Positions 1-64,000 of a stretch of 64,000 nt of DNA are shown here, piece after piece. The stretch spans positions 920,974-984,973 of the forward strand of contig JAVLKG010000003.1 in the NCBI GenBank assembly GCA_032128875.1, written 5' to 3'. Source of the DNA: Candidatus Melainabacteria bacterium 17Bon1m. Lineage in GTDB: Bacteria > Cyanobacteriota > Vampirovibrionia > Obscuribacterales > Obscuribacteraceae. A program made the translations under genes and the position numbers. The notes under the pieces were generated by a model, which searched no databases, was not told the origin of the DNA, and saw only the letters and a program-made list of their open reading frames with translations. Numbering within the stretch: the stretch's first letter is position 1; every line of letters starts with the position of its first letter.

Positions 1-341
1 AAGAAGTTTGTTGCAGACGTGTAACGAGATATTTTTCGCGCGAAGATTCTATTGAATTTTTCATAGGCGTGTCTATGAGCGCCACTATAAGAGGCGTATT
101 CAGACAAGTCGTGCATAATCGGCCAGAGAAATTCATTGCAATAACGGTAGTGCCCGTCAATGATTTCTTTGGCCATATCGCCGATTTTTTCTTCTTCGGA
201 GCCGCCAAAGCGAGCACAGACCTCGTTTTCCCCGCCCATGAACCACCAACTACTATTTCCGTTGGCGCTTGCTTCCAACCGCGTCAAGCTGGGGGAAACC
301 CCACCGCCCATCCCCGGGCCACGGTAAGATATAATGTGCAT
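1..341 (-). CDS. otsA: Trehalose-6-phosphate synthase (GT20), N-terminal part; runs off the left edge
   Basis: Not in the ORF track. Manual translation from ATG at 341 (RBS AAGGAGAG): MHIISYRGPGMGGGVSPSL...DGHYRYCNEFLWPIMHDL...AYEKFNRIFA, matching the OtsA SNR, GGL, N..LWP..H and Y..N..FA motifs. Confidence 0.7.
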   Translation of the reverse strand, partial: MHIISYRGPGMGGGVSPSLTRLEASANGNSSWWFMGGENEVCARFGGSEEEKIGDMAKEIIDGHYRYCNEFLWPIMHDLSEYASYSGAHRHAYEKFNRIFARKISRYTSATNF

Positions 342-489
342 TTGGCTCTCCTTGCTGTCGCATGGTTTGAAGTCCATGCATCAAATTTCCGGCACTAAAC
401 TTCGGCTGGTTAGACCCAGAGATTTGCAAAGAGTTCCCGTATTTTTCGATTGTTGATCGTCGTGTCACCTACATCTCAGGATTAAATTA

Positions 490-1314
490 GTGACTGGAAA
501 CCTTGGAAACGAAGCTGGAAAAGAAGGAGCGAAGGCTCCGATACTCGTCGTCGACGACAACAAAGTAAATCAAAAGGTTATGTGCGCCTTGCTCGATCGC
601 TTGGCTCTGTCTTCGGAAATAGCCAATGATGGACAAGAAGCGATCGATATGTGCAGTCGCAACAAATACTCTGTCATATTGATGGATTGCCACATGCCTG
701 TAATGGATGGGTTTGAGGCGACAAAGGTTATACGAAAGCTCGAGAGCGCTGCAGGGACCTACACACCGATTATTGCTGTAACAGCTATGGCTATGGCTGG
801 CGATCGCGAGCGTTGTATCGCGGCTGGCATGGACGATTACATGTCTAAGCCGGTCGACAAGGAATTGCTCAAAATCAAATTGAATCACTGGCTGCGCGAA
901 GATGTCGTCTACAGCAGCTTGAAGATGGCACGCAAATACTTCCGTATGGACAATACAAGCGATGCCACATGCATGGCTGATTTGCTTGAATTCTACGGCG
1001 AAGCGAAGATAGATGAAATTATTCGCGTGTATTTATTTGAAACAGAAGATCTTTTGCGTCGCATCGAAGTGTTCGTCAAAGAAAAACGAAGTGATGCTGT
1101 TGCAGGACTGGCGCACGAATTGAAGGCATCATCCGCATCTATTGGTGCAAAATCGATGGCGCGTTTAAGTTTATATATGGAACAGTCTGCAGGACAACAA
1201 GATTGGTCAGAGGCTGAAATCAGCCTGCAATCACTGAAGCGGCAGTTCGAGCAATTCAAGGAATTCCTGCTCTCTGCGACATGGCCTTCGATTTCAGAAT
1301 CAAAATCTTTGTAA
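490..1314 (+). CDS. Response regulator receiver plus C-terminal Hpt phosphotransfer domain
   Basis: ILVVDDN, LMDCHMPVMDG, TAMA, SKP receiver motifs; LAHELKASSASIGA Hpt motif. Confidence 0.85.
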   Translation: MTGNLGNEAGKEGAKAPILVVDDNKVNQKVMCALLDRLALSSEIANDGQEAIDMCSRNKYSVILMDCHMPVMDGFEATKVIRKLESAAGTYTPIIAVTAMAMAGDRERCIAAGMDDYMSKPVDKELLKIKLNHWLREDVVYSSLKMARKYFRMDNTSDATCMADLLEFYGEAKIDEIIRVYLFETEDLLRRIEVFVKEKRSDAVAGLAHELKASSASIGAKSMARLSLYMEQSAGQQDWSEAEISLQSLKRQFEQFKEFLLSATWPSISESKSL

Positions 1315-1380
1315 AACCTAGGTACCGTGAGCTTTTTGGCTCGCTTAATGTTAAGTTGCCCGCGAAAGTTTGATGAATCG

Positions 1381-1406
1381 GGAACTTTGAGGCATTTTAC
1401 CGTCTG
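1381..1406 (+). promoter_or_regulatory. Putative ECF sigma promoter GGAAC-N16-GTC
   Basis: GGAACTT...CGTCTG about 110 bp upstream of the LRV gene; fits the AAC/CGT ECF pattern. Confidence 0.4.
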
Positions 1407-1513
1407 TGTCTTATAACAGCCTGATACGCATCAGGGGCAAGTTTGAGATGAAACCAGGCTGCGATCTTTAGACTTTCTGCCGATTTTTCGGTCCTAGAAA
1501 CGAGGTAACACTA

Positions 1514-2017
1514 GTGTTTAGCTACTTTAAGAAACTCATTAAAGTGCAGCGCTTTCAATCGAATAACAGCTCATTGCCTTACTTCACGCTCGCCAAACTT
1601 CGCCTGGCGGCGCATCCACAAGCCCGCTCGGAGGCTTTATCACGGTTGGCAAAGAGCAAAATAGAACAGGTGCTTGTAAGAGTCGCGGAAAATTCCAATA
1701 CTCCACAAGATACTCTGTGCGATTTGGCGCTTTCAGATTCTGCAGATGTAAGAGCTGCAGTGGCGGACAATCAAAACACCCCGGCACGCGCGCTTTTCTT
1801 GCTTGCAATGGATAAAGACTTAGATGTCCGGTACAGCATTGCGGAAAACCACAACGCACCTCCTGCGGTGCTTCAACTTCTCACACAAGATGAGAATCCG
1901 TATGTCGCTTGCAGGGCTTCATCGACGTTGAAGCGTGCATTGGACTATCCGAATATTTCAGGTTCGGACCGTCTATGGGGCGGTGAAGAGCGCTTCCGGC
2001 GTTCAGGAACAGGTTGA
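1514..2017 (+). CDS. Leucine-rich-repeat variant (LRV/HEAT-like) protein
   Basis: Repeated VRxAVAxNxNTPxxxLxxLA units. Confidence 0.75.
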   Translation: MFSYFKKLIKVQRFQSNNSSLPYFTLAKLRLAAHPQARSEALSRLAKSKIEQVLVRVAENSNTPQDTLCDLALSDSADVRAAVADNQNTPARALFLLAMDKDLDVRYSIAENHNAPPAVLQLLTQDENPYVACRASSTLKRALDYPNISGSDRLWGGEERFRRSGTG

Positions 2018-2048
2018 AAATTCTGTTAGCTACTTCAAATAAATTCGA

Positions 2049-2107
2049 AAGAGGAGCCCGCGAGGGCTCTTCTTCATTTAGAAAGGGGAGCTGAATCTCA
2101 GCTCCCC
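2049..2107. terminator. Two hairpins between convergent genes
   Basis: AAGAGGAGCCC-GCGA-GGGCTCTTCTT and GGGGAGCTGA-ATC-TCAGCTCCCC. Confidence 0.65.
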
Positions 2108-2140
2108 CGGCGGGTCAACTTCCTGGGCATCAGGAATGAT

Positions 2141-2809
2141 CTAGGCAGATTCTTTGAGGTAAGGTGCCAATTGGGCTTGAATCTTCACGCGGGCGCGAGA
2201 GATTCTTGATTTCACCGTTCCCAATTCGGTGTTGGTGATGACGGCGATTTCTTCATAGGACAAACCATCAACTTCGCGAAGAAGGACGGACTGTCTGAAC
2301 TGTTGTGGGATTTTTTCCAGAGCTTCGCCGAGCGCTTGAACCAATTCCATTCTTTGGAATGCTTTGTCTGGTTGAGTTGTCGTGTCGGCAATGGCGCGTT
2401 CTGCATTCTTTGTGCCATCTTCGCTTTCCACTGGTTCATCAAGCGAGATAACGTCTTGGTTGCGAACTTTTCGTCTCAGTTCGTCATAGTAGAGGTTGGT
2501 GACTATCTGTCCGAGCCAGGCTTTAAAAGCGGCTGGGCTTCTCAGTTGATCGATGGATTTCCACATCCTGATATATGCTTCTTGCACGATATCTTGCGTG
2601 TCCGTCCATTCGGGAGCGCGCTTGCGGATCATCGCAACAATGGTTGTTTTATGGCGCTTCAAAAGTTGGTCAATTGCACCTGCTCTGTGTTGCTGGCAGG
2701 CGACGATAAGTTCGGCGTCGGTCATATCGCTGAAATTCTTCTGCGATGCAACTACCGAAAGGTGATTGACTTTCTTCGCGCTTGGAAGGAATTTCACGGT
2801 ATTACTCAT
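2141..2809 (-). CDS. ECF RNA polymerase sigma-70 factor (SigG/RpoE-like)
   Basis: DIVQEAYIRMW, FKAWL region 2; GLSYEEIA...GTVKSRISRAR region 4; ATG at 2809 with GGAGAG upstream. Confidence 0.9.
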   Translation of the reverse strand: MSNTVKFLPSAKKVNHLSVVASQKNFSDMTDAELIVACQQHRAGAIDQLLKRHKTTIVAMIRKRAPEWTDTQDIVQEAYIRMWKSIDQLRSPAAFKAWLGQIVTNLYYDELRRKVRNQDVISLDEPVESEDGTKNAERAIADTTTQPDKAFQRMELVQALGEALEKIPQQFRQSVLLREVDGLSYEEIAVITNTELGTVKSRISRARVKIQAQLAPYLKESA

Positions 2810-2940
2810 TTTTTTCTCTCCACGTCTTAGGACGGTAAATAGCAGCAAAATACCCGCTCCGACGGCATGTGTGCCGTTGGTCGGTTTTTAAAGGTGGGAG
2901 GCGTTTCGTATTCGCCTTACCCTTTCATTCTGCCACCGCC

Positions 2941-2966
2941 GACGGGGACTCACAATTATGGTTTCC
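2941..2966 (-). promoter_or_regulatory. Putative autoregulatory ECF promoter GGAAAC-N16-CGTC
   Basis: Minus strand GGAAAC cataattgtgagtccc CGTC, about 130 bp upstream of the sigma gene. Confidence 0.35.
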
Positions 2967-3175
2967 TGCAGTGAAAAGAGGTTTGATATCGCTTGTCTGA
3001 TGCTAGAAAACCAGGTAAGGTTCGCCGTTTTATAGATTGTTACGCTCATTTTCGGGAAGCGATATAGGGTTTACTGGTAGTGCTCTTTGTTGAACATGCA
3101 ATTGTGTAAGATCATGCCTCACTTTTTATTGGAAAGAGCGAAACGCTGATGAAAGGCTGCTTTAACAGAAATGAC

Positions 3176-3199
3176 AAAAAAGGCGGAGAGATCCGCCTT
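3176..3199 (-). terminator. Intrinsic terminator
   Basis: Minus strand AAGGCGGA-TCTC-TCCGCCTTTTTT. Confidence 0.7.
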
Positions 3200-3487
3200 C
3201 TCTGTTTTGTCTCACGTTCCGTTCGGCATAACCCTGCGAGAAGCTAGGCCGATTCTCTGAAAAACTTTTGATTACTTCTAATTTTGCCATTGGCATATGG
3301 AAGCAACAACAATGGTTTGCCCTAGTGAAGTGTCTCTTGATTTCCCGTGTTGCAAAATCTCTTATCCGTCAGAATGCAAGTGTTTTCTGTCGATGTTACG
3401 TAAGATTTCGGGCTGCTGTATCGGGTTTTCCCGTAGGAATGGGCCCTGTACTAGAGTCTGATTTTACTGTGAAGTCTGCCACCAATT

Positions 3488-4213
3488 TCAGCGTGTTCGC
3501 AAGCGAGATTTACTTTGAGATCTATATAGATCCCTGGAGATAAATGTATCGTGCCCATCATCACTGCGGAAAACCTCGACAAGCAACTCACCCGGAGAGC
3601 CCGTTTGCTCAAGCCGTTTCAGTTGAGCCTTTTCACAACTCTGGGCCATTTTCTGCGACCCAAGAAATTCGACTTTCAATTGTGACGCATTAGTGAGAGC
3701 CCTTATCTGAATGGGCGTGTCCGTCGTGTTCTCAAACTTAAGGTCTGCTCTGCCATACCAGACCGTTGCATCGAAGCCTGGTGGCACCGTCTGCATGGTG
3801 CGCAAATGAGGGACTCTCTCCACGATCTTTAATCCCGCGGTAAGTGCAGATTGATATAGGCACGACGATAAAAGACAAATGCCACCACCCAGAGTATTAG
3901 GCGTTTCCCCACCTAAATAAGATGGAGCCGGCTGGTAACCTTGTTTTCCGGTACGTGGGCCAACTTTACCGTTGAAGGAGAAAGTTTCTCCCGGTTTCAC
4001 AATCGCACCATCAAGCCTCTGTGCTGCTTGATACAAGTTGTTCTTTTGCTCGTATGAAAGCGCCCGCAAACTTACGACGCGTGAAACTATTACTTTTGAA
4101 AATGGGTATACAGCGAAATTTGTCGCTACCAATGTGCCCGTCAACAGAATCAAGAAGATGATTTTGAAATCCAGTAGAGTGGACACTGCATTTTTCACGG
4201 TTGAGAGTTTCAT
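3488..4213 (-). CDS. VanW family protein with N-terminal TM segment
   Basis: PGETFSFN, GGGICLLSSCLY, ERVPH, GFDATV, DLKFEN motifs. Confidence 0.88.
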   Translation of the reverse strand: MKLSTVKNAVSTLLDFKIIFLILLTGTLVATNFAVYPFSKVIVSRVVSLRALSYEQKNNLYQAAQRLDGAIVKPGETFSFNGKVGPRTGKQGYQPAPSYLGGETPNTLGGGICLLSSCLYQSALTAGLKIVERVPHLRTMQTVPPGFDATVWYGRADLKFENTTDTPIQIRALTNASQLKVEFLGSQKMAQSCEKAQLKRLEQTGSPGELLVEVFRSDDGHDTFISRDLYRSQSKSRLRTR

Positions 4214-4217
4214 ATTC

Positions 4218-7200
4218 CTACTCGGTTATCTTGAGCACATCAAGCATGGAATACCCGCGGACACTCTTGGTGTACATTCCTTCGAATGTGACCGGGTTCA
4301 ACTGCACGTCACCAGGCAATTCCATGCGCAACAGCGTGTGGAATTCTGATTTGCCTGCCGGCATTTCTGTGCCGAAGAATACGATCCGGTCATCGAGTAC
4401 ATCCTGGTGAGTCCACCATGGTTGCCCCCAGTCCCCTTCAATAACGGTGCCACCACTTTCGCCGTCCATCTCTTCCGATTTGTGATTTTCGACAACTTCG
4501 GCACCTGAAGGCAGAGGCGACTCGACGATGATGTATGGCACATGTACCGGTGTTTCTATGTAAACCTTCATAAGCACAGTCTCGCCGGACTTAATCTGTC
4601 CGCCTGCAATTGGTACCGTGCGGAATCGAAGAGTTCCGGTGCTAGCTTCTTTTACTGTTTGTAAGCGGAAGAATTTGCGTGTAACTTTCAGCCCTTTTGG
4701 AAGTGCTTCAGCCTCTATATTTTCGCCCGGTAAGAGCTTTCTGAAATAGGTTTGCAAAAGTGTGTAATAGAGCTTTCCTGCTCCCTCTTTTTTGAGCGTT
4801 ATGGTGTCTTTGAGATCGGCAGGCAATGAGACTTTGCTTTCCGCTGCGTACCGACTCTTAGGGTCAAACTTCAGTTGCGCGAACACACTGTCTTTCATCA
4901 GAGCATCCAGTGAGAAGTTTGTCTCTTTGCTGCTGCGATTGAGAATGTCATCTTTGAGAAGCACTAAGAAAACCTCAGCTGTGGTTTTTGTGTTGTCCCA
5001 ACCAGATTTGCCTCTCTGCATCATGAGCCAGCGCTTGATTGCTTCAACCTTTTGCTCATTTTTTGGTTCCATCGTCAGCACCGCGCGCAGTGCCAGAGCT
5101 GTCGACTCCACCCCTGTGAAACGGTATGAGTACTCAAGCATGTGCGGTTTAAAGGTCGGACCCATCAGCTTTTGGGCGAGCTGCAGTGTATGGTCCCAAT
5201 CGATGGTCTCACCACTTTCATTGGCAAGCTCAAGCAATCTTTGATAAAACACATTCGCTTGTTTGTCTTGCTTCGCATTTTTGAGCGTTATCGTCAGATA
5301 CGTGAGCGCTTCAGGTGTTAATGAGTTGACCTCTTTCTCGAAGCTCGCGCAGATTTTCGCATCTGGTTTTTGCCCAGTCAGGCTGAGAGCGTAGAGAGCT
5401 CTTGCCAGATCGATGCGTTTTTCTCTGTAGTCATAGGCTTCGATCTTGATTTTGGGATCGTGCAATTGTTTGTTCAATTCGACGACGTTCTTGCTCAACC
5501 ATTGGCGACCCGTATCAATCATCTCGCGCGGGACGCTGTAGTCGCAATCCTTGAGCATGAGCAAGCCTTCGACCACATACGATGTCAGATACATGTTGCT
5601 CTCGTCGTCGACCCACCATCCCCAACCTCCATCGCTGTGGTGGTGGTCGGTGAGCTTCTTCATTCCCATTTTGAAAATCTCGTCAAATTTCTTTTTCTGT
5701 GCCGCAGTTACCGGCATGTCGAGGTTTTTCTGCAATTGGAAGGCGACGATTGAAGGCACGAGCCGGCTTAGGGTTTGCTCTGTGCACCCGTATGGATAGT
5801 CGATCAAGGAATCGAAGCTGCCGATTACAGGGCCCATCGAAGAGCTTGCCACAGTTAAATTGACTTTGCCTCTGTCTGCTCCTTTCACCGGAGGTTGTAT
5901 CCGCAAATCAACTTGCTGCGAATCTTGAGTCAATACGCCTGTCTTCGCGACAAATGCCGGCACTCCAAGTGGACGTACAGGCAATTTCACTTCCATCGCG
6001 TCTGCGCGTGTGTCGCCTATTGCTTTGACACTAATCGCCACTTGCCCAGCGGACAAAACGTTGACCGGCCAAATATGGCGATACGCCTTTTCCGGCGCGA
6101 CCTTGAATGTCGCAGTGAGCGGCGCATCTGTACTCAGTTGTCGCGTCATGTTGACTGACAATTTGATGTTCTGCTCTTTTTCAGAATAGTTGTGCACGAT
6201 GCATGTGACCTGACTGTGATCTCCTTCGCTGAAGAATCTAGGCAGTGCCAAACGGACGAGCACGTCTTGAGTCGAGAGAACCTTATTGATGCATGAGCCG
6301 ACTTCGGTCGTCATCGAAACTCCACGTACGGTCGCGCGCCAAGTCGTGAGATTGTCCGGCAGCTTGACTTTCGCTGTAGCGATGCCGTCTTTGTCGGTAA
6401 TCAATTCAGGTGCCCAGAAGGCTGTGTCCTTGAAGTCTTTTCTCACGCGCGGCTCGATTTTGTCAGGACCTCCTGAGTAAGTTTCCGGGAACGAGCACAT
6501 CACCTGCACGAGATTCTCTCGCCTGGCGTAAAAGAATTTGCGAATGTCTTGCGCAAGCTCTGCTCTAATTGAATAGATGCTTTCGTCCACGACACCAAGT
6601 GAAAGCTCAGTGTTGGCGGCGGGAGTATGATCTGCTTTCTCTGCCTTAATTGTATATGTCACCGTTTCGCCTGGTTGATAACGAGGTTTGTCGGTTGCAA
6701 CTTGCACCGTCAAGAAATTGTTCGCCGGCGAAACTTTGATCATCTTGTTCTGCGTGTAGAACTGATGTTTTTTAGTTACGAGTACTGCGTTGACGTACAC
6801 ATTGGGTGCGTACTTTTCCTCAATCGGAATTTCAATCAACTGCGCTGTCGATGAAAGCGGTACTACATGCCGTTTATAGATGGTTGTCCCTTCAACGGTT
6901 ATTACCGCCTGTGCGCCTTCGCTTCCGGTGACAGGTCCGCTAAACATCAAGCGAGCCGTGTCTCCTGGTTTGTAAATTGCTTTATCGAAGCGCAGTGAGA
7001 CTGGTTCGCTCTGCGCGTTGTTGCCGCTTAAAATGTAAGGATAGTCAGGGCTGGCGATCCATATGCTTGACTGGTCACCGACGAGGTTGCCCGCACCATC
7101 CGAGGCACGTGCGGAAATGTAGTAGGTGTCCGTAGCGTACTGGTCTTTAACCGGGAATATGACTTTGCCTTTTCCTTGAGCATCAGTCACAACTTTCGCT

Positions 7201-9245
7201 TCGCCAAGTACTTGTTCATCTCTATAAGTGTACGTCGAAGCGTCCCATGGATAGCGGCTGAGGCGCATTGTAATCGCTTGATTGGCGACCGGCTTGCCGT
7301 CGTAATCAATCGCTGTCACGGTCGCATTCAAACTGTCGCCGACTTTGGCGACATAAGAATCTGGCGTGACGAACAAACAGAAATTCCCCGCAGAAACTTT
7401 TGCAGTGCCGGAACTCACCACAGTCATTCGGCTGATGTCCGTAACTTCTGCTTCGATTTTGTAATTACGATCTCTGTATTCACTGGAATTAGGATGCTCG
7501 CCGAGTGGCTCAGCTTTCTTTGTTTGAACTTCGACTATTGCCTCACCGTTGTCGTCGGTCGTGACAGTGCCTTCCTCGACATAGTCCCCACCGTACTCTC
7601 CGTAGTCTTCGTCTGAATCCCAATCATCGAAGAAAGCAAAATATTCAGGTCTGTCTTGCAGTCTGTATCGACTAGACCAATCTGTCGATGAATAGATTGA
7701 ATACTTCACCTGCGCATTGGCAACCGGTCCACCAAAGAAATATGTAGCGTGGATTTTGGCTTTCACCTTCTGTCCGGCGACATATCGTGCTTCAAGTGGT
7801 TTGACTTCAACCTGATATTCCGGCTTTCTGTATTGCGCGACTTCGAAATTTTCGTACGCTACCGTGCCGTCAGGATAGGTGATATTGATGGAATAGGCGC
7901 CCGTCTTGCCGTCTTGTGGAATTGAGTACAGTCCGTGGAATGTTCCGTGATCTGATGTTTTGATTTTTCCGTTGAACAACTCTTCGCTGTTCGGATCTTC
8001 TATATGAACATTCAGTTCTATATTTTTGCCGGGGTTTTTGAATCCGTCCGGCGAAATTCCTCTGGCTATGCCTTTGAAATTGACCGTCTGCCCAAGCCGA
8101 TAGACTGGGCGATCCGTATAAAAATAAGTCTGCATCTTGTCGGACGAAGAGCGCCAATAGTTCATAGCACCGTAAGCGATATTGCTTCCTGACACTCCCA
8201 TGACTAAGGTGTTGAAACTTGATTGAGTGTTGGTTGATTTTGGCAGTGCACATTCGACAAAACCATCGTTCGCCGTCACGCCGCTTGCCAGTGCATTCTT
8301 GGGGGTGTCCTTGATAAGGCTTTCGTAGATGTTTATCTGTGCGCCGCTTACTGGTTTTAGCGTATTGAGATCAATGGCGCGCACGAGAGTTTTTTCCGGC
8401 GCTTGCCAAACTACAAGACCGATATCAGTGACGCTAAACCAGTGAATAGCGTGCGTGTGTTTCGTCGAATTGACGCCTTGCGCTTCACCATAAACTACAT
8501 AATCGCCCTGGGGAAGCGGCTTGTCGAGCTGAAATTCTGCACGTGATGAATCATTTTCATCTTGCTGGAGATCGCGGCTGAGAACGGCAACCGGAGTGTC
8601 TTTTGGAAATGGGATCGTGAATTTGTTCTGATTGCTTCTGTAAAGCTCCAGGCTGTTGCTCAGTTCATAGCCCCATTTGTCGAAGGACTTCTCTTTCGCT
8701 AGTTTGAGAATGTCTGTTTTGTAGACCTTAACTTTGACGTTTTTCGAGGCGGTAGCATTTGCCCAGAATCGAGGCGCCTCCTTGCTCGTGAATGTGCGCA
8801 TGTTCGAGGCAATGGAAAGGCTCGGTTCAATCAATGAAAGGTGAGTGCTGTCATGCACAACAGTATTCTTTCCGTCTTCGATAAAAACACCGTTAACGTA
8901 TTCGGTGGCATATCCGGTGGCACGGAGCTTTATTTGATACTCCCCAGCCGGTAACTGATCGATACGATATGTGCCGTCTTGGTTTATCCAAACACCGCGC
9001 TCGACTTGCGGGCCGCCACGCGGCCCATATGCCATCGCGTAAACTTTGTTGCCTTTCAGGTCGTAGCTTGAAATTCCAAACCCTCTCTCTTCGAGATCGA
9101 TCTGTCCTGAAACCGACCCGACTGGATGTTCGAGATAAGCACTGAGCAGTGCCAAGAACAGGAGCTGTACGACAACCAGATTCCATGCCGTAAGTATGCT
9201 GCGAGGCTGGTTTTGGATGACTTTGGTATTAATTATGGAAGACAT
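4218..9245 (-). CDS. Bacterial alpha-2-macroglobulin (MG2/A2M) with thioester motif
   Basis: 1675 aa; YTDRPVYRLGQ, YRKPEY, VRKDFKDTAFW, LPDNLTTWR, YPYGCTEQ (CxEQ), DGGWGWW; N-terminal hydrophobic segment. Confidence 0.95.
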   Translation of the reverse strand: MSSIINTKVIQNQPRSILTAWNLVVVQLLFLALLSAYLEHPVGSVSGQIDLEERGFGISSYDLKGNKVYAMAYGPRGGPQVERGVWINQDGTYRIDQLPAGEYQIKLRATGYATEYVNGVFIEDGKNTVVHDSTHLSLIEPSLSIASNMRTFTSKEAPRFWANATASKNVKVKVYKTDILKLAKEKSFDKWGYELSNSLELYRSNQNKFTIPFPKDTPVAVLSRDLQQDENDSSRAEFQLDKPLPQGDYVVYGEAQGVNSTKHTHAIHWFSVTDIGLVVWQAPEKTLVRAIDLNTLKPVSGAQINIYESLIKDTPKNALASGVTANDGFVECALPKSTNTQSSFNTLVMGVSGSNIAYGAMNYWRSSSDKMQTYFYTDRPVYRLGQTVNFKGIARGISPDGFKNPGKNIELNVHIEDPNSEELFNGKIKTSDHGTFHGLYSIPQDGKTGAYSINITYPDGTVAYENFEVAQYRKPEYQVEVKPLEARYVAGQKVKAKIHATYFFGGPVANAQVKYSIYSSTDWSSRYRLQDRPEYFAFFDDWDSDEDYGEYGGDYVEEGTVTTDDNGEAIVEVQTKKAEPLGEHPNSSEYRDRNYKIEAEVTDISRMTVVSSGTAKVSAGNFCLFVTPDSYVAKVGDSLNATVTAIDYDGKPVANQAITMRLSRYPWDASTYTYRDEQVLGEAKVVTDAQGKGKVIFPVKDQYATDTYYISARASDGAGNLVGDQSSIWIASPDYPYILSGNNAQSEPVSLRFDKAIYKPGDTARLMFSGPVTGSEGAQAVITVEGTTIYKRHVVPLSSTAQLIEIPIEEKYAPNVYVNAVLVTKKHQFYTQNKMIKVSPANNFLTVQVATDKPRYQPGETVTYTIKAEKADHTPAANTELSLGVVDESIYSIRAELAQDIRKFFYARRENLVQVMCSFPETYSGGPDKIEPRVRKDFKDTAFWAPELITDKDGIATAKVKLPDNLTTWRATVRGVSMTTEVGSCINKVLSTQDVLVRLALPRFFSEGDHSQVTCIVHNYSEKEQNIKLSVNMTRQLSTDAPLTATFKVAPEKAYRHIWPVNVLSAGQVAISVKAIGDTRADAMEVKLPVRPLGVPAFVAKTGVLTQDSQQVDLRIQPPVKGADRGKVNLTVASSSMGPVIGSFDSLIDYPYGCTEQTLSRLVPSIVAFQLQKNLDMPVTAAQKKKFDEIFKMGMKKLTDHHHSDGGWGWWVDDESNMYLTSYVVEGLLMLKDCDYSVPREMIDTGRQWLSKNVVELNKQLHDPKIKIEAYDYREKRIDLARALYALSLTGQKPDAKICASFEKEVNSLTPEALTYLTITLKNAKQDKQANVFYQRLLELANESGETIDWDHTLQLAQKLMGPTFKPHMLEYSYRFTGVESTALALRAVLTMEPKNEQKVEAIKRWLMMQRGKSGWDNTKTTAEVFLVLLKDDILNRSSKETNFSLDALMKDSVFAQLKFDPKSRYAAESKVSLPADLKDTITLKKEGAGKLYYTLLQTYFRKLLPGENIEAEALPKGLKVTRKFFRLQTVKEASTGTLRFRTVPIAGGQIKSGETVLMKVYIETPVHVPYIIVESPLPSGAEVVENHKSEEMDGESGGTVIEGDWGQPWWTHQDVLDDRIVFFGTEMPAGKSEFHTLLRMELPGDVQLNPVTFEGMYTKSVRGYSMLDVLKITE

Positions 9246-9855
9246 CGGCGGTAATCCTGTACATTTGGCAACGAGAGTTGACGGGAATTCCAGCTTTCAA
9301 TTTGCATTGCACCAGTTGGTAGTGTGCATCGACGCATTCGCCCGGCAGAAGTACTGCCGCACGCCCTGCCTGTCTAACAAAGAGTCCGTGTTTTAAAGGA
9401 TTGATTGCGCGAATACTTTCAATTGGATCAACTGATTTGATGACTGTAACCTGTGCTTTGAGCTTGCCGATTTCTCCGCGCTTCACCTGGCTGAATCTGT
9501 ATTCTTTTGTGAGCGCGGCCTCGGTCGTAAAAACTGTTGAGCTGATGAGATCTGCATGTTCCGGTGTGATTGAGCCCCAGCATGCTCGAGTCTTTCCATC
9601 TTTAGACAATGTGACGAAAAGACCTCTCGGTTCTCCGGTCACTTTTCCTTTGGAAAGTTCCTCGGTTAATTGCGTCAGCGATTTTCGTTTACCATCCGGA
9701 AGAAAATGATTTTCAACTGTTCGCATAGCAATCTCATTCAGATGCAGCGATTTCACTCGCGCATCCGTATCAGGTTGCGCGTTCGCCAGTGCAAGTGGCG
9801 ACGCGGCAAAAACTATGCTGCTGTAAGCAGCAATATAGGCGACAAGACGCTTCAT
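9229..9855 (-). CDS. AMMECR1-domain protein with predicted signal peptide
   Basis: GLFVTL...TRACWG (cf. LRGCIG), EYRF (cf. DPRF), HGL...LLP, KAG; N-terminus MKRLVAYIAAYSSIVFAASPLALANA. Confidence 0.8.
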   Translation of the reverse strand: MKRLVAYIAAYSSIVFAASPLALANAQPDTDARVKSLHLNEIAMRTVENHFLPDGKRKSLTQLTEELSKGKVTGEPRGLFVTLSKDGKTRACWGSITPEHADLISSTVFTTEAALTKEYRFSQVKRGEIGKLKAQVTVIKSVDPIESIRAINPLKHGLFVRQAGRAAVLLPGECVDAHYQLVQCKLKAGIPVNSRCQMYRITADVFHN

Positions 9856-10041
9856 AAACCTAAGAGTTTACCCTGAGTCGCTCGAAGAAATTCACACATG
9901 GAATTTCAACAGACAACTTTCTAACAACCATTATCACCAGAGCCTGTAAACTTATACAGGCGCACAGGTTGCAAAGCTGTGAAATGATTGTGATGGCTTT
10001 GTAAAACGCCAACAGGCGCGCGTTTGTAAGGGTTTCAGCGT

Positions 10042-10968
10042 TTGACTTCCGACTCAGACAGCAGCAATAACTCCATTGGGCGGCGCGACTTTTTGAAGTC
10101 GATGTTTGGGCTGGGCGGGCTTTTGGAAGCTTCAGAAGCGTCTGCAAAGCCAGCACCCGGGCGCACTATCTTCTTCTGGACCGACTTGAAGACCGGGCAG
10201 GTAGGCTTCCCTACCGGCTTTATGGTCGAGGCTGGCCTGCCTGGCTCGGTTATGAAGATTGTTTCTTCAGCGGCACTCATTGAAGAACGCTTGGTCAACC
10301 CTAACGACACCGTTGACTGCATGGGGCACGCCACGATTCAAGGTCGAAAAATCAATTGTTTAGCCGCGCATGGAAAAGTAGACGCGGTGCACGCCATTGC
10401 CCAATCGTGCAATGTTTATTTTGCGACAGTTTCAAAACAAATGAGTCAGGCCTTGCTCTTTGAGTATGCCAAGAAATTTGGATTTGATTCTGCGGTCGGG
10501 TCTGTGAAGAGCGGGCTGTTTCCAAAGCCTGAGAAATCTTCAGCCTGGCCTTATGTTGTTGGTTTGAGTCCTAACCTGCATCCCAACGGATTGCAGCTTC
10601 TGCGCATGAGTGCCCTTGTCGCAAATCGCGGTGACGTTCCGTATCTTCATAGCGCTGAAGAAAACGCTCAAGGTAAGCCTCGATCGAAAGTGGAGCTTTC
10701 AGATCTCACCTGGGGACGTTTGCAGCAAGGCATGGAGCTGGCTGTACGCGAAGGGACTGCCAAAAAATTAGACCCTAACCACAAGTTGCATATTGCCGCA
10801 AAAACCGGCACGGCACCGCACGGCAACAAGTTTCAGTCTTGGGTGACAGGGTATTTCCCGTGCGAGGCACCTCGTCACGCATTTTGCCTGGGCGCGACCA
10901 GCGGCACCAGCTCAGAGGTTGCTGTACCGAAAGCCAAAGAGTTTTTGTTCGCAACTGAATGGCCGTAG
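10042..10968 (+). CDS. Penicillin-binding transpeptidase-domain protein with Tat-like signal
   Basis: PGSVMK (SxxK), QSCN (SxN), AKTGT (KTG); RRDFLK and ASA at the N-terminus. Confidence 0.85.
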   Translation: MTSDSDSSNNSIGRRDFLKSMFGLGGLLEASEASAKPAPGRTIFFWTDLKTGQVGFPTGFMVEAGLPGSVMKIVSSAALIEERLVNPNDTVDCMGHATIQGRKINCLAAHGKVDAVHAIAQSCNVYFATVSKQMSQALLFEYAKKFGFDSAVGSVKSGLFPKPEKSSAWPYVVGLSPNLHPNGLQLLRMSALVANRGDVPYLHSAEENAQGKPRSKVELSDLTWGRLQQGMELAVREGTAKKLDPNHKLHIAAKTGTAPHGNKFQSWVTGYFPCEAPRHAFCLGATSGTSSEVAVPKAKEFLFATEWP

Positions 10969-12200
10969 GCCTATCTATATATAAGAACGCATTTTGCTGG
11001 GGAAAAACGCTTTTGAATCGCGAGAAGTTGAAAGTGCGGTTTTTTTTGTTTTTTCATTTGTCGATTGCAATAGCTTTGCTTTTGTTCTCAAACACGATTG
11101 CTCTGGCGAACCCGCCAGGCATTTATGTCACTCTCTTTCAATCGCGCCCTCGCATTGACACGCTATATTTGCGCGGTCCATTCGTTGTATCCAATCCGAT
11201 TCACGCTGTCTTTCATGAAGGACTCTTTGAATGCGTGAGCGATGGAGGAGTGATTAGATTCGCACAGATAATTGGTCGAAAAAGAAAACCCATTTTGCGT
11301 GCACCGCATTTGGTGATATCAGATCGAGCTCGCTCAACAATCGAGATTGGTCCGGACCTTGAGCACATGCGCAAATACTATGGGCAAATGACAATCAGCC
11401 GGCGCTCCGCCGGACCACGCGATAGACAAGGCGGCGGACTGAATGTAGTAAATTTGATCGACAGCTTTAATTATGTGGCATCAGTTGTCGGTGGCGAAAC
11501 TACGGCAGATTTCGGCAAAGAAGCTCTCAAAGCCCAGGCAGTGCTCGTCTATACGCGCCTCTCGCCAAAAGGACGACATCCGGCGTTGAATGATACGACC
11601 GACGAGATGGTCTACCTCGGCGCCCAGCATGAACGCGCTGATGTCATAGATGCGGTAATCGATGTTGATCGCCGGAGACTGATGTTCAATGATCGACCCG
11701 CTCAAGCCTTTTTCCATGCCTGTTGCGCCGGGCGCACCAGCAAGGGCAGTGACATCTTTGGAGAAAATGCCAAAGCCTTGGTGTATTTGCAGTCCGTTCC
11801 TTGTAACTATTGCAAGGCGTCTCCACTTTATGGCACGACGACAAAGCAGATTCCAGCAACCATATTCAACCGTGAAATAGCTGAAGGGGGGCCGAATGTG
11901 CTCAAAGTCGACCAAGCAAAGCGTATTGTCATTGCCGACATTCGCAAGGGCGGTAAAACTGAGACTGTGAGTGGCTACCAGTTGTGGCTGCGTTTGGGAC
12001 AGCGTCTGGGCTGGGACAAGGTGCCTGGTACTCGCTATCAGATAAGGAAGACGGGTTCTGCTTACACGATAAAATCAAGTGGTGGCGGGCACGGAGTCGG
12101 TCTTTGTCAGTGGGGCGCACAAGGGCTGGCGAAGCAAAATAAGACCTATACTGAGATTTTGCAGTATTACTTTCCTGGCGCTACCGTAGAGAAACGCTGA
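10959..12200 (+). CDS. SpoIID/LytB-domain lytic transglycosylase
   Basis: YVASVVGGE...EALKAQAV and GHGVGLCQWGA...ILQYYFPG; start uncertain. Confidence 0.9.
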   Translation: MAVGLSIYKNAFCWGKTLLNREKLKVRFFLFFHLSIAIALLLFSNTIALANPPGIYVTLFQSRPRIDTLYLRGPFVVSNPIHAVFHEGLFECVSDGGVIRFAQIIGRKRKPILRAPHLVISDRARSTIEIGPDLEHMRKYYGQMTISRRSAGPRDRQGGGLNVVNLIDSFNYVASVVGGETTADFGKEALKAQAVLVYTRLSPKGRHPALNDTTDEMVYLGAQHERADVIDAVIDVDRRRLMFNDRPAQAFFHACCAGRTSKGSDIFGENAKALVYLQSVPCNYCKASPLYGTTTKQIPATIFNREIAEGGPNVLKVDQAKRIVIADIRKGGKTETVSGYQLWLRLGQRLGWDKVPGTRYQIRKTGSAYTIKSSGGGHGVGLCQWGAQGLAKQNKTYTEILQYYFPGATVEKR

Positions 12201-12322
12201 GAAAGCCGCCAAAGAAAAGCGCCGAATATCTGGTCTTTTCTAGTCTTTGCACATGCAAAGCGGGCTGTCTTCTGTTAGATTATCTTCTTGCGCTAGGTCT
12301 AGGCTAAGAGAAGGAACGGCAC

Positions 12323-13501
12323 ATGCAGTCAAGAGTTCGCAAGCTCGCATCCCACAAGGCAGATCAGTTTCAAGAGTCAGTCATCAGAGAGATGTCACGG
12401 CTTGCAGCCCGGTACAAGGCAACAAATTTGGCGCAAGGTTTGCCCGATTTCCCTTGTCCTGAAGAACTCAAAATAGCTGCTAAAGATGCACTGTTCGCGG
12501 ACGTCAATCAGTATGCGATTACCTGGGGTGATAAGCCCTTGCGCGACGCGCTTGCCGAAAAACATTTGAAAACAGCCGGACAGAAAGTAGATCCCGAAAC
12601 TCAGATTACTGTTGCTTGCGGCGCCACAGAAGCCATGGTCGCAACAATGTTGGCGCTTGTGGATGCTGATGATGAAGTGATTGTATTCGAGCCCTTCTAC
12701 GAAAATTACGGACCTGATGCCATCTTATGTGGTGGCAAGCCTCGTTATGTATCGATGCATCCGCCTGATTGGACATTCGATGTGAAAGAGCTCGAGAAGG
12801 CGTTTAACGACAAGACTCGCGCCATCATCGTCAATACTCCTCACAATCCGACAGGCAAAGTTTTTAGCCGGGAAGAAATGACCGAAATAGCACGCCTTTG
12901 CCAGAAGTGGGGCGTTCTTTGCTTGACTGATGAGATTTACGAGCACATTCTTTATGACGGTCACGAGCATGTCGCGATGGCTTCCTTGCCGGGCATGGAA
13001 GACCTGACCGTGACAATAAACAGTTTATCGAAGACCTATAGTGTCACTGGATGGCGCGTGGGTTGGGCGATTGCACCTGCTGAATTGACTTTGCCAATTC
13101 GCAAAGTTCACGACTTCCTTACCGTCGGCTCACCCGCACCATTGCAAAGGGCTGCCGTTACTGCAATTAACATGGGCCAGAAGTATTACGATGACCTTGC
13201 CGCGGAATACAAAGATAGACGCGCGTACATGCTTGAAACGCTCGATATGTGCGGCATCAAGTACTACAAACCGCAAGGCGCCTATTATGTCTTCAGCGAT
13301 ATCAGCGAATGGGGATACGGCACCGACATGCAGTTTACCGAGTACCTGGTTAAGGAGATCGGTGTGGCTGTGGTGCCTGGCGCTAGCTTCTTTGGACCGT
13401 CTGAGTTGGCGCGTAATTATGTTCGCTTCTGCTTCAGCCGTCGAGAAGAGACTCTCGTTGCCGCTCGCGAAAAACTTTTGAAATTGAAGAAGAAGGCGTA
13501 A
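12323..13501 (+). CDS. PLP-dependent aminotransferase class I/II (YbdL/DapC-like)
   Basis: NLAQGLPDF, NTPHNPTG, DEIY, SLSKTYSVTGWRVG. Confidence 0.92.
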   Translation: MQSRVRKLASHKADQFQESVIREMSRLAARYKATNLAQGLPDFPCPEELKIAAKDALFADVNQYAITWGDKPLRDALAEKHLKTAGQKVDPETQITVACGATEAMVATMLALVDADDEVIVFEPFYENYGPDAILCGGKPRYVSMHPPDWTFDVKELEKAFNDKTRAIIVNTPHNPTGKVFSREEMTEIARLCQKWGVLCLTDEIYEHILYDGHEHVAMASLPGMEDLTVTINSLSKTYSVTGWRVGWAIAPAELTLPIRKVHDFLTVGSPAPLQRAAVTAINMGQKYYDDLAAEYKDRRAYMLETLDMCGIKYYKPQGAYYVFSDISEWGYGTDMQFTEYLVKEIGVAVVPGASFFGPSELARNYVRFCFSRREETLVAAREKLLKLKKKA

Positions 13502-13518
13502 GTTTAAGGCTTAGCGAT

Positions 13519-13582
13519 TTCAAGCTCGGCTCCGTTCAAACCCGCTCACCTTCAAGCTGGGCTTGGTTCAGGCTCAGCTTGG
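13519..13582. repeat. Four degenerate 16-bp tandem repeats (TTCArrC...GCT)
   Basis: TTCA at 13519, 13535, 13551 and 13567, an exact 16-bp period. Confidence 0.7.
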
Positions 13583-13590
13583 TTTTGAAC

Positions 13591-13905
13591 CTAGATGATT
13601 CCCAGAAAGAAAAGAACCTGGAAAACGCCTGAGATAATCAGGAGAACGCCGGACGGCATAAACTTCTTGGTCTTCGCCAGGCGCATGGCGAAAACAGCTT
13701 CCAGTACCAGAGCAAGCGCAAATGCGATCATCAGCGCTGTTTTCAGGTCGCTGAAGCTGAATGCGTAGCAGCCCGCTAGCGCTGCAGCGCTGCCTCCTCC
13801 AGCAATAAGCGAGGCTTTGCTCTTGCCTTTGACAAAACCCATGATGCCGCCGAGCAGCATCAATACTGCATAGACAGGTATGGCAATTTGAGCAATTTCG
13901 TGCAT
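13591..13905 (-). CDS. TMEM14 family membrane protein
   Basis: GGIMGFVKGKSKASLIAG and KKFMPSG motifs. Confidence 0.88.
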   Translation of the reverse strand: MHEIAQIAIPVYAVLMLLGGIMGFVKGKSKASLIAGGGSAAALAGCYAFSFSDLKTALMIAFALALVLEAVFAMRLAKTKKFMPSGVLLIISGVFQVLFFLGII

Positions 13906-13974
13906 CTTTCTTCCCCTTACTGGTTGCAAGAATTATTGCACGGCCGGTCATCCGGCGGCTTTAGCGCTTGCTCA

Positions 13975-14427
13975 CTAGTCGCTTTGCTTGGACGTCGCCG
14001 GCGCCGTCTGTGGCTTCCTTTCGCCCACTAGCTCCAGTTCTTGATGGTCTTCGATTTCAAATTTCAAATCTTCTCCATCTTCGTATCTCTTGGCTGTCCA
14101 GGTGCCCTTGAGGTCCGTCGTTTCCTTGCCGGAACCCGGGACTCGCCAGCGCCCCATGAGCGTCTTTCCATCCTCACTCATGCTTCCCTCGTAAAAGACG
14201 GAGTGTCTTGTGCCTGCTCTATATGTCTTGGTGAATTTGATGTGCGGGTAGAAGAACTTTCCGTCTACATCTGCTTCTCCTGAGGAACAATCATCGAGAA
14301 TATTGCCTTCGATAATGCCGTCAGCATCGATGAAAACAGCTTCAAAGCCCTGGGCGTCACTGTTGCCGGGATAGAAATATCTTCCCCTCCAGCTTCCTGC
14401 AATGCTATGACTGCCTACCATCTCCAC
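13975..14427 (-). CDS. Hypothetical beta-rich protein
   Basis: GSWRGRYFY, FTKTY, YEG...GRW; co-oriented and closely packed with neighbours. Confidence 0.7.
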   Translation of the reverse strand: MEMVGSHSIAGSWRGRYFYPGNSDAQGFEAVFIDADGIIEGNILDDCSSGEADVDGKFFYPHIKFTKTYRAGTRHSVFYEGSMSEDGKTLMGRWRVPGSGKETTDLKGTWTAKRYEDGEDLKFEIEDHQELELVGERKPQTAPATSKQSD

Positions 14428-14440
14428 CTGTCCTGCAGTG

Positions 14441-15934
14441 CTACTCTTTCTTTATCGAAAATTTGTCGATTACTTTGCCGGCATCGGAAACTTGAGACAC
14501 CGTCAATTTCCCACCATCGACCTTGCAGACTGTGTACGAATGGCAATCAGAAATTTGTTTGAGAAGGAAATCACCCATGCGATTGATCTCAGCGTTGTCG
14601 GTTGGGCTGTAGAGGCGCGCGCCGCCAGCGCCCGTGACAATGTGAATGATGCCGTTTGGTTTTGTGTTTTCTGTTGAATCGTAAGATTTGTCCAGAGTGA
14701 TAGCACCATCTACGGTGCCGTCATGATTCATCTTGCCTGTCGTCGGTTTGAAATGAAGAGGGAATGTTCGCTGGTAATTGTGAGCGTGCCCAGCGAAAAC
14801 TATGTCTACGCCTCCTTTTTCGAGTGCGTCGACGATTAAGCGCATGCGCTGTTCTTTCAAGTGATAGAGGTCTGTGCTAAAAGCTGGCTGGTGAAATGTC
14901 GCGAATTTCCATTTTGCAGATGATGCTTTGGCTAGATCATCGCTCACCCACTTGCGCATTTCCGGACTCGACCAGTCCATGTAATAGTTGCCGTCAAGCA
15001 CTATCCAGTGGGTGTTTCCAAAGTCGAAAGAGAAATTTGCCATTTGGGGAAAACGTTTGCCGGCCCCTTGCTGGAAAGAGGAAAGTTTGGACTGGGTTCC
15101 CACAATGGGGCAGATGTTTGGACCCTGAAAATGCTTCAGTGGTCCGTTGAGTGGCGCAGACCAAACCAAAAAATATCCCAATGCATCTTGCATGCGATTT
15201 AGATTGGTCGGCGCTAGCATGACGCTTTGAGCGATATCGTGATTACCAATCACGGGGACGCAAAGCGTTGAACGCATAATCGGAGCGCCTACAGCTTCTT
15301 TCGATTCATCAGCATTGAAGATCGGAAAAAAGCGAGCCAAGTAATCTGAGAGTAAACCCATGTTGTACACAAGGTCTCCCGGCATCACCCACATATCCGG
15401 TGACTCTGAATAAATACGCTGCGCAATGCGCTTTTGTCCATGGCTGCCCGCCCCCAAATCACCGGCAACTATGAATTTGAACGCCTGGTCGTGTGCAACT
15501 TGCGCTTTCGCATTTGCTGAGAATGTTTCCATTCCATCTCTGTAAACCTTGTAGGTAAAAGGTTTTCCGGCAGGTAATCCAGTGAGCGTTGTGGAGAAAA
15601 GGCTGACTGCTTCAGGCTGAGAGTCTTCCAAAATGTTTTTGGTTAGTGGTTTTGCTTTTTGCCAGCTTTTTGCTCCGGCAGTTTTATATTCCAATTCCCA
15701 TTCATGCTTATCGTTGCGAGCTAGAAAAAGAACATCGTGACTGACCTTGTTGTTCTCGAGCTTGCCCTGCCCAAGTTGCACATATGGTTTGGCCACAAAA
15801 ATTTCCGGCGGTGTGAAATAGGCTTTGATTTCCTGACTGATGGTGATGGCTGCCAGCACCGTGACAGTGGAAAATGCCAAAATGGCACTCCGCTTCTTCG
15901 ATTTGCCGAAAAATCTCGAGAATTGCCTTTTCAT
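14441..15934 (-). CDS. Purple acid phosphatase-like metallophosphoesterase, membrane-anchored or exported
   Basis: GDLG, GDLVY, GNHD, FH, GHAH motifs; FN3-like region; N-terminal hydrophobic segment. Confidence 0.88.
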   Translation of the reverse strand: MKRQFSRFFGKSKKRSAILAFSTVTVLAAITISQEIKAYFTPPEIFVAKPYVQLGQGKLENNKVSHDVLFLARNDKHEWELEYKTAGAKSWQKAKPLTKNILEDSQPEAVSLFSTTLTGLPAGKPFTYKVYRDGMETFSANAKAQVAHDQAFKFIVAGDLGAGSHGQKRIAQRIYSESPDMWVMPGDLVYNMGLLSDYLARFFPIFNADESKEAVGAPIMRSTLCVPVIGNHDIAQSVMLAPTNLNRMQDALGYFLVWSAPLNGPLKHFQGPNICPIVGTQSKLSSFQQGAGKRFPQMANFSFDFGNTHWIVLDGNYYMDWSSPEMRKWVSDDLAKASSAKWKFATFHQPAFSTDLYHLKEQRMRLIVDALEKGGVDIVFAGHAHNYQRTFPLHFKPTTGKMNHDGTVDGAITLDKSYDSTENTKPNGIIHIVTGAGGARLYSPTDNAEINRMGDFLLKQISDCHSYTVCKVDGGKLTVSQVSDAGKVIDKFSIKKE

Positions 15935-16093
15935 AACACCATGGACTCCGGTCGACCTAATATAGCTAAACCCTATAGATTGTTCATCATCTGCGCAGAT
16001 ATAGCATTAATCTCAAACTTTTTTGCGCGTAAGGCATTCGTATAAACTAAATCTGGAATGCTTAACAGTGGTTGAAGCCGCTACGAGGAAGAC

Positions 16094-16564
16094 TTGGTTT
16101 TTCTTTGCCCGATTTGCAAAGTAGAAAACAGGCAAAATGCCAAATTTTGCCGCCGTTGCGGGCGTGCGCGGGTAGAGCTCGAGACCTCCAAGACTGCCGG
16201 TGGTGGGGATATTGGCACCCCGGTAGTAAAGGAAGTCGCGGTTCCTATTGCGGCGGTAGTTGCAACATTCGAAGAGGAAGAAATCTTCGAGCCTGCCGAC
16301 GAGACAGTGCCGCAATGCTCAGCTTGCTGGGCAAAATTGAGGCTGACCGACAAGTTTTGCTACGGGTGTGGAGAGCCTCAACCGGAGAGAAACCTAGCTC
16401 ATTTGAAAACTTGCAACCAGTGTCAGTCATTGTTGCCAGCCGGCGCCAATTTTTGTTTTTCTTGCGGGCAAGAAGTGAGTTCTTCTCAACGGCGGAATGT
16501 GCGCTCACCGGTCGAGCTGTTCGATGACGAAAATTCCGAGTTTTTTCCACGTTTTGAAGCCTAG
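16094..16564 (+). CDS. Multi zinc-ribbon protein
   Basis: Six CxxC pairs in three ribbons (CPIC/CRRC, CSAC/CYGC, CNQC/CFSC); GAGGA RBS before TTG. Confidence 0.8.
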   Translation: MVFLCPICKVENRQNAKFCRRCGRARVELETSKTAGGGDIGTPVVKEVAVPIAAVVATFEEEEIFEPADETVPQCSACWAKLRLTDKFCYGCGEPQPERNLAHLKTCNQCQSLLPAGANFCFSCGQEVSSSQRRNVRSPVELFDDENSEFFPRFEA

Positions 16565-16779
16565 ATTTATTTTGCCCCTGTCTTATGGTCTCGCTCGGAT
16601 TTGTTTTGAGTAAGGCAAAATCAAGTGCCCGCTTGCTTTTCCCTCTTTAGTGGAAAACACTTACACACTTTTGAGGAAGCGCTATTGTCAATTTACGCCG
16701 ACCAGAACACGACTTAGGATGCTTATTGAGGTGGTCAGGCGAGATGTCCCCTCTCTGGCGATTTGAGGTGACTATTTAA

Positions 16780-17145
16780 ATGGAGCTGTTTGCCCCTTTC
16801 TGTTCGAGGATTACACTTGTTCAGGCGCTTATATCGATTTATCTGCTCTGTGGAGTGTTTTACTTCGCGCAGTGGCTTTGCGCAGACTTTCTAATCTCCG
16901 CGAAAAACCGCAGCAATATGAAAGAACTAGGCGATCTGATTTTGATGTCGTCACTATTGTTTGTCATCACGTGCTGTCACTTTCCCTACGGAACTGAACT
17001 GAACCGCATGGTTGCACAGACATGTGCGCAGCAGTTTGAACTTATTTCACACGCTGCGCATTCGACTGTTGCTGCGGCGCAGCCTTATTTGAGACCGCAT
17101 TCCAAGCATTCCAGCACCCATGGGCGGCACGTCTTCAGGCTATAG
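16780..17145 (+). CDS. Hypothetical small membrane protein
   Basis: ATG with GAGGTG RBS; two hydrophobic segments. Confidence 0.55.
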   Translation: MELFAPFCSRITLVQALISIYLLCGVFYFAQWLCADFLISAKNRSNMKELGDLILMSSLLFVITCCHFPYGTELNRMVAQTCAQQFELISHAAHSTVAAAQPYLRPHSKHSSTHGRHVFRL

Positions 17146-17222
17146 CCGCTCATCCGCCCCGAAAGATGGTATCGCAGGCGGTGCACACCGGCGCTACTAA
17201 AGCGAGTTCAATTGGAAAAGTT

Positions 17223-17295
<73 letters not shown>

Positions 17296-17403
17296 GCATA
17301 GGTCGGTTCAGCCTCCGCATAGAACATCAAAAAAGTCCCCAGCGGAGGAGACAGGAACTCAATATATCACATGAGTAATTCCTAGACCCTCGTCAATAGG
17401 AAA

Positions 17404-18186
17404 TCAATACGGACTGTTAGATTGCATTGCGTAGGATTGGTTGTAAAGCCCCGATATTCGGCAGTTTTCGCCCTCTTTACGTACCAAAAGATCCATAACG
17501 ATTTGATGCGTAATGGGGCGAACAGAGGCTTGTTGCAGGACAAGTGTTCCTGTCATTTTTACAACTATACTGCCGTCTGGGTTGACTGCCTGTGCTTGGA
17601 CTGAGATTGGCTGGAATGCGCCCCTTAATTGCCCGGAGGCAATGCCATTGGCGATTTCAGGGCTCCAAAAGTTTGTTTCGAAGGCTTGCGCGGATTCTTG
17701 TGTCATCCATTTTGCTGCTTCTTTATGGCTCTGGGCGGCTGTGGCGGTGTTGTAATCCATCGCTCCACCCATCCAATATTTAACGAAATCCGTTGCCAGA
17801 GTCGGTGTGAGAGCGTTGGGATCTACGGGGGCGGCTGCCGCCGGTGTTGCCTGTGCACTGGGCGCCCCTTGAGCACCGGGAGTGCCTTCTTGGGCTGCCG
17901 TCTGGGCTCCAGGCTGACCATGTCCACCTCCACCCCATCCTCCGGATTCTCCGAGCTGCGGGGGAGCATTGGGATCGCTGCTGTTGTGACCGGGCGCCTT
18001 TTCATCATTGCCGACGTTCGGCACGACGAAGACAGCCAGAACGCCAAGAATGACAAGCCCCATGAGGATCTTGTCTTGCATAATCCGGGTAATTAGAGCG
18101 CGTACGATTTCCTGGATCATGGCAGGGGTTGGTCGCTCCTTGCTGAGCTCACGAAGGCGTTCTCTCGTTGGAAGTTGTAATGCCAT
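17404..18186 (-). CDS. Bitopic membrane protein with Pro/Ala/Gly linker and putative VirB8/DotI-like (NTF2-fold) domain
   Basis: Single TM; DFVKYWMGGAMDYN...AAKWMTQESAQAF followed by beta strands; fold assignment is an inference. Confidence 0.55.
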   Translation of the reverse strand: MALQLPTRERLRELSKERPTPAMIQEIVRALITRIMQDKILMGLVILGVLAVFVVPNVGNDEKAPGHNSSDPNAPPQLGESGGWGGGGHGQPGAQTAAQEGTPGAQGAPSAQATPAAAAPVDPNALTPTLATDFVKYWMGGAMDYNTATAAQSHKEAAKWMTQESAQAFETNFWSPEIANGIASGQLRGAFQPISVQAQAVNPDGSIVVKMTGTLVLQQASVRPITHQIVMDLLVRKEGENCRISGLYNQSYAMQSNSPY

Positions 18187-18387
18187 ACATTGATTGTGCT
18201 TATATTTGGCGGAAAATCAACTGTGGGGTGGGGGTATTCCCATGAATTTACCTCTCTTTCGCCCATCGTGAGCGGAAATAGGGGAAGTAAACTGCCACTT
18301 CCTAAGCCTTTACACTGCCAGCCTGTCGAATTTGCTGACCAGCCTGTAATACAATGTTGGCGACGAGCGCAAGTGAACCTGTGGGGA

Positions 18388-18732
18388 ATGATGCCTGACG
18401 ACGAAAGCGATAAGAATTCCGAGTCAATGGAGCAGCAGACTATTCCCTTTGATGCTCCGGCACAAAAGACATTGCCGGTTGTAACGAGCGGTGGGCGGAA
18501 GTATGTGGCGTACACAGTTAAGTTGCCGTCCGAGCAGCTGGCTGCGCTTCAGTCAATCTGGCTGGAGCTGAAACGCCTCTATGGACCGCACTCTCCTGAC
18601 AAAAGCGGCATGATTCAGCAGGCGATTACTGATTGGCTGAAGAAATGGGACGGGCCTGATCGCCAGAAGCTTTTGCAAGATCTGCTGGAAATCCGCGAAG
18701 ACACGAGAAAGCGACAGTATAAGAAGGACTGA
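18388..18732 (+). CDS. Hypothetical protein, possible ribbon-helix-helix DNA-binding protein
   Basis: YTVKLP strand, a helix, then KSGMIQQAITDWL helix; start moved to ATG 18388. Confidence 0.55.
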   Translation: MMPDDESDKNSESMEQQTIPFDAPAQKTLPVVTSGGRKYVAYTVKLPSEQLAALQSIWLELKRLYGPHSPDKSGMIQQAITDWLKKWDGPDRQKLLQDLLEIREDTRKRQYKKD

Positions 18733-18975
18733 CACCAAATACGGTGCGTAAGTATTGCTAATGCAGGGAGGCCATGCGTCGACCCCTTTTGTCTGCGGAT
18801 GTTGGATGCCGGTTGGCTCCAGGACCTGCCGGAAACTCCTCACCAGAACCCATAAATATGTGCAGGGTTTCAGCTTGGCTGAAGCCAGGTTAGAAAACGC
18901 TGATTTAGTTGGTTTTTGAGCGGCTTCTTAATTACAAGAACGAATGTTGAAAGCATATGCAACTATTATGAAACC

Positions 18976-19728
18976 ATGCATTTCCCAGTCTTCGTTCCCC
19001 CGCTGCTCGCTGCGACCATGTGTTTGGTCTGCGCTCTGGCAGGTGGAAACTATCCGCAGTTGTTCTTTCAGGAGTGGCAGCCGGCCACGCTCTACAACGC
19101 CGTCCAGTTGTTTCTCTGCTCTCTTGTCGCCGTAGCGATTGCAAATACCGTAGCCGCACGCAAGGTTCCGTCACTAGCGGCGACCGTCCTCTGGTCAATT
19201 GTCGGAGGGTTTTGCGCTTATATAGGTTTTGACGAGCTCTTTCAGTTTCACGAAAGTACCGCACCGCTTGCTCAAGCATTGCGCGACTTTCTGGGGCAGC
19301 CAGGCAATCGCCCGGTCATTGCCGGATTTGAACTGCCCTCGTACAGCTTCTTAATTGAAGGCAGCTATGCGGTGATTGCAGCTGGAGTTGCAATTGCTTT
19401 TCGCCAAAACCTGCTTCTGCAGCCGACGGCACGTTGCCTGATAGCACTGTCAGTGCTGTTCTTGTGTGGTTCTCAAATCGTAGACGTTGTGCTTTTGCAA
19501 GGTCCATCTACCTATTTGACTGCTCTGCCTGGAGACCTTGTTGTCTCTGATGGTTTGCTGTCCGCGCTTTCTCAGTCGCTCAAGGTTGCCGGATTTGCAA
19601 CTGTTCTTGCCGCTTTGCTGGAAACGCTTCTTGCTAAAAAACAGATTTTGTCTGTAGAGCGCATGTTGTCAGAGTTTAATACTGAAGAGCCGGTGCGCGT
19701 CATTCCATCAGCGAAGTCGCTGGTTTAG
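18976..19728 (+). CDS. Multi-pass membrane protein of unknown function
   Basis: About six hydrophobic segments; DELFQFHE motif. Confidence 0.7.
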   Translation: MHFPVFVPPLLAATMCLVCALAGGNYPQLFFQEWQPATLYNAVQLFLCSLVAVAIANTVAARKVPSLAATVLWSIVGGFCAYIGFDELFQFHESTAPLAQALRDFLGQPGNRPVIAGFELPSYSFLIEGSYAVIAAGVAIAFRQNLLLQPTARCLIALSVLFLCGSQIVDVVLLQGPSTYLTALPGDLVVSDGLLSALSQSLKVAGFATVLAALLETLLAKKQILSVERMLSEFNTEEPVRVIPSAKSLV

Positions 19729-19859
19729 TTGAAGTACGCATCCCAGGACGCATAAGCCTACGTTCTGACCACAAAAGAAAAGGGAGGCATTGAGCCCCCC
19801 TCGAAGTTTCTTGTTGTCTAGAGCTTTGAACCGCTGAGGGCTCTTCTTTCGGCGTTTTG

Positions 19860-20471
19860 CTAGTCGTGCTTCAGGTGATGCTTCAAATAAATGCCGAACA
19901 AAACCAAGCCGACGACAACAATTGCAACGTCGAATTTGTGCCAGAGGTCGACGAATACTTCCATGTTTTTGCCGAACTCGATGCCTACCCAGGTCAGGAA
20001 GTAGCACCAGATCAGAGATCCAATGAATGTCGAGCCGACGAACATCCAGAAGTGTGCCTTGAGCACGCCGGCTGGAAACGAGATGAAGGTTCGCACTACA
20101 GGCAGCATTCGGCAAACGAAGAAAGTGATGTCGCCGTATTTGTTGACCCACTTATCAGCTAATTCCATGTCCTTTTCTCTCAGCAGGAAATACTTGCCGT
20201 ATTTCTGAAGAAAGGGACGTCCGCCATAAAGACCAAGAAAGTAGGACGGAATTGAGCCAAGAACGCAGCCCACTGCGCCAGCAAGAGCGGCCAGGTGAAT
20301 GTCCATCTTGCCTTCGTTAACGAGAATTCCGGCGGTGGGCATGATTGCTTCACTGGGAAGTGGAATGTTAGCGGATTCGATTGCCATCATGACGACGACG
20401 CCGAGGTAGCTCCAGTTTGCTACTTGATCTCTTATCATCTGCAAGATTGGGTCGATTATTTGGTGAAGCAC
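19860..20471 (-). CDS. DedA family membrane protein
   Basis: IESANIPLPSE, YGGRP, RMLPVVRTFISFPAG. Confidence 0.93.
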   Translation of the reverse strand: MLHQIIDPILQMIRDQVANWSYLGVVVMMAIESANIPLPSEAIMPTAGILVNEGKMDIHLAALAGAVGCVLGSIPSYFLGLYGGRPFLQKYGKYFLLREKDMELADKWVNKYGDITFFVCRMLPVVRTFISFPAGVLKAHFWMFVGSTFIGSLIWCYFLTWVGIEFGKNMEVFVDLWHKFDVAIVVVGLVLFGIYLKHHLKHD

Positions 20472-20711
20472 AGGACGTCCTCGGAAGCTGATAAATATAA
20501 CCAGGCGATTTTACTCGGAGGGCTCCTGGCAAACATTCCAGCCGCCTAATGCTGATGCTTTCTGCATCCTTGCTTGCCTGGCAAAAGCATCTGAAGCCTG
20601 TCTCTTTGCTGTTTGTTGTCGTTTGATTTGCTATACGTCGCACATAAATAGTTTAGAATTCTCTTACCGACGAAATAGAGTTAGATTTTCGCTGGACTTT
20701 AGTTGGGTCTG

Positions 20712-22718
20712 ATGTCAACGCCTGATCTGAAGAGTAAAACGAACACCTTGTTTTTCACCGTGTCGACTGCCGGACACGTGGACCATGGCAAGACGAGTCT
20801 TTTGCGCGGGCTGACAGGTACAGATCCTGATCGCCTGAAAGAAGAAAAGGCTAGGCAGATGACGACTGACCTGGGCTTTGCTCATTTGCGATTGCCGGCT
20901 GCAACAGTTCGCAAGAGCAGACCGAAGGTTGATACCGACATTGTCGTTAGCTTTGTAGATGTGCCGGGGCACGGCAAGTTTTTGAAGAACATGCTGGCTG
21001 GGGTCGGCGGCTTGGATATGGCACTGCTGGTGGTGGCGGCCGACGAAGGTCCTATGCCACAGACTGAGCAGCATGCGAAGATTCTCAGCGCGCTTGGAAT
21101 TTCCAGAGTCTTGCTTGTTATCACGAAATGCGACATGGCTAGTTCATCGCAATTGAGCGATGCGATTTTGCGTTCGAAAGAACTTTTGCAACGCGTAGAT
21201 CTAACTCTTGTCGATGTGGCTGAGGTTTCGAACGTCACCAAAGACGGCTTTCCAGAGATGACAGAAAAGCTCGTAAACGCGCTTGTAGACGCCGGAGAGC
21301 GAGAAAGTGCACGGCTTAACGCGCCGCCATTTTTGCCAATCGATCGTGTTTTTTCCATTCAAGGATATGGCGTTGTTGTGACTGGAACGCTTGTTAAAGG
21401 TTCGATCGCAGCAGGAGATAATTTGCTGATTGAGCCCGGTAACATCAAGGCCAGAGTACGCGGCTTGGAAACTTTCAACACGTCAGTCGCCAATGCCACC
21501 GCCGGACAACGTCTGGCTATCAACTTCTCGCTTAAGGAAGGCAAAGCACTTTCTCGCGGACAGGTGGTCGTTGGTGAACAATGCGCGCCCACTAGTATTT
21601 TGATTGTCGAACTAGGTCAACCCGGTGTGAAACTGGAAGACAATTTTCAGCAGCACGTGCTTGGACAGCCGGCCAGAATTTATCACGGAACTGCTGAATG
21701 CCAGGGTGCCGTGCGATGGATGGAAGACCTGCCTGTACAGCCGAACGGCAAGAAATCTTTTATTGCCCAGATTACTCTTTTTGATCCTTTGATTGCCGAA
21801 CCTGGGGATCGATTTGTTTTGCGTTATGGCGATGATGGTTTAGCTGGTGGCAGCATTTTGGTTACCTCTCGCCCACGCTGGATTACTCGTGAACGTTTGG
21901 TTGCACTTGCAAAACTATTAGCAGGTGGCTTAAGAAACGAAGCTGCCCTCGAATTCCTAAAAGCTAATCCCCAAGGGCTTTTGCCTGATTCTGCGTTTGG
22001 CTGTTTGCTGCCACCGCTGGTCTTGCCCGTTGTTATTTCTGATTTGATTGCGTCGGAAAAACTTACGCGACTTGCGAATTTTGTTTTGTCTCCTCACACT
22101 CGTCAAACTCTATTTGCTCGTTTGGTTGCTGAGGTAGAAAATGCAGCAAAGACATCTGCTTCTGACGCATCTGTGGATGTGAAAAACTCGCAAGAGGCGC
22201 TGCGTAACAAGGTTCTGGCTGGTCTTGATAGAACTGCATTTCAAGAACTTGTAAAGGAAGCAATTGAGAAAAAACTTGTCATTCGACAGTCGGAAAAATT
22301 ACTGCCGGCGAAAGCAGAGCTTTTACAGGCACCTGATGATGTTCTTGAACTTGCTGAGAAAACGATTGCGATTCTCAAGCAGCATGTTTGCTTAGAACTT
22401 GATGAACTGGCGAAGCAGACTGGAAGCGACAAACGGAAGGTGCAGGTAGCAATGCAGTACCTCTCTAAAATGGGACAAGCAAGCATTGTTGCCCACGACT
22501 TTGCAAGCAGCACAGAAAGTCTCGATGCTGCCCACAAGCAATTGTCGAGGATTTTCCGTGCGAAAAAGGACATTGCGCCCGGCGATTTCCGTGAATCTGT
22601 TGGAACTTCACGCAAGTATGCAATGGCACTATTAGCCTATTTCGATGATCGCGCCATCACTCGCAGAGTTCAAAACGGGCGCGTTTTACTCAAGTACCCC
22701 AAAGACGAAATCACATAG
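20712..22718 (+). CDS. selB: Selenocysteine-specific elongation factor
   Basis: TAGHVDHGKT, DRLKEEKARQMTTDLGF, DVPGH, PIDRVF; C-terminal winged helix TSRKYAMALL. Confidence 0.95.
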   Translation: MSTPDLKSKTNTLFFTVSTAGHVDHGKTSLLRGLTGTDPDRLKEEKARQMTTDLGFAHLRLPAATVRKSRPKVDTDIVVSFVDVPGHGKFLKNMLAGVGGLDMALLVVAADEGPMPQTEQHAKILSALGISRVLLVITKCDMASSSQLSDAILRSKELLQRVDLTLVDVAEVSNVTKDGFPEMTEKLVNALVDAGERESARLNAPPFLPIDRVFSIQGYGVVVTGTLVKGSIAAGDNLLIEPGNIKARVRGLETFNTSVANATAGQRLAINFSLKEGKALSRGQVVVGEQCAPTSILIVELGQPGVKLEDNFQQHVLGQPARIYHGTAECQGAVRWMEDLPVQPNGKKSFIAQITLFDPLIAEPGDRFVLRYGDDGLAGGSILVTSRPRWITRERLVALAKLLAGGLRNEAALEFLKANPQGLLPDSAFGCLLPPLVLPVVISDLIASEKLTRLANFVLSPHTRQTLFARLVAEVENAAKTSASDASVDVKNSQEALRNKVLAGLDRTAFQELVKEAIEKKLVIRQSEKLLPAKAELLQAPDDVLELAEKTIAILKQHVCLELDELAKQTGSDKRKVQVAMQYLSKMGQASIVAHDFASSTESLDAAHKQLSRIFRAKKDIAPGDFRESVGTSRKYAMALLAYFDDRAITRRVQNGRVLLKYPKDEIT

Positions 22719-22740
22719 GGTCGACGCCATGCGTCGAACC
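22715..22740. repeat. REP-like palindrome
   Basis: ATAGGG-TCGACGC-CAT-GCGTCGA-ACC at the selB stop; degenerate relative at 18763-18786. Confidence 0.5.
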
Positions 22741-22745
22741 GTTTT

Positions 22746-23192
22746 TCACTTGATCACTGATTCCAAAACGGCGCGATCTACCCAACCACGAACGACGAGA
22801 ATTTCGCCCAGGCGCTCGCCTGAATGCCTCTGTTCGAGCAATGCGAGCCACAACTGATTAATCGTTATATAACCCAGGGCAAGCAACTTGTCGCCGAGTT
22901 TACTGCGCAGAGTTGGCAAACATTCTTTCAATTGTTCGTAAGTTAACCAGCCTTTTAACAGGCAGACTTCTCCCAGGAGAAGACCAGTTTCCCTTTGTAG
23001 CTTTAACGCTTCTTCTAGTTGATCATCCTTCAGAAAACCGCCCTCGATCAGCCTTTGACCGATCAGACTGGCGTTCCACTTCGCGTTTCCTTTCGAACTG
23101 GGCTTTGAACGTTCCTTAGAGTTTTCCTTGGAAGTTTCTTTCGAGCTGTCCTTCGCGCTGTCTTTCGATTTTTCTTTAGCAGTCATTTTCAA
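22746..23192 (-). CDS. Stand-alone MshEN-type (c-di-GMP-binding) repeat protein
   Basis: Four (R/K/L)(L/I)GxxL...G...L motifs: IGQRLIEGGFL, LLGEVCLLKGWL, KLGDKLLALGYI, RLGEILVVRGWV; K/S/E-rich N-terminal tail. Confidence 0.75.
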   Translation of the reverse strand: MKMTAKEKSKDSAKDSSKETSKENSKERSKPSSKGNAKWNASLIGQRLIEGGFLKDDQLEEALKLQRETGLLLGEVCLLKGWLTYEQLKECLPTLRSKLGDKLLALGYITINQLWLALLEQRHSGERLGEILVVRGWVDRAVLESVIK

Positions 23193-25703
23193 CTAGTCGT
23201 CTAAGGACAGGACGATGTGGTCTCCGGATACTCCCAGGCGGTTGCCGTCTTTATCGACCGCCCATGCACGAAGTTCATATATACCCAGTGCACTGAAATC
23301 CTTTCTTTCGAGGGTAATACTGCCAGTGGTGCCGGCGCTTTTAATTTCTCTCAGTGTAACCAGACACTTCTCTTGGTCGTTCTGGCTTGCGAAAAGCAGG
23401 TTGGCTCTAGTTAGTTCGAAGACAACTCCGGCTGCACCAGGAATGCCGCTGGCGTCGTAATTTACGGTGTCTTTTGGTTTATTACTTCCAAGGTGCAAAT
23501 AGCCTTTCGTGCCCATGAAGCCGGATTTTTCAAATGCGATCGAAGGCATCACCGATTTGGTTGGGACTGTCTCGATGGATATAATCTTCACTTCCCCGTG
23601 CAGCGGTAGGTACAGCTCAAACTCGCTAGACGTTCCACCTAATGCCCATTCCGGCGCACTGCGCAATGAGAACAGAAGCTTTTGAGGCTCGTTTGATTGT
23701 ATGAGATTCGCGTGAGCCCGATGGAAGAGATTGAACTCTCTATTGATATCGTTTTTGTACAGCAGATCCAAACCTTTGTTATCCGCTGGGACGGACGGCG
23801 CGATTACAGTAACTGCAATAAAATCGGTCGTGAAGCAAGGCAAGGTCAGCCCGATCTTGAGCGCAGGGCGCCTACCTTTGGGTGCGTCAGTCGTGACGGA
23901 GAAGGCACCTTTGTCGTCAAAGGATGAGGTCTTTATTCCATAGTTGTCGGCTACTTTTACCAGCTGTTTCAGGTCATCGCCTTGGAATTTCACCGGCGCC
24001 TGGTCGGTTTCTACAAGCTGTTTCTCAATTCCCGTGGACGATTCACCAGATTCTTTAGGGATAGATATGGCGACGAATTTCTTGTTTTCGAGATCCCATC
24101 GATAGATCTTGACCTTATCACCGGCATTTCGCAGTGAATTCTTTATATAGCCAAAGGGCATGATTGGCTCGAAGCGGTCGACCAGAATGTTGTGTTCGAC
24201 ATCGCGGTGGAGCTGCGGTGCCTTAGTCATGCCGTAGAGAGCGTTGCGGCAAACATAGGAGCCATGTATTTGATCCGGAAGTCCCAGGAAGAGAACCTGC
24301 GGGTCGCCTTGGATTTCAGTTTTATACAGCGCGTCGAGCTGACTTCTAATCGCGTTCGATTGCTCCCCGGCCGCAATCCAGGCTTGATTGTTCGTCCAGA
24401 GCATTGCCGCAGCAGCAGTGACAAACAGTGCTCCCCAAACAATTCTCAGCCTGTTCGCCGCGCGCAGCCACGTTATCGGATTGCCCACCATGCGCACGGT
24501 CGTGAAGCCGAATGCCATGAGCAAACTTAGTGGAACAGTCGCAAGATAGGCGAGTCGGCTGCCTTGCAAGTCGTCAGAGATGGCAAAGATTTTGTAGACG
24601 GGTATCAGGGCCAAGGCGAGCCAGACCGTGGTGAAAATAAACGTTGGGAGCATTCGCCTTAGAGTTGCGAAGTTCGCCAATGCGGAAATGGCGATAAAAC
24701 CGAGAGAGACTTGCCAGAAAATGAGAAGAGCGTTTTTTGTGTCAAAGAAGTCTTTGTTGGCAGGAATAAGCAGCATCTTCAGGGCATGGAGCCATCCATA
24801 GACGAACTCTTTCATGTTGGAGATAAAGAAAAGCGAGTCGTCGTATCCGCCGACAAAAGTTCCGAGCGCAATCAAACGAACCACAAAATAAAGTGCGATA
24901 ACCACAGCGAAAGGAATGATCGCTTTGATGGCATTGATTGCTCCGGGAACCAAATTCTTGAGGTTGCCGCCTTTCTCCGACCAGAGAAGAACCTCATAAG
25001 CAGCCATTGTTGCAGGTAAGGTAATTGCCATTTCCTTGGAGAGCAGCCCAAGGATAAACGAAACAATCGAGCCGCCACACCAGAGAATGGACTTGCCGTC
25101 GCGCCACTGCATGTAACACCAAAACGACAGAACAATGAAGGTGGTGACGACACTATCTACTCGACCTGTGATCCACGAAACCGCCTCAGGATGCAGCGGA
25201 TACAGCCCGAATATAATTGAGGAGAAGAATGCAAAGGAAATTGCACTTCCTCTTATCGCTCGCGTCTGGCTATTCGAATCAGCGCTGAATATTCTTCCTA
25301 GTCGCAAAGAGACAAAGAAAAGAACAACCGTTGATGTGAGGTGGAAAAGTAGATTGGTAACGTGATAACCAAGCCCGTTCAGCCCATACGCCATGTAATC
25401 TGTGACCATAAAGATCGAGATCAATGGGCGGTAGAATTTGGTTGTTGTTCCGTCTAACCAGGACGAATAGAAGTTTTTCCAAATCAGCGTGGGATAGCCC
25501 ATGGCTTGCTTGAGCCATGTGAGGTGCACGAAGTCGTCGCCGCAGAAGAAATTGAACAAGACCGGCAAATAGCATAAGAACGTCGCCAGTGCGATGATAA
25601 AAACCAGAATTGGGACGGCGTTCTTCTGCACCAATGTCGGGCTGGCCGGGTGACCTGGCTGCTGTGCTTCGCTATCGTTTCTAGTTTGATCTAGCACATT
25701 CAC
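23193..25703 (-). CDS. GT-C fold membrane glycosyltransferase (PMT/TMTC-like) with large C-terminal soluble domain
   Basis: GDDF, YRPL, YHVTNLLFH, PLHPEAVSWITGR, SKE motifs; many TM segments. Confidence 0.85.
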   Translation of the reverse strand: MNVLDQTRNDSEAQQPGHPASPTLVQKNAVPILVFIIALATFLCYLPVLFNFFCGDDFVHLTWLKQAMGYPTLIWKNFYSSWLDGTTTKFYRPLISIFMVTDYMAYGLNGLGYHVTNLLFHLTSTVVLFFVSLRLGRIFSADSNSQTRAIRGSAISFAFFSSIIFGLYPLHPEAVSWITGRVDSVVTTFIVLSFWCYMQWRDGKSILWCGGSIVSFILGLLSKEMAITLPATMAAYEVLLWSEKGGNLKNLVPGAINAIKAIIPFAVVIALYFVVRLIALGTFVGGYDDSLFFISNMKEFVYGWLHALKMLLIPANKDFFDTKNALLIFWQVSLGFIAISALANFATLRRMLPTFIFTTVWLALALIPVYKIFAISDDLQGSRLAYLATVPLSLLMAFGFTTVRMVGNPITWLRAANRLRIVWGALFVTAAAAMLWTNNQAWIAAGEQSNAIRSQLDALYKTEIQGDPQVLFLGLPDQIHGSYVCRNALYGMTKAPQLHRDVEHNILVDRFEPIMPFGYIKNSLRNAGDKVKIYRWDLENKKFVAISIPKESGESSTGIEKQLVETDQAPVKFQGDDLKQLVKVADNYGIKTSSFDDKGAFSVTTDAPKGRRPALKIGLTLPCFTTDFIAVTVIAPSVPADNKGLDLLYKNDINREFNLFHRAHANLIQSNEPQKLLFSLRSAPEWALGGTSSEFELYLPLHGEVKIISIETVPTKSVMPSIAFEKSGFMGTKGYLHLGSNKPKDTVNYDASGIPGAAGVVFELTRANLLFASQNDQEKCLVTLREIKSAGTTGSITLERKDFSALGIYELRAWAVDKDGNRLGVSGDHIVLSLDD

Positions 25704-25778
25704 GGTTTCAAATTAGCGCTTTGCTGTACTGTTCGATGCCGCGCCGTTGCGTCTCGTAGTGATTCTGTAAGTTTGGCT

Positions 25779-26561
25779 CTAGCCCTTATTTTCCATTGCC
25801 ACATCGTATGCAGGGCGGTCTTCAATGTGGCAGCGAACCTCTTCACGCCCTTTGATTACTTTCGCAGGCATACCGGCGACAACCATGCCTGGCGGTACAT
25901 CGTGGGTCACCACAGAGGCGCCTGCAACAACGCTCTTGGACCCGATGCGAACTCGCGGAAGTATAAGTACCTTGGCGCCAATGATGACACCTTTCTCAAG
26001 GTACGGACCTTCGCGCCCTTTCTGGCATGGCGGATGCATGCTGTCGACAGTGCAAGACATCGGATAGAAGTGCACGTCGTCTTCGCAGGTGGTGAATGTT
26101 GCTATGAACACATTATTGTGGAAACGGCAGTTGTTGCCGACGGTCATTTGACCATCGGATTGCGCCATTGTCCCGAACGAGCACATATCTCCGAAAATGC
26201 TCTTCTCGCGGATTACTGCCCGGTGACCGGTTTGAAAACCTTTGCCGATTTTGCAATCTGCATAAATGATTGTTCCCGAGCGGATTGTCGCGTTTTCACC
26301 AATCAGCAGAGATGGGTTTTTGTACGACGGGTCGCTCAAATATCCCGACAATCTTTCGCCTAGAATGCACTGCGAACCAACATATGAATTGGCACCCAGT
26401 TTTACGTTTTCATAGACAATCGCACCCGGCTCGATGATGCAGTTGTCGCCGATAGTGGCGCCTGCGTAAATCAGTGCTTCCTCGTGAATGCGGGTATTTG
26501 CACCAATCTTCGCATCTTTGCTGATGTGTTGGCTTCCGGTCGGACTGGTTTTTGTGCTCAT
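25779..26561 (-). CDS. Hexapeptide-repeat (LbH) acyltransferase, sugar N-acetyltransferase-like
   Basis: IGxxxx repeats; IGAKVLILP...VVAGMPAK. Confidence 0.88.
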   Translation of the reverse strand: MSTKTSPTGSQHISKDAKIGANTRIHEEALIYAGATIGDNCIIEPGAIVYENVKLGANSYVGSQCILGERLSGYLSDPSYKNPSLLIGENATIRSGTIIYADCKIGKGFQTGHRAVIREKSIFGDMCSFGTMAQSDGQMTVGNNCRFHNNVFIATFTTCEDDVHFYPMSCTVDSMHPPCQKGREGPYLEKGVIIGAKVLILPRVRIGSKSVVAGASVVTHDVPPGMVVAGMPAKVIKGREEVRCHIEDRPAYDVAMENKG

Positions 26562-26607
26562 CGTTTTGCCGCAGGCTCCATTGCAGCGGCGAGGCTAAGC
26601 CTGCCGC

Positions 26608-27804
26608 TTATATGATGACCGGAGGCGTCGGAGCCACAACATGCGGCACCGCAACTTCACTGGTCATGATCTCGGTAATTGCTTGTCCGACTGCTTGAAT
26701 CTCCTGATCCTTGAGTTCGGGGAACATCGGCAGTGAGAGAACTTCACTAGCCAATCTTTCGGTGATCGGGAAATCGCCTTGCTTGTATCCGTAGCCTTGG
26801 AAGGCTTGTTGCAAGTGCAGCGGCACAGGGTAATAACACATAGAACCAATACCGCGTTGAGCCAGTCCATCGATCACCTGTTGGCGCATGGTGGCGCCAG
26901 TGGTGCCGAAGTTTGTTTCGAGAACGCGAATTGTATACTGGTGCCAGACGTGTCTGTAATCTGATTTGACTGCCGGATTGGGCAGGATGATGTTTGGCAC
27001 GTTTTTCAGAACTTCAAAGTACTTGCCTGCGATGGCGCGACGTTTTTCAGTCCAGTCATCGAGGTGTCGCAGCTTGGTGAGCAAAACTGCGGCTTGGATT
27101 TCGTCGAGACGGCTGTTGACACCTAGCTCTTCGTGGAAATAGCGTTGTTTTGAACCATGTGCTCTCAAGCAGCGCAAGCGCTCGGCCAGTTCATCACTGT
27201 CAGTGACGATCATGCCGGCATCGCCGCAAGCGCCCAGGTTCTTCGTCGGATAGAAGCTGATGCAGGCTGCATCGCCAAGGCATCCGGTGGGCTTACCTTT
27301 ATATGTTGCGCCAATTGCTTGAGCGTTGTCTTCAACGATCTTCAATGCATAACGGTCGGCGATTTCCTTGATCGGATCCATGTCCGAAGCCTGTCCGTAT
27401 AAGTGAACAGGAATGATCGCTTTGGCTTTAGGCGTAATTACTTTCTCGATTGCTTTTGGATCGATATTGAAAGTCTTTTCGTCCACATCGACAAACACCG
27501 GTTTTGCACCGTGCATGAGGATGGCTTCAATTGTGGCAGCGAAAGTAAATGGGGTGGTGATTACTTCATCACCGGGACCGATATCGAGCGCCCAGAGCGC
27601 CAGAATCAAGGCATCGGTTCCATTAGCTACGCCAATTCCATGTTTGACACCGCAAACTTTGGCGATTTGCTGCTCGAGGGTCTTATTCTTTTGACCCATG
27701 ATGTAATTGCCGCTGCGCAATACTTCTAAGACTGCGGCTTCCAGATCTGCGGCGATTTGAGGGTATTGCTCCTTGGCGGAGAAAATCGGGATATTGTTGC
27801 TCAT
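26608..27804 (-). CDS. DegT/DnrJ/EryC1/StrS nucleotide-sugar aminotransferase
   Basis: NGTDAL, PVHLYG, EDNAQA, SFYPTKNLG, NSRLDEIQAA. Confidence 0.95.
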   Translation of the reverse strand: MSNNIPIFSAKEQYPQIAADLEAAVLEVLRSGNYIMGQKNKTLEQQIAKVCGVKHGIGVANGTDALILALWALDIGPGDEVITTPFTFAATIEAILMHGAKPVFVDVDEKTFNIDPKAIEKVITPKAKAIIPVHLYGQASDMDPIKEIADRYALKIVEDNAQAIGATYKGKPTGCLGDAACISFYPTKNLGACGDAGMIVTDSDELAERLRCLRAHGSKQRYFHEELGVNSRLDEIQAAVLLTKLRHLDDWTEKRRAIAGKYFEVLKNVPNIILPNPAVKSDYRHVWHQYTIRVLETNFGTTGATMRQQVIDGLAQRGIGSMCYYPVPLHLQQAFQGYGYKQGDFPITERLASEVLSLPMFPELKDQEIQAVGQAITEIMTSEVAVPHVVAPTPPVII

Positions 27805-28021
27805 AACGAGTGTGCTTCCAGTCCTTTTTAACTCGGTCTGCCCGTGTTCGGAACTGGCACATACTATCCGGTCTGATCATGGCATCCAAGATGAAGTTGA
27901 TAAGAATGGACCATTAGACTGTCTGATATCGGTTTAATGTCTCAAAACACTAGCAGGCTGGATTTTGCGTCACTCGGTATCGAATATTAGAGTCTGTTAA
28001 ATCAAGTCCACAATCTTCTAC

Positions 28022-28051
28022 AAAAAAAGAAGGAGGACATTGTCCTCCTTC
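28022..28051 (-). terminator. Intrinsic terminator
   Basis: GAAGGAGGACA-T-TGTCCTCCTTC inverted repeat with T7 on the minus strand. Confidence 0.8.
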
Positions 28052-28078
28052 AATAATGTGTCCTGTTTAACAGGGCGA

Positions 28079-28408
28079 TTAACGTTTGCCTTTTCCTGCT
28101 ACCGCTACGGTGCGGGAAAGTGCGTTGGTTACGAACAGGTTGAGGCTGACGCCTTCTTTTTCTGCGCGGTCAACGAGAGCTTGGTGGAGCGACTTGGGCA
28201 GACGCACCGTGAACTTGCCGCTGAACTTCGTGTAGTCGGAATCCGAGCGAGCTGCTGCGGGACGAGTAGCCTTAGCTGCATGCTTCGCTACGTTCTTGCG
28301 GGCAACAACTTTGCGAGCTGCAACTTTCTTGTGTGCCGGTTTCGCTGCTTTGGCCTTCGGAGCGGCTTTAGCTTTGGATTTGGCAGACTTACTCTTGGAA
28401 CTGGCCAT
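28079..28408 (-). CDS. Lys/Ala-rich (histone H1-like) tail fused to a HicB-type ribbon-helix-helix domain
   Basis: FSGKFTVRLPKSLHQALVDRAEKEGVSLN; AAGGAG RBS; own terminator. Confidence 0.85.
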   Translation of the reverse strand: MASSKSKSAKSKAKAAPKAKAAKPAHKKVAARKVVARKNVAKHAAKATRPAAARSDSDYTKFSGKFTVRLPKSLHQALVDRAEKEGVSLNLFVTNALSRTVAVAGKGKR

Positions 28409-28540
28409 GATTCACTCCTTTTGCTTTGGGGATCTTTAGGCACTACTCGGGCAAAATTCCGATTGGTGCGCAAGGCAATTCGGCAAACCGAAATGCCCAG
28501 CCGGGCCGCCGAATATATGTCGGGCGACTCGCTAAGTTGG

Positions 28541-28571
28541 TATGCCACCTACCACCATTCTAGGTGGCATA
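28541..28571. promoter_or_regulatory. Perfect 11-bp inverted repeat, candidate operator
   Basis: TATGCCACCTA-N9-TAGGTGGCATA, about 130 bp upstream of the RHH gene. Confidence 0.5.
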
Positions 28572-28889
28572 TAGATTGTACCAAAGGGTGCTATATCTCT
28601 AACCGTCGATTGGATATATTCTTCGCCGGTGATACCAGGGGTGATTGCGCAAACTCCGCTCCACAGCTGGTGCGCACCACTTTTGATGGCTGATACCACG
28701 AAGTTAAAAAGTTACAGAGTATTACCGATGGTGCCTTTTTTGAGCGGGATAAAACCCCCGAGCGTCAAATAAAGCCCTGGTTTTCAGTCCTTGGTGCAAA
28801 GTGGTGGCAAACAACTTCGGCCGGCCTGCCAACGATTTTTGACCAAGCATTCAATTTTCAGCAGGCCTCCGCAGGTGGTTCTTCATGGT

Positions 28890-28994
28890 GGTGCTGAATT
28901 CGGTGCGCAATTGGCTCCGAATCCGGTGCTAATTCGGTGCTAAACCTGGCCGAATAGCAGTATCAAATCCGGCGCTGAATCTGGTGGCGAATTA
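28890..28994. repeat. About nine degenerate 11-12 bp tandem repeats (GGTGCTGAATTC-like)
   Basis: ggtgctgaattc, ggtgcgcaatt, ggtgctaattc, ggtgctaaacc, ggcgctgaatct, ggtggcgaatta. Confidence 0.6.
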
Positions 28995-29360
28995 GCCTTT
29001 GGGGAAAGGACGAAACATCCTGATCGTGGAGCGCCAGAGGGGACGAAGAGGTCGGCCCTGTTTCTCTTTCAGCACTTGTCTGTTCTGGCTCAACGGGTAT
29101 CGGTCGGGGTGCCTGGGACTTGTCTGCAAACTCTTGCCGCCCTAATCATTGTCAGCTTGTCTGTCTTGTCAGGAATATTTGCGCCCAAAAGACTTCCAAA
29201 TGACGACTGGAATTGCCGTACGCATGTCTGGTATTCGGGACTTCCAAACTGGTTCCGACGCTGCAAAACCAATACGCGTACGCAGATGCCATGGTCCGAA
29301 ACGATAACAGGCGCACTATCTTCGTCGTCCTATGTGGAGCGGGTCGATGCCACCGGCGGT

Positions 29361-29475
29361 GGGGTGACACCAGGGGCGGAGTGGTATCGGGGGTGGGGTT
29401 GATACCGGCCGTGGGGTTGATACCGGCCGCGGGGTTGATACCAGCTGCGGAACTGATACCAGGGGCGGGGTGACA
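29361..29475. repeat. G-rich 17-18 bp tandem repeats (GGGGTTGATACCGGCCGY)
   Basis: Units at 29395, 29413, 29431 and 29449 with degenerate flanking copies. Confidence 0.8.
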
Positions 29476-29699
29476 TGAACTACTCGTCGGCCATCGATTT
29501 CCATGCCAAATCCTATGAGCAAAACCTCACTCAGATTCGAAAGTGATAGTCGAAATAGTCGAATAGCTCTGTTTCAGACCGGTCGGTCTGCTCTACTGGA
29601 AGACCAGTAGGCTCAATCATTCGGGTGGTAGCCAAGGGAGGATTGGGTTTCCATTCTTTCGGCAGTGTATGATCCACCGGAAAGAATCTCTGGTGCTAT

Positions 29700-30809
29700 A
29701 TGGAAGTCCTGGTAGTAAAACTGAGCGCGATCGGTGATGTCGTTCACAGTTTGCCGGCCATTAGTTTGCTGAAACAACGCGTTCCTCAGGCCAAAATCAC
29801 CTGGGTCGTCGAACCCTTGTCTAAGGATTTGCTCCAGGGAAATCCTCTCGTTGAAAACGTTGTCGTTTTTGAGAAGAAGAAGTTCAAGTCCCTCTCTGCC
29901 AATGCCATCAAGGCTTTTGCCAGCGAATTGAAGCGGACGAAGTATGACTACGCTATCGATCTGCAAGGTCTTTTCAAGAGTGCTGCAATTTGCCGCGGCT
30001 CTGGCGCCCGCAGAATATTCGGATTTGCAGATGCGCGTGAGATGGCACCACTTATGTACACCGACCGAATCAAGACTGGTGACTATTACTCTTTTGATGA
30101 TCACGTAGTCCTGCACAACATGCGCCTTGCTAACGCTTTGGCTAACTCGATTACGGGAAAAAAAGCCGATGTTGGCGACGATCAAGCTTTAGCATCAGCA
30201 GCCAAATTTGTCTTGCCTTCCATTAATGATGCTTCGAGTCAAAAAATTGAAAAGCACTTCGCAGAAGAGCAGGCTGCTCACGGAATAGCTGGCTCGGAGC
30301 ATGCACCTCTGGTGGTGCTGATTCCAGGCACAACTTGGATTACGAAGATTTGGCCGATGCCATCATGGGCGACACTGGCTGAAAAGTTTGCGGCGAAAGG
30401 ATATCGAATTGCCCTGATTGGCTCAAAAGGAGAAGCGCAGACCAACAAAGAGCTTGCCGATAGTGTGCGTAAAAACGCTTCAGGAGCCAATGTAATAGAC
30501 ATCACAGGCAAAACAAGCCTTGTTGATTTGATGGCGTTGTTTTCGCGAGCACAGCTTGTCGTCGGCGGTGATACCGGACCCCTTCACCTCGCTGCTGCAG
30601 TTGCCGGACCTGCAATCGTAGGTGTTTATGGAAGCACTCCAATTGGTCGAAATGGTCCTTTTGGTGCACAATGTTCGACTGTCTCGACTGCGCTGGAATG
30701 CCAGCCCTGCTTTTCCTCTACTTGCAAGATTACGACCCTTGCATGTTTGAGAGAATTGAGTCCAGATGCGGTTTTCGCCAAATCTATGAGCGCCGTTGGA
30801 AATTGCTAG
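29700..30809 (+). CDS. GT9 lipopolysaccharide heptosyltransferase (WaaC-like)
   Basis: KLSAIGDVVH, IDLQGLFKSA, GDTGPLHLAAA. Confidence 0.92.
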   Translation: MEVLVVKLSAIGDVVHSLPAISLLKQRVPQAKITWVVEPLSKDLLQGNPLVENVVVFEKKKFKSLSANAIKAFASELKRTKYDYAIDLQGLFKSAAICRGSGARRIFGFADAREMAPLMYTDRIKTGDYYSFDDHVVLHNMRLANALANSITGKKADVGDDQALASAAKFVLPSINDASSQKIEKHFAEEQAAHGIAGSEHAPLVVLIPGTTWITKIWPMPSWATLAEKFAAKGYRIALIGSKGEAQTNKELADSVRKNASGANVIDITGKTSLVDLMALFSRAQLVVGGDTGPLHLAAAVAGPAIVGVYGSTPIGRNGPFGAQCSTVSTALECQPCFSSTCKITTLACLRELSPDAVFAKSMSAVGNC

Positions 30810-30841
30810 GATGTTCTGGAAAACATACATATATAGGATGC

Positions 30842-30876
30842 AAAAAAGGGACCACATTCCTGTGACCCCTTCTTTT
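30842..30876. terminator. Possible bidirectional terminator
   Basis: A6-GGG...CCCC-TTCTTTT imperfect hairpin between convergent genes. Confidence 0.4.
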
Positions 30877-30909
30877 GAATTCTGTAGAACTTGATTAGCT
30901 GGCTGGGGC

Positions 30910-31365
30910 TTATTCCCAGATCCACTTGTTCAAGCTGCCGCTCCACTCCACCAGCTCTTCTGGCTTGAAGAAGATGCCGATTTCACGCTGACCGTTTTCC
31001 GGACTGTCAGAGCCGTGCACGATATTGCGGCCGATTTCGACAGCCAGATCGCCGCGGATGGTTCCTGGGGCTGCGTCTGCGGGCTTGGTAGCGCCGATTG
31101 TTTGACGGGCGAGGGCAACTGCGTTTTTGCCTTCAAGCGCCATTGCAACGATCGGGCCAGAGGTGATGTAGCTGACCAAACCATCGTAAAACGGTTTTCC
31201 TTTGTGCTCACCATAGTGTTGCTCGGCCATCTCTTTGGTGACCTTCATGAATTTCATGCCGATGATCTTCAATCCACGCTTTTCAAAGCGTCCGACAACT
31301 TCGCCGATCAAAACACGCTCGACACCGTCCGGCTTCACTGCCACAAATGTACGTTCTGTTGCCAC
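30910..31365 (-). CDS. ndk: Nucleoside diphosphate kinase
   Basis: ERTFVAVKPDG, PGTIRGD, NIVHGSDS; GTG at 31365 with AAGGAG RBS. Confidence 0.97.
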   Translation of the reverse strand: MATERTFVAVKPDGVERVLIGEVVGRFEKRGLKIIGMKFMKVTKEMAEQHYGEHKGKPFYDGLVSYITSGPIVAMALEGKNAVALARQTIGATKPADAAPGTIRGDLAVEIGRNIVHGSDSPENGQREIGIFFKPEELVEWSGSLNKWIWE

Positions 31366-31650
31366 CTGAAAACTCCTTGATAAGACCTGTCGGGAAGACA
31401 CTCGCTCTCCCGGCCAATATGGCAAACCATCCTATTAGATCTGATCCCAGAGTTGCCCTAACTCATCCAGTGAAGTTAACAAAGCACCGAAAAATTTCGC
31501 CTAATCTTTGGTTGTCACGAGAATCGCGGCAGAAAATTTCCACCCGCCCCGGTAGATCCAAAACAGCGAATCGTTATCGATTCGGTTTCAGCCAAATTAG
31601 CTGCAAGGCTCCTTTTAGTGAGCCTGTTTGCCTTTCAGATTTCGGTGCCT

Positions 31651-34392
31651 TTAGGTGGTCTTGATCAGTTTTGCGAATCTCGGGTCAAGAAGACGGCGGC
31701 CTGCCTCGTCAAATTCGACGTTGTAAAGCTCTTTGTCTTGATCGCCTATGACTTGAACAACTGTCCCGATTCCAAATTTGGCGTGTTGGACTTTGTCGCC
31801 CACAGCCAAGCGCTCGAAAGAAACAGGTGCGCTGGTTTCCTGTGAGTGTTGTGTTTTGGCTGGTGGCTGAGCATTCGGGTCCATGCGCATGGCGCGTGGT
31901 TTTGCCGGGGGCTGCGAAGAGCCGCTTCTTTGAGCTCCGCCGCCATACGAATTATTGGAGCCGTAGCCGCCTCCTCCACCGTAATTGTTAGGTCGCGAAT
32001 TGCCGCTGTTTCCATAATTTGTTGGGCGTGAATTGCCACTGCTTCCGTAATTTGTCGGACGGGAGTTGCCACCACTTCCGTAATTGGTAGGGCGCGAGTT
32101 GCCACCACTTCCGTAATTGGTAGGGCGCGAGTTGCCGCCGCCATAATTACCGCCACCACCGTAATTGTTCGGTCGTGAATTGCCACCACCGTAATTATTG
32201 TTGTTTTGGTATCCGCCGCCGCCGCGAGACGGAGCTTGCCCCCATCCGCCGCCTTGCACGAATGGGTCGTCTTGTTCGATTTCTTGTCTGCGTTCGCCGG
32301 CTGGTGGTGGATAGTATCCAGCCAACAATCCCGGAGTAATTTCGCGAAGAAAACGACTTGGAACCGTGTAATTGGAAGTAAATCCAGAACCGCCGGCAGG
32401 TCCGCGGCCCAAGATCATGCGTTTGCGAGCCAGCGTTAAATAGAGAGAATCTTCCGCGCGGGTGACGCCTACATACATGAGGCGCCTTTCTTCTTCCATT
32501 GCTGTCTCAGAATCAAGGGAGCGCATGTGTGGGAAAAGACCTTCTTCCAAGCCTGAAAGAAAAACGACAGGGAATTCCAATCCTTTTGCTGCGTGCAATG
32601 TCATCAACGTAACGGAGTCTTCGCCTTCGCGCACTGCATCGAGATCGCTAACCAGTGAAATACGTGTGAGGAAAGAGTCGAGATCCGGCTCATCCGCCGA
32701 CTTTTCAAATTCTTGCGCCACCGCAATCAATTCTCGAACGTTTTCAATTCGGCCTAGCGCAAGTTCGTCTTTGCTCGAATTTGCATCTTCCTGCAACTTG
32801 TCGATGTACTTTGTTTCTTTAAGTAGCGTTTCGAGAAGTTGAGACACCGGAATGCTCTTCGAGAGCATGTGCCAGCGATTGACCATCTCGCCGAATTCTT
32901 TGAGCGATTTTCCTGTTTTGCCAGCGATATCGCGAATAGTCTCTGCTTCCAGGCAGGCTTGAATTGGGCTGATGCCACTTTCAATTGCATATTGATTGAC
33001 GCGGTCGAGCGTTGTTTTGCCCAGCCCTCTTCTCGGCACATTGATGACTCGATTGAAAGACTGACCATCTGCGGGATTGTAGATGAGTTTTAAATACCCG
33101 AGTACGTCTTTGATTTCTTGTCTTTCGTAGAATCGAGTGCCACCAACTATGGTGTACTGAATATGGTTGCGAACCAAAACTTCTTCAAGCGCCCGTGACT
33201 GAGCGTTGGTTCTATATAAGAGTACGCAGTCCTTAAGAGTGCGTCCGCGAGCAGTAAGTCGCTTAAGTTCTTCGACAATGTAATAAGCTTCGTCGATCTC
33301 ATCTTGCGCTTCGAAGCATTGCACCTTGCCGCCCTTGTCTCTATTGCAGCGAAGTACTTTGTCGATACGCTCCGAGTTGTTGGAGATGATGCTATTTGCG
33401 ACATCCAAAATTGTCGCCGTCGAGCGATAGTTTTCTTCCAGTTTGATCAAGCGCGCCGGCTTGAAGTCGTTTTGGAAGCTGAGCATGATTTTGTAGTCGG
33501 CTTTGCGCCATGAGTAAATGGATTGGTCGACGTCGCCTACTACCATTAAAGTGCGCTCCGTCCAGGGATCTTGTCCCAGAACTTCCTCTGCCGGTTCTGC
33601 AAGCATGCGAATCAAATCGAACTGCGCTCTGTTTGTATCCTGAAATTCGTCTACAAGGATGTGGCGGAAGCGATAGTGATGGCGATTGCGCACGCCTGGG
33701 CAAGTTTTCAAAACCTGCGTAAAAGTAAGAATTAGATCATCAAAATCCATAGCGTTGTTGCGCGCCAGGTCCGCTTGATACGCAAGAAAGATTTCCGACA
33801 AGCGGCTTTCTCTGTAACTCTTCGCCTCCTGCGCATACAGTTGTGCCGTGAAGCCGTCGTTCTTCAAAGCCGAAATTGCGTAGCGCATTTCACGAGGCAC
33901 GAAAACCTTTTCGTCCAAATTCAATCGAGAGATGACTCCTTTCATCAAGCTGAGGGAGTCGGTTTCATCATAAATAACGAAATTGCTTTTGAGCTTATGC
34001 CCTTCCGGAGTCGTGTATTCCTCGATGTCATAGCGAAGCAGGCGGGCACAAATGCTATGGAACGTACCAATTACTGTCTTTCTAGCCGTCTGCCAACCGA
34101 CAATTTTCTCGATACGGTTCTTCATCTCCTGCGCGGCTTTATTTGTAAAGGTAACTGCCAGGATAGTTTCGGCTTCCTGATTCATCTCAGAAATCAGATA
34201 AGCGATGCGTCGAGTCAAGACCGTCGTCTTGCCCGAGCCGGCGCCGGCGATGACCAGGCACGGACCCCAGCCGGCGGTGACCGCTTCGGCCTGTTGGGGG
34301 TTCAGATTTTTCAGCAATTCGCTGTCAGATCTGTATTCCGATTGTTCAGGTGTAGAGCCAGTTTGCATTTCTAATTCAGATCCCAGTACCAT
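31651..34392 (-). CDS. pcrA: ATP-dependent DNA helicase PcrA/UvrD with long low-complexity linker
   Basis: AGAGSGKT, TFTNKAA, DEFQD, NYRS, TLHAAKGLEF, YVGVTRA; C-terminal HAKFGIG Tudor-like domain; start uncertain (34368-34428). Confidence 0.95.
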   Translation of the reverse strand: MVLGSELEMQTGSTPEQSEYRSDSELLKNLNPQQAEAVTAGWGPCLVIAGAGSGKTTVLTRRIAYLISEMNQEAETILAVTFTNKAAQEMKNRIEKIVGWQTARKTVIGTFHSICARLLRYDIEEYTTPEGHKLKSNFVIYDETDSLSLMKGVISRLNLDEKVFVPREMRYAISALKNDGFTAQLYAQEAKSYRESRLSEIFLAYQADLARNNAMDFDDLILTFTQVLKTCPGVRNRHHYRFRHILVDEFQDTNRAQFDLIRMLAEPAEEVLGQDPWTERTLMVVGDVDQSIYSWRKADYKIMLSFQNDFKPARLIKLEENYRSTATILDVANSIISNNSERIDKVLRCNRDKGGKVQCFEAQDEIDEAYYIVEELKRLTARGRTLKDCVLLYRTNAQSRALEEVLVRNHIQYTIVGGTRFYERQEIKDVLGYLKLIYNPADGQSFNRVINVPRRGLGKTTLDRVNQYAIESGISPIQACLEAETIRDIAGKTGKSLKEFGEMVNRWHMLSKSIPVSQLLETLLKETKYIDKLQEDANSSKDELALGRIENVRELIAVAQEFEKSADEPDLDSFLTRISLVSDLDAVREGEDSVTLMTLHAAKGLEFPVVFLSGLEEGLFPHMRSLDSETAMEEERRLMYVGVTRAEDSLYLTLARKRMILGRGPAGGSGFTSNYTVPSRFLREITPGLLAGYYPPPAGERRQEIEQDDPFVQGGGWGQAPSRGGGGYQNNNNYGGGNSRPNNYGGGGNYGGGNSRPTNYGSGGNSRPTNYGSGGNSRPTNYGSSGNSRPTNYGNSGNSRPNNYGGGGGYGSNNSYGGGAQRSGSSQPPAKPRAMRMDPNAQPPAKTQHSQETSAPVSFERLAVGDKVQHAKFGIGTVVQVIGDQDKELYNVEFDEAGRRLLDPRFAKLIKTT
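31981..32193 (-). repeat. Coding 33-bp tandem repeats (GGNSRP[T/N]NYG, six copies) in pcrA
   Basis: Seen directly in DNA and protein. Confidence 0.9.
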
Positions 34393-34695
34393 GCCTGCTT
34401 GTGCCTCATGACATTGTCTCAAGTGCAATTATGCTATGATTCCAACCGGCTTTTCCAAGATTTTGCTTGGTCGGCTTCAAACCGCAAATCGTCTCGTTTC
34501 CGAGCGGTTTAACAAGTTTGCAGAAGAATCAGAGATAAAAGCCTAACGGGACAGCGCCTAAGTGTTGATTATAATTTGTAAACTGCACTTTCGCCCAAAT
34601 CCCCTCCCGATGCGCAGACCGGTAATCTAGGTTCTGCAATCGACAAGATAAATTCTTGGTACTAACAACTCGGATAACCCCAACGGATATACGCG

Positions 34696-35214
34696 ATGCC
34701 TTCACCTGAATCGACCTCCGCAACTCTCCCTTCCGTCGATGAGTTAGCGCAGGAGCTTTTACTAATTCAGCAGGGCGGTCCGAAGAAAGTCGCAATCATC
34801 GGCACCAGAAACCTGACTCTTACCCACCAACAACTGGTCGAAATGTTGACCTACGCGCTGGTCCTTTCCGGCAACCAGGTTGTCACCAGTGGTGGTGCCA
34901 ACGGAACCAACATGGCAGTCATCCGCGGCGCCAAGCGTGCGAATCCCGACCGCCTCGACATCATTTTGCCGCAGACCATTGCGCAGCAGCCCAGCGAAGT
35001 GCAAGACCTGCTCACCGGTATCACTCACATCACCGAGTACCCGGACCGTCGCACCATGACGCTCGCTGAAGCTTCCAAAATCTGCAACCACGAAATTATC
35101 GACCGCAGCCAGCAAGTTATATGCTTCCTGTATCACACGAGCCACACGCTGCTCGAGTCGGTCAATTACGCAAAAGAAAATCGCAAGATTATTACATCGT
35201 TTTATCTGGATTAG
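34696..35214 (+). CDS. Short DprA/Smf (SLOG) family protein of cyanobacterial type
   Basis: VDELAQEL...IIGTRN...YALVLSGN..TSGGANGTN..ILPQ..CNHEII..FYLD. Confidence 0.8.
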   Translation: MPSPESTSATLPSVDELAQELLLIQQGGPKKVAIIGTRNLTLTHQQLVEMLTYALVLSGNQVVTSGGANGTNMAVIRGAKRANPDRLDIILPQTIAQQPSEVQDLLTGITHITEYPDRRTMTLAEASKICNHEIIDRSQQVICFLYHTSHTLLESVNYAKENRKIITSFYLD

Positions 35215-35349
35215 CCTTCTAGAATTAACGCTGCAAGTGCTTAAATTAAGGAAGCGCAAGCTGACTTATTCAGTTTGCTTTTGAAAGAAACAGTTGCCTC
35301 ATTGGTCTACCTGCGGATTTCTACCTTGCCTGAAGCAATCCTGACTCAC

Positions 35350-36444
35350 ATGAAAGAACCGAGCGTTATTGTTCCGTTTTTCGCGTCCCTGGTAGTCGGG
35401 CTGTGCGTATTTCCCTTCTATATAAAGTGGCTCAAGTCCAAACAAGTCGAGCAGTACTTGCGAGAAGAAGGACCGAAGAGCCATGCCGCTAAGGCAAAAA
35501 CCCCAACAATGGGCGGTTTGGGCTTTATTTTTGCAATCTTTATCGGCATAATCCCCTCTTTGATTATTGCTGGAAAAGCGCCCTGGACTTCTCTTCTGAT
35601 TCTCAGCGCCGCCGGTGCCTGCGCCTTGCTCGGATTTGCTGACGATTACGGCAAAGTGACGAGCAAGAGCAACAAGGGTATTTCTGGAAAACTGCGCCTG
35701 GCTGTTGAATTTTCTTTGGGGCTTGGACTGGCAATTGGACTCTGGTTTTTTGGAAACGATGCAGGCAAAGTAATTCTCTTACCTTCTGCCGACGGTTCCA
35801 TTTATTCATTCGCTCTGCCACTCTGGGCATTTATCGGCGCGTCGATGTTTATCATGGCTGCAACTACCAATGCAATCAATTTGCATGACGGCATGGACGG
35901 CTTGGCCGGCGGTACGTGTTTCCTTGCTTTCGCCACAATGGCTGTGATTTTGCTCGTGACTGGACAATATGCAAACGCCGCCATCGCCTCCGCCGCAGCC
36001 GGTGGGCTGGCAGCGTTTCTAGTGTTCAACAAAAACCCGGCAAAAGTGTTTATGGGCGACACGGGCAGCCTCTTTCTCGGCGGCTTAATGGGTGCTCTTG
36101 TTATGAGTGGTGGACTGATTCTCTGGTTTGTCCCACTCTCTTTGATCTACATTGCCGAGACAGTTTCCGTGATGATGCAAGTCAGCTATTTCAAACTGAC
36201 CAAAGAGTTCAAACCCGATAAACCGATGCTACCAATTATGGTGGCATGGCATAAGCTCACGCACAAACTTCCAGGTGAAGGGAAACGCATTTTTAGAATG
36301 GCTCCGCTCCATCACCACTTCGAAGCTGTGATGGCAGAACGCAATACCGGGGAGGCTAGCGTCGTCTCGATGTTCTGGCTGGCCCAGGCGCTTCTATGCG
36401 CGGCGATACTTTCCGCCTTCTTTCTCTCAGGCGCAAAACTGTAG
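35350..36444 (+). CDS. mraY: Phospho-N-acetylmuramoyl-pentapeptide transferase
   Basis: EGPKSH..KTPTMGG, DDY, DGMDGL, FMGDTGS, MAPLHHHFE. Confidence 0.96.
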   Translation: MKEPSVIVPFFASLVVGLCVFPFYIKWLKSKQVEQYLREEGPKSHAAKAKTPTMGGLGFIFAIFIGIIPSLIIAGKAPWTSLLILSAAGACALLGFADDYGKVTSKSNKGISGKLRLAVEFSLGLGLAIGLWFFGNDAGKVILLPSADGSIYSFALPLWAFIGASMFIMAATTNAINLHDGMDGLAGGTCFLAFATMAVILLVTGQYANAAIASAAAGGLAAFLVFNKNPAKVFMGDTGSLFLGGLMGALVMSGGLILWFVPLSLIYIAETVSVMMQVSYFKLTKEFKPDKPMLPIMVAWHKLTHKLPGEGKRIFRMAPLHHHFEAVMAERNTGEASVVSMFWLAQALLCAAILSAFFLSGAKL

Positions 36445-36463
36445 AATTGAATGAGTTAGAAGC

Positions 36464-36486
36464 GTGGGGGCGCGTTGCACGCGCTC
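36464..36486. repeat. REP-like palindrome
   Basis: GTGGGGGCGCGTTGCACGCGCTC, similar to the unit at 49140. Confidence 0.55.
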
Positions 36487-36528
36487 AGATATTTTGCGCC
36501 GGTGCTTAAGCGTTACCCTTTCGCGTAC

Positions 36529-37353
36529 CTATTTCGCCTGCAAATCTTTCATGCGCACTTTCAAAAGGCGTTCGATCAGATGCCCTGTGTTGTCCGGATT
36601 GTCGCACAAGTAGTCAGGTTTGCCAGTCCAGTGTTTTCCGACTCTCACGGCAATGCCGCCACGTTTGAGCACGTATGAAAAACCAGGCTCATCTGCTTCT
36701 GAATCGCCGGCAAACATAAAGAATGTCTCTTTGACCTCATCGCCCACCAGTCCGAAATGCTCGGCTACATTCGCCAGCCCGAGACCTTTGTCCCAGTCGA
36801 AATCAGGCATGAATTCTATACTTGTCTGCAATCTTCTAATTCGCAGATGCGGAATTTCAAAATACGCTTCGCGGACTGCTGCTTCAATTACCGGCATCAT
36901 ATCTGGTGGCGTAAGATGATAATGCAGGCAGATAGTCAGTTCATGATCTTCCAAAATTGTTCTTGTCGAAGGTGGCACAAGTTTTTCCAACCGGCCCCTT
37001 AGATGCGCAATTGATTCACGATGGTGATCGCCCACCTGAAGCGTTCTTTGGTCACTTCCGGCATAGAGAATTTCCATGCCGTAATTGCCTGCCAGTGTAA
37101 GCGGTGCATCTCCAAAATCACTCTTTAAAAATGGGATTGGACGAGCGCTGACGATTGCCACATGGACATTAGGCAGCTTTGCAAGTTCGCGCAAGGCGTG
37201 CACCGTTTCTGGTGGCACCTTGGAAGCCGCCGGATCTACTGTGAAAGGAGCCAGAGTGCCATCGCGATCGAAGGCGAGAAGCCAGTTTTTCTTATGAAAG
37301 AGCTGTTTAAGCCTTTCTTCTACAGGGTTGGATTCCATGCCGAGATTAACCAC
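36529..37353 (-). CDS. otsB: Trehalose-6-phosphate phosphatase (HAD)
   Basis: FDRDGTLAP, IVSAR, GNYGME, LHY, DKG, GDSEADE. Confidence 0.88.
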   Translation of the reverse strand: MVNLGMESNPVEERLKQLFHKKNWLLAFDRDGTLAPFTVDPAASKVPPETVHALRELAKLPNVHVAIVSARPIPFLKSDFGDAPLTLAGNYGMEILYAGSDQRTLQVGDHHRESIAHLRGRLEKLVPPSTRTILEDHELTICLHYHLTPPDMMPVIEAAVREAYFEIPHLRIRRLQTSIEFMPDFDWDKGLGLANVAEHFGLVGDEVKETFFMFAGDSEADEPGFSYVLKRGGIAVRVGKHWTGKPDYLCDNPDNTGHLIERLLKVRMKDLQAK

Positions 37354-38707
37354 CGGTGATTAACGAGCCTGGGTGGTCTTTCTGAACTTGTTGCATGTCT
37401 TCTTTCTTGACGCCCTTGCAGCGGTCTGCATCGACTCGAGCCAGCGCTGAAATGCGCATGATAGAGCTGAGCCCCGCTTTTGTAATTGCTGTGCCGGAGG
37501 CTCTGACGTAGCGCAATCCCTTCATTTGAGAGAGGGACTTGCAGCCGGAATCAGTAATGCTGGTGTCGCTGATATCCAAGCTTTCCAACTTGGGAAAGGT
37601 GCTGATTGTCTTCAGACCAGCATCACCGATTTTAGTGTCGGGGATATAGAGTTCGGTCAAAGCAGGCGCTTGAGCGAGTGCAGACAAGCCTTCGTCCGTG
37701 ATTGAAGTTTTTCCGAGATTCAAAATGGAGAGAACCGGTGCCGATTTGAAAGTCGCCAGCGCTTTGTTGGAAATTTTTGTTCCACTTATATCAAGTGTAC
37801 GCAAGCGCAAATTCTTCAGTGCTGCTATGCCTTTGTCCGTGACGCTTGTTGAAGCCAGGGAGAGCTCTCTCAGGTTCTTCAATTTCTGAAGCGATGGAAT
37901 TCCAGTATCGGAAACTTTGGTTTTTGCCAGATTCAGTGACACCAAATTTGATGCCGTCATTACTTTGGCGATTGTCGCGTCGCTGACTTTCGTTCCACCC
38001 AGGTCAAGACCGATCAAGAAGCGGAAGGACGGCACGGTATCGAAAGTTGCGCCGGTAACTTCAGTGTCTTCGAGAGCCAAATTGTCGAGCGCGCTGTAAG
38101 AAGAAAGTTGTTTCAGCCCTTCTTCCGTAATTTTGGTTTTGTTCAGGTTCAGCGTTTTGAGTTTGCGCAGAGCGGCTAGACTGGCCAGTCCTTTGTCGGT
38201 TACATCGGTGTCGTTCAGCGAAATTTGTTCAAGCGTTTCGATTTTTCCAAGAGACGCCAGCCCTTTGTCGGTGACCTGCGATTTTGAGAGATCGATGCGA
38301 GAAAGTTTCAAATTCTGAATCTTCGACAATACATCGTCGCCCATTTTTGTGTTGCTCAGGACGAGATCGCGCAGTCCGGTCATTTTGCCGATTACGCCAC
38401 CTTCAACGTCGGTAAGATTACTGCCCGTGAGGACAAGTGTTTTCAAGCCGGTCTGCTGCGACATCAGGTTGACTTCTTTCATCGTCAACACGCGACCGGT
38501 GAGGTTGAGAATGTTTGTCTTTTTTGAAGCTTCGATGATTTTCTCGACCGAATCTTCTTTGGGTTCAACTTTGGCGGGAGCCATTCCTTGAGCTGGGGCT
38601 CCGGGCGCTTTTGCCGCCGGTGCCGCTGGAGCTGGCTGCAGAGAAACGCCGCCCAGGGATATGGAGAGTGACGCCAGAAGACATGCGACTCGCTTGAACA
38701 TATACAA
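37346..38707 (-). CDS. Exported leucine-rich repeat protein
   Basis: Signal peptide; about 14 repeats of LxxLxLxxTxVTDxGLxxL. Confidence 0.9.
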   Translation of the reverse strand: MYMFKRVACLLASLSISLGGVSLQPAPAAPAAKAPGAPAQGMAPAKVEPKEDSVEKIIEASKKTNILNLTGRVLTMKEVNLMSQQTGLKTLVLTGSNLTDVEGGVIGKMTGLRDLVLSNTKMGDDVLSKIQNLKLSRIDLSKSQVTDKGLASLGKIETLEQISLNDTDVTDKGLASLAALRKLKTLNLNKTKITEEGLKQLSSYSALDNLALEDTEVTGATFDTVPSFRFLIGLDLGGTKVSDATIAKVMTASNLVSLNLAKTKVSDTGIPSLQKLKNLRELSLASTSVTDKGIAALKNLRLRTLDISGTKISNKALATFKSAPVLSILNLGKTSITDEGLSALAQAPALTELYIPDTKIGDAGLKTISTFPKLESLDISDTSITDSGCKSLSQMKGLRYVRASGTAITKAGLSSIMRISALARVDADRCKGVKKEDMQQVQKDHPGSLITGG

Positions 38708-38926
38708 ACCCTACAGAAAAACGGTGACTAATGGCGGCAAAGCTTACTTTGAAACAATTTTTCTTGCCAGTGATCTTCTCTAACGGGCACTCCCGCCCGT
38801 ATTTTGTGCGCCTGTAATTGACCTGCCCGAGCGGGTTCGGCTCGGCGGCAGGATTGTCATCTCTTGCTTAACCAACTTTAGGATCTCAAGAATATACTCT
38901 TGAGTATAAGAAAGTGAATTTGTACG

Positions 38927-40777
38927 GTGGCAGCAAAAGTTACACAACTGGTTAAAGACCTTGTCTCTCAGCAACGCTGGGAGGAGGCTTATTCCGTGCT
39001 GTCGCGTTTTACCGCTCAAGGACCTACCGATCCGGAACTCGAGTACCAGTGCGGTGTTTTATGCTTTAACATCGGCAAGTATGAAGACGCCGAGCGGCAC
39101 TTCAAAACTTCTCTTTCCATGGACTCGGAAAGCGCAGACGCCCACTATTACCTGGGCTTGACGCTCCTCAAAGACGGCAGACCGCAAGAAGCGATGCCTG
39201 AGTTTCGCGAGTCTTGCGAACGCAAGCCGAATTTCGCCGTTGGTCACTTCCATTGGGGGTTGTCTCTAGCCCAGATGGGCAGCCATCGCGGCGCGATCGG
39301 ACAGTTTAATCAAGCGGCAAAACTCAATGTGCGCCTTTCTGCCGGTTCTTACCAGGCTGGCGTTTCCAGCTTTCAACTTGGTCAATATTTGGAAGCTGCT
39401 CAATATTTCCAAAAAACTTGCAGCCTGGAGCCGCAGATGCCGGAAGCTTTTAATGCGCTGGGTGTCTCGCTTTGTGCGATGGGTAACTATCCTGATGCCG
39501 TGCAATGTTTTTCTATGGCGGCACAGCTGGACGGGCGCGCGGCGATCGTTCATCGCAATTGGGCGATTGCACTGGTCGCCCAAGGTTTGCTGGAAGACTC
39601 GCTCAAGCATTATCAAGAGGCTATTACTGTCGGCGGCAAGAATCTCAACGCCAAAGAAAGAGCGCTGCTTTACAACGATTGGGCAGTCAATTTGTACAAG
39701 CTTGGGCGTGCCGATGAGGCAGCCGAAAAGTTGCTGCACGCCATCGATGTCGATCCGTTTTTGATGAATGCGCGCCTCAACCTCGGACTGATTTATACGT
39801 CCATGAAGGAGTACGACCTTTCGTCGGAAGCTTTCGAGAAGGCGCTGGAGGTCAGCCCCAGCTCGCTTGAAATCGGCATGTATTGTGGTGTGAGCTATCT
39901 GGTTTTGGGTGCCTATGACGCGGCGATTGAAAAGCTTTTGCAGGTTCAACAGAAGGGTTTGCGCGACGCCGAAGTCGATTTGTGGATTGGTCATTCATAC
40001 TTAGCCAAGGGCGATCTCGATAAAGCGGACGAACATTTCGGTCGCGCCAATTTGCAGGACGAGCAGAATTATTTAGCCGTAGACGGCATTGGGTGCTGTT
40101 TTGCATTGCGCGGCATGCATGCGCAAGCCGTGGAGAAGTTCAAACAAGCAATTCAATTAAAGCCGGACTACGCGCTCGGGCACTTGCATCTGGCGCGCAG
40201 TCTTGAAGAGATGGGACAAACTGATGTGTCGAAGGCGGAGTATTTCCAGGCTGCCAAACTCGACCCGGGCTGCTTTGTGCCTGAGAAGGAAGCGATAGAA
40301 CAACTATTGAAAGCGTCTGATTTCGACCTCGTTACCGTTCGCTCTCTAAAACTTTTGGAAATCAATCCAAGCGATATTGACGCGCGATTGGCTCTTGCGC
40401 GCGCCTACAAGGGAACAAATCAATTGCCCGAAGCTCAAGAACTTTTGCAAGGGATCATCAGTCAGGACCCGCAGAATTGGCAAGCATTTACCACGCTGGG
40501 GCAGGTTTTCCTTTCGATGGGGCAGTTTGTCGACGCAGATGATATGTTCAGAAATGCTGCCCAGCTCTTCGACGGCGACTCTCAAATGTTCTATTTTTGG
40601 GGCAAAACACTTTCACTTCTCGGGCTCCACGAGCTGGCTATAGAGAAGTTCGAGAAAGCCGCAGAAATTGACCCTTATGACGCCGACACTTACGATGCCT
40701 GGGGCTCGACCTTGAAAGTGCTCGGTAAATTCGCTGAAGCCGGCGAAGTGTTCAAGCGTGCTTCCGAATATATTTAA
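38927..40777 (+). CDS. Tetratricopeptide repeat protein
   Basis: TPR consensus repeated over the whole length. Confidence 0.92.
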   Translation: MAAKVTQLVKDLVSQQRWEEAYSVLSRFTAQGPTDPELEYQCGVLCFNIGKYEDAERHFKTSLSMDSESADAHYYLGLTLLKDGRPQEAMPEFRESCERKPNFAVGHFHWGLSLAQMGSHRGAIGQFNQAAKLNVRLSAGSYQAGVSSFQLGQYLEAAQYFQKTCSLEPQMPEAFNALGVSLCAMGNYPDAVQCFSMAAQLDGRAAIVHRNWAIALVAQGLLEDSLKHYQEAITVGGKNLNAKERALLYNDWAVNLYKLGRADEAAEKLLHAIDVDPFLMNARLNLGLIYTSMKEYDLSSEAFEKALEVSPSSLEIGMYCGVSYLVLGAYDAAIEKLLQVQQKGLRDAEVDLWIGHSYLAKGDLDKADEHFGRANLQDEQNYLAVDGIGCCFALRGMHAQAVEKFKQAIQLKPDYALGHLHLARSLEEMGQTDVSKAEYFQAAKLDPGCFVPEKEAIEQLLKASDFDLVTVRSLKLLEINPSDIDARLALARAYKGTNQLPEAQELLQGIISQDPQNWQAFTTLGQVFLSMGQFVDADDMFRNAAQLFDGDSQMFYFWGKTLSLLGLHELAIEKFEKAAEIDPYDADTYDAWGSTLKVLGKFAEAGEVFKRASEYI

Positions 40778-40780
40778 AGA

Positions 40781-43000
40781 ATGAGCGATTCAAACTCTAA
40801 CCACAGTCCTCAGGACAGCGACCTCTACATAAAGACAGAGCAGTTGATTCACTTTCGACTTGCCTTCTCAGTCGTCAGTCTCGTTGTAGCCGTCTGCATT
40901 TCCTGGCTCGCGCGTGAGGAGCTGGAGATTTATGGTGTTGTCGCGATTATTCTCTTTGTCGTTTTTTATTCGGCGATTTTGCTCGGCGTACTCAATACTG
41001 GTGTCGCGGGCTCGGAGCGAACCCTCAAGCGTATCAACGCTAGTTTGCTCGGCTTCGATGTGGTGAGCCTGACGGGGCTCGTTCACTTCACACGCGGCGT
41101 CGAGTCAGAAGTTTACCTTTTGTATTTGCTGCCGATTTTGCTGTCCAGCTATACGTTTCAGCGCCGCGGTATTTTCACGACCGCGCTCTTTGTTTCGGTT
41201 TCATACACTTCTTTGCTCTTAATAGAAAACGCTGCTTTCCTGCCGTTTCTTGTCGAAAGCCAGTCCGATTCAGGTTTGGCTGCTGCCTACTCGCACCGCC
41301 TGTGGGGTCGCATAGTGGCGCGTTCTACAATGCTGGTTGCCGTAGCATTTGTGTGGGCTCGGTTTTGTCAGTACATGAGTGGAGTTGCTCAACAAGGCGC
41401 CAACCGGCTCCGCGAGCAGCTTGATAATAATACTCGCCTGATGGATGAACTGGAAGAAAAGGCGCGTCGTGAAAAAATGATCAATACGATCAACTCGGCA
41501 TTGCGCAGTACGCTCAACCTCAATCAGATTTTCGAGACCGCTGTAGACGAGCTTGCTCAGGCTTTAAAAGCGCCTGACTGCGCAATTATTTTGCCTGGCA
41601 GAAAGTTGAGTGACAAACCACTTATCGTTGAAGCGCAACTGGATTCTCCTCTGATTGCCGGTGCGCGCCAGGGTTTTGGCGATGGTGAAGAGGACGATGG
41701 CTTTGTTCCGCGCGAAGAAACTGGGCGCTTCGATCGCGCCTTGTGTGAATTTGTGCTCAAGCATAAATCAACTTACGAGAGGCGTGAAGACTCCGATGGA
41801 AAGCTGATGAAGACTTTCCTCTTCTTCGACCCTGCTCGCGATCCGGCTTTCTCGTCGATTTCGAATTCGCAAAGCCTCGCACAGATGAGTTCACTTATCG
41901 TACAGCCGATGATGTACGGCGAAGAGTCAAAGGGCGTGATTCTGATCGCCGACCGAGATACTCATCGTGCCTGGACTCCTGTCGAGTTAGAGCTGGTCAA
42001 ATCTGTCGCAGGTCAGGTCGCTGTTGCCGCTGAGCATGGCGAGCTAGTTGAGCAACTGTCGACGAAGAATGAAGACCTTTGGAATAAAAACCTCAATCTT
42101 GATGCGAAAAACCTTGAGTTGCGCGCTATTCAATCGCAACTCATCCACCAGGAAAAGATGGCATCGCTGGGGCGCCTGGTTGCAGGTATTGCGCATGAAT
42201 TGAACAACCCTATCAACTTCGTGCATGGCAACTTGCCTTATCTCAGAGAGTATTTTGAGGATCTGAAAAAACTTATCTCGGCGCTCGACGGTCTTTCCGG
42301 AGAGAACAAGCCGGCTGTAGATCAGCTTAAGGATTCGATGCGTTACGACTTCCTTATCACCGATCTCGATAACATCATCGCAGACTTGAATGAAGGCGCT
42401 GAGCGCATTCGATACATTATTCGAAATCTGAGAAGTTTCAGCCGTCTGGATGAAGCCGAGCTGAAAGAAGGCTCTGTGCGCGAAGGCATCGAGTCTACAT
42501 TGAAGATTCTTAGCCAGTATTACGGACGCGACAAAATCCCGGTCGAGACTGATTTTGCTGAACTGCCGCCGATTCTGTGTTATCCCGGTCAGCTCAACCA
42601 GGTTTGGATGAACCTCCTTTCCAACGCCGCGGAGGCGGTCTTGGGCACACCTTCGCCTCTTGTGACGGTGAAGACAGTTAAGGATGGCGAGCAGGTGCAA
42701 GTGACCATTTCGGATAACGGCAGCGGCATCCCCCCGGAAGTGCAAAGCAAAATTTTCGAGCCCTTCTACACGACGAAGCCGGTTGGACAGGGCACAGGGC
42801 TGGGCTTGTCCATTTGTCACTCGATAATGCAGCGCCACGGGGGCGAAATTTGGTGCGAATCAAAACCAAATGAAGGCACCAGCTTCATCCTCAAGATACC
42901 TATCTATACAAGCGCCTCCGATCTGGCGAAAGTCAGAAAGGGTGGGGATGGGGATTTTATTTTTGAACCAGCACTAAACCCGGCAATGGAGCCCGATTAA
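40781..43000 (+). CDS. Membrane sensor histidine kinase with GAF domain
   Basis: About five TMs, GAF (RAWTPVELELV), AHELNNP, NQVWMNLLSNA, DNGSG, GTGLGL. Confidence 0.93.
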   Translation: MSDSNSNHSPQDSDLYIKTEQLIHFRLAFSVVSLVVAVCISWLAREELEIYGVVAIILFVVFYSAILLGVLNTGVAGSERTLKRINASLLGFDVVSLTGLVHFTRGVESEVYLLYLLPILLSSYTFQRRGIFTTALFVSVSYTSLLLIENAAFLPFLVESQSDSGLAAAYSHRLWGRIVARSTMLVAVAFVWARFCQYMSGVAQQGANRLREQLDNNTRLMDELEEKARREKMINTINSALRSTLNLNQIFETAVDELAQALKAPDCAIILPGRKLSDKPLIVEAQLDSPLIAGARQGFGDGEEDDGFVPREETGRFDRALCEFVLKHKSTYERREDSDGKLMKTFLFFDPARDPAFSSISNSQSLAQMSSLIVQPMMYGEESKGVILIADRDTHRAWTPVELELVKSVAGQVAVAAEHGELVEQLSTKNEDLWNKNLNLDAKNLELRAIQSQLIHQEKMASLGRLVAGIAHELNNPINFVHGNLPYLREYFEDLKKLISALDGLSGENKPAVDQLKDSMRYDFLITDLDNIIADLNEGAERIRYIIRNLRSFSRLDEAELKEGSVREGIESTLKILSQYYGRDKIPVETDFAELPPILCYPGQLNQVWMNLLSNAAEAVLGTPSPLVTVKTVKDGEQVQVTISDNGSGIPPEVQSKIFEPFYTTKPVGQGTGLGLSICHSIMQRHGGEIWCESKPNEGTSFILKIPIYTSASDLAKVRKGGDGDFIFEPALNPAMEPD

Positions 43001-43044
43001 TTTCTACTTCCACTTATTTCCGAATGTTGATATAAACTTGAGTA

Positions 43045-44178
43045 ATGGCAATGCGTCACAAGATACTGCTCGTCGATGACGAAGAGGCGAACGTCCGCCT
43101 CCTTAAGCGCGTACTCAGCGATGAGTACGACACTGTCGAGGCTTTGAGCGGTCAAGACGGGCTCAACCTGCTGAAAGAGCATGACATCAGCCTGATTATT
43201 ACCGACCAGCGTATGCCTGGTATGACGGGCGTTCAGCTTTTGAAAGAATCGCTGGCGATTCGACCGGATGCCATGCGCATTTTGCTCACGGGCTACACAG
43301 ACGTGCAGGCGCTCATCGATGCTATCAACAGCGGTCATGTTTACAAATATGTGCCGAAGCCGTGGGACAGGGACGAATTGAGAGTCACTGTTCGAAGGGC
43401 AATTGAAACTTACGAACTGAAGCAGCGCAATACTCAGCTTGTCCAAGACCTCACCGGCGCGCTTTCTCAGCTCGAAGAGGTATCCCTCGGTACGATTCGC
43501 GCTTTGGCAGATGCGCTCGACGCGAAGTGCGATTACACCTCAGGGCACAGCCTGCGGGTCTCGCAGTATGCTCTTTTAATTGGCAAAAATATGGGGCTGA
43601 CGCCGGAAGAATTGCGCGACCTTGAATTGGGTGGCATTCTTCATGACATCGGCAAGATTGGCGTGCCAGAATCAATTCTCTGGAAGCCGGCAAAGCTCAC
43701 TGCGGAAGAAACCGCAATCATGGCTGAACACCCTGTTAAGAGCGCGCAGATTATTGGTGATTTGCCGAGTCTGCAAAAAGCAAAGCGTTTTGTCATGCAC
43801 CACCATGAATTTATGGATGGCTCCGGCTATCCCGATAAACTGGCTGGCGACGACATTCCGCTTGGCGCACGTATTATTTTGGTCGCCGATGCGTATGATG
43901 CTATGACCAGCGATAGACCCTATCGCAAGGCAATCGGGCACGAGCGCGCTATTCAAGAACTGAAGAAGTGCGCAGGAAGGCAATTTGATCCGAAGATTGT
44001 CGAAGTGTTAGTGCGCGTTCTGGGTGAGGGGGCTGAGCCTAATCCGCATGAACTGCCGTCGAGCCACCTGGGTGTTCAACTCGCTTCAATAGATCCAAAA
44101 CAGACCGGGCGACAATTTCTGCGGGAAGCTGAACGGCTGGCGCGCCAGGATAAAGAAAACTCGCCTGCTTCATTGTAG
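43045..44178 (+). CDS. REC plus HD-GYP response regulator (c-di-GMP phosphodiesterase, RpfG-like)
   Basis: LLVDDE, DQRMP, HDIGKIG, HHEFMDGSGYP, RPYR. Confidence 0.93.
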   Translation: MAMRHKILLVDDEEANVRLLKRVLSDEYDTVEALSGQDGLNLLKEHDISLIITDQRMPGMTGVQLLKESLAIRPDAMRILLTGYTDVQALIDAINSGHVYKYVPKPWDRDELRVTVRRAIETYELKQRNTQLVQDLTGALSQLEEVSLGTIRALADALDAKCDYTSGHSLRVSQYALLIGKNMGLTPEELRDLELGGILHDIGKIGVPESILWKPAKLTAEETAIMAEHPVKSAQIIGDLPSLQKAKRFVMHHHEFMDGSGYPDKLAGDDIPLGARIILVADAYDAMTSDRPYRKAIGHERAIQELKKCAGRQFDPKIVEVLVRVLGEGAEPNPHELPSSHLGVQLASIDPKQTGRQFLREAERLARQDKENSPASL

Positions 44179-45262
44179 TTTCTGCTCCTGATGCAGTCTC
44201 CGAACTACCGATAGCATTCTCGCCCTTTGCTGATAGTTTTTCCTTTCGCAGCACCACGAAGTGTTCCACTCCCGGCGGTACCAGAACAGCCTCGTTGGTA
44301 GGCCCAAACAACGCTACAGTTGGCTTGTCGAGCGCGATTGCCAGATGCATCGGTGCAGAGTCGACGCAAACAGTCAGATCGCAAATATCAATCAGACCAA
44401 CCAGATCTTTCAAGCTGCGTGTTTGTCCGTACGTCGAAATCGCTCTGCTGCCTGGCTTTAACTGTGCGTTGATTTGTTCTATTGCTTCTTTGTCGTCTGG
44501 TCCGCCCGCGAGAATGACGTCCACATCAGGTTCTTTCTCGAGTAGCTCAGCGAGTTTGCACCAGTTTTCTGCAGGCCAGGTTTTGTTCAGTCCTTTGAGA
44601 ATGGCAAGGCGGCTGGTTCCTGGGTGGAAGAGCACACGCTTTCTGTTGTCTGAATTGCCGGTTTTCTCTGGAGAGTTTTTCTTGTCGTCGCTTTTCTCGT
44701 TGCTGCTTTTCTCCTTGCCTTGTTTCTCGCTCCAAAGTTTTTGGAGCAAGCTTTCCATGGATGTTTTCTCTGCCGCACCGGCTTTTATCCGTGGTACCGC
44801 CGGCAGTGCAGCCGAAGCGCCAGACATTTTCAGAATCAGATCGTGATACATCTTGCCCGCATACTGACTCCTGTTGAGCGGCATGGGGTCAGTAAGAAGA
44901 TAAGGTGCAAGGCGATTTGAGTTGTAGCCGATGCGTCGAGGAATTCCAGACAAGAAAAGCAGACCCGAAACCATCGGCGAGCTGCCGGACGAAACCACCA
45001 TGTCGTAATCGCCCGCGCGCAGCATGGTAATAAGCTGAATCAAATCTGAGGCGACTAATGGCCGTTTTTTGATGTCAAATGTAACTACTTCGTCAACCAA
45101 ATCAGTGATTACGCCGATTCCTGCTGAGCGTGGCTCAACTAATAAAGTGATTTTCGCGTCCGGATAGGTTGCGCGAATTCCTTCTAACGTAGGCAGGAAG
45201 AGGACTTCGTCGCCTATTCCGCCGAAGTTGATTGTGAGAATTTTGGATGGTGTATTCGTCAA
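44039..45262 (-). CDS. GT9 glycosyltransferase (heptosyltransferase-like)
   Basis: GGIGDEVL, HPGTS, KTWP, DSAPMHLA, LFGPT. Confidence 0.9.
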   Translation of the reverse strand: MTNTPSKILTINFGGIGDEVLFLPTLEGIRATYPDAKITLLVEPRSAGIGVITDLVDEVVTFDIKKRPLVASDLIQLITMLRAGDYDMVVSSGSSPMVSGLLFLSGIPRRIGYNSNRLAPYLLTDPMPLNRSQYAGKMYHDLILKMSGASAALPAVPRIKAGAAEKTSMESLLQKLWSEKQGKEKSSNEKSDDKKNSPEKTGNSDNRKRVLFHPGTSRLAILKGLNKTWPAENWCKLAELLEKEPDVDVILAGGPDDKEAIEQINAQLKPGSRAISTYGQTRSLKDLVGLIDICDLTVCVDSAPMHLAIALDKPTVALFGPTNEAVLVPPGVEHFVVLRKEKLSAKGENAIGSSETASGAETTMKQASFLYPGAPAVQLPAEIVARSVLDLLKRVEHPGGSTAVHAD

Positions 45263-45305
45263 GTAGCTGTATCTCAGGCACAGTGACCGCTGGACGAATA
45301 TAATA

Positions 45306-46541
45306 ATGCAGTTGGCATCTCAGGAATCGGCTTTGCGGTCCCCAAATTGGTCTCTCATTATTATTGCGGCAGCTCTGGTCGGGGTTGTCGTCGGTTATAT
45401 CTACACGCTGATTGCGAAGCCGCAGTTGCTTCCTCCTGTCTTGCGCATCGGCGCTCTGCGCGAGCCCATGACCGTGCTGGTCTTGGGCACCGACGTAGTC
45501 TACTCAGATCGTGGACGCAATCTCAAAGCCGATAAGGACGCTTTTACGGGGCGCTCGGACACGATTATGGTCTGCCGCCTTGATCCTTATAGGAATTCAT
45601 TGGGCGTACTTTCTATTCCTAGAGACACGCAGGTCCGAATTAGTGGGTATGGAACGCAGAAGATCAACGCAGCCAATGCTTTGGGCGGTCCGTATTTAGC
45701 GCAGACCACCGTCAGCCAGTTTCTCGGTATTCCAATCGATCATTACATTGTGCTCAATGTTCATGGTCTCGTTGACCTCGTCAACGAACTGGGCGGCATC
45801 ACGATCGATATTCCTAAGAAAATGCAATATATGGATTGGACCGCCAAACTCAAAATCGACCTCGAGCCCGGAGTGCACACGCTCACTGGAAACCAGGCGA
45901 TGGGCTTTGTCAGGTTCCGTCATGACGCCCTTGGCGACATCGGTCGTGTTCAGAGGCAAGAACTTTTCATGCGTGCCGTGCTAGACCGTGCAATGAAACC
46001 AGAGTCCTGGAGCCATATTCCGCGCTTGCTGGAGATCGCCCAGAGATATATCAATACTGATATGAGCGCTGGCGATTTGATGATGCTTGCGCAATATGCG
46101 CGCGGAGTGCCCAAGGCTAACCAGTTCATGGCGATGATGCCCGGCAATTTTTCCGGCTCTGGTGATTGGGATGTGTCAAAGAGCGATGTTCGCCGAATGG
46201 TGGCTCGATTGACCGGCTCTGCGTTTGTCACGGCAGAGAAGGAAGAGATGCGTATTGCCGTGGAGAATGCCAGCGCGACTAAAGGCTTGGGCAACAAGCT
46301 GGCGAAGCTGTTGCGCGAACGCGGTTATCGACATGTATTCGTGAGAGCTAGTAATGATGAGCGTCCATCGAGTTTGAAACGAACCCGTATCATTGCGCAG
46401 AAGGGCAACCCTGAAGATGCAGAGGTCGTGAAAGCTGATTTGCAGTCACACGGAGACATAGTCACAGCATCCGTTGGCGATATTGAGAGCTCTGTAACCA
46501 TCATGGTCGGAGACGACCTTGCACCTGTGCTGGCAGACTAG
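45306..46541 (+). CDS. LytR-CpsA-Psr (LCP) family protein with LytR_C domain
   Basis: N-terminal TM, RSDTIM, SIPRD, RFRH, DIGRVQRQ, VENAS...G. Confidence 0.92.
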   Translation: MQLASQESALRSPNWSLIIIAAALVGVVVGYIYTLIAKPQLLPPVLRIGALREPMTVLVLGTDVVYSDRGRNLKADKDAFTGRSDTIMVCRLDPYRNSLGVLSIPRDTQVRISGYGTQKINAANALGGPYLAQTTVSQFLGIPIDHYIVLNVHGLVDLVNELGGITIDIPKKMQYMDWTAKLKIDLEPGVHTLTGNQAMGFVRFRHDALGDIGRVQRQELFMRAVLDRAMKPESWSHIPRLLEIAQRYINTDMSAGDLMMLAQYARGVPKANQFMAMMPGNFSGSGDWDVSKSDVRRMVARLTGSAFVTAEKEEMRIAVENASATKGLGNKLAKLLRERGYRHVFVRASNDERPSSLKRTRIIAQKGNPEDAEVVKADLQSHGDIVTASVGDIESSVTIMVGDDLAPVLAD

Positions 46542-47000
46542 CAAGTCCTTCATCGAGTTTGATGCCTTCGCGAATGCCGATGGATAGTCGCTCTTGTGCC
46601 CTTTCGAGCGGTTAGTTTGCGTTATGTTTCTGAACCAACTGCTGCGACGCTGATTGTTAGCTGCGTGTTAGATCTCTCAAGATATGCATGTTGCCTGCTT
46701 TGTAGCTGTGAAGCGCTTCTTCATTATTTTCCACTACATTGCAATCGTAAAAGTTTTCTCTTACAAAAATGGCACCGGCTTAATATGGCGAGTGGGAAAA
46801 CCCCCACTGCCACAGCCTTTGCGGTTTTGCAGTTACGGGAATTGTTCAGAGAATATTATGATTCCTCTTGAAATACTCCCATCAACGTACGATGACGTGG
46901 TGTACAGTATTGGAGTCGGCGTTTCACTGCGCCGCGCCCCTCCCAATTTTTCTTCCTCAATTCAACTAAGTTTCGGGCGAACTAGAAAGGCAGGCATCAC

Positions 47001-47234
47001 ATGATTCATTACGTATATGCAACTCGCGGAGGATATCTCTACCAGGTCGGACGTCATAATCACAAACCTGCTGTAGAGAATGCCGGAGAATTCGTACTCT
47101 CCGTTCCCGAGAAGACCTCACAATCTCAAATCGATACACTCGCTCACCGTCAATTTATGGATCACCTCCGTAGACCCAGAAAAGTAGAGCACAACAGACA
47201 CAACACCGAGCGCGAACTCGCCTCAGTCAAATAA
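47001..47234 (+). CDS. Small hypothetical protein (77 aa)
   Basis: ATG start, protein-like composition, followed by a terminator. Confidence 0.6.
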   Translation: MIHYVYATRGGYLYQVGRHNHKPAVENAGEFVLSVPEKTSQSQIDTLAHRQFMDHLRRPRKVEHNRHNTERELASVK

Positions 47235-47270
47235 CAGTCAGCCTGCCTGATAGAAGAAAACCAATACTGA

Positions 47271-47307
47271 ACCGCCCGCCCTGTTTATAGAGCGGGCGTT
47301 TTCTTTT
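47271..47307 (+). terminator. Intrinsic terminator
   Basis: CGCCCGC...GCGGGCG-TTTTCTTTT. Confidence 0.75.
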
Positions 47308-47797
47308 GTGTTGAAACCTTGCACTTAGCAGTTTTGGGGACGCTCTTGCGTTTTACTTGTGCCACCACCGGTGATGCTTTTCGTGTTATGACATGGGAGC
47401 GCCTGTAGCTCGCCGGCTTCTTAATCTTCGTTCGACCGATCCTCTATGGCCGAGGAGTTGACACTTCGACCAAACCCGTTGCACCCAATTACTCAAATCC
47501 AGACCCTTGACCGAAACTTTCGAGTTAGCGGGTGACTGCGAAAACCATACTATTGAGGGTGAATATTCCTCCTTGCACGTGATGCCAGAACGTGGTCCTC
47601 GATGCCAAGATTAAAATGGCAGGCATGAGACTCAGAACCGCAGCTGAGTCAGTTACCAGGATTTTTCCTGTGGGCAGTCTTAAAATGACATAATAGAGTG
47701 GGAATATAAAGGTACGGCCCACCGACTGTTCAAAACGGGCCACGAAGACTGGGTTTGACTGACTGGCAAAGCCAAACACAAGCGACTAAAGGAAGGG

Positions 47798-48331
47798 ATG
47801 GAAATGCGTTCACGTAAAAGAAATCGGGCGTCGGGCTTCACTCTTATTGAGTTGCTCGTTGTTGTAATCATTATCGGTATCCTCGCAGCAATCGCGCTCC
47901 CGAACTTTATTGGCGCCCAGGATAAGGCCCGTGAAGCATCGGTCAAAGCCAACATGCGTACCGCTCAAATTGCCGCAGAGTCCTTCGCTACTGACTCAGC
48001 TGGCACCTATCCCGCAAGCGAAAGCGATAATGGCTACAAGAGCTACTTCCCAGGTGGAAGCAGCGACCAGACCGGCACTACGGCTGGCAACATGCCTGTA
48101 AATCCTTTCAAAGGCTCGCCTGATCCGCTTGTTCAAGCTCCCATATCGTCCACTATCGCTGCTGCTCGCACCGCCGGCGGCAGTTTGGGCGCCCCCGGAG
48201 CTGTCGGCTACAAAGCTGTCCCCGATGCTCAAGGTAATAACACCTCATATGGCGTTATGGGCGGCAACAAAAGCGGTAACGCTCTTTCCGGAACCACCGC
48301 AGGCACATTCTTAGTTCTGTCGAACCAATAA
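47798..48331 (+). CDS. Type IV pilin / prepilin-type protein
   Basis: Class III signal RASG|FTLIELLVVVIIIGILAAIALPNF; AAGGAAGG RBS. Confidence 0.92.
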   Translation: MEMRSRKRNRASGFTLIELLVVVIIIGILAAIALPNFIGAQDKAREASVKANMRTAQIAAESFATDSAGTYPASESDNGYKSYFPGGSSDQTGTTAGNMPVNPFKGSPDPLVQAPISSTIAAARTAGGSLGAPGAVGYKAVPDAQGNNTSYGVMGGNKSGNALSGTTAGTFLVLSNQ

Positions 48332-48378
48332 TCCCGTCTGTCTCGTTCGCGTGACGCAGGGTGAAAGGCTCCGCGGAA

Positions 48379-49131
48379 ATGTTTTCAAATAACGGCTGGC
48401 TGATCAGAGCAATACTTGTGTTGCTGATGTTCGCCGCCGTTACTGTTTCTCACTGGGGTCTATGCGAGCTGACTCGGGAGACGAAGTTCCTTGTTCCCTC
48501 GTCACGCGAGCCCATTTTGCTGAAGCCGGAAGTCGTGAAGCTCTTTTGCCTCGGGCATGAGCAGCTGGCTGCCGATCTCTATTGGTTGCGGTTCATTCAA
48601 TACATTGGTGACGGAGCCGCTCGCCGTACGGACAAATACGAGAACGCGTATGATTATTTAGACCTGGTGACGTCGCTCGACCCTCGTTTTACTCAGCCGT
48701 ACTGGTTCGCAGCCTTCGTGGTGGGCGCTGAGATGAAACGGCCGGATCTTGCTCAAAAACTCATTGAGCGAGGCATCCAGGCGAATCAGAACAATTGGTA
48801 TTTGCCTTTTATCGCGGGCATAAACCAATATCTGTTTGCCCATAATGAGGCAGCGGCCGCAAGTTATTACAGGCTGGCAGCTAAGTTTCCGGATTCACCC
48901 AAGTGGCTGGGTCGACAGGCAGAGATTCTTCAAGCGAAGATTCCATCCCTTGTTAAAGAAGTGAACACCTGGGACACGATTTATAGAACCAGTACCGACC
49001 AATTAGTGAAAGAGCGTGCCAAGGAGCGTCTTGCCGCTACATGGATGCGAGTTTTTAAGGTCTCTCCTAGTGAAGAGATTCGCAAGAAGGCACGAAAAGC
49101 GCTTGCAGAGCTGGGAGTGGAAGTTCGTTAG
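48379..49131 (+). CDS. Pilin-associated TPR-like membrane-anchored protein
   Basis: ADLYWLRFIQY...LVTSLDPRF..PY resembles the pilA-adjacent proteins of Myxococcus/Geobacter (PilG/XapA); recalled similarity. Confidence 0.6.
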   Translation: MFSNNGWLIRAILVLLMFAAVTVSHWGLCELTRETKFLVPSSREPILLKPEVVKLFCLGHEQLAADLYWLRFIQYIGDGAARRTDKYENAYDYLDLVTSLDPRFTQPYWFAAFVVGAEMKRPDLAQKLIERGIQANQNNWYLPFIAGINQYLFAHNEAAAASYYRLAAKFPDSPKWLGRQAEILQAKIPSLVKEVNTWDTIYRTSTDQLVKERAKERLAATWMRVFKVSPSEEIRKKARKALAELGVEVR

Positions 49132-49139
49132 CGTAGAGC

Positions 49140-49218
49140 GTAGGGGCGTGTTGCACACGCCCGTTTTGTAGGGGCGATGCCATGCATCGCCCGTGGGCGG
49201 CATGTATGCCGCCCCTAC
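49140..49218. repeat. Cluster of three GTAG-type REP palindromes
   Basis: GTAGGGGCGTGTTGCACACGCCC, GTAGGGGCGATGCCATGCATCGCCC and inverted GGGCGGCATGTATGCCGCCCCTAC. Confidence 0.85.
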
Positions 49219-49287
49219 AGTTGTATCCCCCTCAGCGCTTCAAACCCGGATGCTAAGATCAAGGCGTATCTATCTGGGAGAAACGCC

Positions 49288-50163
49288 GTGAAATTCGGAG
49301 AATTCGAGCTTTCAATTGTTCGAGAATGTACTTTCAAGCTAGATGGCGGCGCCATGTTCGGTGTTGTTCCAAAGACGCTCTGGAATAAGCTGTCTCCAGC
49401 CGATGAGCAAAATCGCGTCGAGATGCATTGCAACTTGCTTTTGATTGAAACACCGAAAGGAAAAGTTCTTGTAGAAACAGGAATGGGTGATCGATGGAGT
49501 CAGAAAGAAGCTGAACGCTATGGTCTGACATCGCTGGTAAAACCGGCAACAATGCTTGAGTCTGTCGGTGTTTCTAACGACGAAATAGACTACGTTATCA
49601 TCTCTCACTTGCACTTCGATCATGCAGGTGGTGGCACCATATTGAAAGATGGAAAGTTGGTCCCGACCTTTCCAAATGCTAAGTACATAGTTCAAAAAGG
49701 TGAATGGGAATTCGCATACAAAGCCAATGCGCGCGCGAAAGCGAGCTACAGATTTGAAGATTTCGAACCGTGGAAAGAACATGGAAATTTGAACCTTGTC
49801 GATGGTGATTACGAAGTTATCCCTGGCGTTGAAGTTCGCGTAACCGGCGGACATACCAGCCATCACCAAGTTGTTTACTTCGAATCCGGCCCTGAAAAAG
49901 GCGTTTACTTCGCCGACATCATGCCCACTAAGAGCCATGTGTCTCCGCCTTGGGTTATGGGATACGACCACTATCCTTTAGCAAGTTGTGATGTTAAGAA
50001 TGAATGGTTGACTAAAGCAGCCGCTGAAAACTGGCTCGTTGTGTTTGATCACGAACTGGGAACTCCCTGGGGCAGAGTCAAACTCGTCGACGGCAAGAAA
50101 TTCGAATTCGAGGCATTACCTGTGGAATCACTTGAGCCAAAGCGCAAAATCGCTGCGGTGTAA
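49288..50163 (+). CDS. MBL-fold metallo-hydrolase (YtnP-like)
   Basis: LDGGAMFGVVPK, SHLHFDHAGG, GGHT, WVMGYD; GTG start with GGGAG RBS. Confidence 0.92.
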   Translation: MKFGEFELSIVRECTFKLDGGAMFGVVPKTLWNKLSPADEQNRVEMHCNLLLIETPKGKVLVETGMGDRWSQKEAERYGLTSLVKPATMLESVGVSNDEIDYVIISHLHFDHAGGGTILKDGKLVPTFPNAKYIVQKGEWEFAYKANARAKASYRFEDFEPWKEHGNLNLVDGDYEVIPGVEVRVTGGHTSHHQVVYFESGPEKGVYFADIMPTKSHVSPPWVMGYDHYPLASCDVKNEWLTKAAAENWLVVFDHELGTPWGRVKLVDGKKFEFEALPVESLEPKRKIAAV

Positions 50164-50188
50164 ATGGCTTCTTGTTCTTGCGGTGCTC

Positions 50189-50590
50189 GTGAAAACCTAC
50201 TTCAAAGCTTTAGCAGTTTTGGTTTTTGTCGTTCTATTGGGTGCAGGCTCTCTTGCTTGGGTATTCCTAGATATGACTACCGGGCACGTCGTTGTTGAGA
50301 ATTGCACGGACGAATGCCTTGCGGACTGCACTTTAGTTTTGCCAGGGGCAAGGACAAAATTCGAGAACATCATGCCTGGCTACACGCGAGACCTTTGGTT
50401 TACTGCCGAACGAGATGGTGAGTACCATATTGCAGTTACATTCTCATCAGGAGCAAAACTGGTCGACGATGTCGGGTATGTGACGCCAAATCTTGGAAAT
50501 AGAGATCGTCTTATTGTGTCTAACGACCAAATCAAGCTGGTTTGCGACAGATTTCCCTCAATTGCAGACGTTTTTCGCAGATTTAGATAA
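50189..50590 (+). CDS. Hypothetical membrane-anchored protein
   Basis: N-terminal TM then beta-rich domain; start chosen downstream of the previous stop. Confidence 0.6.
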   Translation: MKTYFKALAVLVFVVLLGAGSLAWVFLDMTTGHVVVENCTDECLADCTLVLPGARTKFENIMPGYTRDLWFTAERDGEYHIAVTFSSGAKLVDDVGYVTPNLGNRDRLIVSNDQIKLVCDRFPSIADVFRRFR

Positions 50591-51868
50591 TTATTTGCGA
50601 CCGGCTGCGTACTTGTTGTGAAGTTGTCCGCAAGCGGCGTCGATGTCTGTGCCGCGTTCCAATCTAACCGTGACTGTCTTGCCGCTGCGCGCTGCAAGCG
50701 TTTTGAAACGCTGTTGCGATTCTCGTGAAGGGCGGTCGTAGAGCGCTTCTCCCATTGGGTTCAAAGTTGGGTTGAACGGGATGAGATTGATGTTGCAATG
50801 GAGATCTTTCACAAGTTCTGCAAGGTGAATCGCCTGCTCCGGACGATCTGTAACGTCCTTCAGAAGAACATACTCAATTGTTACTCTGCGATTGGTCGTA
50901 TCCACGTAATCGTGCATGGCTGCCATGACTTCATGGATTGGATATTTCTTTGTGATTGGAACAATCTCTTCTCTTGTCTCCACATCTGGTGCGTGCAAAG
51001 AAAGCGCAAGAGTGATCGGTAAGTTTGCTTTTGCTAGTTGTCTGATACCAGGTACGATACCGGAGGTGGAGACCGTAATGTGTCGCGCACCGATGCCGAC
51101 TGTGTTAATTAGCCGCTTTACTGACTCGATGACTTCATCTGTATTTAGGAGTGGTTCGCCTTGACCCATGTATACGACATTGCCGACGCGCTTTCCTGAT
51201 TCGCGTTGAATGCTCATAATTTGGTCGATAATTTCTTGCGCAGTCAGGTTTCTTTTGAATCCCAGGTAACCTGTGGCGCAGAATGTGCAGCCCACCGCGC
51301 AACCGACCTGACTTGAAACGCAGGCGGTGAGTGACGGTCGATCTTGAAAAGCCATTAAGACAGATTCGACCATTTTGCCGTCAGGCAATTGAAAGAGATA
51401 CTTGCGGGTATCGTCGGAGCTGACCTGCAAGTGAGCCATGTTGAGCAATCCGACTTCTGCGGTCTCAGAAAGTTTTTTTCTGAGGTCGGCGGATAGATCT
51501 GTCATCTCTTCAAAGTTTTTAGCCCATTTGCTGTAAATCCAGCTGTGGATTTGTTTTGCGCGGAATTTTGGCAGTCCGTGTTTCTTGACAAAATCTTCCA
51601 GCTCGTCAAGCGACAAGCCCGAAAGCGAGGGCAGGCGCCCATATTTCGTCAATTCAATTTCGGTTGTTCCGTCGTCTGTGCTCAAGGTTTTGGCCCGCAG
51701 TTCTGAAAGGCTCACAGGCGCAGTATTATGCACCCGTGCCCAGAGTTTGTCGCCCGCGCTTAGTTGTGTTTCAGGCTGAAACTTACGACCTGCGGCGACG
51801 TCAACATAATAACAGCGCACATGACATCCGTGGCTGTTTAGAGCCTTTTGGAAACGGAATGTGACCAA
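50591..51868 (-). CDS. rlmN: Dual-specificity RNA methyltransferase (radical SAM)
   Basis: FRAKQI, SSQVGCAVGCTFCATG, MGQGEP, SLHA, IDAACGQL; start uncertain. Confidence 0.93.
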   Translation of the reverse strand: MVTFRFQKALNSHGCHVRCYYVDVAAGRKFQPETQLSAGDKLWARVHNTAPVSLSELRAKTLSTDDGTTEIELTKYGRLPSLSGLSLDELEDFVKKHGLPKFRAKQIHSWIYSKWAKNFEEMTDLSADLRKKLSETAEVGLLNMAHLQVSSDDTRKYLFQLPDGKMVESVLMAFQDRPSLTACVSSQVGCAVGCTFCATGYLGFKRNLTAQEIIDQIMSIQRESGKRVGNVVYMGQGEPLLNTDEVIESVKRLINTVGIGARHITVSTSGIVPGIRQLAKANLPITLALSLHAPDVETREEIVPITKKYPIHEVMAAMHDYVDTTNRRVTIEYVLLKDVTDRPEQAIHLAELVKDLHCNINLIPFNPTLNPMGEALYDRPSRESQQRFKTLAARSGKTVTVRLERGTDIDAACGQLHNKYAAGRK

Positions 51869-52072
51869 TGCTTAGGAGAAGGTTCAAGGTTCTGGATGTC
51901 ATAAGGGCCGATGATACAATCAGAAACTAATTAGATCTGTGCCGAACGCCCACGGGCCGGGCTTGGCGAGGATTTCCCGCTAGAGCGATGGGATTTAAAT
52001 AATCGCTGGAAACCGGCTCTGAATGTTCATTTAGGTAAGATCGTTTTTTGCAATCGTGGGAGTGAATATCGA

Positions 52073-55000
52073 ATGTCGGAATCCTGGGAAGAGCGTACGC
52101 GAACCTGGCTGAAAGGACTTTTTGGGGACTCGAATGAAAAGCGCGTGAAGGCGCTGCAACAGTACGTGGACAAAGCGAACAGCTTTGAGCCCGCCATGCA
52201 GAAGCTCACAGATGATGAGCTCAAGGGCAAGACTGTTGAGTTTCGCCGCCGCATCGACGAAGCCTTGAAGAATGTCCCGGACGTCAAGCTGATTCCCGAC
52301 GATGCTCCCAAAATGCCGGGACAATTCCGCACTCAGAAAGACAAAGTGCTCGATGAAGTGTTGGAGCAAATGTTGCCCGAGGCTTTCGCTGTTGTTCGCG
52401 AAGCCGGTCGCCGCGTGCTCAACATGCGTCACTTTGACGTTCAGCTCATGGGCGGCGCCGCACTGCACTTCAACAAGATTTCCGAAATGCGCACCGGTGA
52501 AGGTAAGACACTTGTCGCCACCCTTCCTGTGTATCTCAATGCTTTGACCGGACGCGGCGTCCACGTCGTTACTGTCAACGATTATCTAGCCCGCCGCGAC
52601 GCCGAGTGGATGGGACAAATTTACAAGTTTCTCGGTTTGACCGTTGGTTTGATTTACTCTCACCAGCCTGACGATGAAAAGTACGCTGCTTACCGCTGCG
52701 ATATCAGCTATGGCACCAATCACGAATTCGGTTTTGACTACCTGCGCGACAACATGCGCAAGTCTCTCGACCAGCTCGTGCAGCGTCCGTATTACTTCGC
52801 CGTCGTTGACGAAGTAGACAACATCCTCATCGACGAAGCTCGTACTCCACTCATCATTTCCGGTTTTCCGACAGAGTCTTTCCAAGACGTTTATCTCTCC
52901 TGCGCAAAAGTTGCACCGATGTTGGAGAGAGGCAAGGACAAAGAAGACGAAGACTGCGACTACTGGGTCGATGAAAAAGGACACAGTATTCTTTTGACGG
53001 AACGCGGTCAGGATCGTGCTGAGCAATTGCTCGGTGTCACCGACCTCTTTGATTTGCACTTCAACTATCACCATCATGTTGTGCAAGCGCTGAAGGCGAA
53101 AGAGCTGTACAAGCTCGACGTCAATTATGTAATTCGTCCAAATGAAGAAGGCAAAATGGAAGCCGTCATCGTCGACGAGTTCACCGGACGTATGATGCAA
53201 GGACGCCGTTGGAGCGACGGTCTTCACCAAGCCGTAGAAGCGAAAGAAGGTATTCCGATTCAGGAAGAAACCCTCACATACGCTTCGATCACGTATCAAA
53301 ATCTTTTCCGCCTCTATCCAAAACTGTCTGGTATGACCGGTACGGCGATGACGGAAGCCGCTGAATTCCAGAAGATCTACAACCTCGATGTTGTTGCTAT
53401 TCCAACCAACAAGACAGCTGTCAGAGGCGACCAACCGGACGTCATATATAAGACTGAATTGCAGAAATATATTTCTGTAGTCGAAGAAATTATTGAGTGC
53501 CACGAAGAAGGGCGCCCAGTGCTGGTTGGGACGGTCAGTATTGAAAAGTCGGAGCTTGTTGCTGATCTTTTGAGCAAGCCTCAGACGATGGGAGAAGTTC
53601 TTCTGAAGAAGATTCAGAAGGTCATGGATTCCATCAAGAAGAATAATCTGGGCGGGGACAACATCGAGGCGCTGAAGAAGCTTTTTGAGCGTCCTGCGCT
53701 GATTGATCCATCCAAGATGGAAGAGACTTGCAAACTTCTCGAGAAGGAGTTTCCGAAGAAAGAAGATTTCCTCGAGCGTCTCTATTCGGCATTGAGAACT
53801 GCGCGTGTTGTCTCAGCGGTGAGAAAGGGCATTCCGCACCATGTTCTCAACGCGAAGCACCACGAGAAGGAAGCGCTCATCGTTGCGCAAGCGGGTCGTA
53901 AGGGCGCGGTGACGATCGCAACCAACATGGCTGGTAGGGGTACCGACATCTTGTTGGGTGGAAACCCCGAGTTTCAGGCGAGAGAGAAACTACTCAAAGA
54001 CAATCCGAATTTGAGCGAAGAAGAGTTCGATGCTCGTGTCAAAGAGCTGAAAGAAAAGTTCAAAGTCGAAACGGATAAAGAGCACGACGAAGTAATTAAG
54101 CTGGGCGGGCTCCACATCATTGGAACCGAGCGCCACGAAGCACGCCGCATCGACAACCAGTTGAGAGGTCGTGCCGGCCGTCAAGGCGATCCTGGCTCGA
54201 CGCGTTTCTTCCTGTCGCTTGAAGATCAATTGATGAGAATCTTCGGCGGAGACAAAATTGCTCGCTTGATGGAACTCATTCGTGCAGACGAAGAGATGCC
54301 CATCGAATCCGGCATGGTGTCTAAGTCTATCGAGAACGCGCAGAAGAAAGTAGAAGCGCACCACTTTGATATGCGTAAGCACGTTCTTCAATACGACGAT
54401 GTTCTCAACACGCAGCGCGAAGTAATTTACCGCGAAAGACGTCGCTTGCTCGAGCGCGCAGACTTGCGCCAGCAGGTCCTCGACATGCTTACAGAGCACC
54501 TCGATATGCTTTTGGGAAGCTATATCGATTCTGATGCACCGCCGGAATTCTGGGAAGAAGATGGTCTTCCGCAGGTTGTTGCCTTGCTGAAGAATGATAT
54601 TCCGTTGCTTGAAGAACTCAAAGACACTGAGCTGCATGGGCTTTCATACGAAGACTTGCGTGCAGAACTTTGGAAGCAAATAAAAATGGCTTATGAAGTT
54701 CGCGAGCAGCACATCGGCGTTGAACACATGCGCGAGATGGAAAGACAAATTCTGCTCAATACCATCGACGGCAAGTGGGTCGATTACCTGCATAACATCG
54801 ACCTTTTGCGCGAAGGCATTCACTTGCGTGGATACGGTCAACGCGATCCACTGCAAGAGTATAAGAAAGAAGCATTCGATATGTTCAATCGCTTGCTCAA
54901 ATCCATCAAAGAAGAATCCATTCAACTGATCTTCAGAGCGCAGCCTGTAATCATGGATATGGACGACCTTGAAGGAATGATTCTCAATGAGTTGAAGAGT

Positions 55001-55333
55001 CTCGGGCAAGAAGGTGACGAATTGCCCGATCTCGATCAACAACAATTTGCTGATTTGGTCAGCGGAATTATTTCAGGCAAAAGCCCTGAAGAATTAGGCT
55101 TGATAGGCAAAGTAGACGATGAGGGCGATATCGATGCGGACGCAGAAGAAAATCTGAAGGACGTTATCGAACACCTTGGTGAAGTCGATTCTAGTATCGG
55201 TGATGCCAAAAACGGCGAAGATAAAGCCGTTGGCGGAGACGCTGATAGTGGCAAAAACGGCGAGGCGAAAGATTCCGAAAAAAAGACTGAAGTGAAGTCG
55301 GAATCAGGCTCGAGCAAATCCAAGAAAGCGTAA
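52073..55333 (+). CDS. secA: Preprotein translocase ATPase
   Basis: MRTGEGKT, DEVDNILIDEARTPLIISG, TNMAGRGTDI, QLRGRAGRQGDPG, YGQRDPL. Confidence 0.98.
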   Translation: MSESWEERTRTWLKGLFGDSNEKRVKALQQYVDKANSFEPAMQKLTDDELKGKTVEFRRRIDEALKNVPDVKLIPDDAPKMPGQFRTQKDKVLDEVLEQMLPEAFAVVREAGRRVLNMRHFDVQLMGGAALHFNKISEMRTGEGKTLVATLPVYLNALTGRGVHVVTVNDYLARRDAEWMGQIYKFLGLTVGLIYSHQPDDEKYAAYRCDISYGTNHEFGFDYLRDNMRKSLDQLVQRPYYFAVVDEVDNILIDEARTPLIISGFPTESFQDVYLSCAKVAPMLERGKDKEDEDCDYWVDEKGHSILLTERGQDRAEQLLGVTDLFDLHFNYHHHVVQALKAKELYKLDVNYVIRPNEEGKMEAVIVDEFTGRMMQGRRWSDGLHQAVEAKEGIPIQEETLTYASITYQNLFRLYPKLSGMTGTAMTEAAEFQKIYNLDVVAIPTNKTAVRGDQPDVIYKTELQKYISVVEEIIECHEEGRPVLVGTVSIEKSELVADLLSKPQTMGEVLLKKIQKVMDSIKKNNLGGDNIEALKKLFERPALIDPSKMEETCKLLEKEFPKKEDFLERLYSALRTARVVSAVRKGIPHHVLNAKHHEKEALIVAQAGRKGAVTIATNMAGRGTDILLGGNPEFQAREKLLKDNPNLSEEEFDARVKELKEKFKVETDKEHDEVIKLGGLHIIGTERHEARRIDNQLRGRAGRQGDPGSTRFFLSLEDQLMRIFGGDKIARLMELIRADEEMPIESGMVSKSIENAQKKVEAHHFDMRKHVLQYDDVLNTQREVIYRERRRLLERADLRQQVLDMLTEHLDMLLGSYIDSDAPPEFWEEDGLPQVVALLKNDIPLLEELKDTELHGLSYEDLRAELWKQIKMAYEVREQHIGVEHMREMERQILLNTIDGKWVDYLHNIDLLREGIHLRGYGQRDPLQEYKKEAFDMFNRLLKSIKEESIQLIFRAQPVIMDMDDLEGMILNELKSLGQEGDELPDLDQQQFADLVSGIISGKSPEELGLIGKVDDEGDIDADAEENLKDVIEHLGEVDSSIGDAKNGEDKAVGGDADSGKNGEAKDSEKKTEVKSESGSSKSKKA

Positions 55334-55340
55334 TTTTCTT

Positions 55341-55392
55341 GTAGGGCAGCCTATGCGTTGCCCTGACAGGGAGCCTCATGCGGCTCCCGTAC
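55341..55392. repeat. Inverted pair of REP palindromes
   Basis: GTAGGGCAGCCTATGCGTTGCCCT and GGGAGCCTCATGCGGCTCCCGTAC. Confidence 0.75.
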
Positions 55393-55412
55393 ATTCGACA
55401 GTTTGAAAAGTT

Positions 55413-56261
55413 ATGCGTATCCTCTCCTTCGATACAACAAACAATTGCGTCAGTATTGCTCTGCTAGACTCTGATAGTGCAGTTAGCGAGCGGCTTTTCG
55501 TTTCAAGCGGTGGGGCGCGACAAGAGTCGGTTACCTTGCTTTTGCCGGCGATCGACGAGATGCTGCAGGAAGCAGGTTGGAAGAAATCCGAACTTGATTT
55601 GCTCGTTGTTGGAATTGGTCCGGGAAGTTTTACCGGCATAAGAATCGCAGTCGTGACGGCAAGGACGCTCGCACAGGCGCTCAAGTTGCCGCTTACTGGC
55701 GTCTCTCTGCTTGACTGTTATGCTGCAAAATTGTCCGAGACCGAAAAGGGGCTTGCGGAATTTTCCGTTGTTCTTTCCGGCGGCCGAGGACATTTTTACT
55801 TTGCCTCTTATCGCAATTCACCCTCAGGAGAGCCGCATACTGCACTAGGTCAAGACGGCGGGTGTCCCGCCCCTGCCGAGGTTGTGAAGCCTCAGCACGG
55901 AACTCTCCCTGATATGAAGATTGCATTGTCTGCGAGTAAAAACTGGGGACTCGATCCATCCTTGATGGAATCATTGTCCGGCGCCGGCGGGACTAATTTT
56001 ATCGAACTGCCGGAACTTGCTAACATCGCGACGTTTCAAGGGGTGCTCGCATATCGTCGAGTTTCACAGAGTAAATTTGACCAAGCTAAGACTCTTGCTT
56101 CATCCGGGGTTTCGGAGGAAAATGGGCGCGGCGTACTGGCAGCAGATGCGAAAGAGTCGTTACTAAATGACTATCCCTATCGCGTCGTAGAACCGCTCTA
56201 CCTGCGAGGCGCGTCCGTTACGCTCAAGGGAACAGATGGCAAAGCGTCAGCGACTAATTGA
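55413..56261 (+). CDS. tsaB: tRNA t6A biosynthesis protein
   Basis: ILSFDTT, GPGSFTGIRI, EPLYLR; upstream of rimI. Confidence 0.93.
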   Translation: MRILSFDTTNNCVSIALLDSDSAVSERLFVSSGGARQESVTLLLPAIDEMLQEAGWKKSELDLLVVGIGPGSFTGIRIAVVTARTLAQALKLPLTGVSLLDCYAAKLSETEKGLAEFSVVLSGGRGHFYFASYRNSPSGEPHTALGQDGGCPAPAEVVKPQHGTLPDMKIALSASKNWGLDPSLMESLSGAGGTNFIELPELANIATFQGVLAYRRVSQSKFDQAKTLASSGVSEENGRGVLAADAKESLLNDYPYRVVEPLYLRGASVTLKGTDGKASATN

Positions 56262-56847
56262 ACTGAGACGGCTAGACAAAAGCGATCTAGACGAAGTGAT
56301 GGAAATCGAACCTGTCGCTTTCGGAAATCATCACTGGTCGCGTCAGTCGTTTGAAAACGAGCTAATCAACCGCCTCGGGTATTATTTTGCTGCGGTCGAC
56401 GCCGAGTCAAAGCAATTGATCGGGTATTCGGGATATTGGCTGATCGGTGGTGATGAAGCGCATATAACAACTCTTGCTGTTCACCAAGATTACAGAAGGA
56501 AACGTGTCGGCGAAGTCCTGCTCATCAACAATATTCTGACGTGTCGCCGGGAAGGCGCAAAATGGTTGACTCTTGAGGTGCGCGTCTCGAATGAGAAAGC
56601 CCAAAACCTCTATTTTAAATTTGGTTTCAAGAACCTTGGCGTCCGCCGCCATTACTACCAGGACAACGGTGAAGACGCCCTCATGCTTTGGACCGAGAAT
56701 ATTCTAAGGCCCGAATATTTGGATGTCCTGAACGAACGCATAGATTCGGTCCAGCGCCTGATTAAAGTCGATTGGATGGCGCCCCAGGAGTTTGATAGCC
56801 CGTATGCCAGGGGGGAGGAGATTCCCGCCGAAGAGAAGCGCGCATAA
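56236..56847 (+). CDS. rimI: Ribosomal-protein-alanine N-acetyltransferase
   Basis: EAHITTLAV, LEVRVSN, RRHYY..GEDALML. Confidence 0.92.
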   Translation: MAKRQRLIELRRLDKSDLDEVMEIEPVAFGNHHWSRQSFENELINRLGYYFAAVDAESKQLIGYSGYWLIGGDEAHITTLAVHQDYRRKRVGEVLLINNILTCRREGAKWLTLEVRVSNEKAQNLYFKFGFKNLGVRRHYYQDNGEDALMLWTENILRPEYLDVLNERIDSVQRLIKVDWMAPQEFDSPYARGEEIPAEEKRA

Positions 56848-56986
56848 TTGACGCTTGACTATAGCCTTAAATAACAGCGACAATAGGGCGTCGAAGCGTG
56901 AGTGGTGCAACAGCACAAAGTATATACAGCGGGATATCCCGCACTTTTGTCATTCGTCATGGTCTTAAAAGCGAGACCGACGATTT

Positions 56987-57862
56987 GTGGAGTCACTGAG
57001 AACGAATCACGTGCAGCTCGTAGTAGTACCTCCAAAAGAAAGAATTCAGACGCGGCGTCCTGTTCGCAAGTCGATTGTCGGCCAGATCATTCTGGTGATG
57101 CTAGGTATAGAGCTTCTCTTTGCCGCAACTTTCACTTGCCTTGAAGTGCCAGTCCCCACCGGCAAGAACATGCGTGCTTCAGTAGAGAAGCAAATCGCCC
57201 TTATTCAACTGAGCATTCCGGAGCAGGTCACCGAGAAAGTCGCGAAGTATATTCCTGCGGTGAAAAACATTCCGCAGGTTCAGCCTCCTTCTGAAATTCG
57301 CTATTCGATTTACACCCCACAGACGCCGGTCGCCATTTTTGTAGGCTATGCACTTGGTTGGCCTATCGCAACAATTGCCTGTACCGCTTTTGTGTTTTTA
57401 GGTCTGATCGGACCAGTCTTCAATTTCCATCCCTTCGCCAGCGGCGGCGGTGTGAATTATTATCTCGAGCCGGGATTCGGCTACCTTTTGGGCATGGTTG
57501 CCGCTACCTGGGCTGTCGGCTACATAACGAAAAATGGACGCACTTCTCTAAACCAAGCGCTGGCGGTTCTTGCCGGGCTTGCCTCCGTACACGTTATAGG
57601 ACTGGCGTATTTGCTAGGAACTTGTGTAGTATTGGCTGTTATTGAAGGTATTGGCGTACAACCGGGTTGGCAGCAATGGCTGTTTCAAGAATTTCGCAAT
57701 CTAAGCTGGTATCAGTTGCCGTACGATGCGCTGTTTGGGGTCTTAGCCGTGGGGGCGGGATTCCCGCTCAGGTGGCTCTCTGGGCGATTGATCGCGCCAG
57801 ACATCGGAGCGAGAAAAGACGTTTCGAGGCAGCGAGAATACAGAGACATGATGGACTACTAA
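56987..57862 (+). CDS. bioY: Biotin transporter BioY-like membrane protein
   Basis: TPQ, FASGGG..Y..PGFGYLLGM, GLAYL. Confidence 0.78.
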   Translation: MESLRTNHVQLVVVPPKERIQTRRPVRKSIVGQIILVMLGIELLFAATFTCLEVPVPTGKNMRASVEKQIALIQLSIPEQVTEKVAKYIPAVKNIPQVQPPSEIRYSIYTPQTPVAIFVGYALGWPIATIACTAFVFLGLIGPVFNFHPFASGGGVNYYLEPGFGYLLGMVAATWAVGYITKNGRTSLNQALAVLAGLASVHVIGLAYLLGTCVVLAVIEGIGVQPGWQQWLFQEFRNLSWYQLPYDALFGVLAVGAGFPLRWLSGRLIAPDIGARKDVSRQREYRDMMDY

Positions 57863-57915
57863 ACAGTCCGGACGGTTCGCAATCTGGCAAAGCTGATATT
57901 ACTGAGTTGCGCACC

Positions 57916-58887
57916 ATGAGACGCGAAGGCGTTTTGCCGCGCCTGCTCAAATCAAAGTCGACCTGGATTTTCGCAGCTTCTCTTTGTACTGCCGGCGCCG
58001 CAGCCTTCTATTACGCTCGTAAGATCGAGCCCAAGAAGTATAAGTTGGAGACAGTGCGTGTCATCACAGGTGATGGCAATGCCTGGCGTGGACGCGAAGG
58101 TAACGGAAAAGGGGCACGTTCGGAAGAGCGCATAGAAAGGAAGCTTTTCAGAATTCTGCATCTGTCGGATTTGCATCTTGCCAAACCTGAGAGTCACAAA
58201 ATCGATTTCATCCGAAAGATCACTGATGCGGATTTCGACTTGATTGTTTTGACAGGTGATGTATTCGAAGACCACAGTGGGCTGGAGTATGCTGAAAGGC
58301 TCTTGAGCCGCCGTCCTCGCCTTGGCGCGTATGCAGTGTTAGGCAATCATGATTATTATGACTACACGATGTTCAACAAGATAGTCGGACGCGTGATGAA
58401 AAAGTATCGTCATCCTAAAGAAAAGCGTGATGTGACACCATTTGTAGAGGCGCTGCAAAATGGTGGTTTTGATGTTTTGCGCAACGAGTCACGCTGTCTA
58501 AAAGAGCACGGTCTGCATATTGTCGGAATAGATTATCCAGGCATTGACGAGTACGAGTTGCAGAGATTGGCCGCTCAAGCACCTGAACATCATCTGAAAC
58601 TTTGCATTTTTCATTTGCCGAAAAAACTTCACCACATCACTAATGCTCGAATGCATCTTGCCCTCGGTGGACATACCCACGGCGGACAAGTAAGAATTCC
58701 CGGTGTGGGTCCTCTGATTACGGACTCAGAACTCGGCAGACATGAGGCTTCCGGGCTTATCCGCAGAGGCGAAACAGCGTTTCATATCTCGCGCGGATTG
58801 GGTGCAGATCCTCGCTCGAACATTCGATTTTTCTGTCCGCCTGCCGCCACGATCATCGAAGTTCATCATCAAATGCCGCGCGGCTAA
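57916..58887 (+). CDS. Metallophosphoesterase (YkuE-like)
   Basis: SDLH, TGD, GNHD, GHTHGGQ, SRGLG. Confidence 0.9.
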   Translation: MRREGVLPRLLKSKSTWIFAASLCTAGAAAFYYARKIEPKKYKLETVRVITGDGNAWRGREGNGKGARSEERIERKLFRILHLSDLHLAKPESHKIDFIRKITDADFDLIVLTGDVFEDHSGLEYAERLLSRRPRLGAYAVLGNHDYYDYTMFNKIVGRVMKKYRHPKEKRDVTPFVEALQNGGFDVLRNESRCLKEHGLHIVGIDYPGIDEYELQRLAAQAPEHHLKLCIFHLPKKLHHITNARMHLALGGHTHGGQVRIPGVGPLITDSELGRHEASGLIRRGETAFHISRGLGADPRSNIRFFCPPAATIIEVHHQMPRG

Positions 58888-58897
58888 GAAAATGGCG

Positions 58898-59569
58898 CTA
58901 GATTTCGGCCCATGGCCAGTGCGCTTGAACTTGTCGCCATAGCGACGTTACGCTGTTTCTCAACAATCGAACATCAACATATTCGTTGTTTTCGATTAGC
59001 CTTGCTTTGATTTCGTTTTCTTGAAATGATCCAGCTAAAGGATTCATGCCGTTGCCGGAAAACTTGCCGTCAAAAATAACGGTGCGCATGGGACGCCCCT
59101 TATTGACCCATTTTTCAGGTGTTTGAAAAACAATATGCAATGGTTGATTAGTATCGACTTTGTTTATGGTGGCTTCCATGGTGGCACCTGTTCCCCAGTT
59201 GAGACGGCACTTCACATTGGTGGCGAGCCGGTAGAGCGACAATCGCACCACCTCGCGATCGCGCCCGCTGGTGGCGTATTCGCCTGTTACATCGGAGATT
59301 GTCCATAAAATCCATATTGTTGAAAAAACCATCAAGCATACGAGAATAATCATGTTCAAACGCCGCGATGGCCGTATCAAATGTGCGAACTTGCCTGGAC
59401 GAGCCTGCTGTTGGGGGCGTCGTCCTGTGAGCCCTTTCAGCCCTGGAATGCCGCCTATTTCGAAAGGATCTACTTCCTGGTCTTGCTCTCCGCGTCCGCC
59501 CCGACGCGTTCCACCGCCCGGATTGCCCGGAGGGTTATCGTCAGGTCGGCGTCTGGGGGGGCGATTCAT
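58898..59569 (-). CDS. Hypothetical single-TM protein
   Basis: R/P/G-rich N-terminus, one TM; 11 bp downstream of the matrixin gene. Confidence 0.7.
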   Translation of the reverse strand: MNRPPRRRPDDNPPGNPGGGTRRGGRGEQDQEVDPFEIGGIPGLKGLTGRRPQQQARPGKFAHLIRPSRRLNMIILVCLMVFSTIWILWTISDVTGEYATSGRDREVVRLSLYRLATNVKCRLNWGTGATMEATINKVDTNQPLHIVFQTPEKWVNKGRPMRTVIFDGKFSGNGMNPLAGSFQENEIKARLIENNEYVDVRLLRNSVTSLWRQVQAHWPWAEI

Positions 59570-59580
59570 CCGTTTTTTCT

Positions 59581-60450
59581 TTATGGAATGTAGTCTGGTT
59601 GATGCTTGTAGATGTATCGAATCGTGGCAGCATCGTTATTGGACGGCACTCCGCGCCCATAGTAGACACTCATCAAGTCGTATGGATTAGTCGAGTGCTG
59701 GTCGATGCCGAGCGCATGACCGAATTCGTGTCCGGCCGAAGCGCGCATTTTCTCATTACTCATTGGGTTGCCTTGCTGGTTGGTTGTGCGCAGCAAAATT
59801 ACTACAGGTTGGAAAAGGGGCTGCTTGCCTTGCATAACGAGCCTGTAGTCGAATATTTCTTTCGATGTGTATCCACGAATATCGTTAGCGAAGAGTCCAA
59901 GCCCGAGCTTGTTGACGAAGTGATGCGTCCAGAAAACATAGATGTCTGCTTCGGACGGATCATTGGTCAAAACATACTGAAAAAGTCCTTCGCGCTCGAA
60001 CCCTTTCCAGTAGTTGATTCCTTGCACTGCAGCCTCGTAATGCGGCTCTACAAAGCCCTCAGCCACTGGGAGGTTGTTTATCTGCCCATTCTCGATTATC
60101 TCGGCAACCAGGTGCGGCCAGCGCTGTTTGCCGTCGACATTTGTGCGAGGCACACCCAACTCCTCGTCCATAAAGCCATCGATGCTCGAGCCTTTAGAAA
60201 CATAGACTTTGAGCGGCATCTGGTCAGCAACCCAGCGCACGACTTTGCCGTTGAATAATGCCTGGGGATAAACGCCTGAAGGCCCCGCTGCAGCCTGCTT
60301 TCCGCCGCCCCCACCGGGACGCGCCGGGGGCAGTTGTCTGCCGCCATAGCTGTTGCGAAACTGTGCTTCAGAAGCCTGCGGCATCCAGGACGCGACCAGA
60401 AGAGCGGCGATTATCGCCGGTAGAAGAAAGAAGGCTGATCTCATCTGCAT
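59581..60450 (-). CDS. Exported matrixin-family (metzincin) metalloprotease
   Basis: Signal peptide; HEFGHALGIDQHS and Met-turn DLMS. Confidence 0.88.
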   Translation of the reverse strand: MQMRSAFFLLPAIIAALLVASWMPQASEAQFRNSYGGRQLPPARPGGGGGKQAAAGPSGVYPQALFNGKVVRWVADQMPLKVYVSKGSSIDGFMDEELGVPRTNVDGKQRWPHLVAEIIENGQINNLPVAEGFVEPHYEAAVQGINYWKGFEREGLFQYVLTNDPSEADIYVFWTHHFVNKLGLGLFANDIRGYTSKEIFDYRLVMQGKQPLFQPVVILLRTTNQQGNPMSNEKMRASAGHEFGHALGIDQHSTNPYDLMSVYYGRGVPSNNDAATIRYIYKHQPDYIP

Positions 60451-60945
60451 ATTAAGGCTGAAAGCTTAACGGGTGTTAATTCTAAAGAGATAATACCCTA
60501 AACCTTTGTTCGTTCATCTTTCAGCCCGGTTCGGGCTTTCATGTCCCGGTCTGGAATTTGAAGCAAGACGATCTCGTCTGCCGGCGTCGGCGATACCTTT
60601 CGAATTTATCGGTCTGCTGTGCTTGAATGATTCGTGTTTTGGAAAGCGCGAAGATAAAATTCGCAAGATTTCTCAACACAATTTTGTCTCTCTTGGAGAC
60701 CGGCGTCTCTATTTATCGCTTGCAAAGCGAGCTTTTGTCGCAAATGTCATGGGGCGAGTAAATTTTCTGCGCGTCGATTGCTTGAAAGCCTGCTCGCAGA
60801 TTGGTGATCTGCCAAATCCTTGTCCCTGTTAGTCTTTGCGGGCAGTCACTTGGGAACAATTTGAAATTCTTGGCGTCGTCAGGCTAGTTATCGGCATTTG
60901 CCGGATGCCTGATAAACACTGCCTATTTAAGAGTGGCGTAAAAAG

Positions 60946-60972
60946 GGAACCTTCAATATTTCGTTACGTCAA
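60946..60972 (+). promoter_or_regulatory. RpoE/ECF-type promoter GGAACCT-N15-GTCAA
   Basis: Close match to the sigmaE consensus GGAACTT/GTCAA. Confidence 0.55.
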
Positions 60973-60977
60973 TCTTG

Positions 60978-61153
60978 AACGAAACCTAAAGGTAGACAAT
61001 GTTTTCCGGATTCTCGGGTACAACTGTATCAACGACATCGCAGAATCACCAGTTAGTGGGGCACTAGGGATAGAGCCTATCGGGGCAGCACCGATCCTGC
61101 GGACAATTTAAAGAATCAAAGCGGGAGTGCTCACAGCAACCCGCTTTTCTTTT
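60978..61153 (+). ncRNA. Candidate sRNA (or mRNA for a 22-aa peptide)
   Basis: ECF-type promoter, internal hairpins 61039-61101, terminator AAAGCGGG...CCCGCTTTTCTTTT at 61118-61153. Confidence 0.4.
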
Positions 61154-61211
61154 GCTCGTTTTTTTGAAAAAAATTGTGCATTGCATCGAGATTGCTTTGC
61201 GAAGCAGGTCC

Positions 61212-61235
61212 GCGGGCGGCATTCATGCCGCCCGC
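61212..61235. repeat. REP-like palindrome
   Basis: GCGGGCGGCATTCATGCCGCCCGC, nearly identical to the unit at 49195. Confidence 0.7.
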
Positions 61236-61250
61236 CAATGGCTTTGGATG

Positions 61251-61925
61251 CTACTCGTCGCACATGCGATAGCCGACGCCGTGGACGTTTTCAATCATTG
61301 AATCAGCCCCTGCGTCATCGATTTTCCTTCGAAGTTTTTTGATCAAAGTGCGCAGGCTCTCCGGAGAGCGTTCCGAATCAGACTGCCAGACGCGATCTAG
61401 AAGTGCTTCTGGCGAAAACACCTGTCCTTTGTGGCGTATGAGAAATTCCAGAAGCGCAAATTCCATGCGCGCCAAATGCAATTCCTCTTCTCCTTTGTAA
61501 ATTCGGAACGAGCCCGGGTCCATTTGCAAATCCCGGAATCTAAGAGTGTTGTCGAGTGTCGTGCGTGGTCTGCGCAACATCGCGCGCATGCGAGCGGACA
61601 GTTCTCTCAAATGGAAAGGCTTAGTCAAATAGTCGTCGGCGCCGCTGTCTAGTCCGTCTTCTTTGTCTTTCAAAGCATTGCGCCCTGTGAGAATCAAAAC
61701 AGGCGTCGGACCACCCATCGCGCGAAACTGCACAAGAACTTCCACACCGCTGATTCCCGGCAGTGAAATGTCGAGAATGATCAAATCGTAGCTGCTCGTC
61801 TTCAGCAGAGCGAGCGCGTCTTCGCCTGTTTCTGCTACTTCGACCAGGTGGTGTTCGAAAGACAGCCAGTCCCGTACCGTTGTGACGAGGGATGGATCAT
61901 CTTCGACTATCAGTATCTTGGCCAT
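61251..61925 (-). CDS. OmpR/PhoB family response regulator
   Basis: ILIVEDD, LDISLP, GADDYLTKPF, winged helix ending IENVHGVGY; start moved to ATG 61925. Confidence 0.95.
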   Translation of the reverse strand: MAKILIVEDDPSLVTTVRDWLSFEHHLVEVAETGEDALALLKTSSYDLIILDISLPGISGVEVLVQFRAMGGPTPVLILTGRNALKDKEDGLDSGADDYLTKPFHLRELSARMRAMLRRPRTTLDNTLRFRDLQMDPGSFRIYKGEEELHLARMEFALLEFLIRHKGQVFSPEALLDRVWQSDSERSPESLRTLIKKLRRKIDDAGADSMIENVHGVGYRMCDE

Positions 61926-61964
61926 TGGTGCAATTATAATTGAGTCGACTGTTGGACTCGGTGC

Positions 61965-63464
61965 ATGGCGCAACTCAATTTGAAAATCTCCCAACGGGGA
62001 TTTCTCCTCGTGTCGATACCATTGGTGTTCGAAATACTTTTCGTTTGGGTTCTCACATCGCTTAACTCTCAACTGGAAGCGGAAATGCGCAGGGAAGCGC
62101 ATGCCAAAGATGTTGTGCGGACAGTCTTTAAGCTGCAACGTGACCTTCTTGATTGCGCCACTGCTGCTGCTGCTTTCAGTCTCACCAACGATGTTTATTC
62201 AGACGAGAGATTTCCTCTGACACAGCGGTGGATCAAGCAAGATTTGGAACAGCTTGATAGTTTGATTGGAAACAACCCTGAGCAGACGCGTAAATTGAAA
62301 TACGCGCATGCTGTCGCTGAGCGCGGATTGAAGCTCTTTGATGATTTGAAAAGTCGAAGGGCTGAGTCCGCCACTCTTGATGGTTTGATTGGAACCGGAA
62401 CGACATATGGGCGCGTTCGCAGTCTCGTTGGTCAGATGGGTGGTGCTACGCGAGACATAATTGAAGAAGAGGAGCGAATTCTTGCACAAAGCCCTGTCAT
62501 GCAGTCTCAGCACAGAGAGATGTTGCAAAATGCATTGATTGTTGGCGTTGGTCTCAACGTCGTAGTGGCCGTGATGCTGGCGATGTTCTTCAGTAAAGGA
62601 ATAACAAAGCGCCTGGAGATCATGTCGCAGAACAGTCGCAGAGTGGCGAAGGGTGAGTCTCTTCATCCTCCAGTTGAAGGTTCTGATGAAATTGCACAAT
62701 TGGACCAGACCTTTCATCGTATGGTTGACGATTTGAATCAAGCAGAGTTGAAAAAGCAACAGCTTTTGCAAACTGTTTCTCATGACTTGCGATCACCGCT
62801 TAGCTCCGTACGAGGCATTCTGACACTCCTTTCTGCCGGCGCGATGGGACCACTTCCTGAGAAAGCGCTGGATAAAGTCAAGCTTGCCGAGTCTGATGTT
62901 GAACGTTTGATCAAATTGATTACCGACCTGCTTGATCTAGAAAAAATAGCCGAAGGTAAGACCCAATTGGAAGTTTCACCAGTGCAGGTAAAACGGCTGG
63001 TGGAGCGCGCCGCTAATTCTCTTGTATCGCTTGCGGAAGAAAAAGGTATCAACATTAGCCGCACCATCGACCCTGTTCAGGTTTTAGGTGATGAAGATCG
63101 ATTGGTGCAAGTGCTTGTCAATTTGCTGTCAAACGCAATTAAATTCTCCCCTGATGGAGGCGAAATCGAGGTCGAAGCTGCGATGGTGGAAACAGTTGCA
63201 AGCCCAGCGGATTCGCCGCCTAAGCAGATGATTGAAATCACCGTCGCCGATCATGGCAGAGGCGTACCTGACGAATTGAAAGAGAAGATCTTTGAGCGAT
63301 TTGAGCAGGTGAAGAAAACTGACGCCACCGAAAGTGGTGGCTCTGGGTTGGGGCTGGCAATTTGCAAATCTATAGTTGAACTTCATGGTGGTTCTATAGG
63401 TGTGCGCCAGAACCATGGTGGGGGCAGCATCTTCTGGTTTCGTATCCCTCAGTGCCTCTCGTAA
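61965..63464 (+). CDS. Sensor histidine kinase (periplasmic CHASE3-like, HAMP, HisKA, HATPase)
   Basis: Two TMs, DEIAQL, SHDLRSPL, NLLSNAIKF, DHGRG, GSGLGL. Confidence 0.93.
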   Translation: MAQLNLKISQRGFLLVSIPLVFEILFVWVLTSLNSQLEAEMRREAHAKDVVRTVFKLQRDLLDCATAAAAFSLTNDVYSDERFPLTQRWIKQDLEQLDSLIGNNPEQTRKLKYAHAVAERGLKLFDDLKSRRAESATLDGLIGTGTTYGRVRSLVGQMGGATRDIIEEEERILAQSPVMQSQHREMLQNALIVGVGLNVVVAVMLAMFFSKGITKRLEIMSQNSRRVAKGESLHPPVEGSDEIAQLDQTFHRMVDDLNQAELKKQQLLQTVSHDLRSPLSSVRGILTLLSAGAMGPLPEKALDKVKLAESDVERLIKLITDLLDLEKIAEGKTQLEVSPVQVKRLVERAANSLVSLAEEKGINISRTIDPVQVLGDEDRLVQVLVNLLSNAIKFSPDGGEIEVEAAMVETVASPADSPPKQMIEITVADHGRGVPDELKEKIFERFEQVKKTDATESGGSGLGLAICKSIVELHGGSIGVRQNHGGGSIFWFRIPQCLS

Positions 63465-63513
63465 GGGAGACACATGTTCCTGCCTGCCCGGGAGCCGCAT
63501 GCGGCTCCCCTGC
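63461..63513. repeat. REP-like palindrome pair
   Basis: Perfect palindrome GGGAGCCGCATGCGGCTCCC at 63490-63509 matching the 55369 unit; degenerate partner upstream. Confidence 0.7.
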
Positions 63514-63524
63514 ATTTGCGTAGA

Positions 63525-63579
63525 GTTCACTAAAAGGTCACAAACGAGATACCAAAAGGTCACAAACATTCCTTAATCT
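63525..63579 (+). promoter_or_regulatory. Pho-box-like 11-bp periodic direct repeats plus -10 element
   Basis: G(T/G)TCAC at 63525, 63536 and 63558; exact AAAAGGTCACAAAC duplication; TAATCT 10 bp after the last repeat. Confidence 0.55.
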
Positions 63580-63585
63580 GGTTTC

Positions 63586-63676
63586 ATCGGTCGTGAGAAA
63601 CCGTGGGATCGGGAAGAGTCGGGGCGGTAGAGATACCGCCCGAAACTCTTCAAAAGATGCGCCAGCATCGTTTTTT
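63586..63676 (+). ncRNA. Candidate ~90-nt sRNA
   Basis: Long hairpin 63613-63651 then GATGC-GCCA-GCATC-G-T6 terminator, downstream of the repeat/-10 promoter. Confidence 0.4.
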
Positions 63677-64000
63677 CTTACTATCGAAAAAGCAGCGAGC
63701 CGGAAGACCGAGATATCGAATAATTTCGTGTTCTTCGTCAACTTCCAACTTTCGACCACCGAACTTGTTGCTTTACCCGCCCGACCTTGCAAGACCACCA
63801 GGCGCCTCTTTTGCTCGTCTGGAGTTTTTCCCTTAAGCCTTGCGCGGCTAGAAACACTTGCAGGTCGCGCCCAGCGCGACGACAGTGGACAAAGACTGCC
63901 ACCGACAATCTGTTCGAAACAGCGAAGCCTTAGACTTCGCCGCAGCACTTTGCTGTCACCACCGGGTGATAGCGCGGTGTTTTCGTTAATCGCGCCATTT

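What the first reader, a model, noticed from the sequence alone, without database searches (positions are those of the whole stretch)
3488..12200. Divergent five-gene envelope module: AMMECR1-A2M-VanW back to back with a Tat PBP and SpoIID
Seen: AMMECR1 overlaps A2M by 17 bp, A2M and VanW are 4 bp apart, PBP and SpoIID abut, and the two arms diverge from a 186-bp spacer. All five proteins have N-terminal export or anchor signals, and A2M keeps the CxEQ thioester. Known: bacterial A2Ms pair with PbpC (E. coli yfhM-pbpC) or lie in yfa-type loci with a SpoIID-like gene. Inference: this is a different architecture that couples a protease trap to a cross-linking enzyme, a lytic transglycosylase and two poorly understood domains, possibly an undescribed wall-repair or defence complex.
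Basis: partly seen in the sequence, partly recalled or inferred. Interest (0 to 1): 0.78.

Follow-up and report, generated by a model that had tools for sequence, protein, structure and literature searches.

The report
Conserved macroglobulin wall-repair gene cassette
Five neighbouring genes that pair a bacterial protease trap with four exported cell-wall-related proteins are real, and they stay together across several bacterial phyla, which points to an undescribed envelope guard-and-repair system.

Summary
Window 3488-12200 encodes VanW, a 1675-aa thioester alpha-2-macroglobulin (A2M) and a signal-peptide AMMECR1 on the minus strand. A Tat-signal transpeptidase-only PBP and a SpoIID/LytB protein lie on the plus strand.

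The organism is a non-photosynthetic cyanobacterial relative (Obscuribacterales, by record titles).

In 121 distinct loci centred on AMMECR1:
- A2M follows AMMECR1 in 102 of 112.
- VanW is present in 81 of 81.
- The PBP is present in 83 of 90.
- SpoIID is present in 61 of 75.

Outside Vampirovibrionia (Sericytochromatia, Saganbacteria, unnamed MAGs) the five genes form one co-directional operon. An AMMECR1-A2M-VanW triad recurs in MAGs labelled Armatimonadota, Omnitrophota, Myxococcales and Bacillota.

Two natural fusions support the links: A2M-VanW (14 protein clusters) and PBP-SpoIID in Acidobacteriota. All catalytic motifs are conserved.

Best reading: a third type of bacterial A2M operon. 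A membrane-anchored protease trap is coupled to LD- and DD-transpeptidases and a lytic transglycosylase. An exported AMMECR1 of unknown chemistry is a constant partner. Function is inferred, not shown. My literature searches found no description of it.

The parts
3174..3205 (-). Terminator-like hairpin (14 pairs followed by a T run) about 280 bp after VanW; probable end of the minus-strand operon
   Evidence: Consensus scan. This is a consensus match only; 13 such sites were found against 11.3 expected in shuffles.
3488..4213 (-). VanW-domain protein (241 aa) with an N-terminal membrane anchor at residues 18-36; predicted LD-transpeptidase with Cys113, His136 and Asp148
   Evidence: Pfam VanW 1.3e-44. 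C113, H136 and D148 are invariant in 90 of 90 aligned orthologue rows. VanW as an LD-transpeptidase with a Cys-His-Asp triad: PMC11348318 passages. It is the only VanW hit in the genome.
4218..9245 (-). Thioester alpha-2-macroglobulin (1675 aa) with an N-terminal transmembrane anchor (residues 16-35, no lipobox cysteine), a bait-region domain, the CTEQ thioester at 1154-1157 and a bMG10 domain at the C-terminus
   Evidence: Pfam MG2, A2M_BRD, A2M, TED_complement and bMG10. CxEQ is present in 54 of 54 orthologue rows that cover the site and in 75 of 77 A2M relatives.
9229..9855 (-). Exported AMMECR1-family protein (208 aa) with a signal peptide at about residues 1-25 and intact AMMECR1 motifs (R90-A-C92-W-G94; E118-Y-R120); its gene overlaps the A2M start by 17 bp
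   Evidence: Pfam 4.1e-26. Model pLDDT is 86 and the model matches PDB 1vaj with TM 0.68-0.70. R90, C92 and G94 are kept in 129-130 of 130 rows. The motif definition comes from PMC2034487. A hydrophobic leader is present in every AMMECR1 printed from a cassette, triad or PBP-SpoIID-linked locus.
9856..10041 (.). 186-bp divergent spacer. It contains a block of about 95 nt (roughly 9917-10010) that is almost invariant within the genus, including an 18-nt palindrome at 9943-9960. Probable shared promoter/operator
   Evidence: Alignment of 10 genus-level spacers. The elements occur once each in the genome. They are present in 12 of 12 genus loci, partly in one further genus, and not found in the other loci with up to 3 mismatches. 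No Rfam match.
10042..10968 (+). Transpeptidase-domain-only penicillin-binding protein (308 aa) with a twin-arginine (Tat) signal and the motifs S69-x-x-K72, S122-C-N124 and K254-T-G
   Evidence: Pfam Transpeptidase 1.6e-26. The best NCBIfam and PDB matches are the transpeptidase halves of PBP2/FtsI-type class B PBPs. Motifs are conserved in 97-99 of 99 rows, with N124 in 84 of 99. The RR motif is in 76 of 79 Vampirovibrionia-type orthologues under a strict pattern, and the other 3 carry RR variants.
10959..12200 (+). SpoIID/LytB-domain protein (413 aa) with an N-terminal signal or anchor (residues 26-44) and the conserved glutamate E180
   Evidence: TIGR02669 scores 134.6 bits against a cut-off of 83.3. 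It aligns to the SpoIID structures 5i1t and 4rwr, and E180 falls on the conserved GE motif. E180 is kept in 84 of 84 rows.

Best explanation
This is a conserved periplasmic 'trap-and-mend' cassette, and it represents a third genomic type of bacterial alpha-2-macroglobulin system. The proposed mechanism is as follows. The A2M is held on the inner membrane by an N-terminal helix. When an endopeptidase that has entered the periplasm cuts its bait region, the CTEQ thioester captures that enzyme. The neighbouring membrane-anchored VanW enzyme is a Cys-His-Asp LD-transpeptidase. It re-links peptidoglycan stem peptides with 3-3 bonds, and it can use tetrapeptides, the kind of product left when cross-links are cut. 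The Tat-exported transpeptidase-only PBP makes 4-3 cross-links. The SpoIID/LytB-type lytic transglycosylase opens or trims glycan strands. The exported AMMECR1 keeps its predicted cysteine active site. It is a constant partner of the A2M-VanW pair, acting either as a thiol enzyme on the same substrate or as an adaptor. What is shown: gene content, export signals, intact catalytic motifs, co-conservation across phyla, and two natural fusions. What is inferred: every activity, the order of events, and any physical contact.
For: Identity of the parts. Catalytic motifs are kept in all or nearly all orthologue rows. Linkage in 121 distinct AMMECR1-centred loci: A2M lies directly downstream in 102 of 112, VanW is present in 81 of 81 (within 1 kb in 77), the PBP in 83 of 90, and SpoIID in 61 of 75. 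All five genes lie within the fetched stretch in 59 of 121 loci (51 divergent, 7 co-directional, 1 permuted). Linkage survives rearrangement: the layout is divergent in Vampirovibrionia, co-directional in Sericytochromatia and Saganbacteria, and permuted in L162. The triad AMMECR1-A2M-VanW occurs in MAGs labelled Armatimonadota, Omnitrophota, Myxococcales and Clostridia. Fusions: A2M-VanW in one reading frame, found as 14 protein clusters of 1666-1747 aa that carry PF04294 together with A2M domains. PBP-SpoIID is a single ORF in 11 acidobacterial loci, with Pfam confirmation for 2 of them. Precedent: the idea that A2M and PBP1c act as a periplasmic defence-plus-repair pair is described in PMC5764988 (passages). 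LD-transpeptidases need tetrapeptide donors (PMC11348318).
Against: No activity, expression or interaction was measured. The loci were found using AMMECR1 or A2M as probes, and related genomes are not independent samples. Many MAG labels are clearly wrong, so phylum counts rest on submitters' names together with sequence divergence. SpoIID is often displaced by 1-8 kb or is not within 10 kb. 34 of 77 related thioester A2M loci have none of the four partners, although several of those contigs are too short to tell. AMMECR1 of this exported type also stands alone in Thermostichales-labelled genomes and with PBP-SpoIID but without A2M in L160, so it is not strictly an A2M factor. The VanW protein lacks the PG_binding_4 domains of the characterised enzymes, and some VanW proteins tested in PMC11348318 showed no LD-transpeptidase activity. 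AMMECR1 has no known chemistry.
Confidence: 0.55

Rival explanations
1. Tethering model. The VanW enzyme acts as a protein-to-peptidoglycan ligase, as some YkuD LD-transpeptidases do for Lpp or OutB. It would fix A2M, its protease adducts or AMMECR1 covalently to the wall, so the trap is held at the peptidoglycan layer. In this model cross-link repair is not its role.
For: A2M-VanW fusions put the enzyme at the A2M C-terminus. LD-transpeptidases that attach proteins to peptidoglycan are described in the review PMC12729407 (passages) and in the abstract of PMC12274547 (search listing). VanW was found with A2M in 81 of 81 loci.
Against: Neither A2M nor AMMECR1 ends in the C-terminal Lys or Arg used for Lpp-type attachment; their translations end in ...KITE and ...VFHN (the Lys rule is recalled from memory). 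No VanW enzyme has been shown to attach proteins.
Confidence: 0.15
2. Housekeeping model. The cassette is a routine peptidoglycan growth and remodelling unit. A2M restrains the cell's own periplasmic peptidases or endopeptidases rather than foreign ones.
For: Four of the five proteins are wall enzymes or wall-associated. The cassette is chromosomal, syntenic and present in 27 of 30 sampled genomes of the family (VanW marker). It has no PADLOC match.
Against: It was not found in 74 sampled small genomes of three families in the same class (0 of 30, 0 of 32 and 0 of 12), so it is dispensable for growth of related cells. The genome has three other SpoIID-domain genes. Thioester A2Ms are suicide traps and are poorly suited to reversible regulation (general knowledge of the family).
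Confidence: 0.15
3. AMMECR1 is a dedicated A2M maturation or locking factor, for example one that protects or resets the thioester. VanW, PBP and SpoIID are then only loosely associated neighbours.
For: AMMECR1 sits immediately upstream of A2M in 102 of 112 loci, with a 17-bp overlap in the window. It has an invariant exposed cysteine.
Against: Exported AMMECR1 occurs without A2M in L160, L140, L142-L144 and L104. VanW is as tightly linked as AMMECR1 and is fused to A2M in Bacillota MAGs. Thioesters of this family form without helpers (general knowledge).
Confidence: 0.1
4. The genes are neighbours by descent only and have no shared function.
For: Most loci come from one class, where synteny could simply be inherited.
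Against: Linkage persists at 25-35% identity, through inversion and permutation of gene order, and in MAGs labelled as other phyla. Two pairs occur as gene fusions.
Confidence: 0.03

Closest known systems
Type I bacterial A2M with PBP1c (E. coli yfhM-pbpC; Salmonella Sa-A2M)
   Same: A thioester CxEQ A2M with a bait region and bMG10, held at the inner membrane and encoded beside a penicillin-binding protein. The proposed logic is to trap proteases and repair the wall (PMC5764988).
   Different: The anchor here is a transmembrane helix, not a lipobox. The PBP is a 308-aa transpeptidase-only protein with a Tat signal, most similar to the transpeptidase domains of class B PBPs, and it has no glycosyltransferase domain. 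Three further conserved partners (AMMECR1, VanW, SpoIID) are absent from the described pair.
Type II A2M operon (P. aeruginosa magABCDEF; E. coli yfaA-T-S-Q-P)
   Same: A multi-gene A2M operon whose partners include wall-enzyme-like proteins. YfaT is DUF1175 with a weak, below-cutoff NlpC/P60 match, and YfaQ gives a SpoIID Pfam hit. The Mag partners bind and stabilise the A2M.
   Different: Type II A2Ms lack the thioester. None of DUF1175, DUF2138, DUF2135 or DUF2300 was found in the window's five proteins. AMMECR1, VanW and a PBP are not part of mag/yfa.
Acidobacterial thioester A2M loci
   Same: A thioester A2M linked to a transpeptidase-only PBP plus SpoIID. These two are fused in loci labelled Pyrinomonadaceae or Blastocatellia and adjacent in loci labelled Terriglobia.
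   Different: These loci carry DUF1175 upstream and a multi-pass membrane protein downstream of A2M, in place of AMMECR1 and VanW.
VanW-type LD-transpeptidases Ldt4 and Ldt5 of Clostridioides difficile
   Same: A VanW catalytic domain with conserved Cys, His and Asp, and a membrane anchor.
   Different: There are no PG_binding_4 or G5 domains. The genomic partner is an A2M. The host is a presumably diderm, non-Bacillota bacterium. Activity has not been tested.
AmmeMemoRadiSam system protein A / archaeal AMMECR1 (PDB 1vaj, 1zq7, 1wsc)
   Same: The same fold (TM 0.68-0.70 to 1vaj) and the same RGChG and DxR-aromatic motifs.
   Different: The protein here has a signal peptide and lies in an envelope operon, with no Memo or radical SAM neighbour. 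It scores below the TIGR04335 cut-off (71.3 against 99). The genome holds a separate AMMECR1 match inside an open frame of about 533 aa elsewhere.

Membership tests
Type I (thioester) bacterial alpha-2-macroglobulin | CxEQ thioester motif in a TED domain | tested here: met
   GCTEQ at residues 1153-1157. Pfam TED_complement 4.7e-21. The motif is conserved in 54 of 54 rows that cover it.
Type I (thioester) bacterial alpha-2-macroglobulin | Bait-region domain, MG domains and bacterial MG10 | tested here: met
   A2M_BRD 1.2e-20, MG2 3.1e-26, A2M 2.7e-20, bMG10 8.5e-21.
Type I (thioester) bacterial alpha-2-macroglobulin | Lipoprotein (lipobox cysteine) anchor to the inner membrane | tested here: not met
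   There is no cysteine in the first 60 residues. A hydrophobic helix at 16-35 is present instead. That ECAM uses a lipobox anchor is recalled from memory.
Type I (thioester) bacterial alpha-2-macroglobulin | Adjacent pbpC (class A PBP1c with a glycosyltransferase domain) | tested here: not met
   The neighbouring PBP has only PF00905 and no glycosyltransferase domain hit.
Type I (thioester) bacterial alpha-2-macroglobulin | Covalent protease trapping | not testable with these tools
   This needs biochemistry.
Type II A2M / mag-yfa operon | A2M without a thioester; partners DUF1175, DUF2138, DUF2135, DUF2300 | tested here: not met
   The thioester is present, and none of these families is found in the five proteins. 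E. coli reference proteins were checked.
VanW-family LD-transpeptidase | VanW domain with a conserved Cys-His-Asp triad | tested here: met
   PF04294 151 bits against a cut-off of 27. C113, H136 and D148 are kept in 90 of 90 rows. The triad is described in PMC11348318. Mapping these three residues onto the published triad is my inference from motif conservation.
VanW-family LD-transpeptidase | PG_binding_4 domains, as in Ldt4 and Ldt5 | tested here: not met
   VanW is the only Pfam hit.
VanW-family LD-transpeptidase | 3-3 cross-linking activity | not testable with these tools
   Only 3 of 7 non-C. difficile VanW proteins tested in PMC11348318 were active (abstract).
Glycopeptide-resistance VanW (NCBIfam vanW-gen) | Score above the equivalog cut-off | tested here: not met
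   69.7 bits against a cut-off of 365.
Class B penicillin-binding protein (PBP2/FtsI type) | SxxK, SxN and KTG motifs in a transpeptidase domain | tested here: met
   S69-V-M-K72, S122-C-N124 and K254-T-G. PF00905 93.7 bits.
Class B penicillin-binding protein (PBP2/FtsI type) | N-terminal membrane anchor plus pedestal/dimerisation domain; full-length equivalog score | tested here: not met
   The protein is 308 aa and aligns only to residues about 300-570 of PBP2. pbp2_mrdA scores 102 bits against a cut-off of 455.
SpoIID/LytB lytic transglycosylase domain | TIGR02669 above cut-off and a conserved catalytic glutamate | tested here: met
   134.6 bits against 83.3. E180 aligns with the GE motif of 5i1t and is kept in 84 of 84 rows. 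That this glutamate is the catalytic residue is recalled from memory.
Sporulation protein SpoIID (TIGR02870 equivalog) | Score above the equivalog cut-off | tested here: not met
   114.3 bits against 234.75.
AMMECR1 | Pfam domain, two-domain fold, and RGChG and DxR-aromatic motifs | tested here: met
   91.9 bits against a cut-off of 25. TM 0.68-0.70 to 1vaj. RACWG and EYRF are conserved.
AmmeMemoRadiSam system protein A | Score above the TIGR04335 cut-off; Memo and radical SAM neighbours; cytoplasmic location | tested here: not met
   71.3 bits against 99. The neighbours are A2M and a PBP. A signal-like leader is present.

The most novel reading that the evidence does not exclude
The exported AMMECR1 is a periplasmic thiol enzyme that works hand in hand with the VanW LD-transpeptidase and the A2M thioester, for example by carrying or editing a peptidoglycan stem-peptide acyl group, or by exchanging with the A2M thioester. 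If so, this cassette offers the first tractable biochemical context for the AMMECR1 family, whose chemistry is still unknown in all domains of life. It would also define a third, probably ancient class of bacterial A2M system, with the triad AMMECR1-A2M-VanW as its core.
Probability: 0.2. Interest if true: 0.8.

Novelty: new variant of a known kind. Interest (0 to 1): 0.62.

Why it matters
The paper read here (PMC5764988) describes bacterial A2Ms as coming in two operon types. This cassette would be a third, and it is found in several little-studied lineages: non-photosynthetic cyanobacterial relatives, Saganbacteria, and MAGs labelled Armatimonadota, Omnitrophota and Bacillota.

It connects three topics.
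- The trap-plus-repair idea for A2M.
- The VanW LD-transpeptidase family, whose roles outside Clostridioides are open (LDT activity assigned in 2024). The natural A2M-VanW fusions give a direct hypothesis to test.
- AMMECR1, a universally distributed protein of unknown function, seen here outside the cytoplasm and away from its usual radical SAM and Memo partners.

All five proteins are small or modular enough to express and assay, so the questions are directly testable.

Tried and rejected
- **Complex prediction.** The job used A2M residues 1040-1675, VanW 50-235 and AMMECR1 35-208, with AMMECR1 as the scored partner. The result was no verdict (score 0.00, mark 0.32). This says nothing for or against binding. 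The N-terminal half of A2M was not tested.
- **Expression.** Four RNA-labelled runs from one sample hold the whole stretch on contigs of 35-50 kb with flat depth. This may be DNA or the source sample, so it shows nothing about transcription or operon structure.
- **Rfam on the spacer.** No match.
- **Sigma-70 scan.** No promoter-like site in the spacer.
- **PADLOC.** None of the five proteins matched.
- **PDB sequence search for VanW.** Only one chance-level hit.
- **The ORF after A2M in Acidobacteriota.** I considered it as a divergent VanW, but it has no Pfam or VanW-profile hit and its sequence is largely hydrophobic, so I read it as a multi-pass membrane protein.
- **A class D beta-lactamase reading of the 308-aa PBP.** Rejected. 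It has SxN rather than SxV, and its best NCBIfam and PDB hits are PBP2/FtsI transpeptidase domains. The class D motif is recalled from memory.
- **Literature.**
  - 'macroglobulin' + 'AMMECR1' gave 3 papers, all human.
  - 'macroglobulin' + 'SpoIID' gave 1 paper, a cyanobacterial thylakoid-lumen proteome; I saw only its listing.
  - 'macroglobulin' + 'VanW' gave 98 papers through substring matches. The 10 listed were unrelated and the rest were not inspected.
  - Two word-start searches gave nothing because of hyphenation.
  - No supplements were read.


Full report
**1. What is in the window**

Five ORFs fill 3488-12200.
- Minus strand: AMMECR1 (9229-9855, 208 aa), A2M (4218-9245, 1675 aa) and VanW (3488-4213, 241 aa).
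- Plus strand: a PBP (10042-10968, 308 aa, TTG start) and SpoIID (10959-12200, 413 aa).

AMMECR1 overlaps A2M by 17 bp. A2M and VanW are 4 bp apart. PBP and SpoIID overlap by 10 bp as listed. The arms are 186 bp apart. A terminator-like hairpin follows VanW at 3205-3174 (a consensus match only).

Pfam and NCBIfam confirm every assignment. The A2M has MG2, bait-region, A2M, TED and bMG10 domains, and GCTEQ at residues 1153-1157.

The PBP is only a transpeptidase domain. Its best matches are the transpeptidase halves of PBP2/FtsI-type enzymes, and it carries SxxK, SxN and KTG.

The SpoIID protein passes the SpoIID_LytB domain model (134.6 bits against 83.3) but not the sporulation equivalog (114.3 against 234.75).

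AMMECR1 passes Pfam but not the AmmeMemoRadiSam model (71.3 against 99). Its model (pLDDT 86) superposes on the archaeal AMMECR1 structure 1vaj with TM 0.68-0.70.

Four proteins start with a hydrophobic segment. The PBP starts with a twin-arginine motif. No signal-peptide predictor was available, so export is inferred.

**2. Whose genome**

Record titles of near-identical and related contigs name Candidatus Melainabacteria, Obscuribacterales and Obscuribacter. The genome is 7.55 Mb in 35 contigs.

**3. Is the neighbourhood conserved?**

A strong match to the exported AMMECR1 is present in 23 of 24 genomes of the same family.

I scanned them first with tblastn. I then scanned them with profiles built from the family's own orthologues.

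Nine places had been fetched twice. After dropping them, 121 distinct loci remain.

| Gene | Loci with the gene | Loci with enough flanking sequence | Detail |
|---|---|---|---|
| A2M directly after AMMECR1 | 102 | 112 (at least 1.5 kb downstream) | |
| VanW | 81 | 81 (complete A2M, at least 1.5 kb beyond) | 77 within 1 kb |
| PBP | 83 | 90 (at least 2.5 kb upstream) | 73 divergent, 10 co-directional |
| SpoIID | 61 | 75 (at least 9 kb upstream) | 51 next to the PBP |

All five genes lie in the fetched stretch in 59 of the 121 loci: 51 divergent, 7 co-directional and 1 permuted.

Caveats:
- The loci were found with AMMECR1 as the probe.
- Related genomes are not independent.
- Several submitters' labels are plainly wrong. 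For example, labels such as 'Flavobacterium psychrophilum', 'Planktothrix' and 'Proteobacteria' sit on contigs whose cassette proteins match the window's at about 45-55% identity, like contigs labelled Obscuribacterales.

**4. Beyond the class**

A profile search of 301 genomes of the phylum and a second contig scan reached more distant loci at 25-40% identity. In these the genes lie in one direction, PBP-SpoIID-AMMECR1-A2M-VanW:
- Sericytochromatia (L147, L151, L152, L157).
- A Saganbacteria MAG (L153, all five within 7.7 kb).
- Unnamed MAGs: L158, cut by the contig end after four genes; and L162, with the permuted order A2M-VanW-PBP-SpoIID-AMMECR1.

The divergent layout of the window is therefore a rearrangement typical of Vampirovibrionia, including Vampirovibrio chlorellavorus (L138, L139).

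The Tat signal on the PBP is likewise class-specific. It is present in 76 of 79 distinct Vampirovibrionia-type PBPs under a strict pattern, and the other 3 carry RR variants. The distant PBPs that I read have ordinary hydrophobic leaders instead.

A triad of AMMECR1-A2M-VanW without PBP or SpoIID nearby occurs in other Sericytochromatia loci and in MAGs labelled Armatimonadota, Myxococcales and Omnitrophota. It also occurs in the MAG 'bacterium STL-ARS1'.

Within the class the cassette-type VanW is patchy:
- Found in 27 of 30 sampled genomes of the window's family, and in 2 of 2, 5 of 9, 5 of 14, 1 of 1 and 1 of 17 genomes of five other families.
- Not found in 0 of 30, 0 of 32 and 0 of 12 genomes of three small-genome families.

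**5. The view from A2M**

A scan with an A2M alignment returned the best 80 of at least 573 relatives. Of these, 77 were new loci.
- 17 have AMMECR1. Six of these are not of the Vampirovibrionia type.
- 2 have VanW, but the contig is cut so the upstream side cannot be seen.
- 24 have PBP and/or SpoIID without AMMECR1 or VanW. All carry acidobacterial labels.
- 34 have none of the four. Several of these contigs are too short to tell.

CxEQ is present in 75 of the 77.

Every locus with VanW and room upstream also had AMMECR1 (15 of 15, by my reading).

In the acidobacterial loci, Pfam found the following (alignment):
- DUF1175 upstream of A2M in all 4 loci where I submitted the upstream ORF.
- An ORF with no Pfam hit directly after A2M. 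Its sequence is largely hydrophobic, so I read it as a multi-pass membrane protein.
- Then the PBP and SpoIID.

The PBP and SpoIID form one open frame in 11 loci (Pfam-confirmed in L168 and L177) and two adjacent genes in 11 others.

E. coli YfaT is DUF1175, and YfaQ gives a SpoIID hit. The acidobacterial form therefore bridges the yfa/mag theme and the present cassette.

**6. Fusions**

In a Clostridia-labelled MAG (L188), A2M runs without a stop into a VanW domain, with bMG10 followed by VanW in the same frame and no membrane helix between them. A database search found 14 clusters of such proteins. They are 1666-1747 aa long, share 58-100% identity in the searched region, and carry PF04294 together with the A2M domains. 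Those that carry a source name are mostly named Firmicutes or Bacillota.

Together with the PBP-SpoIID fusions, this argues that each pair acts together.

**7. Are the enzymes intact?**

Across aligned orthologue rows (some places occur twice in these rows):

| Protein | Residues | Rows conserved |
|---|---|---|
| A2M | CxEQ | 54 of 54 that cover it |
| VanW | C113, H136, D148 | 90 of 90 |
| PBP | S69, K72 | 99 of 99 |
| PBP | S122 | 99 of 99 |
| PBP | N124 | 84 of 99 |
| PBP | KTG | 97 of 97 |
| SpoIID | E180 | 84 of 84 |
| AMMECR1 | R90 | 129 of 130 |
| AMMECR1 | C92, G94 | 130 of 130 |

The AMMECR1 residues correspond to the RGChG and DxR-aromatic motifs proposed as its active site (PMC2034487, passages).

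VanW domains are the catalytic domains of a second LD-transpeptidase family with a Cys-His-Asp triad (PMC11348318, passages; review PMC12729407).

Every AMMECR1 printed from a cassette, triad or PBP-SpoIID-linked locus has a hydrophobic leader. Related stand-alone forms of about 180 aa (L114-L118) do not.

**8. Mechanism**

I commit to a trap-and-mend reading, described under Best explanation. It extends the published idea for A2M-PBP1c.

The pairing with an LD-transpeptidase has its own logic. These enzymes use tetrapeptide donors, so they could re-stitch a wall whose cross-links have been cut without needing new precursor. That LD-transpeptidases serve such repair in E. coli is recalled from memory and was not checked here.

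The role of AMMECR1 is the open point. It travels with A2M-VanW, and also with PBP-SpoIID in L160. In Thermostichales-labelled genomes it stands alone. This fits an enzyme acting on a shared envelope substrate at least as well as a dedicated A2M partner.

A midpoint-rooted FastTree of 64 A2Ms (no support values inspected) places AMMECR1/VanW-linked A2Ms on several deep branches, with the acidobacterial group nested inside. This hints that the triad is the older state. I treat that as tentative.

**9. Novelty**

The only A2M paper I read (PMC5764988) describes two operon types. My searches found no paper linking bacterial A2M with AMMECR1, SpoIID or VanW. The last search was noisy, and only 10 of its 98 hits were seen. 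I rate the finding a new variant of a known kind: the theme of A2M plus wall enzymes is known, but this composition and its breadth are not.

**10. Regulation (side result)**

The spacer holds a block of about 95 nt that is nearly invariant among 10 genus-level loci, including an 18-nt palindrome at 9943-9960. The two conserved spacer motifs I searched with, the palindrome and a 28-nt stretch, each occur only once in the genome. Those motifs were not found with up to 3 mismatches in the other loci searched, apart from a partial match in one further genus. It is probably a shared operator or promoter. No Rfam family matches.

Noticed in passing
window 9917-10010 (palindrome at 9943-9960): A block of about 95 nt in the divergent spacer is almost invariant across 10 genus-level loci. 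The two motifs searched occur once each in the genome. The motifs were not found in other genera, apart from a partial match in one. It is probably a locus-specific operator or promoter.
   Followed up: partly
window 2141-2848 (-): An ECF-type sigma factor gene lies about 640 bp downstream of VanW on the same strand. In the tblastn surveys it was found next to the cassette only in close (genus-level) relatives.
   Followed up: partly
window 12323-13501 (+): A class I/II aminotransferase follows SpoIID and stays within a few kb of it in many Obscuribacterales loci at 68-99% identity. It may simply be conserved synteny.
   Followed up: no
L168, L177, L201, L205, L213, L222 (contigs with acidobacterial labels): A distinct thioester-A2M locus: DUF1175, A2M, an ORF with no Pfam hit (read as a multi-pass membrane protein), then a transpeptidase-only PBP and SpoIID. 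The last two are fused into one protein in loci labelled Pyrinomonadaceae or Blastocatellia.
   Followed up: partly
L188:7653-12899 (+); proteins P0002-P0015: Natural A2M-VanW fusion proteins (1666-1747 aa). Those that carry a source name are mostly named Firmicutes or Bacillota.
   Followed up: partly
L140, L142, L144, L148 (Thermostichales / Synechococcus labels); L104: AMMECR1 with a hydrophobic leader and a proline-rich linker stands alone here. In L142 and L104 it lies between a PALP-family enzyme and a pantothenate kinase, with no A2M within 10 kb.
   Followed up: partly
G000:C1:474997-478212 (own genome, outside the window): A second, distant A2M-like open frame (1573 aa, about 25% identity over parts). 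Its neighbours were not examined.
   Followed up: no
L100:2762-4552 (-): In one Sericytochromatia locus a PAS histidine kinase gene starts at the end of VanW and may be co-transcribed with the cassette.
   Followed up: no
record titles: Several contigs whose cassette proteins match the window's at about 45-55% identity, like Obscuribacterales-labelled contigs, carry unrelated labels (Flavobacterium psychrophilum, Planktothrix, Bryobacterales, Proteobacteria, Actinobacteria). These are probably binning or labelling errors.
   Followed up: no
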